Source of the DNA: Candidatus Elarobacter sp.
GTDB lineage: Bacteria > Acidobacteriota > Terriglobia > Acidiferrales > UBA7541
Reading direction: 5' to 3'
Assembly: GCA_035639075.1 (NCBI GenBank)
Contig: DASQYT010000176.1
Coordinates: 1 to 41,536, forward strand
DNA length: 41,536 nt
Shown: positions 1-41,536 of the stretch, piece after piece
Numbering within the stretch: the stretch's first letter is position 1
How the letters are laid out: each line of letters starts with the position of its first letter
Translations under genes and position numbers: made by a program
The notes under the pieces: generated by a model
What the model saw: the letters and a program-made list of their open reading frames with translations, nothing else
The model's database searches: none
Told to the model about the DNA's origin: nothing

Positions 1-100
1 TCGGCAACTCAAGTCCAACTCGCAGTCGCGCACTGGGCACTCTCCTTGTCGGTACCGCGTCCGTCCCCTCGAAGCATCGGCAAAGTCGTGAACGCTCGAC

Positions 101-150
101 AAAAATAGAATGCGCCGCGAAGGGACATTCCAACATGTCCCAGCGCGGCG
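101..150 (-). terminator. Probable intrinsic terminator of the DinB gene
   Basis: Nested inverted repeat CGCCGCG(113-119)/CGCGGCG(144-150) and GGGACAT(122-128)/ATGTCCC(135-141). A-rich 101-110 gives a U-rich tail on the minus strand, 30 nt after the stop at 181. Confidence 0.6.
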
Positions 151-180
151 TCTGTGCCTCTGCGTTAACCTTTATCCTTT

Positions 181-795
181 TTATTTCTTCGGAAAGTTCG
201 GATCGGCCTTCACTTCATTGATCTGCTTGGTGTGCCGTTCACTGTGCGCCGCGATGAGCAGAACAAACTCGTACCCATCCAGCTTGCCCATCGGACTGTC
301 TGTCACATGGTCGCGCAAACCCGTAGCGCTCTTGAGAAAGTCTTCCGTCGTCGCGCGGCTCTCCACAAAATGCTTGACTGAGCCTTCCGGGGATCCGAAA
401 CGGTTTGTCGGCACCAGGGGTTCCGGCGCCTGCACCTTGTTCGTGCGGTCGGGAATCATCGCCAGCACTCCTTCGTCGGTTTTCTTGACGTCGCGCCCCG
501 GCTCTCCGGCCGGCGCCATCATGACCTTTTCCTTCACCATTCCAAGGATAAAATCCTCCGCAGCGGCAATGTGCTCCATCACCTGGGCAACCGACCAGCG
601 GTCCGGTGCCGGCTTGAAATTCCACTGCGCTTCTGAGAGGCTCTTCGTCGACTCAAGAACATTCTTCTTCGTCGTTTCCAGATACTGCAGCGCCTTGTCC
701 TTCTCCGCTTGCGTCACTTCTTGTGCTGATGCCGCTACTGCTCCCACCATCAACAGCAACGCGAACAGCGCGCCTGCCAGGGACTTGGTTCTCAT
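181..795 (-). CDS. DinB-family (DinB_2) protein with N-terminal signal peptide
   Basis: WNFKPAPDRWSVAQVMEHI and HSERHTKQI give the DinB His triad. Signal peptide ends AASAQ. AGGAG SD upstream. Confidence 0.85.
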   Translation of the reverse strand: MRTKSLAGALFALLLMVGAVAASAQEVTQAEKDKALQYLETTKKNVLESTKSLSEAQWNFKPAPDRWSVAQVMEHIAAAEDFILGMVKEKVMMAPAGEPGRDVKKTDEGVLAMIPDRTNKVQAPEPLVPTNRFGSPEGSVKHFVESRATTEDFLKSATGLRDHVTDSPMGKLDGYEFVLLIAAHSERHTKQINEVKADPNFPKK

Positions 796-1004
796 CTTTT
801 TTCTCTCCTTGTCTTACGCGGCCGCGTGGCGGCCGCCTTTACTATTTCTGATTGGCGAAACGGGAATTTGCAGCATACCACACCATCTGTCCTTCATGCG
901 TGAGCAGGGCGATTCGAAGCACTGGTAAATCCACTGTGAATCCGAGCAGGTGCGTCGGGGCAAGAACGAAACAATGCTGAAGGACGAAAGGTTCTTTGGT
1001 TTGA

Positions 1005-1218
1005 GGAATGAGCGCCGCGCTCCGTGTCAGGTTACGCGGCGCTCCAGGAGTTTCTGGCGGGCTGCTGGGGTTAGGTTGTGGAACTACCGTCGGTAGGAAC
1101 CGTTTGGCAAATCGTGGCCGCGCTGCCCTTGATGAGCCTGAATCTCCGGGGATTCTGAGTTACCATCAATCAGTCAGAGCGGAAAATTTTGGGGTTCTTC
1201 AATCCATTTTTACCGCCC
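1005..1218 (-). ncRNA. Candidate sigma54-dependent structured small RNA (alternatively a 31-aa small ORF 1071-1166)
   Basis: Lies downstream of a -24/-12 element. Hairpins at 1129-1169 and 1084-1096 and a 10-bp GC stem 1010-1019/1035-1044 at the 3' end. No convincing protein gene in the interval. Confidence 0.35.
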
Positions 1219-1229
1219 GAGATGTTAGC

Positions 1230-1246
1230 AGCAGGGCGAATGCCAA
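1230..1246 (-). promoter_or_regulatory. sigma54 (-24/-12) promoter
   Basis: Minus strand TTGGCATTCGCCCTGCT = GG-N10-GC. IHF-like TTTCAATAGCTTGAAA at 1272-1287 upstream. Confidence 0.55.
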
Positions 1247-1403
1247 AGAAGTGTCGGCGCAATCCACGCATTTTCAATAGCTTGAAATTGCTGCATGTTG
1301 CAGCTTGCTTCAGGGCGGGAAACTGGTTCAGGTTGGAACAGCCGGGGTCTGCAAACGAATCGGCTCAAGCATCTTACGAGCGTTTTTCAACTCACGCCTG
1401 GTC

Positions 1404-2846
1404 TCAAGCTGCGGCGCCACCGGTTTTTTCTTTTCTGATCTCCAAGCCATCGCGTTTCAGGTAGCGGTACAAACTGGTGCGCCCGATTCCCAGGAATTGC
1501 GCGGCTCTCAGCCGGTTTCCCTGACACATCTCGAGCACGCGCTGGATGTGCACTTTGCGCACCTCTTCGAGCGACAGCGGTTTCCAGTCGTCGCCCTCCC
1601 GCGAACCCTTCTGGCGGTGTTGCAGTTGTTCCGGCAAGTCCGCCAGATCGATGAAGTCTCCCGTTGCCGTGATGCACGAGCTGGAGATGACATTCTCCAG
1701 TTCGCGCACATTGCCCGGCCAGCCGTGTCCCAGCAATACGGTCTGCGCCCGCCGCGTCAGCCCGAGAATATTCTTTCCATAAGCGGCGTTGTATTTCTTC
1801 AGGAAAAACTGCACCAGCAGTGGTATATCTTCCAGCCGCTCGGTCAGCGAGGGAATGCGGATCTGTATGGAGCTCAACCTGTAAAACAGATCTTCGCGAA
1901 AGCGTCCCGCCAGCACCTCCGCGCGCAAATCCCGGTTTGTAGCGGCGATCAGCCTAACGTTGATGTGCCGTACTTCGGGCGACCCGACTCGCTGAATCTC
2001 GCGGTTCTGAATCACGCGCAACAGCTTCGCTTGCATCGGCACGGAAGTTTCTCCCACTTCGTCCAGGAACACGGTTCCGCCGTTGGCATACTCGAACAAG
2101 CCCGGCCGCGTGTCCGTGGCCCCGGTAAATGCCCCGCGCACGTGCCCGAAGAGCTGGCTGTCCAACAGTGTGTCCACCATTGCGGAACAGTTGCACACTG
2201 CCAGCTTCTGCTGGCTCGCCGGGCTGATCTGGTGGATGGCTCTGGCGACCAGCTCTTTGCCCGTTCCCGTCGGTCCCACCAGCAGGACATTGGTATAGTG
2301 GCGGGCGACCTTTCGAGCAAAATCAAATACTTCCAGCATCGCTGGGCCTTTCCCCACGATGCCGTGAAATTCCAGGTCCTTTAGCAACTGCTCTTCCAGC
2401 GCCCTCACTCGCCTTCTCTGGTCATACAGTGCGGCAACGTCGTCCAGCGATTTCTTCAACCGCGACCTGTCGATGGGCTTCGGCATGAAATCCGATGCTC
2501 CCCGCCGGATTGCTTCCAGCGCCGAATCCAGCGTGTAAACTCCCGACATCAGAATCACATGCACTCCGGGATCGCTCCGGGAAACAAGATCCAGGAACTC
2601 GTATCCGTCCATTCCAGGCATATGCACATCCGCCAGCACCATTCGGCAATGGCCACTCTTCACCAGCTTCAGCGCTTCTTCAGGGTTGGAGGTAGGAACG
2701 GCCTCATACCCCAGGTCCGCAATCACAGCCGACAGCATTTCCAGCTGCGCCGGATCATCATCCAGGATGCACGGTGTCAACGACGATTTCGGAGCTACAA
2801 TTTCAGCCGTTCTTGACGAAGCCAATCCCACAATGCCTTTTGACAT
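1404..2846 (-). CDS. NtrC-family sigma54-dependent response regulator (REC-AAA+-Fis HTH)
   Basis: REC (LDDDP, LADVHMP), Walker A GPTGTGKE, GAFTGA loop, Walker B FLDEV, RFREDLFYRL, WPGNVRELEN, C-terminal HTH LGIGRTSLYRYL. The true start may be a few codons downstream. Confidence 0.95.
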   Translation of the reverse strand: MSKGIVGLASSRTAEIVAPKSSLTPCILDDDPAQLEMLSAVIADLGYEAVPTSNPEEALKLVKSGHCRMVLADVHMPGMDGYEFLDLVSRSDPGVHVILMSGVYTLDSALEAIRRGASDFMPKPIDRSRLKKSLDDVAALYDQRRRVRALEEQLLKDLEFHGIVGKGPAMLEVFDFARKVARHYTNVLLVGPTGTGKELVARAIHQISPASQQKLAVCNCSAMVDTLLDSQLFGHVRGAFTGATDTRPGLFEYANGGTVFLDEVGETSVPMQAKLLRVIQNREIQRVGSPEVRHINVRLIAATNRDLRAEVLAGRFREDLFYRLSSIQIRIPSLTERLEDIPLLVQFFLKKYNAAYGKNILGLTRRAQTVLLGHGWPGNVRELENVISSSCITATGDFIDLADLPEQLQHRQKGSREGDDWKPLSLEEVRKVHIQRVLEMCQGNRLRAAQFLGIGRTSLYRYLKRDGLEIRKEKTGGAAA

Positions 2847-2847
2847 G

Positions 2848-2862
2848 GCATCCCAAGTGCCA
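2848..2862 (-). promoter_or_regulatory. sigma54-like promoter abutting the annotated start of the NtrC-like gene
   Basis: Minus strand TGGCACTTGGGATGC = TGGCAC -24 box with GG-N10-GC spacing. Confidence 0.4.
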
Positions 2863-3173
2863 CTTCCTTGTCTTCCGCCCGCACGGCTGGTCCGGTTCTT
2901 AGAGATGCTTCGAGTTTGTTACTCCGTTGAAACTATTGCAGTTATCGCTTTATGGCGGGCGATTATCGTTTCTGGCGGAGTACGGATTTCCTATTTGAGC
3001 TGGCCTGTGAATCGAGTTTCTTCCCGTCAATCCACTTCGGTCCACAATCGGTTCCTCTCTTCCCATTCCGGAACAGTGGCAGCCGAATTCAGCACGAAGT
3101 ACACACACTCCTCCCTTGGACTCCGGCGCCTCCTTCGAGGCTTGGAGTTTACCGTTCGCCTTCTTCTCTCAGC

Positions 3174-3488
3174 CTATTTTTCTTTATCGATCAAATCGCA
3201 GTTCGGCTGGACCTGCTGGAGGCTGAACTTTTGCTGTCCGTTCAGAGTGACTCCTATGGGCTGAGCTCGGTAGGCCACGGAAAGGGGACGTTCGGGGGAA
3301 GTGGGTTGCAGAAGTCGCAAAAAAATCATCGACCCTGGAGAAAGGGAACGGCTGAGGGTAAGGTACTTGCCGCTCTCTTCCTTCCATTCGAGCTCCGACT
3401 TCTCTACGAAAAACATGTGGGAGATATCCCATCCGGAGACCTCGACGGGATAGGAATTGCAAATCAGACGTTGTTCGGTCAACAGCAC
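3174..3488 (-). CDS. Hypothetical protein (104 aa)
   Basis: GTG at 3488 preceded by GGAGG. Globular-looking sequence VEVSGWDISHMFFVEKSELEW...IFLRLLQP. Confidence 0.65.
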   Translation of the reverse strand: MLLTEQRLICNSYPVEVSGWDISHMFFVEKSELEWKEESGKYLTLSRSLSPGSMIFLRLLQPTSPERPLSVAYRAQPIGVTLNGQQKFSLQQVQPNCDLIDKEK

Positions 3489-3511
3489 AGGGAACCTCCG
3501 CAAGAGGAAAT

Positions 3512-3528
3512 TGCAGATATCCTGCCAA
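3512..3528 (-). promoter_or_regulatory. sigma54 (-24/-12) promoter
   Basis: Minus strand TTGGCAGGATATCTGCA, GG-N10-GC, just upstream of the SD/GTG of 3174-3488. IHF-like TTTCATTTACTTG further upstream. Confidence 0.55.
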
Positions 3529-3670
3529 CAGATTTTGGCCAAGTAAATGAAAGGAGAGTGTTTAGTCGAGTTCGAACTTTCTGAAACTGTGCGCGGGCGG
3601 GACAACTCCCCGCTGAATGTTTACAACTGGGGCAGCAGGACGCGCCACACGTCTTCCTTCAACTATCGCA

Positions 3671-4345
3671 TTAGAATTGGCTTCGCAACAGATAATACGT
3701 GGCCACGGCTTTGATCGGGCCGTAGATATAACGAAACGCGAATATCCCCAGCAGCAGGCCGACCATGGCGTAACTGTTTCCCCGCAGCCAATCCAGATAA
3801 CGCTGCGAGCGTGTCTCACCCATGAACAACATGATGGCCGTGCTGCCATCCAGTGGAGGAACCGGCAGCAAATTGAAGGTGCCCAGAAGCAGGTTGAGCG
3901 AAAAGAAAGCCCCCAGCACGCTGCTCGGGAAGTCCGGATTGCCGGTTGAAGGGTCCTCGTGCAGCCAGCCGTGGGACCACCCCAGTCGCAGGGCCACGGC
4001 TGCGATCACCATCAGAGCGTAGTTCGTTACCGGTCCGGCCAGCGCCATCCACGCCGCCCGGCGAGGATGCCGCCGCTCCCACATGGGATCGTACGGTGCA
4101 CTAGCCCAGCCAAAAAGATTGCCGGTCATGATCAGCGAGAGGATCGGAATAACCACCATGCCCCACGGTTCGCGCTGGATGTGCGGCACGGGGTTGAGGG
4201 ACACCTGCCCGCCCGCGAACGCCGTGTCGTCCCCGCCGATTTTCGCGGCCAGGGCGTGCGCCGCTTCATGACAAGTGGTGGAAAATAGAAACGCAACGTA
4301 CCAGATGAATCCCAGCGCAATCAGTTCCGGTTGGACATCAGCCAT
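3671..4345 (-). CDS. Site-2 protease (peptidase M50) family membrane metalloprotease
   Basis: HEAAH zinc motif, ALAGPVTN, NLLPVPPLDG motif, multiple TM segments. Start taken at MADVQ. Confidence 0.9.
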   Translation of the reverse strand: MADVQPELIALGFIWYVAFLFSTTCHEAAHALAAKIGGDDTAFAGGQVSLNPVPHIQREPWGMVVIPILSLIMTGNLFGWASAPYDPMWERRHPRRAAWMALAGPVTNYALMVIAAVALRLGWSHGWLHEDPSTGNPDFPSSVLGAFFSLNLLLGTFNLLPVPPLDGSTAIMLFMGETRSQRYLDWLRGNSYAMVGLLLGIFAFRYIYGPIKAVATYYLLRSQF

Positions 4346-4544
4346 GAAGAACTCTTCATTTCCTCGCCGCCAGTAGCGTAGATGGCCCCGCCCCTCATTG
4401 CAAGCGACGCGCCCCTTGGTGTACATCCCCCGGAAATCTTTCTGTGTTCTCGGCCTTCTCTTTTAGTTAAGTCTTCTGTTTTTTCTTTGAGGCGAATCGA
4501 AGGGTTTACACATCGTGCTCAAGGGCTGCAATTTAATGGTCTTC

Positions 4545-4937
4545 TCACCAGACCGTGTTAACCACTTTGGAGCGAAGGATCTCACGGTCCGCGGTAATCA
4601 GAGGGAGCCCCTCGATCAGCGCGGTGGCTCCGATAATGCGATCCGCAGGATCTTTGGGATAAGCCGCTGGCAGTCCCATGGCGCGCGCGCACGCGCGGCT
4701 GCTCATTGGCAGAACCACAAACCGGGTCTCGACTTCCTGCAGGAAGGATTCAAGGCTGATACCAAGGCGAATCCGGCCCTTACTTGCGAGCGTCGCTAAC
4801 TCCAGGAGAGTGATGTCCGAAATTGCCAAACCGCCCCCACTCTTGCGTGCATCTTCGATGGCCGACTTGGCTTTGCTCAACAGCTTGGCGGGATCCGTCG
4901 TCAACCAAAGCACAGCATGTGTGTCGAGCAAAATCAC
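4545..4937 (-). CDS. vapC: PIN-domain VapC toxin
   Basis: ILLDTH...SDITLLE...KDPADRIIGATA...LITAD acidic PIN motifs. GTG start overlaps the antitoxin stop (GTGA). Confidence 0.9.
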   Translation of the reverse strand: MILLDTHAVLWLTTDPAKLLSKAKSAIEDARKSGGGLAISDITLLELATLASKGRIRLGISLESFLQEVETRFVVLPMSSRACARAMGLPAAYPKDPADRIIGATALIEGLPLITADREILRSKVVNTVW

Positions 4938-5167
4938 TCGAGATTGCCCCATTCGCGCCCCGACAACGCGGGGGAGACGACATCGCGAGTAATCGTAACC
5001 TTCCCACGAAGAAAACCGAAAATATCATCGCCTTGTGGCTCGACCGGGACAAGCTTTGCCACCGGCTTGCCGCGCTTAGTGATTACCACTGTCTCGCGCT
5101 TAGCCTGAACCTCGTCCATGACGGCAAGACAATTTGCCTTGAAGGTGCCCGCTGCCATCTTTTTCAT
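4934..5167 (-). CDS. Phd/YefM-family antitoxin
   Basis: FKANCLAVMDEV...VVITKRGKPVAKLVP. Directly upstream of and coupled to the PIN toxin. Confidence 0.9.
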   Translation of the reverse strand: MKKMAAGTFKANCLAVMDEVQAKRETVVITKRGKPVAKLVPVEPQGDDIFGFLRGKVTITRDVVSPALSGREWGNLE

Positions 5168-5181
5168 GTTGAAACTCCTAT

Positions 5182-5209
5182 ATAACTATGGTCATTATAC
5201 CATGGTCAT
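5182..5209. promoter_or_regulatory. Probable toxin-antitoxin autoregulatory operator (two tandem 14-bp near-palindromes)
   Basis: ATAACTATGGTCAT followed by TATACCATGGTCAT, 15-42 nt upstream of the antitoxin start. Confidence 0.6.
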
Positions 5210-5266
5210 ACTTGTTGAGCAAGAACCAGAAAAGCATTCCACGCGAACTGTGGGTTTTGGCGAACG

Positions 5267-6859
5267 CTATGGCGCGGTTTGCGTTGGAATGGCCTTGGGG
5301 CCCGACGGCGTGAAATGAAAGCGAATGAGCCATTCGCTGGGAACACTATGACCGCCGACCTCGGGTGAAGTGAATTGCCAGCGGCGGGCCGCCTTCAAGG
5401 CGAGGCCGGCGAAATACTTGCTGGGCCCAGGAGAATCGAGCCTGGCCTCAGCTACATTGCCTGTGGGATCGACCTGAACGCGCACGCCGACGCGGACGAC
5501 TCCATGAATAGTAGCGAGCGCGTTCTCAGAGGCGTCGGGCAAAACCTGCTCGAGGACTTCAGCACGTGCGGAAGATGACCCAGAATGGCTCGGTGCGTTT
5601 GCCGATGGGAATGTATCTGTCCGCACCGTTGCAGATGTCGGCGTCGGCGTAATGACCGCTGAACTCCGAGGTTCTGCCGTACGCTTCTTCTCCGCGGCCG
5701 CTTTCAGCGAGTTTTGCACCGCAGCGGGCGCGGACGGCTTCGGAGCCGGAGGGGTTTCCCGGCGCGTGGGCTTTTCGACAGAATCCGGTCGTGCCGCGGG
5801 TTGCACGGCTGCCGTTGCGGCGGACGACGAGGAATCGGAGCGATGGCCAAGGATCTTCGGGATCGCCACGACCGCGACGATAACAAGAAACGCGGCAGCA
5901 GCGGGAACGACGTAATTGGGAAGTTCCAACCCTTGCCTCGGCGTGTCTGGGACCTGAGGACGCGGCACCTCTGATCGCGCCTTTTGCAACGCTGCTTCGA
6001 ACTTAGGAACTTGCAACTTCGCCACGGGGACCGCCGGAACTGTGGACAGGGGAACCGCCAGAGGCGAAACGGATTGTCCGGCGGCGGCAGCGGCGGCTAC
6101 CGGGTTGAGGCGCGCTGCAATTTCGGCAACAGTCCATCGGCGCCGGGGATCGCGGCGGAGGGCATGCCGCGCGACGTCGAGAAACGGCTGAGGAAGCGTA
6201 TCCGGAACAATCGGATCAGCCTGGCTCCCCGGTTGCAATGCGCATGGGCGCTGTGTGAGCGTTTCGACCAAAGTCATGCCCAGCGACCAGACGTCCACAG
6301 CTGCGGACAGCGGCGAAGTGGCTGTTTCGGGAGCGTCGTGAGCGTCGAATTTGCGAGATAACTTTCGGGACTCGCCAATGGGAAAGAGAGTGTCGCTGGA
6401 AAGCTTGAGCTGATCGGCAGTGGCCAGAATGTTGGAGGGCTTAATCCGGGAATGAACGTAACCAAAACTATGGAGGTAAACAAGAGCATCCAGCACGGGT
6501 CCGAGCATTTCGCGAGCCTCGGATCCCGTGAGGGCGCGCTGCGGAAGAATCTGGGAGAGGTCTTCTTCGGCATATTCCATCACGACGTAGAGGCGATCTC
6601 GGTTTTCGATACGGCACCGGCCGATGTCGTAAATGCGCAGCAGATTGGGATGAACAAGCTGCATGATGCGCCGCCAGAGCGAGATTTGGAGATCCGCGTT
6701 CGGGCCGGCGGGGATGAATTTGATGGCGGCTTTTTTAGACTGCGGCTCGGCAAGCTGGGTGAGGAAAACGGCGGAATCCTCCGTTCCGCCTAAGTAGTGA
6801 CGCAGCCGGAATCGATTATCGATGACCTGACCTTCGCACTGTCTCCAGAATTCGCTCAT
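5267..6859 (-). CDS. Hanks-type kinase-like domain (degenerate) + TM + Pro/Ala linker + TonB C-terminal domain
   Basis: AAIK, HPNLLRIYD, YVVMEY, HSRIKPSNIL, APE and DVWSLG kinase motifs. TM YVVPAAAAFLVIVAVVAI. C-terminal GVVRVGVRVQVDPTGNV...ALKAARRWQF. ATG 6859 with GGAGG SD. Confidence 0.85.
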   Translation of the reverse strand: MSEFWRQCEGQVIDNRFRLRHYLGGTEDSAVFLTQLAEPQSKKAAIKFIPAGPNADLQISLWRRIMQLVHPNLLRIYDIGRCRIENRDRLYVVMEYAEEDLSQILPQRALTGSEAREMLGPVLDALVYLHSFGYVHSRIKPSNILATADQLKLSSDTLFPIGESRKLSRKFDAHDAPETATSPLSAAVDVWSLGMTLVETLTQRPCALQPGSQADPIVPDTLPQPFLDVARHALRRDPRRRWTVAEIAARLNPVAAAAAAGQSVSPLAVPLSTVPAVPVAKLQVPKFEAALQKARSEVPRPQVPDTPRQGLELPNYVVPAAAAFLVIVAVVAIPKILGHRSDSSSSAATAAVQPAARPDSVEKPTRRETPPAPKPSAPAAVQNSLKAAAEKKRTAEPRSSAVITPTPTSATVRTDTFPSANAPSHSGSSSARAEVLEQVLPDASENALATIHGVVRVGVRVQVDPTGNVAEARLDSPGPSKYFAGLALKAARRWQFTSPEVGGHSVPSEWLIRFHFTPSGPKAIPTQTAP

Positions 6860-7091
6860 GGCGAACCTCCAACTGGGAATTCCCGTCGGGCCCGGCCGTT
6901 GGGGACACAACCAACAGCATGGCGCGCGACCGCCGGTGGAACACCGCGGCGTCTAGAGCAGAGCTGGAACGTCTCGACGTGCGATTCGCAGGCGCCTGGG
7001 GCCGGGCGCTCGTCGACCACATTTTGGCATGAAACGGGCCGGAAGGGGGAGTCTCGTTCCTATCGGTTATGGAAAGGCCATGGGCCACCAC

Positions 7092-7646
7092 TCAGCTAGC
7101 TTTGGGAGAGGCTGCCCGGATCAAGGTTTCGCAGGCGGTGATGCAGGCGCTGCGAAAATCGCGCGAGATTTTCTTATGGATGTCCACGGAATGAAGAAGC
7201 GTAGCCGTTCCGTGCAAAAGTGCTACCAGCGCCAATGCGACGGGTGTGTGCTCATCAGGCTGACCGCCAAATTGATTGCTTAGACTCTGCTTCAGGAATT
7301 CAAAAGAAGGCATGTGTTCCTTGTGTGCGAAGGCGATCGCCCAATCTTCAGAGATGAGCCGGAAATCGTTGGGGTGAGCCGCGAAGAAGTCCAGCACGCG
7401 GCGGCAAACCTGTTCCGGGTTCCGGGAGGATTTGATCGCCGAGAAGAGATTCAGCCGGGCGCGGCGGCGCAGGAGAGAAAGAAGGTCTTCCTTATTGGAA
7501 AAGCGCTCATAGAGAGTCGGCGTAGTGGTGCCGCAGGCGCTGGCAACGGCGCGCATGGTGAGGGCGTGCTCGCCGCGCGCGCTCAACAGCCCGTACGCGG
7601 CGTCGAGGATGCGGCCTTCCAGACGAGCATCAGCCTTGCGCGGCAT
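7092..7646 (-). CDS. TetR/AcrR-family transcriptional regulator
   Basis: RILDAAYGLL...LTMRAVASACGTTTPTLYERFSNKEDL HTH. ATG 7646 with GGGAGG SD. Confidence 0.9.
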   Translation of the reverse strand: MPRKADARLEGRILDAAYGLLSARGEHALTMRAVASACGTTTPTLYERFSNKEDLLSLLRRRARLNLFSAIKSSRNPEQVCRRVLDFFAAHPNDFRLISEDWAIAFAHKEHMPSFEFLKQSLSNQFGGQPDEHTPVALALVALLHGTATLLHSVDIHKKISRDFRSACITACETLIRAASPKAS

Positions 7647-7685
7647 TCGACAACCCTCCCACTCACTATCGCGCTGCATTATATC

Positions 7686-7712
7686 CTTTACATCGTTAAA
7701 GATACAATGTAT
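7686..7712. promoter_or_regulatory. Probable TetR operator(s)
   Basis: Adjacent palindromes CTTTA-N6-TAAAG (7686-7701) and ATACA-A-TGTAT (7702-7712) in the divergent intergenic region. Confidence 0.45.
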
Positions 7713-7784
7713 AAAGAATAGGTCCCGAACGACCTTTGTTGGGATCCCCAAAATTACGGAAAGACAGGTGCGAAACAGCAAGTC

Positions 7785-8234
7785 ATGTTTCGATTTCAAT
7801 ATTGTGTGACCACCAAGGCTAGCAGGAAGCTTGCCTGGGAGGTTTTCTCGAATTGGCGGCGCTGGAGTGAATTCGCAAACATTTATGGCCAGCTAAACTG
7901 GCGCGAAGGCCGGCCGTGGGAAGCGGGAAGCCGCCTGGATATCGAAGTGCTCGAGCCGGTAAAAACGGTAGTGAGCCACGTCATTACGAATTGTCAGCCC
8001 GCACACAGAGTCGGGTGGATCGACCACTCGCTCGGCGTTGTTCTGGCGCAGTGGGTTAACTTCGAAGAGCATTCAGGAAAAGGCACACGGGTGCACACCT
8101 GGGGAGACATCGTCCATTCCGGCGTGAAAATTGCCGGGCAAACCGCTGAGCAAATCATCACCAGGTTTACCGAGACGTGGTACGAGAATTTTCGATCGGC
8201 GTGCGATCGGCTTGCAGAAGCCAGCGGCGGCTGA
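7785..8234 (+). CDS. SRPBCC/START (polyketide cyclase-like) family protein
   Basis: AWEVFSNWRRWSEF N-terminal motif, beta-rich middle, C-terminal helix. Divergent from TetR. Confidence 0.7.
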   Translation: MFRFQYCVTTKASRKLAWEVFSNWRRWSEFANIYGQLNWREGRPWEAGSRLDIEVLEPVKTVVSHVITNCQPAHRVGWIDHSLGVVLAQWVNFEEHSGKGTRVHTWGDIVHSGVKIAGQTAEQIITRFTETWYENFRSACDRLAEASGG

Positions 8235-8404
8235 GAGTTGTGCAAGCTTGGAATTTCCTCTGCCCCGCAAATTGAAACCTTATCCAATAGTTTCAATTTG
8301 GAACGGGTATGCCTCAATGGCTCGGTTCGAGAGATTCCCGTTTGCATTCCCAAAAAGAAAAAGATTGATTCCAAAGGAGATGGTTCCCAAAAGCCTTTTC
8401 CTTA

Positions 8405-8420
8405 TGGCGATTTGCGTGCG
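8405..8420 (+). promoter_or_regulatory. Possible sigma54 promoter of the hybrid kinase
   Basis: TGGCGATTTGCGTGC, GG-N10-GC. Imperfect palindrome GTTTCAATTTGGAAC at 8290-8304 as a possible activator site. Confidence 0.3.
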
Positions 8421-8596
8421 TATGCCAAAACGAGAATCTCGCTACCAAGCAGGCGAAGCATTTTGCTCGAAGATGGGCGGCGAAGGAAATCCGTGTAGAG
8501 CCCGGGTAAACGTGGCTGCGGGCGAGGCTCTTTGAGAATAATCCAGCGGCCACAGGCGCTCGCGAATACCGGAATCGGCGGTCAGGGGTGCATGAG

Positions 8597-11500
8597 ATGT
8601 CGTTCTTCACTAATGCATCGATTCAGCGGAAGCTGGTCATGGTCATCTCCTGCACAAGTCTTCTCGGTCTGAGCATCGCTTGCCTGGCATTCGAGTATTA
8701 CGAGAGGTCAAGCTTTCGTTCGTCCATGGTAAGTGGGCTCACGGCCAATGCGGACACTCTTGGCTTGGGTACAGCAGCCTCGTTGGCTTTTAATGATCGA
8801 AAGTCCGCAGAGGAGTGGCTGGCCACCATTCGTGCTGAAAACAATATTGTCAGCGCGACGCTGTACGGCAAATATGGGGGACTCTTTGCCGAATACCGGC
8901 GCGCGGGAACTGATGCCGGCTACAAATCACCCGTCTGCAGGAACGAAGGAGCGACGTTCGAAGCAGGCTCCCTGACTCTTTGCCGGAGCATTTCTCTGGA
9001 AGGCCGAAAGGTCGGTTCCATTATCATCGTTTCGGACCTTTCCGAGCTGCGGTCTAGAGCGGCAAAGTACACGGAAATATCCGCTCTTGTCCTGATTGTT
9101 TCTTTCCTCGCGACGGTTCTCGTCTCGCACCGTCTCGTTGGTCTAATCACCGAACCCATCCTGCAGCTTGCCGGCCTGGCCGAGAGAGTGTCTGCCAAGG
9201 AAGACTATGCGTTGCGCGCAGTACCCGCAGGCAACGATGAATTGGGAAGGCTTTTCGGATCCTTCAACCAGATGCTGGAGCGGATCCAGGAACGCGACGT
9301 GGCACTCAAGGGTGCGAAGGATCAGCTCGAAGTTCGTGTTCAGCAGCGAACGAAGGAGTTGCAGAAGGAGGTCGTCGAGCGGAAGCGAACCGAGGGGCTG
9401 CAACGGATTGCGTACGATGCGACGCGCCTTTTGGCCGAGGCCGATAGTATGGAAGAGGCTATGTCGGAGATCCTGGAGGTCATTTGTGTAGGGATGGGGC
9501 ATGAAGTGGCGGCCATCTGGAAATTAGATGAGGGAACGGACGTGCTCCGATGTACGCACGCTTGGCAGCGGGCAGGGACATCGGTCGAGGAGTTTCTGGA
9601 AGTAACTCGCAAGACATCGCTGCCTACCGCCAGAGGCTTGCCTGGGCGTGTGTGGGTCAACCAGCAGCCGGTGTGGATCGAGGATATAAGGAAGGACGCC
9701 GATTTCACTCGGGCAGAGGCGGCCGTTGCCTGTGGACTGCGTTGCTGTCTGGCTATTCCCATCTATCAGAATGCTGAACTCGGAGGCTTATTGGAGTTGT
9801 TCAGCGGGGAGGTCCAAGAACCGAATCAAGATGTGCTTCGCCTGGGCGTGGCGCTCGGTGGTCAGATTGGGCAATTCATGAGCCGCAAGCAAGCAGAAGC
9901 AAATTTGGTGAAGGCGAAAGAAATAGCGGAGGCTGCGAGCCGCGCGAAGAGCGAATTCCTCGCCAACATGAGCCACGAAATCCGCACGCCGCTGAACGGC
10001 GTGATGGGCATGACGGATCTGGCGCTCGATACACAGCTTGAACCGGAGCAACGCGAGTACCTGGAAACCGTGAAAATGTCGGCGGACTCCTTGCTAACGG
10101 TTATCAACGACATTCTGGACTTCTCCAAGATTGAAGCAGGAAAGGTCGATATCGAGGCTATCGATTTCAACCTGCGCGATTGTTTGGAGACGACATTGAA
10201 AACTCTGGCGATAAGAGCCGACGAAAAGGGGCTGGAGCTGCTGTGCGAAGTCGCTCCCGACGTGCCCGAAACCGTGCGAGGAGACTCCGGCAGATTGCGC
10301 CAGGTCCTCATGAATCTGGTCGGGAACGCCATCAAATTCACGGACAAGGGCGAAGTCGCGCTGAAAGTTCAAATGGAAGCAACTCATGATCATGATTTCA
10401 CGTTGCGGCTAACGGTGGCGGATTCCGGGATCGGCATTCCCAGGGAGAAGCAGCAAGTAATCTTCGATCCCTTTGCACAAGCGGATTCTTCCACCACGAG
10501 GAAATACGGCGGGACTGGACTGGGACTGACCATTTCGAGCAGGCTCGTGGAAATGATGGGAGGAAGAATCTGGGTGGAGAGTGAACTTGCAAGGGGGAGC
10601 CAGTTTCACTTCACGACTCGGCTCGGGATTGCCGATACGAAGGTGATCGAGGTCGGGACGATCGCCCCGCCTGAGATATTACGCGGCGTGAAAGTCCTCA
10701 TCGTCGACGACAACCGCACGAACCGGCGAATCCTGGAAGGAATGCTGAGCCGCTGGGAAATGAAATCGACTTCGGCGCAAGACGGCGAGGAAGCTCTGAA
10801 GAAATTGTCCGAAGCCCAGCAGGCCGGAGCGCCCTTCGCGCTGATTTTGATGGACATGCACATGCCCCAAATGGACGGGTTCGAATTAATCGAAAGAATC
10901 CGGCAAGGATCAAACTCCTCGACGGCCACGATCATGATGCTGACTTCAGCCGGCCATCGCGGCGATGCGGCGCGTTGTCAGGAGCTGGGCGTCGCCGCGT
11001 ACCTGCTGAAGCCGATACGGCAATCCGAATTGCGCGAGGCGATTGCGCGAGTTCTTGGCGCGCGGCAGCAGAAAGGCGCAATCGCTCTGATCACGCGGTA
11101 CTCGCTACACGATGCCCGCGAACCCTCCAGTTCATTGCGCGTCCTGCTGGCGGAAGACAATCTGGTGAATCAGCGACTGGCGTGCCGGCTGCTGGAAAAG
11201 AGGGGCCACTCCGTGGCGGTCGCGGCGAACGGCCTCGAAGCGCTGCAGGCGGTAGAAAAGGAGAGTTTTGACCTGGTTTTCATGGATGTGCAGATGCCAG
11301 TAATGGACGGGTTCGAAGCGACTGCGGCGATTCGAAAGAGGGAAGAACCTGGCGGAATGGGCTTGCCGATCGTCGCGCTGACGGCGCACGCCATGAAAGG
11401 CGACCGCGAGAAATGTTTGGCCGCGGGAATGGATGGCTACATCTCAAAGCCAATCCGGCCACAGGAGTTGGAGGAAGTTCTTCGCAAGTATCTGGCTCGA

Positions 11501-11614
11501 CGAGCGGAACGCGTGGAAGCGCAAGAGAGCACGCTCAGCAAGAAGGGAGCGGCTAAGAAAGAGCCGCTTTCTTGCGTGTCGCGTGGGGAAGAAGAAGACG
11601 CTGCGGGCCGCTAA
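8597..11614 (+). CDS. Hybrid sensor histidine kinase (periplasmic sensor, HAMP, GAF, HisKA, HATPase, two REC)
   Basis: Two TMs, [14 protein letters not shown] (HAMP), GLPGRVW (GAF), [15 protein letters not shown] (H box), [27 protein letters not shown]...LMDMHMP and AEDN...FMDVQMP. Confidence 0.95.
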
Positions 11615-12224
11615 CGAAGGGATTACCACGTTCATAAAACCGAAGCAATTGATCGGCGGCGCGAGTAATGCCGATGCGCACAGTTTTTCCGATTTGCCCG
11701 GTAGGCTGGCTCATTTCGCCTAACCATAGCGGGCCTGGAGCGCAAAGGTCGAGACCGTCGTGGCGGCGGTCTATTTGAAAGGCGGCGGCAAGCCGTCCGG
11801 GGCCGCGAGTAAGATCAAGAAGCCGAGTGGTCTTGCGATGGCGTTGCATGAGTTCGATGCCATCGAGGGGTTCGAGCGCGCGGATGAGAATCGCTGCGGC
11901 GATTCCAGCGGGCTCACTCACGACATTCAGCATGAAGTGCGCGCCGTAATTGAAAAAAATGTAGGCGTGGCCGGGAGCGAGATACATCGAGCGAATGCGC
12001 GGAGTAGGGCCCCGGAAATGGTGCCCGGCCGGATCGCCGGGCGGATACGCTTCCGTTTCCACGATGCGGCCGCTCAGCCGGCCCGTAGGAAGATCGTGGA
12101 CGACGACTTTTCCAATAAGAAAGCGGGCGAGCTTGACAGTGTCCGACGGAAGGGCGGAGCGACGAAGGGGGCGAAGAGAGAATTTCTCTGAAGAGTTTTT
12201 GAGAGCAATGCGCGCCAAGGACAT
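11553..12224 (-). CDS. mpg: DNA-3-methyladenine glycosylase, MPG/AAG family
   Basis: [38 protein letters not shown]. Exact start uncertain. Confidence 0.9.
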
Positions 12225-12235
12225 GGGGCGCCGGC

Positions 12236-12568
12236 TCAGCGGGACAGCAGCTTCTGCAAGTCTTCGGGAGAAACGAGATCCTGATACTCCTTGTGCTTGC
12301 GAATGAAACTGGAGGCGTAGGGGCAAAGCGGAACAACCCCGAGACGCTTCTCACGGGCGAAATCGAGCGCAAACCGGGTAAGTTTTGCCGCCAGCCCCTG
12401 GCCTTCGAGCGACTGTGGCACTTCGGTGTGAAGCAATACGATGCGGTCGAGAGAAAGCCGATAGGTGAGCAGGGCGCGAAGTCCGTTGATGTACAGCTCG
12501 AATCGGCGCGCTTCTTCGTTGTGCCCTACGCCGACGTTATTCAGGTTTACGTCCACGGATTCGCTCAT
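12236..12568 (-). CDS. GNAT-family N-acetyltransferase (YjdJ-like)
   Basis: HTEVPQSLEGQGLA...VVPLCPY motif. Confidence 0.85.
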   Translation of the reverse strand: MSESVDVNLNNVGVGHNEEARRFELYINGLRALLTYRLSLDRIVLLHTEVPQSLEGQGLAAKLTRFALDFAREKRLGVVPLCPYASSFIRKHKEYQDLVSPEDLQKLLSR

Positions 12569-12612
12569 TGGGCCTCCGAGTGACCGGGAAAGTCTATCAG
12601 GGAACATGGATA

Positions 12613-13059
12613 CTACGGCGTAGGCGAGTCGGAAGGCTCGTTGTTGAAGAGGCGGGCCAGTTCCGCGTGGTCAATGACGACCGCAGGGTCGCGCTGGATG
12701 GCGTCGAAGTATTTTTTCTGGAATGCGTCGCCGGATTCCGTGGGAACAAACATTTTCCGCGCAAGAGCGATGGCGCTGCTGGTGTATTCCGGGGTGACAG
12801 GCTCCTTGGCGGTTAGCGTTTCATCGATCCGCACCACGAATTCGGAAATGTTGTGGAGCCAGGCGAACTGCGCGTGGTCGATGACCAGTTGGAAAAGCTC
12901 GCCGGTGGTGACGTGGCCGTTCTCGCGTTCGTATTCGCGCCGCTCCATGTTGAGAAGAGTCTTGTGGAGGCGGAGAAGAGCGAGTCGGAGGGTGAGCAGC
13001 TTCTCGCGGGCGGGGGAATCGTTGTTGGTGGGAAACAAATTGGAGTTTGTTGAATCCAT
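12613..13059 (-). CDS. Hypothetical helical protein
   Basis: LLRLHKTLL...FAWLHNISEFVVRIDE...YFDAIQRDP. Same-strand position between DUF1684 and GNAT genes. Confidence 0.7.
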   Translation of the reverse strand: MDSTNSNLFPTNNDSPAREKLLTLRLALLRLHKTLLNMERREYERENGHVTTGELFQLVIDHAQFAWLHNISEFVVRIDETLTAKEPVTPEYTSSAIALARKMFVPTESGDAFQKKYFDAIQRDPAVVIDHAELARLFNNEPSDSPTP

Positions 13060-13176
13060 TTTTTCGAATAACACTTCTATTCTCCGATAGTCAGCGCGCA
13101 ATTTCAAAACGAATACAAAGACCCCTTCCAAAGGGTTCGCGGAGAGCTCAAAGCACGCGCAGGAGAGGGCCGAAGG

Positions 13177-14106
13177 TTAGTTGTGGTATCGCCGCTCGCC
13201 GACGGGAAGCGGGATGGGAAGACGGTTGCCCGGCGGCGGGAGCGGGCACGTTGAGTAAGGAGTGTAGGCGCACGGAGGGCTTTCCAGCCGATTGAAATCG
13301 AGTACAAGCTCGCCGGGTTTATCGAGGCCGTTGGTGGGAAAGCCAGTGTAGAGAAACCGGCAAGCCCCATAAGTGGTTGTCGCGCTGGTCTTATCGCGAA
13401 GAATGAAGAAAAGTTTTGCGACAGCCGGATCCTCAAGAACGGGCTCCAGCCGAAATGTCATTCCCGCGAGCTTGAATTCCGCGACGCCAGGAACGGGTTG
13501 GTCGTAGCTGGTGCCGACGAGCGTGGCGAGCGTGATCGTCTTGTGGGGAGAATAGGGAATCCATCGCGCGATGACGCGAAAAGCGATATCGGGCTCGTAC
13601 CATTTGAGTCCGTGGAAACCCGTGATGGCGGGAGAATGAGAATCCTTGATGCGAAGGGCGAAGCGCGCTTCGCGGCGAATTACGTACATGTTGAGCGTAC
13701 CGATAGTGAGATGCAGAGAAAGCTTGTCTTTGTTTGCTTCGGCGCGCAGAGCTTGTGGTTTTGCAGGAGTGCCGGCGACAAGGAAATCCGGAGGGAATCC
13801 CCCGGCTGGAGGATTCAGCCTGACGGTTTCGCCTTCGAGGTGAAGGACGGCGAGGTGAGCGGGTCCGGAGACAAGATGGATCTTGTTGTCAGGCGCGGAG
13901 CCGACGGAATTGTCTCCATACTGGAGCCATTCCAGACCGGCGAGAGAAAGCCAGCCGTCCGGCTTGAGAAGGTCTGCTCTATGTGCTTCGCGCCAGTCGG
14001 CGTTCTCTTTTTTCCACGGATTTTCCTGCGAGGTTGCAGTCGCGGGCAGCAGTGCGAACAGAAGAGCAATGAAAAGCCAGCAGGCCGAACGATTCCTGAA
14101 GCGCAT
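13177..14106 (-). CDS. DUF1684 domain-containing exported protein
   Basis: Signal peptide, GWLSLAGLEWL, RDKTSATTTYGACRFL, LDFNR..PPCAYTPYSTCPLPPPGNRL. Confidence 0.85.
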   Translation of the reverse strand: MRFRNRSACWLFIALLFALLPATATSQENPWKKENADWREAHRADLLKPDGWLSLAGLEWLQYGDNSVGSAPDNKIHLVSGPAHLAVLHLEGETVRLNPPAGGFPPDFLVAGTPAKPQALRAEANKDKLSLHLTIGTLNMYVIRREARFALRIKDSHSPAITGFHGLKWYEPDIAFRVIARWIPYSPHKTITLATLVGTSYDQPVPGVAEFKLAGMTFRLEPVLEDPAVAKLFFILRDKTSATTTYGACRFLYTGFPTNGLDKPGELVLDFNRLESPPCAYTPYSTCPLPPPGNRLPIPLPVGERRYHN

Positions 14107-14344
14107 GAGAAAGTATACCGCGAAAGAAAAAACGCTGAAAATGAAGATAAGGAAAAGGACGTGAGTGCGCGACAGATTACCTGGGCGCGAGGCTTTTTTT
14201 GAACTGGAAACGGATTGGTGGGCGGCAGAAACACTCGCCCCGGTATCACTATTTGCAAGGAAGTATACGCCAAGCTACTGGAAAAATGCAGGTTGGCTAA
14301 ATCGATTTTCCAATGCATTCGTGCAATTCTTTGATTGCTGGAAA

Positions 14345-14374
14345 TGCAACCTGGACGTCCTCTTCCTTATCAAA
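14345..14374 (+). promoter_or_regulatory. Possible ECF-type promoter TGCAACC-N17-ATCAAA
   Basis: Same boxes and spacing recur at 26676-26705 on the minus strand. Confidence 0.35.
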
Positions 14375-14462
14375 TGAAAGTGGCCAAATCACGCTTTCCT
14401 CAGCGGGAATGATCGTCTTGATTCGCTTCCGCGGGGCGAAGACAAAAGGAAAATGGACTCTT

Positions 14463-14867
14463 ATGAGAAAGACAAAACTTACCGCAGGACTGCTGACATT
14501 TTCTCTGTTGCTGGCAGCCAGCGCCATCGCCGGTAATTCCAACAAGGGTACGCTGAATACCGACGAGACCATTACTGTCGGTAGTAAGCAGCTCCCGGCC
14601 GGTAAGTATCAGGTGGAATGGGCCGGAAGCGGACCAACCGTTGAAGTCAGCATTTCCGGCGACAGGGGAACGGTTGCCAAAGTCCCTGCGCAGCTTCTTT
14701 CGTTGAAGAAGGCCGAACCCGCGAGCGGATACTCCATCAGCACCGACCAGGCTGGCAACAAGACGCTGACGGGAATTTTGTTTGGTGGCAAGAAGTATCA
14801 GCTGTCCTTTGGCGAAGCGTCTGCGGCAACGGACACACCCTCCGATAAAACGCAAGGGAGCAACTAA
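14463..14867 (+). CDS. Hypothetical secreted beta-rich protein
   Basis: Signal peptide MRKTKLTAGLLTFSLLLAASAIA, TVGSKQLPAGKYQVEW. Followed by a strong terminator. Confidence 0.75.
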   Translation: MRKTKLTAGLLTFSLLLAASAIAGNSNKGTLNTDETITVGSKQLPAGKYQVEWAGSGPTVEVSISGDRGTVAKVPAQLLSLKKAEPASGYSISTDQAGNKTLTGILFGGKKYQLSFGEASAATDTPSDKTQGSN

Positions 14868-14897
14868 CCCGGCATTTTTCGCGGAGTTCGTAGAAGG

Positions 14898-14930
14898 AAG
14901 AAGGGACCGCGGAGCGGTCCCTTCTTTTTT
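14898..14930 (+). terminator. Rho-independent terminator
   Basis: AAGAAGGGACCGC-GGA-GCGGTCCCTTCTT followed by a T-run. Confidence 0.85.
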
Positions 14931-15162
14931 CGTCCATGTGTAATCAGTCCATAAAAATCAAGCATCAGTTCCCTGGTACTAACAGAGACTGCCGATTCCG
15001 GACCAGCCGACGTGGTCTAACAGAACTAGCTCCCAAGAGTGTATGATTTGGAGCGTTTGCCCCTGTGGAGGGTTGGGCTTTCTTGAAATGGATTGAGTCT
15101 ATTGCCTCAACCGAGTGCAATTCCCGACAGCCGTTCTGGTTTTTAGCGTTGGAGGAAGCTTC

Positions 15163-16353
15163 ATGATTGTAGGTGTGCCCCGAGAGAGCTTTCCTGGAGA
15201 GCGGCGCGTGGCGTTGGTTCCCGCAGTCGTTCCCAATCTAACGAAGGCAGGCCTGGAAGTGGTGGTGGAGGCTTGTGCCGGCATCGCTGCAGGCTACCCG
15301 GATGCGGACTACGTGGCAAAGGGCGCCAAGATTGTCTCTGCTCGCGCCGAAGTCTTCCGCGCCGCTGACATCGTTGTGCAAATTCTTTGTTATGGATCGA
15401 ACGACAAGACCGGCAAGGCCGACGTTCCCCTTTTTCGCAGCGGCCAAGTGCTCGTTGGGTTCTTGCGGCCGCTCGGCTCGATCGAAACCATTAAAGAAAT
15501 CGCTTCGAAGGGCGTTACTTCCTTTTCCGTCGAATTGATGCCGCGAACGACGCGCGCCCAGAGCATGGACGTGCTTTCTTCGATGGCTACAATTTGCGGC
15601 TACAAGGCAGTCGTTCTCGCTGCGGACACTTCGCCGCGTATCTTTCCGATGCTCACCACGGCAGCGGGAACGATTACTCCTGGGCGCGTTTTCGTGATTG
15701 GAGCGGGCGTTGCCGGTTTGCAGGCAATCGCTACGGCGCGGAGACTCGGCGCCGTGGCTTCCGGTTACGATCTGCGTCCCGCGGCGAAAGAACAAGTGCA
15801 GAGCCTCGGCGGGCGCTTCGTCGAGCTTCCCATTGAAGCTAAGGATGCTGAGGATGCCCGCGGGTATGCGCGGCCACAGGACGAAACTTTTTACAAACGG
15901 CAGCGCGAACTCCTTGGAAAGGTCGTGGCAGAGAGTGACGTGGTGATTACCGCGGCGGTCATTCCCGGAAAGAAGCCTCCGATTCTGGTGACCAAGGAAA
16001 TGGTCGCGAGCATGGCCCCGGGGTCGGTCATCGTCGATTTGGCCGGCGAGCGCGGCGGCAATTGCGAGCTTACTCGCCCCGGAGAAATCGCTGTGGAGCA
16101 CGGCGTGACCATCATCGGGTGGTTCAACCTGGCCAGCACCGTGCCGTATCACGCCAGCCAGATGTACGCGCGAAACGTGACCGCTTTCCTGCTCCATCTC
16201 GTGAAAGATGGAAAACTGCAACTGGATCTGGAGGATGAAATCATCCGCGAGACGATGCTGACGCGCGACGAAGAAGTCGTCAATGCGCGTGTGCGGGAAT
16301 TCTTTTCGCTCCCGCCCTTGCCCGCGCAATCCAAGGAGATGGCGAAATCATGA
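15163..16353 (+). CDS. pntA: NAD(P) transhydrogenase alpha subunit part 1 (domain I)
   Basis: MIVGVPRE..GERRVALVP, RAQSMDVLSS, GAGVAGLQAIATARRLGA, GSVIVDLA..GGNC. GGAGG SD. Confidence 0.95.
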   Translation: MIVGVPRESFPGERRVALVPAVVPNLTKAGLEVVVEACAGIAAGYPDADYVAKGAKIVSARAEVFRAADIVVQILCYGSNDKTGKADVPLFRSGQVLVGFLRPLGSIETIKEIASKGVTSFSVELMPRTTRAQSMDVLSSMATICGYKAVVLAADTSPRIFPMLTTAAGTITPGRVFVIGAGVAGLQAIATARRLGAVASGYDLRPAAKEQVQSLGGRFVELPIEAKDAEDARGYARPQDETFYKRQRELLGKVVAESDVVITAAVIPGKKPPILVTKEMVASMAPGSVIVDLAGERGGNCELTRPGEIAVEHGVTIIGWFNLASTVPYHASQMYARNVTAFLLHLVKDGKLQLDLEDEIIRETMLTRDEEVVNARVREFFSLPPLPAQSKEMAKS

Positions 16354-16655
16354 AGCTCGATCTGCTTACGAGCCTCTACGTTTTCATGCTGGCCGCATTC
16401 ATCGGATTTGAAGTGATCCGGCGCGTTTCACCTCTTCTGCACACTCCTTTGATGTCACTGACGAACGCGCTCGATGCCATCGCCGTTGTCGGAGCCATCC
16501 TTCTTGCCGGTGAATACCATGCGCCCGGGACCATGCTTGCCAAGATTCTCGGAACCATCGCGATCGTGGCCGCTACCAGCAATATCGTCGGCGGGTTTCT
16601 GATTACTGACCGCATGCTGAGAATGTTCAAAGCGAGCGGGCCCAAGAAACCATGA
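16350..16655 (+). CDS. pntA: NAD(P) transhydrogenase alpha subunit part 2 (membrane)
   Basis: LHTPLMSLTNA, NIVGGFLITDRMLRMF. ATGA overlaps on both sides. Confidence 0.95.
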   Translation: MKLDLLTSLYVFMLAAFIGFEVIRRVSPLLHTPLMSLTNALDAIAVVGAILLAGEYHAPGTMLAKILGTIAIVAATSNIVGGFLITDRMLRMFKASGPKKP

Positions 16656-18046
16656 CCAACCTGCCCGGCATGGAAAACATCATCGAAATCACCTATCTGA
16701 TTGCCACCGCGCTTTTCATTCTTTCGCTCAAGTGGCTGAGCTCTCCGGCTACCGCTCGCCGCGGAGTCTTTGCCGGCGAACTCGGCATGCTGCTGGCGAT
16801 TGCCGGCACGCTACTGCATCGCGGCATCGTCGAATACAAATGGATCGTGATCGCTCTGGTGCTGGGAACGATCATCGGTGTGCCTCTTGGCGAAGTGGCC
16901 ATGACCGCAGTGCCGCAGCGGACCGCTCTCAGCCACGCATTTGGCGCGCTGTGTGTGACCCTGGTTGGCACCGCCGAATTTTATTTGCGCGCGCCGGACG
17001 TGCCGCGTTTCATGATGGGCGTGCTTTCGCTGGAAGTTATCCTCGGTTCGCTGACGTTTACCGGCAGCCTTATGGCCGCGGGAAAATTACAGGAAGTTCT
17101 GCCGCAGCGGCCCATCACGTATAGAGGGCAGAACATCATCAACCTCGGGCTCCTGGGAGTCGCGATCGTTGTCGCAGGCATGCTGGTAGCGCATCCGGAG
17201 AAGACTCAGCTTTTTCCGCTGATTGTTGGCATTCCTATTCTGTTCGGCGTGATGATGATTATTCCCATCGGCGGAGCGGACATGCCGACAGTGATCTCTC
17301 TTTTGAATTCCTACGCAGGGCTATCGGCCGCAGCGATGGGCTTCGTGCTCGACAGCAAACTGCTGATCATTGCGGGCGCGCTCGATGGCGCCTCCGGCTT
17401 CATTCTTTCCGTGAACATGTCGAAAGCGATGAACCGCTCGTTTTCAAACGTACTTTTTGGGGCGTTTGGACAGGAGCAGACTGCGGCAGCAACCAAACAG
17501 GAAGCGCGGCCGGTGCGCAGCGCGACTCCGGAAGAAGCCGCGGCAATTCTCGCAGCCGCAAATAAAGTGGTTATTGTGCCCGGTTACGGAATGGCCGTCG
17601 CGCAAGCGCAACATAAAGTGCGCGAACTATACGATGCACTCACAAAGCGTGGCGTCGATGTAAAGTTTGGAATTCATCCGGTCGCCGGCCGCATGCCCGG
17701 GCACATGAATGTTCTTCTCGCCGAAGCGGACATTCCTTACGATAAGCTGCTGGACATGGACGAAATCAACGGGGAATTTCCGCAAACCGATGTGGCGCTG
17801 GTGATCGGCGCGAACGACGTGACCAATCCCGCAGCGCGCACTGACGCATCAAGCCCGATTTTTGGCATGCCGATTCTCGACGTCGACAAGGCGCGCACGG
17901 TGATGGTGATCAAACGCAGCATGGGGGCGGGGTTTGCGGGAATTGAAAACCCGCTCTACTACCTCGACAAAACGCTCATGCTCTTCGGCGACGCAAAATC
18001 CTTCGTCGGCTCCATCGTGCGCGAACTCGGCGGCGGCCACGAATAG
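16652..18046 (+). CDS. pntB: NAD(P) transhydrogenase beta subunit
   Basis: IGGADMPTVISLLNSY, PGYGMAVAQAQH, IHPVAGRMPGHMNVLLAEA, GANDVTNPAA. Confidence 0.97.
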   Translation: MTNLPGMENIIEITYLIATALFILSLKWLSSPATARRGVFAGELGMLLAIAGTLLHRGIVEYKWIVIALVLGTIIGVPLGEVAMTAVPQRTALSHAFGALCVTLVGTAEFYLRAPDVPRFMMGVLSLEVILGSLTFTGSLMAAGKLQEVLPQRPITYRGQNIINLGLLGVAIVVAGMLVAHPEKTQLFPLIVGIPILFGVMMIIPIGGADMPTVISLLNSYAGLSAAAMGFVLDSKLLIIAGALDGASGFILSVNMSKAMNRSFSNVLFGAFGQEQTAAATKQEARPVRSATPEEAAAILAAANKVVIVPGYGMAVAQAQHKVRELYDALTKRGVDVKFGIHPVAGRMPGHMNVLLAEADIPYDKLLDMDEINGEFPQTDVALVIGANDVTNPAARTDASSPIFGMPILDVDKARTVMVIKRSMGAGFAGIENPLYYLDKTLMLFGDAKSFVGSIVRELGGGHE

Positions 18047-18092
18047 CTCCGCTTAATTCCAGGTCCTCTGGCGCTTTGCCAGTTCCCACCCA

Positions 18093-20552
18093 TTATTCGT
18101 AGCGCAGAGCCACGATGGGGTCGACACGCATAGCTCGGCGAGCAGGTATGGCGCACGCCGCCAGAGCCACAACGAGCAACAGGATCGTCACTCCCGAAAA
18201 CGTCAGCCAGTCGCGCGGCGTGACGCCGTAAAGCAAGCTGCTCAAGAGCCGCGTCAGCCCGAGGCCAGCGATAACGCCGATGGCCAGGCCAACCAGAATG
18301 GCGCGGATTCCCTGACGCAGCACAATGCGCATAATATCGCGCCGCTGCGCCCCAAGAGCCACGCGGATGCCAATTTCCCTGGTGCGCTGCAGCACCATAT
18401 GCGCAATCAACCCGTACAATCCGACGACAGCGAGAATTACTGCCAGCGTCGCGAAGCAGCCGATCAAGTAAGAAGGATATCGCCTGAGAAAAACAGACGG
18501 AGATTGCGCGGCAACCTCTTCCAGCGATTGTGGTTGTATCAGAGAAAGCTGAGGATCCATTTGCTGCAATGCGGCGCGGGCTGCTCCAATGAACCCGGAA
18601 GGCTGCCCCGCGGTGCGCACAAGGTAACTCAAGAAAGTTGAGGGCCCTTGGTCATTTGGCGTGTAGATGATGGCGGGAGGCGGCGCGGCGATATCAATCG
18701 ATGCGGTATCCGCTGCCACGCCCACGATTTGAAGATATGGATTTTTCGCGCTGTAAGTAAATCGGATGCGTTTCCCGACCGGATTCTCTCCCTGCAAATA
18801 AGCTTTCACAAAGGCGCGGCTCACAACAACGACTCCCTCCGTATCCTTGATGTCGTTCGCGGTAAAGAATCTCCCATCGACAAGAGGGATCTTTAGCGAG
18901 GAGAAATATCCCGTGCTGACAGTCATGATTTGGCATTCGTCTTCCTGCCCGAGGGCAGTGGGGCGGCCTTCGACCACGAAGCGGATTGTGCCGCCTCCTC
19001 CACTGGCGGGGATCGCGGACGCCTGGCCGACGTCAACGACTCTCGGCAAACTGCGGAGCTGCGCCGTGAATTCGTGATCGAAGCGCACCGCCGCCGCGCT
19101 GTAGTAGGGAGGCGTCTTGTCGCTCGGATAGGCGGAGTCCGGCAAGTTCACATAGAAAGTCAGCACGTTGTGCACATTGAAGCCCGGGTCTTGCCCCAGC
19201 AGCACGTGCAGACTCTTGAGCAGGAGCCCGGCGCCGACCAGCAGCACCAGCGAAATTGAAATTTCGGCGACGACCAGCGAATTTCGCAGTCGGGCGTGAG
19301 CCGTGCTCGTGCCGGCGCGCGATTCATCTTTCAAAATGTCATTCAACGAACTTCGAGAAGCCTGCAAACTGGGCGCCAGCCCGAAAAGTATTCCAGTTAG
19401 TACCGTGACGCCGCAAAGAAATAGAAGGACCGTGGTATTGATCCCCGCGTTCCGCAGAAAAGGCATCGCCTGCAACTGCTGCTCAGGAATCGCGGCCACC
19501 AGCAAACTAACGCCCCACTGGGCGCCCATGAGCCCGACGCCTGCGCCGATACTCGACAGCAACAAGCTTTCCGTGAGCAATTGGAAAAACAAACCGGCAC
19601 GGCTCGCGCCCAGCGCGGAACGCACGGCAAATTCCTTGCGCCGTCCAATCGATCGCGTCATCACCAGATTGGCCACGTTGGCGCAGGTGATCAGCAGAAC
19701 GAATCCCACCGCTCCCAAAAGGATCAGCAGGATGGGCCGGATCTTGCCCACGATTTGTTGATTGAGAGGCTCCATCACGAAAAACACCGAAGCGTTTTCC
19801 TTTGGGTGTTCCTGGGTGAGCTGCGCGTTTACGCTCTGCATTTCCGCGCGAGCCTGCACGGGAGAAAAGCCCGGAGCGATTCGCCCTACCACAGTGAGCC
19901 AGTGCAGGCTGCGGCGCGTGATGAGATCCCCGGTTTGGTGAATCGGTACCCAGACCGGCGCGGAATTAGCGGGCGCAAACTCAAAGTCGCGCGGAAGCAC
20001 GCCCACGATGCTCGCTGGTTTGCCGTCCAGGCGGACCGCGCGCCCCATAATGTTCGCATCCCCTCCAAATTCGGTGTGCCAGAATGCATCAGTCAGAATC
20101 GCAACGTGCGGCCCGTTCGACTGCATTTCGCCCTCGAGGAAATCCCGCCCGAGCGCCGGCTTCACGCCGAGAGTCGCGAAGAAATTAGGAGTAACTTGTT
20201 CGGCGAAGATGTTTTTCGGCTCGCTGTTTCCAGCTAGCGTGAAGGCGTCGCCGCTGTAAGCGGCGAAGGATTGCACGCTCTTGGCCGATTTCTTCCAATC
20301 CAGATAATCCGGATACGAAACTTGCGCGCCGTTCGCACTGTTGTCAGACTGGCTCCGCGCTTCGCCAAGATGAAAGAGCTTGTCGGGTTCATGGTAGGGC
20401 AGCGGCCGCAGCAGCGCCGAATAGACGACGGAGAAGATCGCTGTGTTGGCCCCGATGCCGAGAGCTAGCGTCAGCACGACGACCGTCGCGAACCCGGGAC
20501 TGTTCCCCAGCGTGCGAACGGCGTAGCGCAGATTTCGCATGAATGTGCCCAT
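18093..20552 (-). CDS. ABC permease of the ADOP type (duplicated MacB_PCD/FtsX)
   Basis: LRYAVRTL..SPGF..LALGIGANTAIFS, LLITCANVANL, RRKEFAVRSALGA, QRTREIGIRVALGA, PARRAMRVDPIVALRYE. No ATPase gene adjacent. GGAGG SD. Confidence 0.92.
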   Translation of the reverse strand: MGTFMRNLRYAVRTLGNSPGFATVVVLTLALGIGANTAIFSVVYSALLRPLPYHEPDKLFHLGEARSQSDNSANGAQVSYPDYLDWKKSAKSVQSFAAYSGDAFTLAGNSEPKNIFAEQVTPNFFATLGVKPALGRDFLEGEMQSNGPHVAILTDAFWHTEFGGDANIMGRAVRLDGKPASIVGVLPRDFEFAPANSAPVWVPIHQTGDLITRRSLHWLTVVGRIAPGFSPVQARAEMQSVNAQLTQEHPKENASVFFVMEPLNQQIVGKIRPILLILLGAVGFVLLITCANVANLVMTRSIGRRKEFAVRSALGASRAGLFFQLLTESLLLSSIGAGVGLMGAQWGVSLLVAAIPEQQLQAMPFLRNAGINTTVLLFLCGVTVLTGILFGLAPSLQASRSSLNDILKDESRAGTSTAHARLRNSLVVAEISISLVLLVGAGLLLKSLHVLLGQDPGFNVHNVLTFYVNLPDSAYPSDKTPPYYSAAAVRFDHEFTAQLRSLPRVVDVGQASAIPASGGGGTIRFVVEGRPTALGQEDECQIMTVSTGYFSSLKIPLVDGRFFTANDIKDTEGVVVVSRAFVKAYLQGENPVGKRIRFTYSAKNPYLQIVGVAADTASIDIAAPPPAIIYTPNDQGPSTFLSYLVRTAGQPSGFIGAARAALQQMDPQLSLIQPQSLEEVAAQSPSVFLRRYPSYLIGCFATLAVILAVVGLYGLIAHMVLQRTREIGIRVALGAQRRDIMRIVLRQGIRAILVGLAIGVIAGLGLTRLLSSLLYGVTPRDWLTFSGVTILLLVVALAACAIPARRAMRVDPIVALRYE

Positions 20553-20583
20553 CGTCTGCCTCCAAATCCAATTGAACTGCATG

Positions 20584-20599
20584 GGCAAGCCGTCAGCCA
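20584..20599 (-). promoter_or_regulatory. sigma54 (-24/-12) promoter of the ADOP permease
   Basis: Minus strand TGGCTGACGGCTTGCC, GG-N10-GC with TTGC, about 30 nt upstream of ATG 20552. Confidence 0.6.
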
Positions 20600-20738
20600 T
20601 CGCACGGTTCACTTACGTTGCTGAGCAAGAACGACTTATGGGGGAACGTTGGACAAGAAGGAAGTTGCCGGTGCCCGTTAATGGGACGGGGAGTGCGGAT
20701 TCGGACAGCCAACCGACGCATCAATCTCCACACGACGG

Positions 20739-21482
20739 CTACTTTGCATCGTGAAAAATAATCCCCAGCGCGTAGCGCGTGCCGCGGTGGACGCGGCTGA
20801 CGCCGTGCCGCAAATTCACGCGGTAGTAGCCGCGCGAACCTTTAACAGGCCGGTATCGCGTCGTGAAAACAATCGCCTGGCCCTGGTCGGCAATCACCAC
20901 CTGCGGCTTGGACTGCGCGCGCGGTTGCTGTTCCACGAGGACGAATTCTCCGCCTTCCCAATCGCGGCCTTGCTGGCCAAGCAGGAAAACCATTTGCAGC
21001 GGAAAGCTCACCTCACCGTAGAGATCCTGATGCAGGCAGTTGTACCCGCCGGCTTCGTAATGAAGCATCAGCGGCGTGGGTTTGGTCTGCCCGGCTTTGT
21101 GGCAAGTTTTCACGAAGGCCGCATGTTCCTGAGGATAGGGAGACGTTCGGTCACCAAAAGCTTCCGCCCAGCGATTTGCAACTACGGCGAGATGCGGATA
21201 CGCGCTGCTCCTGAGCTCGGCGACCAATTCCGGAAGCGGGTTCGCAAAATACTTGTAGTCGCCAATCCCGAAGCGGTAGCGCTCCATTATGATGTGACTG
21301 CGAAAGTGGGTCGCGTCGTTATAGAGCGCGGTTAACTCGCCGCATTCCGCAGGCGAGAGAACCGGAGTCGTAACCGCGTAGCCGCGCTCCGAAAGAGACT
21401 GCTCGGCGCCGCTCCAGTCCAGTGCGTCGATTCGCTCGGCGATGGAACGTCTCGCGAGACTATTTCTTGCTGCGTGAGCCAT
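20739..21482 (-). CDS. 2OG-Fe(II) oxygenase (DUF2086-like)
   Basis: NCLHQDLYG (HxD), GGEFVLVEQQPRAQS, RHGVSRV..G.R..LGIIFHDA. Confidence 0.85.
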   Translation of the reverse strand: MAHAARNSLARRSIAERIDALDWSGAEQSLSERGYAVTTPVLSPAECGELTALYNDATHFRSHIIMERYRFGIGDYKYFANPLPELVAELRSSAYPHLAVVANRWAEAFGDRTSPYPQEHAAFVKTCHKAGQTKPTPLMLHYEAGGYNCLHQDLYGEVSFPLQMVFLLGQQGRDWEGGEFVLVEQQPRAQSKPQVVIADQGQAIVFTTRYRPVKGSRGYYRVNLRHGVSRVHRGTRYALGIIFHDAK

Positions 21483-21762
21483 GCAAGCCCCCAAAGTTTC
21501 TCTGCTCGCGACTGTCAAACTAGAAGCCTAGAGCGAAGGCTTAAGAAAATCTATCCGATCTTCGCCATCAAATTTTTCGTTGCCGCCATCCAAAAATACC
21601 GGAGGACGCTCGCCGGCCCGTCCGTGTTGCAACTGGCTCTTAAATCCTCCATCGATTCGGTGCTATAGTGGGGCGTAAGCCGGGTGAAATAATCCGGCCG
21701 CTCTTGTTGCGGCGGAGAGCAGCAAGATTACCGGAAACGATTTGCGCGTTGAGGAGGGCCGG

Positions 21763-22983
21763 ATGAAAACCAACGAGATTCTTTCCAATGGTTCGCGGAG
21801 GACGTTTCTCCAGTTGTCGGCTGCGGCCACCGCGGCAGCAGCGTTCCGCATTACCACCGAGGCGTCTCTCGCGGCGGAAGATCGCAAAGTTTTTCACCCG
21901 GGAGCGGTGGTGATCGACGCAAACGAAAATCCGCTCGGACCCTGCGACGCCGCGCGCAAAGCTATCGTGGACATGGCCCCGCAAGGCGGGCGCTATTCCT
22001 ATTGGCTCGCGGAAGAATTCGTCAAAACTTTCACGGAAATGGAAGGCCTCAAGCCGGAATATGTGCGCGTGTTTCCAGGTTCGAGCGAGCCGCTGCATTT
22101 TTCCGTGCTGGCGTTTACGTCGCCGGCGAAAAGCTACGTCACCGCCGATCCCGGTTACGAAGCCGGCATGAAAGCGGCAAAAATTTCCGGAGCGCGCATT
22201 GTCAAGACTCCGCTGACGAAAACCTACGCGCACGACATCAAGGCCATGCTCGCGGCGGCTCCGGACGCCGGGCTCTTCTATGTGTGTAGCCCAAATAATC
22301 CCACGGGCACGCTGACGCCGCATTCCGACATCGAGCAGCTTTTGGCGGCGAAGCCGAAGGGCTCGGTCGTCCTCGTCGATGAAGCCTACATCCATTTTTC
22401 CGACGGCGTCAGCGCCCTTGATCTCGTCAAGGCTGATCGGGACGTGATCGTGTTGCGCACCTTCTCGAAGATTTACGGTATGGCGGGAATTCGCTGCGGG
22501 ATGGCTATCGGGCGTCCCGACTTGCTGGCGAAGCTGGAGAATTTCAGCGGCTGGAGCGCCATGCCCATCACCGCGCTAGCTGCGGCAACCGCCAGCCTGA
22601 AGCACGAGCATCTCGTTGCCGACCGCAAAAAGCTGAACGCCGAAATCCGCCAAAAGACGTTTGACTGGCTCGGGAGCCACGGCCATTCCTTCGTCCCCTC
22701 CGAGTCCAACTGTTTCATGCTGGACACCAAGCGCCCCGCCAAAGAAGTCATTGATTCGATGGCTGCTCGCAACGTGTTCATCGGCCGGATTTGGCCCGTG
22801 TGGCCGACCTACACGCGCATTACCGTCGGCACCCAGCAGGACATGGAAGCTTTCCAGGTAGCTTTCCAAGCCGTGATGAAGAACGACAAGAGCGTCAGCT
22901 TGGCGCTACCGGCAACACCCGCGATTTTGCGCAACAACCGCATGTACGCCGACGGCCAAATGCTGCCCCGCGTTTCATCGTGA
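21763..22983 (+). CDS. Class I/II PLP-dependent aminotransferase (HisC-like) with twin-arginine signal
   Basis: SRRTFLQ Tat motif, NENPLG, CSPNNPTG, VDEAY, RTFSKIYGMAGIRCG (PLP Lys), RITVG. GAGGAGG SD. Confidence 0.9.
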   Translation: MKTNEILSNGSRRTFLQLSAAATAAAAFRITTEASLAAEDRKVFHPGAVVIDANENPLGPCDAARKAIVDMAPQGGRYSYWLAEEFVKTFTEMEGLKPEYVRVFPGSSEPLHFSVLAFTSPAKSYVTADPGYEAGMKAAKISGARIVKTPLTKTYAHDIKAMLAAAPDAGLFYVCSPNNPTGTLTPHSDIEQLLAAKPKGSVVLVDEAYIHFSDGVSALDLVKADRDVIVLRTFSKIYGMAGIRCGMAIGRPDLLAKLENFSGWSAMPITALAAATASLKHEHLVADRKKLNAEIRQKTFDWLGSHGHSFVPSESNCFMLDTKRPAKEVIDSMAARNVFIGRIWPVWPTYTRITVGTQQDMEAFQVAFQAVMKNDKSVSLALPATPAILRNNRMYADGQMLPRVSS

Positions 22984-23023
22984 GCGTTTTGATGGGTTGT
23001 TGAAGATGCCTTACGGCAGGGTA

Positions 23024-23051
23024 TCATTCCGAGCGAAGCGAGGAATCTGCT
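23024..23051 (+). repeat. REP-like dispersed repeat TCATTCCGAGCGAAGCGAGGAATCTGCT
   Basis: Both halves recur in reverse orientation at 30880-30942 (with an insert). A related variant lies at 30423-30457. Confidence 0.75.
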
Positions 23052-23263
23052 TTCTTCTGAGACCTTCTCTCACGAACCCGTCTACGGACCGTTTCGTGTA
23101 CCGTCTCCGCCCGACCTGAAGTGAGCCCGCTCAACACTCCAATATATTTCTCTGCGGCCGCGTGCAGCTTGCGCTGTGCCTCGTCTCTAGACACATCGAG
23201 TGCGCTTTTCTTCAGCCATTCGCAAGCCTGGCGTCGACTATAAATTTCATCTTCATCTCTCAT
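23024..23263 (-). pseudogene. Short ORF, possibly a truncated antitoxin-like remnant; stop lies inside a REP-like repeat
   Basis: 79 aa. KYIGVLSG...VRRRVRERR loosely resembles the C-terminal half of RHH antitoxins. No clear SD. Confidence 0.25.
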
Positions 23264-23391
23264 GTTCTACATTATAGTCCCGCGTTGGCCCCATAAGTCT
23301 CTTCATCCGTCGGTGACGGAGGTTGAGCGTCGGTTGAGGTAACGTGGGCTCCCAGTTTTACGCTAACGATTAGGTTAAAGAGGCAGAAGGC

Positions 23392-24747
23392 TCAGGCGTG
23401 CGCTTCCGGCGCATGCGCGTTCGCAGGCGCGAGCGGTACGTTGCCGTGAAACTGCTCGGCTTCCGTCGAACCGGCCAGCGCTGTGGTGGAAGAATTGCCA
23501 CTGGAAACCACCTGCGCGATTTCGTCGAAATAGCCCGTACCCACAAAGCGCTGGTGCGTGACGGCCCGATAGCCCAGTTCCTGCGAAGCGAATTCTTCCT
23601 GCTGAAGTTTTGAGTACGCCGTCATTCCCGCCTGCGCATAGCCGCGCGCCAGATGGAACATGGACATGTTCAGCGCATGGAATCCCGCCAGCGTTACGAA
23701 CTGGAATTTGTACCCCATTTTCCCGAGTTCTTGCTGGAAGTTGGCAATTGTTACGTCGTCGAGCTTTTTCTTCCAGTTGAACGACGGCGAGCAATTGTAC
23801 GCCAGCAGTTTGCCTGGGAATTTTGCGTGAATGGCGTCGGCGAATTTCTTCGCTTCCGCGAGATCTGGCGTCGACGTTTCGCACCAGAGCATGTCGGCGT
23901 ACGGCGCATAAGCGATCCCGCGCGCGATGGCCGCATCAATGCCCCCGCGATATTGGTAAAAACCTTCGGGCGTGCGTTCGCCGTAAATGAATTCCCGGTC
24001 GCGCGGGTCGGCGTCGGAAAGTAGGAGACCGGCGGAGTTGGCATCTGTCCGCGCGATCAGAATCGTCGGCACGCCGCAAACGTCGGCAGCCAGTCGCGCC
24101 GCCACAAGTTTCTCGATGAACTCCCGCGTGGGCACCACCACTTTGCCGCCCAGATGCCCGCACTTCTTCGCTGAGGAGAGTTGATCTTCGAAGTGCACCC
24201 CCGCCGCGCCCGCTTCAATCATCGTTTTCATCAACTCGTAAGCATTCAGCGAGCCGCCAAAGCCGGCCTCCGCATCCGCGACAATCGGCGCAAACCAGTA
24301 CGTGCCGGACTTCTTGCCCTCGGCGGATTCAATCTGGTCCGCACGCATTAACGCGCGATTGATGCGCTTCACCAGGTTCGGCGCGGAGTCGCACGGATAG
24401 AGACTCTGGTCGGGATACACGTCGCCCGCGGTATTGCCGTCAGCGGCAACTTGCCATCCGCTTCCATAAATCGCTTTCAGCCCCGCCTGCACCATTTCAA
24501 TCGCTTGGTTCCCCGTGATGGCGCCAAGCGCGGGAACGTACGCGTCTGTGTGCATCAGATTCCAGAGCCGCTCTGCTCCCAGCCGCGCCAGCGTGTACTC
24601 GATCTGGATCGAGCCGCGCAGCCGCAGCACATCTGAGTAAGAGTAAGGACGCGTGATGCCGGACCAGCGGGGATCAGTGCTCCAATAGTTGAGTGGCTGA
24701 TGTTTGCGCCCGTTCCCATTGGCCCCGTTCGTTCCGTTTGTCGACAT
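23392..24747 (-). CDS. aceA: Isocitrate lyase
   Basis: [19 protein letters not shown] catalytic motif, [34 protein letters not shown]. Confidence 0.97.
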
Positions 24748-24802
24748 TTTGCTATTCCTTACCTTTCCTGCGGCATCCAACCAAAGACTACGAAATCTCT
24801 TC

Positions 24803-26413
24803 TCACGCTGGATTAAACTCTTCGCGCCGGATCATTTCTTCACTGATCCTCCGCGCCTCGCGAAGCGTAGCTTCCCTCTGCCCATCGCTGCTCTTCTCTG
24901 ATTCGCGCAACAGGCGTTCAAGCTCTTCGTCAAACAGATCGCGGATAAATTCCGGCGTATGACGAACCAGCGCGCCATTGTCATCCACAACTTCGACGTG
25001 GCTCGAATGCCTCATGCGCTGCGCGATCATCAAGCGGTAAATGCGGTCGGTGGCGAGATCTTCCATGTAGCCGTCCAGCAAACTCGCACCCTTGCCGTTC
25101 AGAACCCCGTTCCGGTAGCGAATCACCGTGCGAACCGCCGCGCGTGTTCCTGCCAGCGTGCGCTTGCCGACTCCCTTCGGCAACGGCCGAAGATCGGGAT
25201 GCGTGTTGCCATCCGCGGGGCGCGCCTGAAGTTGATTCGGAGCAAGGAACTGGCTCACCGCGATTTCGTTTTGATCGGGATGGCCCGTCCACGCGCCGTC
25301 CATCAGCGAATTGGCTTCGTTCTTTTTGTCCTCAGCAAGGATTTTTAGCGCCCGCGCATTCAGCTCCGCATCTTCCCGGCTGGGGTACAGAGCGGTCATT
25401 CCGCCGATGGCGAGCATTCCGTGTTTGTGGCAAATTTCCGGCATGAGATTGCGCAAATTCTGGAAGAACGCCACGTTGTGCGGAATGGTGTTGCGGTCGG
25501 GGAGTACCCACTCCGGATTTTCCAGATTGAAGTGAATCAAGCTGGCCATGTAATCCCATCGCCCGAGGTTCAGTCCCAGGATGTGGTCGCGAAGATTCCA
25601 GGCAAACTCCTCCATCTGATAAGCCAGCGGATGCGATTCCACCAGCGCCATGCACTTGATGGCGTTCGCCGGCAAGCCCTTAAGCCGCGCAATCATCTGG
25701 AAAAGATCGCGCCACCACAGAGCTTCGTCGGCGGATTCCGACTTCGGAATGTAAATGCACAGCGGATGCTTAAGCGCGCTGAAATCCACCTGATAAGCCA
25801 CCATCGCGACGTCGAACAGTGAAGCGGGAAGTAATTCCCCTTGCAGAACGCCGGCCTGGTGCAGGTGCAATCCGCGGGGCCGCGTGAAAATCACCGTGGA
25901 ACTAGGATTGATACCGACGGTTTTGTCGCGCTTGCGGCCAAAGTAGGTGAGTCGGCCCGCCAGCGCTTCCAGAATGTTCTTGATGCCTCGCGAATTGTGC
26001 TCCCAGGTATTGGCGGTGGAGTCTTCCAGATCGAGCATCACGCCGGGAGCACCGGAATTCAGCATCTTCACCACGAGGTCGGCGTCATCGGCAGGCCCGG
26101 TCATCTGGTTCCGCTGATCGGCGCACCACGCGGGAAGCTCAATGCGCCAGGAGTTTGTCGTGGCTACCGAGGGCGGCAAGTAATCGGGAAGTTTGCCGGC
26201 GTGTGCTTCGGCCAGGGCAAAATCACGGCGTGCGACCAAGGCGCGCTGGCGCAAGGTTAGCGCGGCGTGCAGCGACGCAAGGAATTCGAGAAAGCCCTCG
26301 GGCAGATCCCGCGCGGCATCGAAATCCGCCGGAGCGGAGTTGACTGGAACGATCCGATTCGCGAAAGGCCACGGCTCCATTGACGGATTCGGTTTCGTCG
26401 TAGCGGATGCCAT
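24803..26413 (-). CDS. aceB: Malate synthase (A-type size, divergent)
   Basis: [48 protein letters not shown]. Directly upstream of aceA. Confidence 0.9.
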
Positions 26414-26634
26414 GATTTACCTGATCCCTTTCCCACCAAATTGAGCGAAGGCCGTCCGCAGGGAGGGTACGGCAATTGGGAGGCCAATTGTTCCAAGAAC
26501 CTGGTTTCTAAAGCCAAGCCGTTCAGATAGATAAGAGCATCGCCGCGGGGCAGTCAGGCAGGCGTGGAAAATTCCGGTCATTATGTCGAGAAATTTGCAC
26601 ATCCATGGCGAGCATTTTCTCAGATTCGCCAACC

Positions 26635-26749
26635 TGTTCAATATGTTGAACATGTGTTCAGTTCTCCCTGATCCTTTTGATACCTAACACCGGTGTAGGG
26701 TTGCAACTCTGTGTTCAATATCCTGAACATGTATTCTATGCTGTGGACA
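26635..26749. promoter_or_regulatory. Probable IclR operators
   Basis: TGTTCAATATGTTGAACA (26635-26652) and TGTTCAATATCCTGAACA (26712-26729), each followed after 2 nt by a degenerate copy. Confidence 0.7.
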
Positions 26750-26775
26750 TAACCGGAACTTATAGGAGTCCGCCC

Positions 26776-27564
26776 ATGCCAGCCTCAGACGCCAGTCCCG
26801 CAGTTGCCGTCGAGCGCGCCCTGAACATTCTCGAAGCCGCGGCCAACCGCCGCGACGGAATGACCAATTCGGAGATCAGCCGCAAACTGGCCATCCCCAA
26901 GAGTTCCGCCAGCTACATTTTGCGCACCCTCGAAAGACGCGGCTATTTGCGCCGCGAGGCGGAAACGGGACGCTACCGCCTCGGTCTCAAGATCCTCAGT
27001 CTCGGCGGAGACGCGCAAGCCAATCTGGACATCGCCGACGTCGCGCTGCCGTTCATGCGGATGCTCAGCGAGAAGATTCGAATGACCGTGCACCTGGCGG
27101 TGTTGGACCAGGGCGAAGCGGTCTACATCGAAAAAGTAGAAGCCCCCGGATTTTTCAAGGTGAACACCTGGGTGGGGCGGCGCATGTTTTTGCATTCCAC
27201 AAGCGTCGGAAAATGTTTGCTGGCCTGGCTGCCGAAAGACGACGTGGAGACAATTGTGAAGCAGCAAGGACTGAAAAAAAGAACGCCGAAAACGATCACC
27301 TCCATCACAAAACTTCTTGCCGATCTCGAACACGCGAAGCAATCAGGTTACGCCGTGGACGACGAAGAAAACAGTTTGGGTGCGCGGTGCCTTGGCGCGC
27401 CCATTTTCGACGCCATGGGAAATGTAACCGCGGCGCTCGGCGCCAGCGGCACGCTGACGCAAATGGACGAAGACGGCATGCCGCGAATTATCGACGCGCT
27501 CAAGGAAACGGCGCGACGTATTTCGCGGCAGTTGCAGAGAAGCGGGAGCGCGGGAGCCGCGTAG
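26776..27564 (+). CDS. iclR: IclR-family transcriptional regulator
   Basis: AVERALNILE..IPKSSASYILRTLERRGYL, HSTSVGKCLLA, GYAVDDEE. Divergent from aceBA. Confidence 0.93.
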   Translation: MPASDASPAVAVERALNILEAAANRRDGMTNSEISRKLAIPKSSASYILRTLERRGYLRREAETGRYRLGLKILSLGGDAQANLDIADVALPFMRMLSEKIRMTVHLAVLDQGEAVYIEKVEAPGFFKVNTWVGRRMFLHSTSVGKCLLAWLPKDDVETIVKQQGLKKRTPKTITSITKLLADLEHAKQSGYAVDDEENSLGARCLGAPIFDAMGNVTAALGASGTLTQMDEDGMPRIIDALKETARRISRQLQRSGSAGAA

Positions 27565-27724
27565 CAAGCGGCCCCGTACTCACGAACTACTTGCCATTGC
27601 CAGCGGCTACCAAGTAGCAAGCGGTCCCGCGCACTCAAAAAATTGCTTGTCGTCGCGGGCTGGCTACCCGAGTAAGCGGCCCCGCGCACCCGAACAATTA
27701 TTTGCCGTTGCCGACGACGACTAA
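27561..27724. repeat. Three degenerate tandem copies (~53-57 bp) spanning the iclR stop and the BON-gene 3' end
   Basis: Units begin GTAGCAAGCGGCCCCG (27561), GTAGCAAGCGGTCCCG (27614) and AGTAAGCGGCCCCG (27671). Confidence 0.75.
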
Positions 27725-28273
27725 ATTGTTCTTCACGGAAAAAATATTGGGAACCGCGCTGGCGCGCAGGTACGCAAGATTTTTATCCGCTTCGTTATCC
27801 ACCACGCCCTCCAGCGTGACGTTGCCATTCTTCACGATGATATGGACGGACGGCACAGCTTGAATGGAGTAACGCGAGAGGCCGGGGTCTCCATAAATCC
27901 CGCGGTACACGGCACGGCGGATCTGGTCATCCATCGGCGAGAGCGGAAGAACCTCGATGTTGTTCACCACCGAGGAGACTGCCTCGATGCTCTTCACGGC
28001 GGCTTCGGCGTCGGATTTCAACGTCGGCCGGGTGACCTGGCCGGAGAGAATGACCTTGTCGCCTTCCACCTGATACGCAAGATTGTCGAAAGCGGAGTAC
28101 CACGGCAGCATGACGAGCTGGTGCCGCACTTCTTTTGCAAGTTTTTCGCGATAGTTTGCTTCACTGCGCTGCTTCTTCTCTTCCTGCGGCTGAGCCGTCG
28201 GGGAGTTTGCCAAGGCCAGCATGGGAATGGCGAGTAGCAGTATTACAAACAGGGATCGGAGTTCCTTTCTCAT
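27698..28273 (-). CDS. Dual BON-domain exported protein
   Basis: Signal peptide, VILSGQVTRP..KSIEAVSSVVNNI and VKNGNVTLEGVV..VKNNL. AGGAGG SD. Confidence 0.9.
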   Translation of the reverse strand: MRKELRSLFVILLLAIPMLALANSPTAQPQEEKKQRSEANYREKLAKEVRHQLVMLPWYSAFDNLAYQVEGDKVILSGQVTRPTLKSDAEAAVKSIEAVSSVVNNIEVLPLSPMDDQIRRAVYRGIYGDPGLSRYSIQAVPSVHIIVKNGNVTLEGVVDNEADKNLAYLRASAVPNIFSVKNNLVVVGNGK

Positions 28274-28479
28274 GATTTCCTCCTGGACAAATGTCCTGAC
28301 TTTTTTCAACCAGTTAGATTCAAGATGCAGGAGGCCTGGGTTGCCTGCACCCGTGCCGAGGGGAGGTGTTAGCATACTCCCGACAAGGACGGCGGAAGCA
28401 TCGGGTTCTTTCGAAGAGAGAAACTTTTTGAGAGCGGCGGTGTTGTACGTAAATTTATGGCGACACTGAGAGTGGCATA

Positions 28480-29235
28480 GTGCTGGTGATTGCACATCGC
28501 GGGGCCTCGGGGAATGCGCCGGAAAACACGCTGGCGGCGTTCCGGGAAGCCGTTGCGCTCGGAGCGACTTTCATCGAAACGGATTTGCAGCTTTCTCGGG
28601 ATGCGCGCTTCGTGGCCATTCACGACGCCACGGTGAATCGCACCACGAACGGACAGGGCGCGGTTCACGACATGACACTGGCCGATTTGCGGCGGCTGGA
28701 TGCCGGATCGTGGTTCGGGAGCGAGTTTGCCGGAGAGCGCATCCCCACGCTGGAAGAAATTTTGGAGTTCTCGAAGAAAAACGACGTTGTGTTTTACCTG
28801 GAGATAAAACCCGGCAGCGCATGGGGCGGAGAGCACGCGCTGATTGGCGCGCTGCGCGATTCGGGGGAAATACCGCGGGTGGTGGTGATTGCGTTTGATG
28901 CCGCCATCGTGCTGAACGTGCGGAAAATCGAGCCCACGCTGATGACGGGGCTGCTTCACGACGGGCAAATCGAAAATCCGCTGGACAAAGCCGTCGAAAT
29001 CGGCGCGCGGCAATTGGTGGTGCGCGGGGACCTGGTGACGCCTGCGCTGATCGCGCAAGCCAAGAAAAAAGATTTGCACGTGGTGTGCTGGACGGTGAAC
29101 AATCCCGCGCACATGCGAATGCTGATCGCCGCCGGAGTCGACGGGATCATGAGCGACTATCCGGACCGGCTGGTGGCGGCGACAAAGAGAGATTCTCATG
29201 GCGCAGAATCCGGGAGCGCCGACAGAAGAGAATGA
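28480..29235 (+). CDS. Glycerophosphodiester phosphodiesterase (GDPD/UgpQ-like)
   Basis: IAHRGASGNAPENTLAAF, ETDLQLSRD...HD, RIPTLEE, WTVN, GVDGIMSDYP. Confidence 0.93.
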   Translation: MLVIAHRGASGNAPENTLAAFREAVALGATFIETDLQLSRDARFVAIHDATVNRTTNGQGAVHDMTLADLRRLDAGSWFGSEFAGERIPTLEEILEFSKKNDVVFYLEIKPGSAWGGEHALIGALRDSGEIPRVVVIAFDAAIVLNVRKIEPTLMTGLLHDGQIENPLDKAVEIGARQLVVRGDLVTPALIAQAKKKDLHVVCWTVNNPAHMRMLIAAGVDGIMSDYPDRLVAATKRDSHGAESGSADRRE

Positions 29236-30107
29236 AGGGCGGCGAGCTGGGCGACGGGGAGTTGCTCGGCGCGAGCGTCAGGGCGAAGTTTTAGCGCGGC
29301 AAGGGCTTCGCGCGTACGATCGGGCTTAGCGAGAGAGCGCAGGTCGTTCACGAGAGTTTTGCGCTTCTGCGAGAAACACAATTTCACAAAATCCAGGAAG
29401 CGGGAATCGGCATCACGGGATGCGTGTGCCTGCTTTCCTTTGGCCGACAGGACGCCGGAGGAGAGAGAGAGTTTTGCGCGTTCACCGGGCAGGCGGAGCG
29501 TGACGAGGGCGGAAGTGACTTCCGGCGGAGGATTGAACGCGTGGCGCGGAATTTCAAAGACGAATTCGGGACGCGTGTAGAACTGCGTGACGACGGAAAG
29601 ATAGCCGTAATCGCGCGTGCCCGGCTGGGCGGCAAGGCGAAGAGCGACTTCGGTCTGAATGACGACGTGAATTTCGTCGATGAGGTCAGCGAACGTAAAG
29701 AGGTGATGAAGGATCGGCGACGTGATGTAGTAAGGGAGATTGCCGTAGACGCGGACGCGGCGTCCGGAAGCGATGGCGGCGATGTTCGCTTTGAGAACGT
29801 CGCCGGGAACGACGTTGAGGTTGGGGAACTGCTTTGCGAGGTGGCGCAGGCCCGGCAGGAACGCCGGATCGAGTTCGATGGCGTGGACGGGAGAATCGGT
29901 GGCGAGCAAACGCTGGGTCATTTCACCGTGCCCCGAACCAATTTCGATCCAGCAGTATTTGTCGTCCCGGGGAAGCGGGGATTGCTGATTTCGATCGTCG
30001 CCAGCGAGTGGCGCCAGAGAATGCGGCGAGACACGGATGGCGCGCGCGATTTCTTCGCGCCAGTGAAGATCGGCGAGGAAGTGTTGGCCGAGGCGTTGGC
30101 GTGCCAT
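29196..30107 (-). CDS. rsmA: 16S rRNA m6,2A dimethyltransferase RsmA/KsgA
   Basis: RLGQHFL, EIGSGHG, AIELD, GNLPYYITSPI, FNPPPEVTSA, FSQKRKTL, RAEQL. Confidence 0.93.
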   Translation of the reverse strand: MARQRLGQHFLADLHWREEIARAIRVSPHSLAPLAGDDRNQQSPLPRDDKYCWIEIGSGHGEMTQRLLATDSPVHAIELDPAFLPGLRHLAKQFPNLNVVPGDVLKANIAAIASGRRVRVYGNLPYYITSPILHHLFTFADLIDEIHVVIQTEVALRLAAQPGTRDYGYLSVVTQFYTRPEFVFEIPRHAFNPPPEVTSALVTLRLPGERAKLSLSSGVLSAKGKQAHASRDADSRFLDFVKLCFSQKRKTLVNDLRSLAKPDRTREALAALKLRPDARAEQLPVAQLAALHSLLSALPDSAP

Positions 30108-30148
30108 GGGTGGAACAGTGTAGCAAGAGGCGCGCGAGGAGCTCGCGA

Positions 30149-30176
30149 TTGTAAGTTGTAAGTTTTGAGTTGTAAG
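30149..30176 (+). repeat. Heptamer tandem repeat (TTGTAAG)x4, one degenerate
   Basis: TTGTAAG TTGTAAG TTTTGAG TTGTAAG. Confidence 0.7.
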
Positions 30177-30258
30177 TCGAAACTGAAGGGAGACCGAAAC
30201 GGGGAGACGCAGAGTACGCAGAGGGGTCGATGCCAAGAGGGGTCCCCCCGTGTTTTTG

Positions 30259-30352
30259 TAAGTGTTGCATCTAAAGGGCTTAGCCATTAAGTAAGTCTTT
30301 TGTTTGCAATACTTTGCGGGGAGATCCATAAGTGTTGCAGCTAAAGGACTTA
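30259..30352. repeat. Three 24-bp TAAGT-N14-ACTTA-type boxes, direct-inverted-direct
   Basis: TAAGTGTTGCATCTAAAGGGCTTA (30259), inverted copy 30292-30315, TAAGTGTTGCAGCTAAAGGACTTA (30329). Confidence 0.7.
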
Positions 30353-30602
30353 TGCCGACGATGTGGTAGCGACAAAGGAACCGGGCGGGAGGGGATTGGG
30401 AACGGAAGGGAAGCAGCGAGGAGAGATTCTTCGGCTCGCGATGCTCGGTCAGGATGAGCATGCTTCGCCGCATGCAGTTAGTAAGGACCGCGCGAGGGAC
30501 AGGTCCCGGCGACGCCGGGATGTGGCGCGGGTAGGCGCGCCGAAGAAGCCGAGAAAAAGTGGAAATGATTCTCATAACCATTTGCGAGAGTTGAAAAACT
30601 TT

Positions 30603-30662
30603 CCTCAGGGGCTGAAGCCCAAATGCGGCGCGCTATTAATGTCGGAGCTAAAGCTCCGACCC
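30603..30662. repeat. REP-like paired hairpins
   Basis: GGGC-TGAA-GCCC (30609-30620) and GTCGGAGC-TAAA-GCTCCGAC (30641-30660). Confidence 0.65.
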
Positions 30663-30737
30663 TCGGGACCATTGATGTTGGAGGTCGCGACCAGATCCCG
30701 ACGGGAACGGGACAGGTTTCGACGCGGCAATGAGGTA

Positions 30738-30822
30738 GTGCGCCTCCAGCGCTCTGGATTCTTTTTGCTAGGTTTCCCAGCCCTTACGGGTTGGGCTAAC
30801 TTCCGGCGCGCCTCCGGCGCTC
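30738..30822. repeat. REP-like composite element
   Basis: Direct repeats CGCCTCC(A/G)GCGCTC (30741, 30809) flank hairpin CCCAGCCC-TTAC-GGGTTGGG (30776-30795). Confidence 0.65.
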
Positions 30823-30879
30823 CGATAGCGTAAAATGCGTGGGAGGTCGCGGATGGAAGGTTTTGGAGTTCTTACGAAC

Positions 30880-30942
30880 AGCAGATTCCTCGCTCCGCAA
30901 AACCGACCGGAGCGCAAAAAACGCGCTTCGCTCGGAATGACA
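30880..30942 (-). repeat. REP-like repeat, same family as 23024-23051, with internal insertion
   Basis: Minus strand TGTCATTCCGAGCGAAGCG-[insert]-AGCGAGGAATCTGCT. Confidence 0.75.
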
Positions 30943-30978
30943 TTGAACAAGAGTTTTTAACAAGTTGATGAGACAACC

Positions 30979-32628
30979 GTGAGAATTTTATTCGTGGCAT
31001 CGGAAGGGCTGCCGTTTTCGAAGACGGGCGGCCTGGCGGACGTGGTGGAAGCGCTGCCGAAGGCGCTGGTGGCGCAGGGCCACGAAGTCGCGGTCGTATT
31101 GCCGCGATACCGAGGAACGAAGGTGACGGCAGTGGTGATGCCGAGCTTGACGATTCCGATGGGCGGAACGCGGCTGCGTTTTCCGGCGATCGCCGACGGC
31201 ACGGTGCTGAACGGCGTGCAGTATTTTTTTGTGGAAGATGCGGCGTACTTTGACCGCGATGGATTGTATGGCGGGAGCACCGGGGATTATCCGGACAACC
31301 CAGAACGGTATTCGGAGTTCTGCCGCGCGGCGATTGAAATTGCAAAACACATCTGGCCGACGGACGTGTTTCATTGCCACGACTGGCAATCGGCGCTGGT
31401 GCCGGTGCTGTTGCGGACTTCCTACAGCGACGACCCGCTGGTGAAAGACATTCCCGTCGTTTTCTCGATTCACAACATGGGGTATCACGGGCAGTTCACG
31501 AGAGACGTGCTGGAGCGCGTGGGATTGCCGCAAGCATTGTTTCATCCGACGGGAGTTGAATTCTTCGGAAGCGTGAACCTGCTGAAGGGCGGATTGGTTT
31601 TCTCGGATTACTTGACGACGGTGAGCAGGAAATACGCGGAAGAAATTCAGACGCGGGAATATGGGCATGGATTGGACGGAGTGGCAAAGAGCCGCGCGGA
31701 TCGCCTGGTGGGAATTTTGAACGGCGTGGATTATGCAGCGTGGAATCCGGAGACGGATAAGCTGATCGCGGCGAATTACTCGGCAAAGGATTTGGGAGGG
31801 AAGCAGGTGTGCAAAGCGGACCTGCTGGAAGTGTTTGGATTGCCACCGGAGCACTTGAGCCGGCCGGTGATTGGAATTGTGTCGCGGTTCGCGGATCAAA
31901 AGGGATTCGATTTGATCGCAGAGAAAGCGCATGAATTGATGCGCGAAGATTTAATGCTGGCGGTGCTGGGAAGCGGCGACCGCAAATATGAGGAGTTGTT
32001 CCGCGCACTGGCCGCGGCGTATCCGGGGCGCGTCGGCGTGAAGATTGCGTACGACAACACGCTGGCACATAAAGTCGAAGCCGGCGCTGATATGTTCCTG
32101 ATGCCTTCGCGCTACGAACCGTCGGGGTTGAATCAGATGTACAGCTTGAAGTATGGTACGGTGCCGATCGTGAGAGCCACCGGCGGGTTGGACGACAGCA
32201 TCGAGCCGTTCGACGTGGAGCACGGGACAGGGACGGGGTTCAAGTTCAAGGAGTACACCGGCGAGGCGCTCTTATTTGCCGTTCGGCAGGCGCTGCATCA
32301 CTACATGGATGAGAGAATCTGGAAGCGCATCCAGTTGAATGGGATGGCGAAGGATTTTTCTTGGAAGACGGCTGCGGCGGAGTATGCGAAGCTGTATGAG
32401 GCCGCGCGAGTCGCACGAGGATTTTCGGCGGCGGTGAAAAGTTCGGGAAAGGCGGCTCGGAGCAAGGGGCAACCCACGCAGCAGCCCACGCAAGAACCGG
32501 AGCAAGCCCCTCAAAGCTCGGCGCAAGCCGAGCGCGAGCCGGAACAGACGGCGCAAGCTGCGGAGCAAACGCCAAAGAAGTCAGGGCAGGCGGCAAGAAA
32601 CCAAAAACGCGCTGGAACATCTAATTAA
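30979..32628 (+). CDS. glgA: Glycogen synthase
   Basis: KTGGLADV, HCHDWQ, IHNMGYHG, GILNGVD, SRFADQKG, PSRYEPSGLNQ, RATGGLDD. Confidence 0.96.
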   Translation: MRILFVASEGLPFSKTGGLADVVEALPKALVAQGHEVAVVLPRYRGTKVTAVVMPSLTIPMGGTRLRFPAIADGTVLNGVQYFFVEDAAYFDRDGLYGGSTGDYPDNPERYSEFCRAAIEIAKHIWPTDVFHCHDWQSALVPVLLRTSYSDDPLVKDIPVVFSIHNMGYHGQFTRDVLERVGLPQALFHPTGVEFFGSVNLLKGGLVFSDYLTTVSRKYAEEIQTREYGHGLDGVAKSRADRLVGILNGVDYAAWNPETDKLIAANYSAKDLGGKQVCKADLLEVFGLPPEHLSRPVIGIVSRFADQKGFDLIAEKAHELMREDLMLAVLGSGDRKYEELFRALAAAYPGRVGVKIAYDNTLAHKVEAGADMFLMPSRYEPSGLNQMYSLKYGTVPIVRATGGLDDSIEPFDVEHGTGTGFKFKEYTGEALLFAVRQALHHYMDERIWKRIQLNGMAKDFSWKTAAAEYAKLYEAARVARGFSAAVKSSGKAARSKGQPTQQPTQEPEQAPQSSAQAEREPEQTAQAAEQTPKKSGQAARNQKRAGTSN

Positions 32629-32691
32629 AACGATTGAGGAGAGATTGGTGGTGGCCCGCAGACGGCGGGCAAGCCACTGAGAACAAACAAC

Positions 32692-33030
32692 ATGGCTGAT
32701 AATACAATTCAGACAGCAGATGACAAGAATTTTGAAGCTGAGGTGTTGACGGCCAGCAATGCGCAGCCGGTGATGGTGGATTTCTGGGCAGAATGGTGCC
32801 GCCCGTGCCACATGCTCGCGCCTACGGTGGCGGAGATTGCGCACGACTACGCGGGCAAGCTGAAAGTGATGAAATTGAACGTGGATGAAGCGATGAATTC
32901 GGCGGGCCGGTATCGTGTGCAGGGAATCCCGACGCTTCTGCTATTCAAGAATGGGCAAGTCGTCGAGCAGATCGTGGGAGCGGTGCCTAAAGAGCAGATC
33001 ACCAAGGCTCTGGAACGGCACATCGGATAA
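32692..33030 (+). CDS. trxA: Thioredoxin
   Basis: VDFWAEWCRPC, LNVDE, GIPTLLLFKNG. Confidence 0.93.
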   Translation: MADNTIQTADDKNFEAEVLTASNAQPVMVDFWAEWCRPCHMLAPTVAEIAHDYAGKLKVMKLNVDEAMNSAGRYRVQGIPTLLLFKNGQVVEQIVGAVPKEQITKALERHIG

Positions 33031-33049
33031 TTTGAGAGCGAAGTTACTG

Positions 33050-33087
33050 AGGCGCGTCGCGCGAAAGAGTGCGGCGCGCCTTTTTTT
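33050..33087 (+). terminator. Rho-independent terminator after trxA
   Basis: AGGCGCGTCGCGC...GTGCGGCGCGCCT stem followed by a T-run. Confidence 0.8.
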
Positions 33088-33128
33088 GTTTGGATTCGGC
33101 TGCGGATGAGAATGCTGACATAAGGGAT

Positions 33129-33713
33129 ATGGCGACAAGCAAACCAATCGCGCAACTGCGTTGTACCTGGGCGGCGAATGAGCTGAACATTCCCTATCAT
33201 GATCAGGAATGGGGCGTGCCTGTTCACGACGAGAAGAAGTGGTTTGAGTTCTTGATTTTGGAGGGCGCGCAGGCGGGGTTGAGCTGGGACACGATTTTGA
33301 AGAAACGCGCGCGCTATCGCGAAGTGTTTGACGGATTCGACCCCGCGAAAGTAGCACGCTACGACAAGAAGAAAGTCCGCGAACTGCTCCGCGACGCGGG
33401 AATCGTCCGCAACCGGTTGAAAATCGACTCCGCGATTACGAATGCGCGGGCGTTCCTGGAAGTGCAGAAAGAATTTGGCACATTTGATGCGTATGCGTGG
33501 CGCTTCGTCGGCGGCCAGCCCAAACAAAACGCGTGGAAAAGCCACAGCCGCCTCCCTGCAAAAACGGCGGAATCGGACGCGCTTAGCAAAGACTTACAGA
33601 AACGGGGATTCCGGTTTGTCGGATCGACCATTTGCTACGCACTCATGCAAGCGACGGGAATGGTGAACGACCACTTGGTGAGTTGCTTCCGATATCGAGA
33701 ATTGTCGAAATAG
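33129..33713 (+). CDS. tag: DNA-3-methyladenine glycosylase I
   Basis: RCTW, YHDQEWG, LEGAQAGLSW, GIVRNRLKI, GFRFVGSTICY..MQA.GMVNDHLVSC. Confidence 0.95.
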   Translation: MATSKPIAQLRCTWAANELNIPYHDQEWGVPVHDEKKWFEFLILEGAQAGLSWDTILKKRARYREVFDGFDPAKVARYDKKKVRELLRDAGIVRNRLKIDSAITNARAFLEVQKEFGTFDAYAWRFVGGQPKQNAWKSHSRLPAKTAESDALSKDLQKRGFRFVGSTICYALMQATGMVNDHLVSCFRYRELSK

Positions 33714-33892
33714 GAGTCGGGGCACGCCTGCTTGCGTTGAAGGCGAGGCGAGCGTACGATTCTAAATTGTTGTTTCCCGCGAATTCCCGCCAGCAATTTT
33801 CCTCTCAGGAAGTGACGGAGAGGGAAGGGTGCGGCCCCGACCCATGGGCAAGGCCCCTGACGAGTCAAAGGGTGTGAAGAGAAAGGCAAAGA

Positions 33893-35191
33893 ATGAAATC
33901 CGTCGTGGTGGTGGGCGCGCAGTGGGGCGATGAGGGAAAAGGCAAAGTCGTCGACTATCTTTCCGGCTCGTTCGATTACATTGCCCGAGTAGCGGGCGGG
34001 CACAATGCCGGGCACACCGTCATCATCGGAAAAGACCGCTACGTGCTGCAACTGATCCCGTGCGGAATTCTTCGCCCCAAACAACATGCGGTGATTGGCA
34101 CCGGCGTGGTCGTCGATCCGGCCGCACTCGTTGCGGAGATTGAAACGCTGTGCAAGGCGGGAGTCAACGTGGACAGCCGCCTGCATGTCAGCAATCGCGC
34201 GCACCTGATTTTTCCATATCACCGGGAGCTGGATAAAGCGGCGGAAGGCGCGCGCGGCGCAAATAAGATTGGCACGACTTCTCGGGGAATTGGCCCGGCC
34301 TATGAAGACAAGATGGCGCGGCGTGGGCTGCGGATGTGCGACCTGTTGGAGCCCGAGTTGTTTCGAAAGAAGGCAGCGCACGTGGTGGCGGAGAAGAACC
34401 GTCTGGCGAAAGGCGCTTACGGCGCAGACATTGATTTTTCGCATGAAGTGGAAGAAACGCTGAAACTGGGCGAAAAGATCCGTGGATACATTTGCGATAC
34501 GGCGGAATTGTTGAACCGCGCGCTGGACGAAGGGAAGTCCGTGCTGTTCGAAGGCGCGCAGGGAACCATGCTGGATATCGACCACGGAACCTATCCGTTC
34601 GTGACCTCATCGAGCGCTACTTCGGGAGGGGCGGCGACGGGCGTGGGCGTGCCGCCGACGAAAATCAAGCATGTGCTGGGAATCTCCAAGGCGTACACGA
34701 CGAGAGTAGGCGGCGGACCGTTTCCGACGGAAATGCCCGACCTTGACGCGAAAGAAGTGCGCGAACGCGGAAAAGAATTTGGCGCGGTGACGGGGCGACC
34801 GCGGCGCTGCGGCTGGCTGGATTTGCAGGTGCTACGCTACGCGAAAATGATCAATGGAATTGATTCGCTCGTAATTACCAAGCTGGACGTTTTTGATACA
34901 CAGAAAGATATTCAGGTGTGTGTCGGATACAAGTACAAGGGAACGTCGCTGAAAGAAATGCCGGCGCTTGCAGAAGAATACGAGCAAGTCACGCCGGAAT
35001 ACAAGACGCTCGCTGGATGGAATGAAACCACGTACGGCGTGAAGGATGGAGCGAAACTCCCGAAAGCGGCGATCAACTATCTTAAGTTTATTTCCGATTT
35101 TCTGCAGGTGGAGATTGGGATGATTTCGACGGGACCGGAACGCGACGCGACGATTGTGCCGGCGGGGACGCTGCTGTCGCGCTGGCTGTAG
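33893..35191 (+). CDS. purA: Adenylosuccinate synthetase
   Basis: GAQWGDEGKGK, GGHNAGHT, IGTTSRGIGPAY, EGAQGTMLDIDHGTYPFVTSS, TGRPRRCGWLD. Confidence 0.98.
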   Translation: MKSVVVVGAQWGDEGKGKVVDYLSGSFDYIARVAGGHNAGHTVIIGKDRYVLQLIPCGILRPKQHAVIGTGVVVDPAALVAEIETLCKAGVNVDSRLHVSNRAHLIFPYHRELDKAAEGARGANKIGTTSRGIGPAYEDKMARRGLRMCDLLEPELFRKKAAHVVAEKNRLAKGAYGADIDFSHEVEETLKLGEKIRGYICDTAELLNRALDEGKSVLFEGAQGTMLDIDHGTYPFVTSSSATSGGAATGVGVPPTKIKHVLGISKAYTTRVGGGPFPTEMPDLDAKEVRERGKEFGAVTGRPRRCGWLDLQVLRYAKMINGIDSLVITKLDVFDTQKDIQVCVGYKYKGTSLKEMPALAEEYEQVTPEYKTLAGWNETTYGVKDGAKLPKAAINYLKFISDFLQVEIGMISTGPERDATIVPAGTLLSRWL

Positions 35192-35202
35192 GAAGAAATT
35201 GG

Positions 35203-35226
35203 CCACAGAGGCACAGAGCCACTGAG
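35203..35226 (+). repeat. Short octamer tandem repeat
   Basis: CCACAGAG GCACAGAG CCACTGAG just after the purA stop. A similar ACGCAGAG doublet lies near 30206-30222. Confidence 0.5.
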
Positions 35227-35296
35227 TTTGGGGACGACACAGAGTCGAGTTAGGCAGACCACGAGTTATCGCGAATTAGCTCATCAGAAAACCAGA

Positions 35297-36508
35297 ATGC
35301 TCAGCTACGAGCAAGCACGGAAGAAAGTCATCGAACAAGTTGGGAAGAGAAAAGGACCGCGCGCAGTCGCCAGTGTGAGTGTGTGGGATGCGCTGGGATT
35401 GGTGCTGGCGCAAGAGGTGAAGACGGACCGCGAGTATCCGCCGTTTGATCGCTCGACGCGGGATGGATATGCGGTTCGTTCGAATGAAGTTTCGCCCGGC
35501 GCACAACTTAAGTGCGCGGGGGAAATCAAAGCGGGCGACACTGTGAGGGAATCACTGGCCGCAGGAACTTGCTGGCAAATCATGACGGGCGCGGCGGTTC
35601 CGGCAAGCGCGGATGCCGTGGTGATGATTGAGCACACGAGCCGCGAGGGCGACCTCGTGCGATTCGAACGAGTGGTGCAGCGGGGGCAGAACATTGTGCC
35701 GAGAGGAAGCGAGGCCGCGGCTGGGGAAGCGATGTTGAAGCCCGGCATGAGGCTTGGGTATGCGGAGCTGGCGCTTGCGGCGCAAGTCGGGGCGGTGCAA
35801 TTGCAATGCGCGCAGCGGCCACGCGTGGCGATTCTTTCCACGGGTGACGAAGTAGTTTTGATCGACGAAACGCCCGGCCCATTTCAGATTCGAAACAGCA
35901 ACAGCGTTTCTCTTGCCGCGCAGGTTCGTATTGTGGGTGGCGAGCCGGTAGTGCTGGGAAATGGGGCGGACCGCATCGATGACTTGGGAGAGAAAATCGA
36001 GCACGGGTTGAAAGAAGATGCGCTAGTGCTGTCCGGCGGGGTCTCCATGGGGAAGTACGACCTGGTTGAAAACGCGCTGAAAGCCATGGGCGCGGAATTC
36101 TTCTTCGATGCGGTCGCGATTCGGCCGGGGAAGCCTGCGGTCTTCGGAGTGTGCCAGGCAAAGCCGGTGTTTGGCCTGCCCGGCAATCCGGTTTCGACGA
36201 TGGTTACTTTTGAATTGTTTGTGGCGCCCGCGATTGATCTGTTAAGCGGCGCGGAGGCGCGGGCATTGCCACTGGTCGAAGCGCGACTGGCGGAACCGTT
36301 GAACGAGAGGCCTGGGCTGACGCATTTCTTGCCAGCACGAGTGGAGTGGCGCGAGAGGATGCCTGAGGTGAAAGCGTTGAAGTGGCAAGGCTCGGGGGAT
36401 ATCGCTACTCTGGCAAAGGCAAACTGTTTCCTGGTGGTGCCGGGGGACCGGGAAAAGATCGTGGCTGGCGAGAGTGTTTCCGTGCTGCTGAGAAAGGACG
36501 TCGTCTAG
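35297..36508 (+). CDS. moeA: Molybdopterin molybdotransferase MoeA
   Basis: PPFDRSTRDGYA, IMTGA, STGDEV, SGGVSMGKYD, RPGKP, GLPGNPVS. Confidence 0.95.
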   Translation: MLSYEQARKKVIEQVGKRKGPRAVASVSVWDALGLVLAQEVKTDREYPPFDRSTRDGYAVRSNEVSPGAQLKCAGEIKAGDTVRESLAAGTCWQIMTGAAVPASADAVVMIEHTSREGDLVRFERVVQRGQNIVPRGSEAAAGEAMLKPGMRLGYAELALAAQVGAVQLQCAQRPRVAILSTGDEVVLIDETPGPFQIRNSNSVSLAAQVRIVGGEPVVLGNGADRIDDLGEKIEHGLKEDALVLSGGVSMGKYDLVENALKAMGAEFFFDAVAIRPGKPAVFGVCQAKPVFGLPGNPVSTMVTFELFVAPAIDLLSGAEARALPLVEARLAEPLNERPGLTHFLPARVEWRERMPEVKALKWQGSGDIATLAKANCFLVVPGDREKIVAGESVSVLLRKDVV

Positions 36509-36518
36509 GCGATCGTGT

Positions 36519-37013
36519 ATGGCGAAGCTGTCGCATTACGGAAAAAAGGGCGAAGTGCGAATGGTCGACGTGTCCGACAAGGCGGTGACGACGCGAACAG
36601 CTGCGGCACGTTGTTTTGTGAAGATGAAGCCGCGCGTGGTGAACGCCGTCCGGCGGCTGAAAAACCCGAAAGGGAATCCGCTGGAAGTGGCGCGGATTGC
36701 GGGAATTGCCGCGGCCAAGAGGACCGCGGAGTGGATACCTCTTTGTCACCCACTGCCCTTGACGCACATTGATGTGTCCGCGCGGCTGTGCCAGAATGGC
36801 GTGGAAGTGCAATCCACAGTGACCACGGCCGCCCAGACGGGCGTGGAAATGGAAGCCCTGGTAGCGGTTACCGCAGCGGCCCTCACGGTCTACGACATGT
36901 GCAAAGCCCTCGATAAAGGGATGGAAATCACGGACATTGTTCTCGTCGAAAAGACGGGCGGCAAGAGCGGGGATTTCCGTCGGCAGATGGCGCCCAAAAG
37001 GCGCACCCGATGA
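36519..37013 (+). CDS. moaC: Cyclic pyranopterin monophosphate synthase MoaC
   Basis: MVDVSDK, AAKRT..IPLCHP, TGVEMEAL, YDMCKA, KTGGKSG. Confidence 0.96.
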   Translation: MAKLSHYGKKGEVRMVDVSDKAVTTRTAAARCFVKMKPRVVNAVRRLKNPKGNPLEVARIAGIAAAKRTAEWIPLCHPLPLTHIDVSARLCQNGVEVQSTVTTAAQTGVEMEALVAVTAAALTVYDMCKALDKGMEITDIVLVEKTGGKSGDFRRQMAPKRRTR

Positions 37014-37768
37014 CCACGGCTGGGCATAAAAGCATAAAATTGCTGCTTGCGGACGATAATCCGCTGGTGCGCGATCTGATCGTAAAGGGGCTTGACCCGT
37101 TCTGCGCGGTGGAGGTTTCCACAGACGGGGCAGACGCGCTCTTAAAGGTTGTGGATACGCCTCCCGACGTGATTCTCTGCGATTACAAGATGCCCGGCCT
37201 GGATGGCAGGCAACTCTTCGAGAAACTTCGCGCGCGTGAGGCAACACGCCACATTCCATTTCTGTTCATGGCCAGCCGGCCGGATATCGAGGAGCGGCTG
37301 AGGCCGCTTGTGGATGGCGTCGAGGATTTTATCCCCAAGCCATTCTTGATTAAGGACCTGGTGCGTATCACGAAAAAAGTGGTCGATCGCCTGCACCTCG
37401 AAAAGCTGCAGAAGAAAGCTTCGCGGCCAGGCGTCATTCAAGGACGTCTCGAAGAGATGAGCATGATCGACCTAATGCAATCGCTGGAGATGGGTCAGAA
37501 ATCGTGCCGGTTGATCGTGCAGAGCGGCGGCGCGCAAGGCGAACTTTATTTTGCGAGCGGGCAATGCCGCGACGCGAAGATCGGCAAGCTCGAAGGCGAT
37601 GACGCGGTTTATAAGGTGGTGCTTTGGACGGCGGGAGAATTCGAGATCGATTTCAACGCCGCGAATGCCTCGACAAAGACGACCACGACGCGCAATACGA
37701 CCGGCCTGTTGATGGAAGCCATGCGGCTGATGGACGAAGCCAACCGCGATACGGTCGAGACGCCGTGA
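37010..37768 (+). CDS. Response regulator with REC + DUF4388 (PatA-N-like) domain
   Basis: LLADDN..LCDYKMPGLDG..IPKPF, then GRLEEMSMIDLMQSL...GELYF..G...W..GEF...LLMEAMRLMDE. Confidence 0.85.
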   Translation: MTTAGHKSIKLLLADDNPLVRDLIVKGLDPFCAVEVSTDGADALLKVVDTPPDVILCDYKMPGLDGRQLFEKLRAREATRHIPFLFMASRPDIEERLRPLVDGVEDFIPKPFLIKDLVRITKKVVDRLHLEKLQKKASRPGVIQGRLEEMSMIDLMQSLEMGQKSCRLIVQSGGAQGELYFASGQCRDAKIGKLEGDDAVYKVVLWTAGEFEIDFNAANASTKTTTTRNTTGLLMEAMRLMDEANRDTVETP

Positions 37769-37790
37769 GTCTCACGAAGAAACCTTCCCG

Positions 37791-38267
37791 ATGCGCGTTG
37801 CAGTCCTAACGATCAGCGACTCCGTGACAAAAGGCGAGCGAGAGGATTTGTCCGGCCCCGCGGTTGTTGCATTTTGCCGTGGACTGGGTTGGGAAATTGC
37901 GTCGATGCTGCACGTCTCCGACGATCCCGCAAGCATCCGCGAGCAGATGCGCGCCGTGGCGGATTCCGGCCGCGTGGACGTTCTCTTGACCACGGGCGGA
38001 ACAGGGATCGGGCCGCGGGACAACACGCCCGAAGCGACTCAGGCGGTAGCTGACCGTATCGTGCCCGGACTTTCCGAAGAAATGCGCCGCAAGGGACTGG
38101 AGAAAACGCCCACGGCTGTTTTATCGCGCGGTACTGCCGCAGTCAGAACCAAGACGCTCATCGTCAATTTGCCGGGAAGTCTCAAGGGTGCAGTGGAATC
38201 CCTCGAAGTTGTAGCGCATCTGCTCCCGCACGCGGTCAAAGTTCTGCACGGAGCGCGGCACGACTAG
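37791..38267 (+). CDS. MogA/MoaB-family molybdopterin adenylyltransferase
   Basis: LTISD...REDLSG, TTGGTGIGPRDNTPEA, LSRG, NLPGS. Confidence 0.92.
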   Translation: MRVAVLTISDSVTKGEREDLSGPAVVAFCRGLGWEIASMLHVSDDPASIREQMRAVADSGRVDVLLTTGGTGIGPRDNTPEATQAVADRIVPGLSEEMRRKGLEKTPTAVLSRGTAAVRTKTLIVNLPGSLKGAVESLEVVAHLLPHAVKVLHGARHD

Positions 38268-38273
38268 CGCGCG

Positions 38274-38699
38274 CTACGCCGCTTTCGGACTTCGCAGGGG
38301 AATAAGAGCGCGCAGCCGGTCCTCGCGAAAGTAAAGACCTCCCCACAACAGCACGCCCAAATACGTCGGGAACAAGACATGGCTGAATAATGGATCGCCG
38401 GCGCGTAAGTGCGTGGCAACGGCGCCGCCAAGATAACCAGTCAGCAAGATCGCGCCAAGAATCGAGGTCTTCGGAATGACATAGAGGACAGTGGACACTA
38501 ACAAGATCATCCCGAGAACTGGAGCGAGGTTAAGGGGCCAACCCACGTGAGCGAATGCCTCCACTACGGGGGCCGGAGCCGGCGTTACAAATTTTAAGAT
38601 GGCGTCGAAAGTAAGGAACGTGACAACCAATCCGGTCATGATACGTCCGGCCCAGAGCCCTTTCTTCGAGACGGGGGCGGTTTGCGCGTCTGAGGGCAT
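38274..38699 (-). CDS. DoxX-family membrane protein
   Basis: WAGRIMTGL, LYVIPKTSILGAILLTGYLGGAVATH, WGGLYFREDRLRAL. GGAGG SD. Confidence 0.88.
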   Translation of the reverse strand: MPSDAQTAPVSKKGLWAGRIMTGLVVTFLTFDAILKFVTPAPAPVVEAFAHVGWPLNLAPVLGMILLVSTVLYVIPKTSILGAILLTGYLGGAVATHLRAGDPLFSHVLFPTYLGVLLWGGLYFREDRLRALIPLRSPKAA

Positions 38700-38774
38700 G
38701 AATTTTTCCTCCGTATGCTCCCTGTAATACCACAAATTTGTGAAATCGCTTCCTGTAATCCAAGAACAAGCGCA

Positions 38775-39227
38775 CTAAACCCCAAACTGCCGCAGGTGAT
38801 GATCCAGATGCTTGTACATCAATGTCGCCCACTCCTCCCTTGTTAGCGGCCCAAAAAAGCTATGCGGATGCTTGGTGCAGCCCTTCGGTCCCGCCGCAGC
38901 AAACCGGTCAATCAATCCGCGCAACCTCTCCCGTTCCGTTCCCAGGTCCCGTTCATCCTGCGCTACAAGATCCTTCACCCTCGGCGAATTCCGGCGCATC
39001 GGTTGGTCGTTCCCAAGCGCCATCGGCTTCACCATCCGTCCGATGATCCGTCCCAGAAACATCCATGGCGGAATCCTGTCCTCTAACGCCCACTCCAAAC
39101 CCGCAGAGCAGTGCGCCACCGCTTGCGCCGCATTCATCTTGCCCCACAGCCGCTCGCTATTCGGCCTCAGTTGCGCCATCCGTTCCTTGACTTCTTCCAC
39201 CCTAGCCGCTTCAAAGAGATTTTTGAT
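38775..39227 (-). CDS. DUF1569 / DinB-superfamily protein; ATC at the expected start position
   Basis: (I)KNLFE..WGKMNAAQAVAHC..HSFFGPLTREEW..KHLDHHLRQFGV. GGAGGAGG lies 9 nt before ATC. Confidence 0.8.
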   Translation of the reverse strand: MKNLFEAARVEEVKERMAQLRPNSERLWGKMNAAQAVAHCSAGLEWALEDRIPPWMFLGRIIGRMVKPMALGNDQPMRRNSPRVKDLVAQDERDLGTERERLRGLIDRFAAAGPKGCTKHPHSFFGPLTREEWATLMYKHLDHHLRQFGV

Positions 39228-39294
39228 GCGAAATTGCCTCCTCCGGTCAAACACCTCACAACCCAGTGCGCCTGAGCATGTTGCCCGCAGGCCG

Positions 39295-39591
39295 TTATCC
39301 GCCAGCGATTGCGCCGATGATGAGAAGAGGCTCCGCACCCGATGCGACGGCATCCGGCAACGGTGTATCCGGCGGCTCCAGAGAATAATCTTCGGAGCAA
39401 GCGAAGAACCGCAGAAAAGGCCGACGCTCCTGCGTGACGTGATCACGGATGGTGCCGCGCAGCATCGGGTACTGCGCTTCGAGCGCATCGAGGACCGAGC
39501 GCTGTGTAACTGGGCCCTCGACGTGGAGCTGAATCTCCGGACCGACTCGCGCCAGCGCTCGCAGATGGCCCGGTAGGACGACGCGAATCAT
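39295..39591 (-). CDS. MoaD/ThiS-like ubiquitin-fold protein with C-terminal GG
   Basis: [28 protein letters not shown], ends AIAGG-stop. ATGA-coupled to the upstream gene. Confidence 0.88.
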
Positions 39592-40772
39592 GGCAGCGTT
39601 TGAACCTCGACAGAAAGCACAGCCGGAAGGTGTTCCACGATGGGGGACCAACTGTCGCCTGCGTCGGCGCTGCCGTATAGCTGTCCGCCCGTCGTGCCGA
39701 AATAGACGCCGCATTTATCGAGCGAGTCGACGGCCATGGCGTCGCGCAATACGTTTACGTAGCAGTCCTTTTGCGGCAACCCCTTGGTCAGCGCTTCCCA
39801 TTCGTTTCCGCCGGATTTGCTGCGGTACACGCGCAGCTTGCCCTGGAGAGGGAAGTGCTCTCCGTCGCTCTTGATGGGCACGACGTAAATGGTTTCCGGT
39901 TCGTGGGCGTGGACCTCGATCACGAAGCCGAAGTCTGTCGGCAGGTTGCCACTGACCTCTTTCCACAAGTCACCCGCATTGTCGCTGCGCATAACGTCCC
40001 AGTGTTTCTGCATGAAGAGGACGTTCGGGTGCGAGGGATGCATGGCGACGTGATGAACGCAGTGGCCGACCTCGGCGGTTGGCTCGGGGATGTATTGGGA
40101 ATGGAGGCCCTTGTTGATGGGCTTCCAGGTGTTGCCGCCGTCGTCGGTCCGAAATGCGCCCGCGGCTGAGATGGCGATATAGATACGCTTTGGATCCTTG
40201 CGATCCAAAATGATGGTGTGGAGGCACATGCCACCGGCGCCGGGCTGCCAGCGCGGCCCGGTGCCATGGCCGCGCAATCCAGCGAGTTCCTTCCAATTCT
40301 TCCCGCCGTCCGTCGAGCGGAATATGCCAGCGTCTTCCACGCCCGCGTAGACGGTGTCCGGATCGGTGGGCGATGGTTCAAGATGCCAGACACGCTTGAA
40401 TTCCCAGGGATGCTGCGTGCCGTCGTACCACATGTGGGTGGTGAGAGGTTTGCCGGTTTCCGCGGACGTGTCGTAGACGAACTTATTGCTCTCGCCTTTG
40501 GGCGGGCCCGGCTTGGCGTCCTTCTCCCCCGGCGGCGTCCCCGGCTGTATCCAAGTCTTGCCGCCATCATCCGAGCGCTGAATGATCTGCCCGAACCAGC
40601 CGCTGGTCTGCGACGCATAGATGCGATTCGGGTCGGCGGGCGAGCCCTTGAGGTGATACATCTCCCAGCCCGCAAAATGCGGACCGCTGACGTCCCACTT
40701 TTGGCGCTTACCATCCGATGAAAGGACAAATGCACCCTTGCGCGTTCCAACCAGTACCCGTACTCCGCTCAT
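39588..40772 (-). CDS. BNR/Asp-box beta-propeller protein (sialidase-like)
   Basis: Repeated Asp boxes [52 protein letters not shown]. No signal peptide. Confidence 0.88.
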
Positions 40773-40858
40773 CTCTCACTCCTTTTTATGAATTGCATAT
40801 GCATCTGGCCAAATCGAAATTGTTTATTCAGAAGCGACCGCGCAATCTTCCGTTCGCG

Positions 40859-41257
40859 CTATCTTCGAAGAGGGAGGAGTGCGCGCAACCTAGCGTCGCG
40901 CAAATAAAGTCCTGCCCAGACCAACACGCCGAGAATGACCGTAGCGAAGTAGGATGGGTCGCCCACGCGCACGTTGCTTGCGGTTGCGCCGCCGAGATAG
41001 GCGGTCATGAGGATCGCGCCAAGATACGAACTTTGCGGAATGACGTAGACGAGCGTGCAGGCGATCTCGAGAATCCCGATGACAACAATCAGACTTTCGG
41101 GATATCCATAGTGTGCGAACCCCTGCAGGACTGGCGTCGGCTTCAGCAATTTCATAACGCCGCTGAAGAGCAGCAAGAGCACAGGCAGGGCACTGATGAT
41201 ACGTCCGGCCCAGAGCTGTTTTTTCGAGACGGATAACGCTTGAGCACCCGACGCCAC
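40859..41257 (-). CDS. DoxX-family membrane protein
   Basis: WAGRIISAL, YVIPQSSYLGAILMTAYLGGATAS, WAGLYLRDARLRALLP. GTG start with GGAGG SD. Confidence 0.88.
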   Translation of the reverse strand: MASGAQALSVSKKQLWAGRIISALPVLLLLFSGVMKLLKPTPVLQGFAHYGYPESLIVVIGILEIACTLVYVIPQSSYLGAILMTAYLGGATASNVRVGDPSYFATVILGVLVWAGLYLRDARLRALLPLRR

Positions 41258-41325
41258 GAATGTTTCCTCCAGGCCAATCTCAATCGGTCACAGCGAATTC
41301 GTGCGAGTGAAACTATGCCAATCTT

Positions 41326-41342
41326 ACTTGCAGAATGCAAGT
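41326..41342. promoter_or_regulatory. Perfect palindrome, probable HxlR operator
   Basis: ACTTGCA-GAA-TGCAAGT between the divergent doxX and hxlR-like genes. Confidence 0.65.
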
Positions 41343-41365
41343 TAAAATATGCTACAGTGGAAAAT

Positions 41366-41536
41366 GTGCCAAGGAAAAAGGCGAGTCCCAAGCGGCGGTC
41401 GGGTTGTCCGCTCAACGCTTCGGTGGAGATCCTCGGTGACCGCTGGTCGCTGCTGATCATTCGCGACATGATGCTGCGGGGATTCCGCACCTATAAAGAG
41501 TTCCTGGGTTCCTACGAGGGAATCGCGACGAATATC
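41366..41536 (+). CDS. HxlR/DUF24-family winged-helix regulator (5' part, truncated by window end)
   Basis: Manual translation from GTG 41366: (M)PRKKASPKRRSGCPLNASVEILGDRWSLLIIRDMMLRGFRTYKEFLGSYEGIATNI. Confidence 0.85.
   Translation, partial: MPRKKASPKRRSGCPLNASVEILGDRWSLLIIRDMMLRGFRTYKEFLGSYEGIATNI

Follow-up and report, generated by a model that had tools for sequence, protein, structure and literature searches.

A conserved gene pair encoding a seven-bladed Asp-box propeller and a Gly-Gly-ending ubiquitin-like protein, tentatively read as a sulfur carrier with its acceptor enzyme

Gene content of the locus

The window analysed here, a stretch of 41,536 nucleotides from contig DASQYT010000176.1 (Candidatus Elarobacter sp.), ends in a set of genes that a first-pass annotation had singled out. 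Coordinates, strands and motifs were rechecked, and all six genes and the palindrome were found to be real (Table 1). The stop codon of the propeller gene and the start codon of the gene for the ubiquitin-like protein (Ubl) overlap in ATGA. The DUF1569 frame starts with ATC and has a strong GGAGGAGG site ahead of it; an in-frame GTG is present at 39254. As had been noted before, the operon itself holds no gene for an E1, MoaE, ThiG or JAB protein. On the opposite strand it is adjoined by a run that we take to be moeA-moaC-response regulator-mogA (names assigned from the sequence by recall); the same adjacency was seen in 1 of 80 relatives. None of four proteins matched a defence model of PADLOC (2023 library, which may miss newer systems). 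Two soil metatranscriptomes (shares 0.09 and 0.06) yielded a few low-depth contigs over the propeller and DUF1569 genes, which were not counted as expression because DNA carry-over is possible.

Table 1. Positions of the genes and the operator in the window.
Feature	Positions	Strand	Description
doxX, upstream copy	40859..41257	-	DoxX_2 membrane protein; accessory
Propeller, core gene 1	39588..40772	-	Seven-bladed Asp-box beta-propeller, 394 aa
Ubl, core gene 2	39295..39591	-	CysO/SAMP1-like beta-grasp protein, 98 aa, AIAGG end
DUF1569/DinB-fold protein	38775..39227	-	Histidines in AVAH and HLDHH; accessory
Second doxX	38274..38699	-	DoxX_2 membrane protein; accessory
HxlR/DUF24-type regulator	41366..41536	+	N-terminal RSGCP; truncated by contig end; clade-restricted
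Palindromic operator ACTTGCA-N3-TGCAAGT	41326..41342	.	Predicted HxlR binding site

Conservation of the propeller-Ubl pair

The pairing of propeller and Ubl recurred in a neighbourhood survey: in 191 of 215 propeller loci, spread over several phyla, a Ubl gene lies beside the propeller gene on the same strand, in either order. The remaining 24 loci are without a linked Ubl. In three large actinomycete propeller genomes the only Ubls found were linked to CysM or threonine synthase, so these propellers either borrow a carrier or need none. Among 201 Acidobacteriota genomes, the close-clade propeller was present in 28, the close-clade Ubl in 28 and both in 27; of the two exceptions, one is an incomplete propeller match and the other a Ubl remnant carrying a stop. 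Overall, the pair was found in 66 of 201 Acidobacteriota, 36 of 101 Chloroflexota and 33 of 121 Actinomycetota genomes sampled, and also in Pseudomonas, Burkholderia and Cupriavidus.

The two proteins also occur as one polypeptide. All 122 fusions examined (two from the loci and 120 matches listed in a search with one of them) have the order Ubl-GG-linker-propeller; G85-G86 is invariant and is followed by a linker that spans 7 to 82 residues. An AlphaFold2 model of a natural fusion (pTM 0.77) showed both domains folded and residues 83-100 disordered; it therefore does not reveal how the domains dock, and it speaks neither for nor against binding. The same holds for a predicted complex of the propeller with Zn and the Ubl (score 0.01, with controls that were unfolded) and for the coevolution analysis, which had too little power (310 pairs, effective number 134) and returned scattered residue pairs.

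The first-pass annotation had proposed a five-gene thiol-stress system, which did not survive comparison. DUF1569 was present at none of 80 close loci and DoxX at 5 of 80, and the tested neighbours at distant loci (125 proteins of 182 called) included no DoxX, DinB or HxlR. The closest relative (L001, 92% identical) lacks both DUF1569 and the upstream doxX. The conserved unit is thus two genes, propeller and Ubl, and the doxX and DUF1569 stress genes near the pair are swappable extras. At 106 close-clade loci the neighbours included VOC proteins in 23, YciI in 15 and HxlR in 22. The neighbours at distant loci are heterogeneous, with no substrate-defining neighbour conserved; the proposed detoxification role therefore rests on the close clade and one locus of P. 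aeruginosa.

The Ubl and the supply of E1

The Ubl ends in AIAGG and contains the RFFAC motif, as first described. The C-terminal GG is kept in all 191 linked Ubls, and R56 and the GG are invariant across the family; 21 unfused Ubls carry extra residues beyond the GG. Cys65 of RFFAC was considered as a family-wide catalytic residue and rejected, being present in 114 of 189 members and clade-specific. The window's Ubl alone matched no Pfam or NCBIfam model. The family profile matches the CysO-type chains 4n6e_B (E 4e-18) and 3dwg_C (E 2.5e-17); of 58 family members, 30 match Pfam ThiS (the window's Ubl not among them), 36 the NCBIfam SAMP1 model and 4 the Urm1-like model. That the Ubl is not the MoaD of MoaE, as might have been supposed, follows from a separate, adjacent MoaD-MoaE pair on another contig (C73) of the same genome. 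A link of the Ubl to molybdenum cofactor (Moco) synthesis was likewise discarded, since this MoaD-MoaE pair lies elsewhere in the genome and Moco genes adjoin 1 of 80 loci.

The window's own genome has an E1. A ThiF-type E1 was found in all 66 propeller genomes, and the propeller in none of 13 genomes without one; as the E1 is nearly universal (188 of 201 sampled genomes), this co-occurrence is weak evidence. In three genomes (G001, G141 and G059) a ThiF/MoeZ gene is divergently adjacent to the pair. JAB genes were not seen beside the pair at the surveyed loci. A strong Prok-JAB match was found in the genomes of 18 of 19 cases with a masked GG versus 69 of 97 unmasked ones (p about 0.04, a hand tally over two sets with different cut-offs and non-independent kin). 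The second set alone did not replicate this (9/53 versus 1/10, p=1.0), and one genome (G226) is a counterexample. By hand tally, at least 20 pair-bearing genomes have no strong JAB match; there was also no Prok-JAB match in the window's genome, which is 54% complete.

Regulator and operator

The full-length copy of the regulator in L001 matches Pfam HxlR; the RrpB model gives a weak match to the regulator. An N-terminal Cys-Pro is found in 25 of 26 HxlR homologues. The palindrome has a 7-3-7 arrangement (ACTTGCA-GAA-TGCAAGT) and is its own sole match in the window at ≤2 mismatches (mean in shuffled sequences 0.13). With the same tolerance it was found ≤140 nt upstream of 26 out of 26 HxlR homologues, and it lies directly upstream of the propeller in five loci without HxlR. 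The Cys-bearing regulator and the palindrome, which the first-pass annotation had put together, thus form a conserved regulator-operator pair, confined to the close, mainly acidobacterial clade; HxlR was found in none of the distant groups.

YodB, HypR and QsrR are Cys-sensing repressors of the DUF24/HxlR type. The regulator shares with them the HxlR domain, the N-terminal Cys and an inverted-repeat operator, but the operator ACTTGCA-N3-TGCAAGT differs from those of YodB, HypR, QsrR and RrpB. The ECF42 promoter TGTCG-N16-19-CGTC had no match in the window; in 1400-nt windows at 212 loci there were 19 sense versus 12 antisense matches.

Fold and conserved residues of the propeller

The propeller has no signal peptide by inspection, and the structure model shows a single domain of seven blades. 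It belongs to the same family as PDB entry 3b7f (Reut_B4987, YP_299179.1; E 7e-74), an Asp-box propeller from structural genomics that also has seven blades (Z 50.9, rmsd 1.8 over 355 residues). 3b7f shares H185, H240, Q255, H257 and R343 with the propeller and has D at position 238. The function of 3b7f is entered as 'Not known' in the part of PMC2716378 available to us, which mentions no link to a Ubl. An Atlas search matched the family alone, and among the matches listed in the structure searches no characterised metalloenzyme ranked above generic propellers.

The motifs WHL, MCLH, GHCVHH and QKHW, which had been put forward as clustered potential metal ligands, were all found in the propeller. 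H185, S202, H240, Q255, H257 and R343 are invariant in 213 of 213 propellers; position 238 is C in 177 and D in 36 of these, and K12 is also among the conserved residues. In 79 full-length representatives (27-78% identity) the counts were 73 for H185, 72 for S202, 71 for H240, 70 for Q255, 68 for H257, 78 for R343 and 70 for C/D238. H185, H240, H257 and C/D238 thus form a conserved set, and the first-pass idea stands in that part; the histidine of WHL, like the cysteine of RFFAC, is clade-specific. His130 of WHL, with 15 of 79, was dropped as a family-wide catalytic residue. The conserved residues map to the starts of inner strands and to the loops between strands 2 and 3 (the strand order being that of the model alone), the face described as functional in propellers in the available part of PMC2716378. 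H185, H240, H257 and C/D238 on this face likely form a metal site, as predicted from their conservation.

The hallmarks of GH33 sialidases are an F/Y-RIP motif and an Arg triad. Neither the window's propeller nor the 79 representatives contain F/Y-RIP, and R343 is the sole Arg conserved at ≥97%. GH33 enzymes have six blades and GH74 enzymes two tandem seven-blade propellers (table in the available part of PMC2716378). The window protein has the Asp-box repeats and the propeller fold in common with both; unlike GH33 it has seven blades and a His triad and lacks the RIP motif, and unlike GH74 it is one propeller of 394 aa. The earlier view that it is not a sialidase was thus borne out by the seven blades and the missing RIP motif.

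Proposed function and alternatives

Beyond the observed gene linkage, the fusions, the fold and the conservation of residues and operator, we infer a metal site, physical contact between the two proteins, sulfur chemistry, a substrate and an inducer as follows. The Ubl, charged by the host's MoeZ/MoeB, would be a sulfur carrier, and the propeller, acting through its predicted metal site, the acceptor enzyme, a reading to which we give slightly less than an even chance. The host MoeZ/MoeB would turn the C-terminal Gly-Gly into a thiocarboxylate, from which the predicted site of His185, His240, His257 and Cys/Asp238 would, during chemical stress, transfer the sulfur to a small molecule, likely toxic or electrophilic; Arg343 and Lys12 may hold the carboxylate of the Ubl tail. 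Where a tail or fusion masks the GG, a JAB/Mec protease of the host would free it first. In the close clade, the N-terminal-Cys HxlR repressor likely switches on the pair together with swappable detoxification-type genes. More broadly, and more tentatively, the pair may represent a new class of partner enzyme: a cytoplasmic seven-bladed propeller metalloenzyme that uses a dedicated Ubl thiocarboxylate to thiolate and so neutralise toxic compounds or to repair damage. Some lineages would produce it as a Ubl-GG-propeller precursor cut by JAB, and it would belong to Cys-sensing or ECF-type stress regulons.

Other readings share part of this evidence. The conserved set of three His, Cys/Asp, Arg and Lys would also fit a metal-dependent hydrolase or lyase that clears the C-terminus of the Ubl, freeing the product from a Ubl-GG-X adduct. 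Such an adduct could form once the thiocarboxylate traps an electrophile, by analogy with the action of Mec on CysO-cysteine; a parallel is PAL, a propeller lyase that handles a C-terminal glycine with three His and one Arg. The lack of a JAB gene beside the pair and the 20 or more pair genomes without a strong JAB match agree with this, but tails would then be expected to persist without JAB, and 18 of 19 masked cases are JAB-positive (a weak association); we regard it as unlikely. The propeller might nevertheless act on thioesters alone. It is distinctly unlikely that the Ubl is a SAMP1/Urm1-like modifier that under stress is attached to oxidised proteins or persulfidates them, while the propeller serves as ligase or substrate adaptor. 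The SAMP1 (36 of 58) and Urm1-like (4) matches, the stress-regulated context and a kinase-propeller fusion point that way; however, the pair has no linked E2-like or JAB gene, the closest solved relatives are CysO-type carriers, and the invariant His triad would suggest small-molecule chemistry over an adaptor role.

If the Ubl took part non-covalently, as subunit or plug of an otherwise independent propeller enzyme, with a GG that is never activated, the buried C-terminus in the fusions, the 21 unfused Ubls with post-GG residues and the propellers without a dedicated Ubl would be readily accommodated. We hold this to be improbable, since all 122 fusions examined keep the GG next to a freely varying linker, and masked forms turn up preferentially in JAB-positive genomes. 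An ordinary glycosidase of the sialidase or GH74 type beside a spare MoaD for molybdenum cofactor synthesis is what the database names imply (exo-alpha-sialidase for the propeller, MoaD/ThiS for the Ubl). GH74 enzymes are the next-best profile and Foldseek matches after the own family, the moeA-moaC-mogA run is adjacent, and moaE lies near one distant locus. The single seven-bladed propeller with one invariant Arg and no F/Y-RIP, the genome's own MoaD-MoaE on C73 and the Moco adjacency at 1 of 80 loci make this extremely improbable; the sialidase label and the spare-MoaD reading are largely refuted by blade count, missing RIP motif and separate MoaD-MoaE.

Relation to known sulfur-carrier systems

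Known sulfur-carrier systems include CysO-CysM-Mec-MoeZ of Mycobacterium and CysO-BexX of the 2-thiosugar pathway of Amycolatopsis; to our knowledge, few acceptor enzymes of bacterial sulfur carriers have been described, each defining one pathway. The present pair resembles the CysO systems in its Ubl profile (nearest to 4n6e_B and 3dwg_C), the AxxGG end, an E1 supplied from elsewhere and a tail that sometimes masks the GG. It differs in that the partner is a His-rich beta-propeller rather than a PLP enzyme or a ThiG-like barrel, and in the absence of a surrounding biosynthetic cluster. To SAMP1 and Urm1 the Ubl is related as a beta-grasp protein with GG, a likeness of profile only when set against these modifiers; we know of no dedicated propeller partner in those systems.

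With MoaD-MoaE and MoaX the pair shares the order carrier-GG-enzyme, the occurrence of separate and fused forms and the retention of GG on fusion, whereas the propeller has no homology to MoaE and cleavage of the Ubl-propeller fusions is a prediction. According to the available parts of the two reports, MoaX is functional only once cut after Gly82 (PMC4326299), and a Deinococcus MoaD-MoaE fusion is cleaved by JAMM (PMC8832034). The Ubl-GG-linker-propeller fusions, which parallel these cases, were counted in favour of carrier and enzyme. Full-text literature searches (outside subscription journals and supplements) found no description of the pair, nor did a term look-up in the available parts of PMC1779556, PMC1949818 and PMC2948915.

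The propeller family thus has a solved structure without explanation (3b7f) and is widely misannotated as sialidase; if the partner-enzyme reading is true, this mislabel extends across thousands of genomes, and the pair would bring new sulfur or ubiquitin-like chemistry into bacterial stress biology. Direct handles for testing its role come from the conserved residues, the naturally occurring fusions and the operator.

The operon and its nearest relative

All six open reading frames were confirmed at the positions given in the first-pass annotation, as were the ATGA overlap, the palindrome and the four motifs with His or Cys. Pfam assigned the 394-aa protein to BNR/sortilin, the gene after the Ubl gene to DUF1569 with a weak DinB_2 match, and both membrane proteins of the operon to DoxX_2; the 98-aa Ubl gave no match in this search. 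The regulator runs off the contig end, and its full-length relative is HxlR in Pfam. The nearest relative detected (locus L001, 92% DNA identity, syntenic on both sides) is in a soil genome of Acidobacteria and lacks exactly two segments, the upstream doxX and DUF1569. Among 80 close loci, Ubl was found in 72, HxlR in 25, DoxX in 5 and DUF1569 in none, and with these counts and L001 the proposed five-gene thiol-stress system was abandoned. Translation of the DUF1569 frame, with its apparent ATC start, may begin at a rare codon; alternatively, the frame may be decaying.

Coordinates of the features (window positions unless a locus or genome is named)
Feature	Position	Strand	Remark
Ubl gene	39295-39591	-	98 aa, ends AIAGG
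Propeller gene	39588-40772	-	394 aa
Start region of DUF1569 frame	39227-39254	-	apparent start ATC, after a strong GGAGGAGG site
Palindrome ACTTGCA-N3-TGCAAGT	41326-41342		
moeA, moaC, response regulator, mogA	35228-38267	+	Moco run converging on the operon; regulator CheY-like with C-terminal extension; run adjoins pair in 1/80 relatives
Tandem propeller paralogues	G368:C1:760940-766125; G376:C274:13141-15623		two Chloroflexota genomes
Tandem double-YciI gene after propeller	L110:700-1350; L118:2535-3134; L121:2395-3006		one acidobacterial family; Ubl on separate contig in 2/3 genomes
Fuscovulum propeller after glutamine synthetase family gene	L112:2542-5137		no Ubl nearby
Chondrinema pair	L115:230-4816		adjoins cysteine desulfurase, sufU, moaE, xdhC: ready sulfur and Moco context
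Protein of ~220-250 aa, DRNAEIALAR-like motif, upstream of propeller	L046:4223-4969		unannotated; also in 8 further close loci; no match in Pfam search

Linkage of propeller and Ubl

Linkage was surveyed at 215 propeller loci drawn from close relatives, from more distant Acidobacteriota, from plasmid-database records and from Actinomycetota, Chloroflexota and Myxococcota, with four duplicates removed and two unpublished genomes set aside. A same-strand Ubl was present at 191, a count that may be too low since many flanks span only 1.5 kb per side, and all 191 carry the GG; whether the Ubl lies upstream or downstream of the propeller differs between clades. Across 201 Acidobacteriota genomes, a tally that includes the unpublished genome G024 (neither gene), the close-clade propeller and Ubl each occurred in 28 and both in 27. 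Neighbours in 106 close loci were VOC (23), HxlR (22), YciI (15), DUF4760 (12), DoxX, SRPBCC and DUF6596 sigma factor (6 each) and RibD_C (5). At distant loci 182 neighbour proteins were called and 125 of them scanned; these included three YciI proteins and a single MoeZ, and no DoxX, DinB or HxlR. With neighbours rotating in this way, the system is two genes, carried within variable stress cassettes.

Of the genomes whose propeller has no linked Ubl, three (L156-L158) contain an unlinked Ubl that groups with linked ones. In three large actinomycete genomes with a propeller, the only Ubls found are in contexts whose sequences read as CysM-linked or threonine-synthase-linked; their propellers would either depend on a borrowed carrier or function alone. 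BexX is an enzyme that uses a borrowed carrier.

Regulation in the close clade

The palindrome lies within 140 nt upstream of all 26 HxlR homologues, with at most 2 mismatches, and 25 of these have the Cys-Pro motif, which bears out the reported association of regulator and palindrome within the close clade. Loci devoid of HxlR (642 kb) held seven matches, five directly upstream of the propeller and one the window's own site; every distant-clade group scanned lacked it. From these positions the palindrome is likely an operator that would place the pair under a Cys-bearing repressor, which by analogy with DUF24 proteins may sense electrophiles. A scan of 1400-nt windows over 212 loci with the ECF42 promoter pattern, taken from a table in PMC6180224, gave 19 sense and 12 antisense hits, with none in this window; passages of the bioRxiv ECF classification added nothing on targets.

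The Ubl family

The Ubl family profile matched CysO-type chains best, and the SAMP1 model matched 36 of 58 members. Arg56 and GG are invariant across 310 sequences; the RFFAC Cys occurs in 114 of 189 locus-derived Ubls, and distant clades have Asn, Asp or Gly at this position. The window's genome encodes a ThiF-type E1 and three further ThiS-family genes, one of which adjoins MoaE; the Ubl is therefore not the MoaD. An E1 was present in 66/66 propeller genomes and the propeller in 0/13 genomes without E1, but E1 is near universal in the sample. In three of these 66 propeller genomes a divergent ThiF/MoeZ gene adjoins the pair.

The propeller and its conserved site

The propeller model (pLDDT 93.9) matched 3b7f with a Z of 50.9; the latter is a seven-blade protein that PMC2716378 lists as 'Not known'. 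H185, S202, H240, Q255, H257 and R343 are present in 213/213 sequences, as is Cys or Asp at position 238, and Lys or Arg occupies position 12 in 211. Among 79 full-length representatives from an independent listing of 150 (27-78% identity), H185 is kept in 73, S202 in 72, H240 in 71, Q255 in 70, H257 in 68, R343 in 78 and C/D238 in 70, so a minority of the family has lost part of the site. Of the potential metal ligands proposed earlier, H185, H240, H257 and position 238 are conserved; His130 of WHL (15/79), Cys183 (32), His237 (16) and His241 (4) are not family-wide. Strand order puts the conserved residues in the strand 2-3 loops and where inner strands begin, on the face that is functional in Asp-box propellers (PMC2716378). 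The Cys/Asp swap next to three His suggests a putative metal ligand set.

P0437 (704 aa) has a Ser/Thr protein kinase domain fused N-terminally to a propeller of this family. Longer entries P0004, P0009 and P0094 duplicate blades 2-3 and may be assembly chimeras.

Fusions and masked GG

Two distant loci encode Ubl-GG-linker-propeller in a single frame. In these and the 120 listed matches of a search with one of them, the order was Ubl-then-propeller in 122/122, G85-G86 was invariant and the linker, measured up to the first propeller motif, was 7 to 82 residues. In the shortest-linker fusions the GG is ~3 residues from a strand whose start lies on the other face of the propeller from the conserved histidines, from which we infer that, uncut, it cannot reach its own site. 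MoaX function needs cleavage after Gly82 (PMC4326299), and Deinococcus MoaD-MoaE is cleaved by a JAMM protease (PMC8832034).

Masked GG (residues after it, as tail or fusion) occurred in 9/34 JAB-positive versus 0/19 JAB-poor Acidobacteriota genomes (p=0.019), and in a second set in 9/53 versus 1/10 (p=1.0; two GGG-ending Ubls scored unmasked); together p = 0.04. Support for an association with JAB proteases is modest, as these are hand tallies with unequal cut-offs on related genomes.

Interpretation of the pair

We tentatively favour a scheme in which the Ubl would be a sulfur carrier and the propeller its acceptor enzyme, because the carrier is CysO-like, GG is kept in fusions, masked forms lean to JAB-positive genomes and the propeller site is conserved as in enzymes. 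That the propeller is a hydrolase cleaning the Ubl tail seems unlikely; a protein-tagging system is a slightly poorer prospect, and a Ubl acting as a non-covalent subunit poorer again. GH74 or sialidase membership fails on blade number, domain number and RIP motif, in keeping with the earlier doubt about a sialidase, and it is highly improbable that the database labels are correct.

The two-gene module is real and widespread. No account of the pair was found by full-text searches of openly available papers, or by term look-ups in three surveys (PMC1779556, PMC1949818 and PMC2948915) that deal with ubiquitin-like proteins of prokaryotes; the module is apparently undescribed and would belong with sulfur carriers and their partner enzymes, its chemistry being putative. 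Close-clade gene context and the P. aeruginosa locus, where VOC, YciI and sigma-factor genes accompany the pair, point to a possible detoxification role. PA1356 is presumably the P. aeruginosa homologue. A passing mention has PA1356 promoting adhesion and biofilm (PMC11538994). In Verrucomicrobia-type loci (L009, L015, L020, L021, L025 and L028) the pair sits amid aldehyde dehydrogenase, RidA-like and kynureninase genes.
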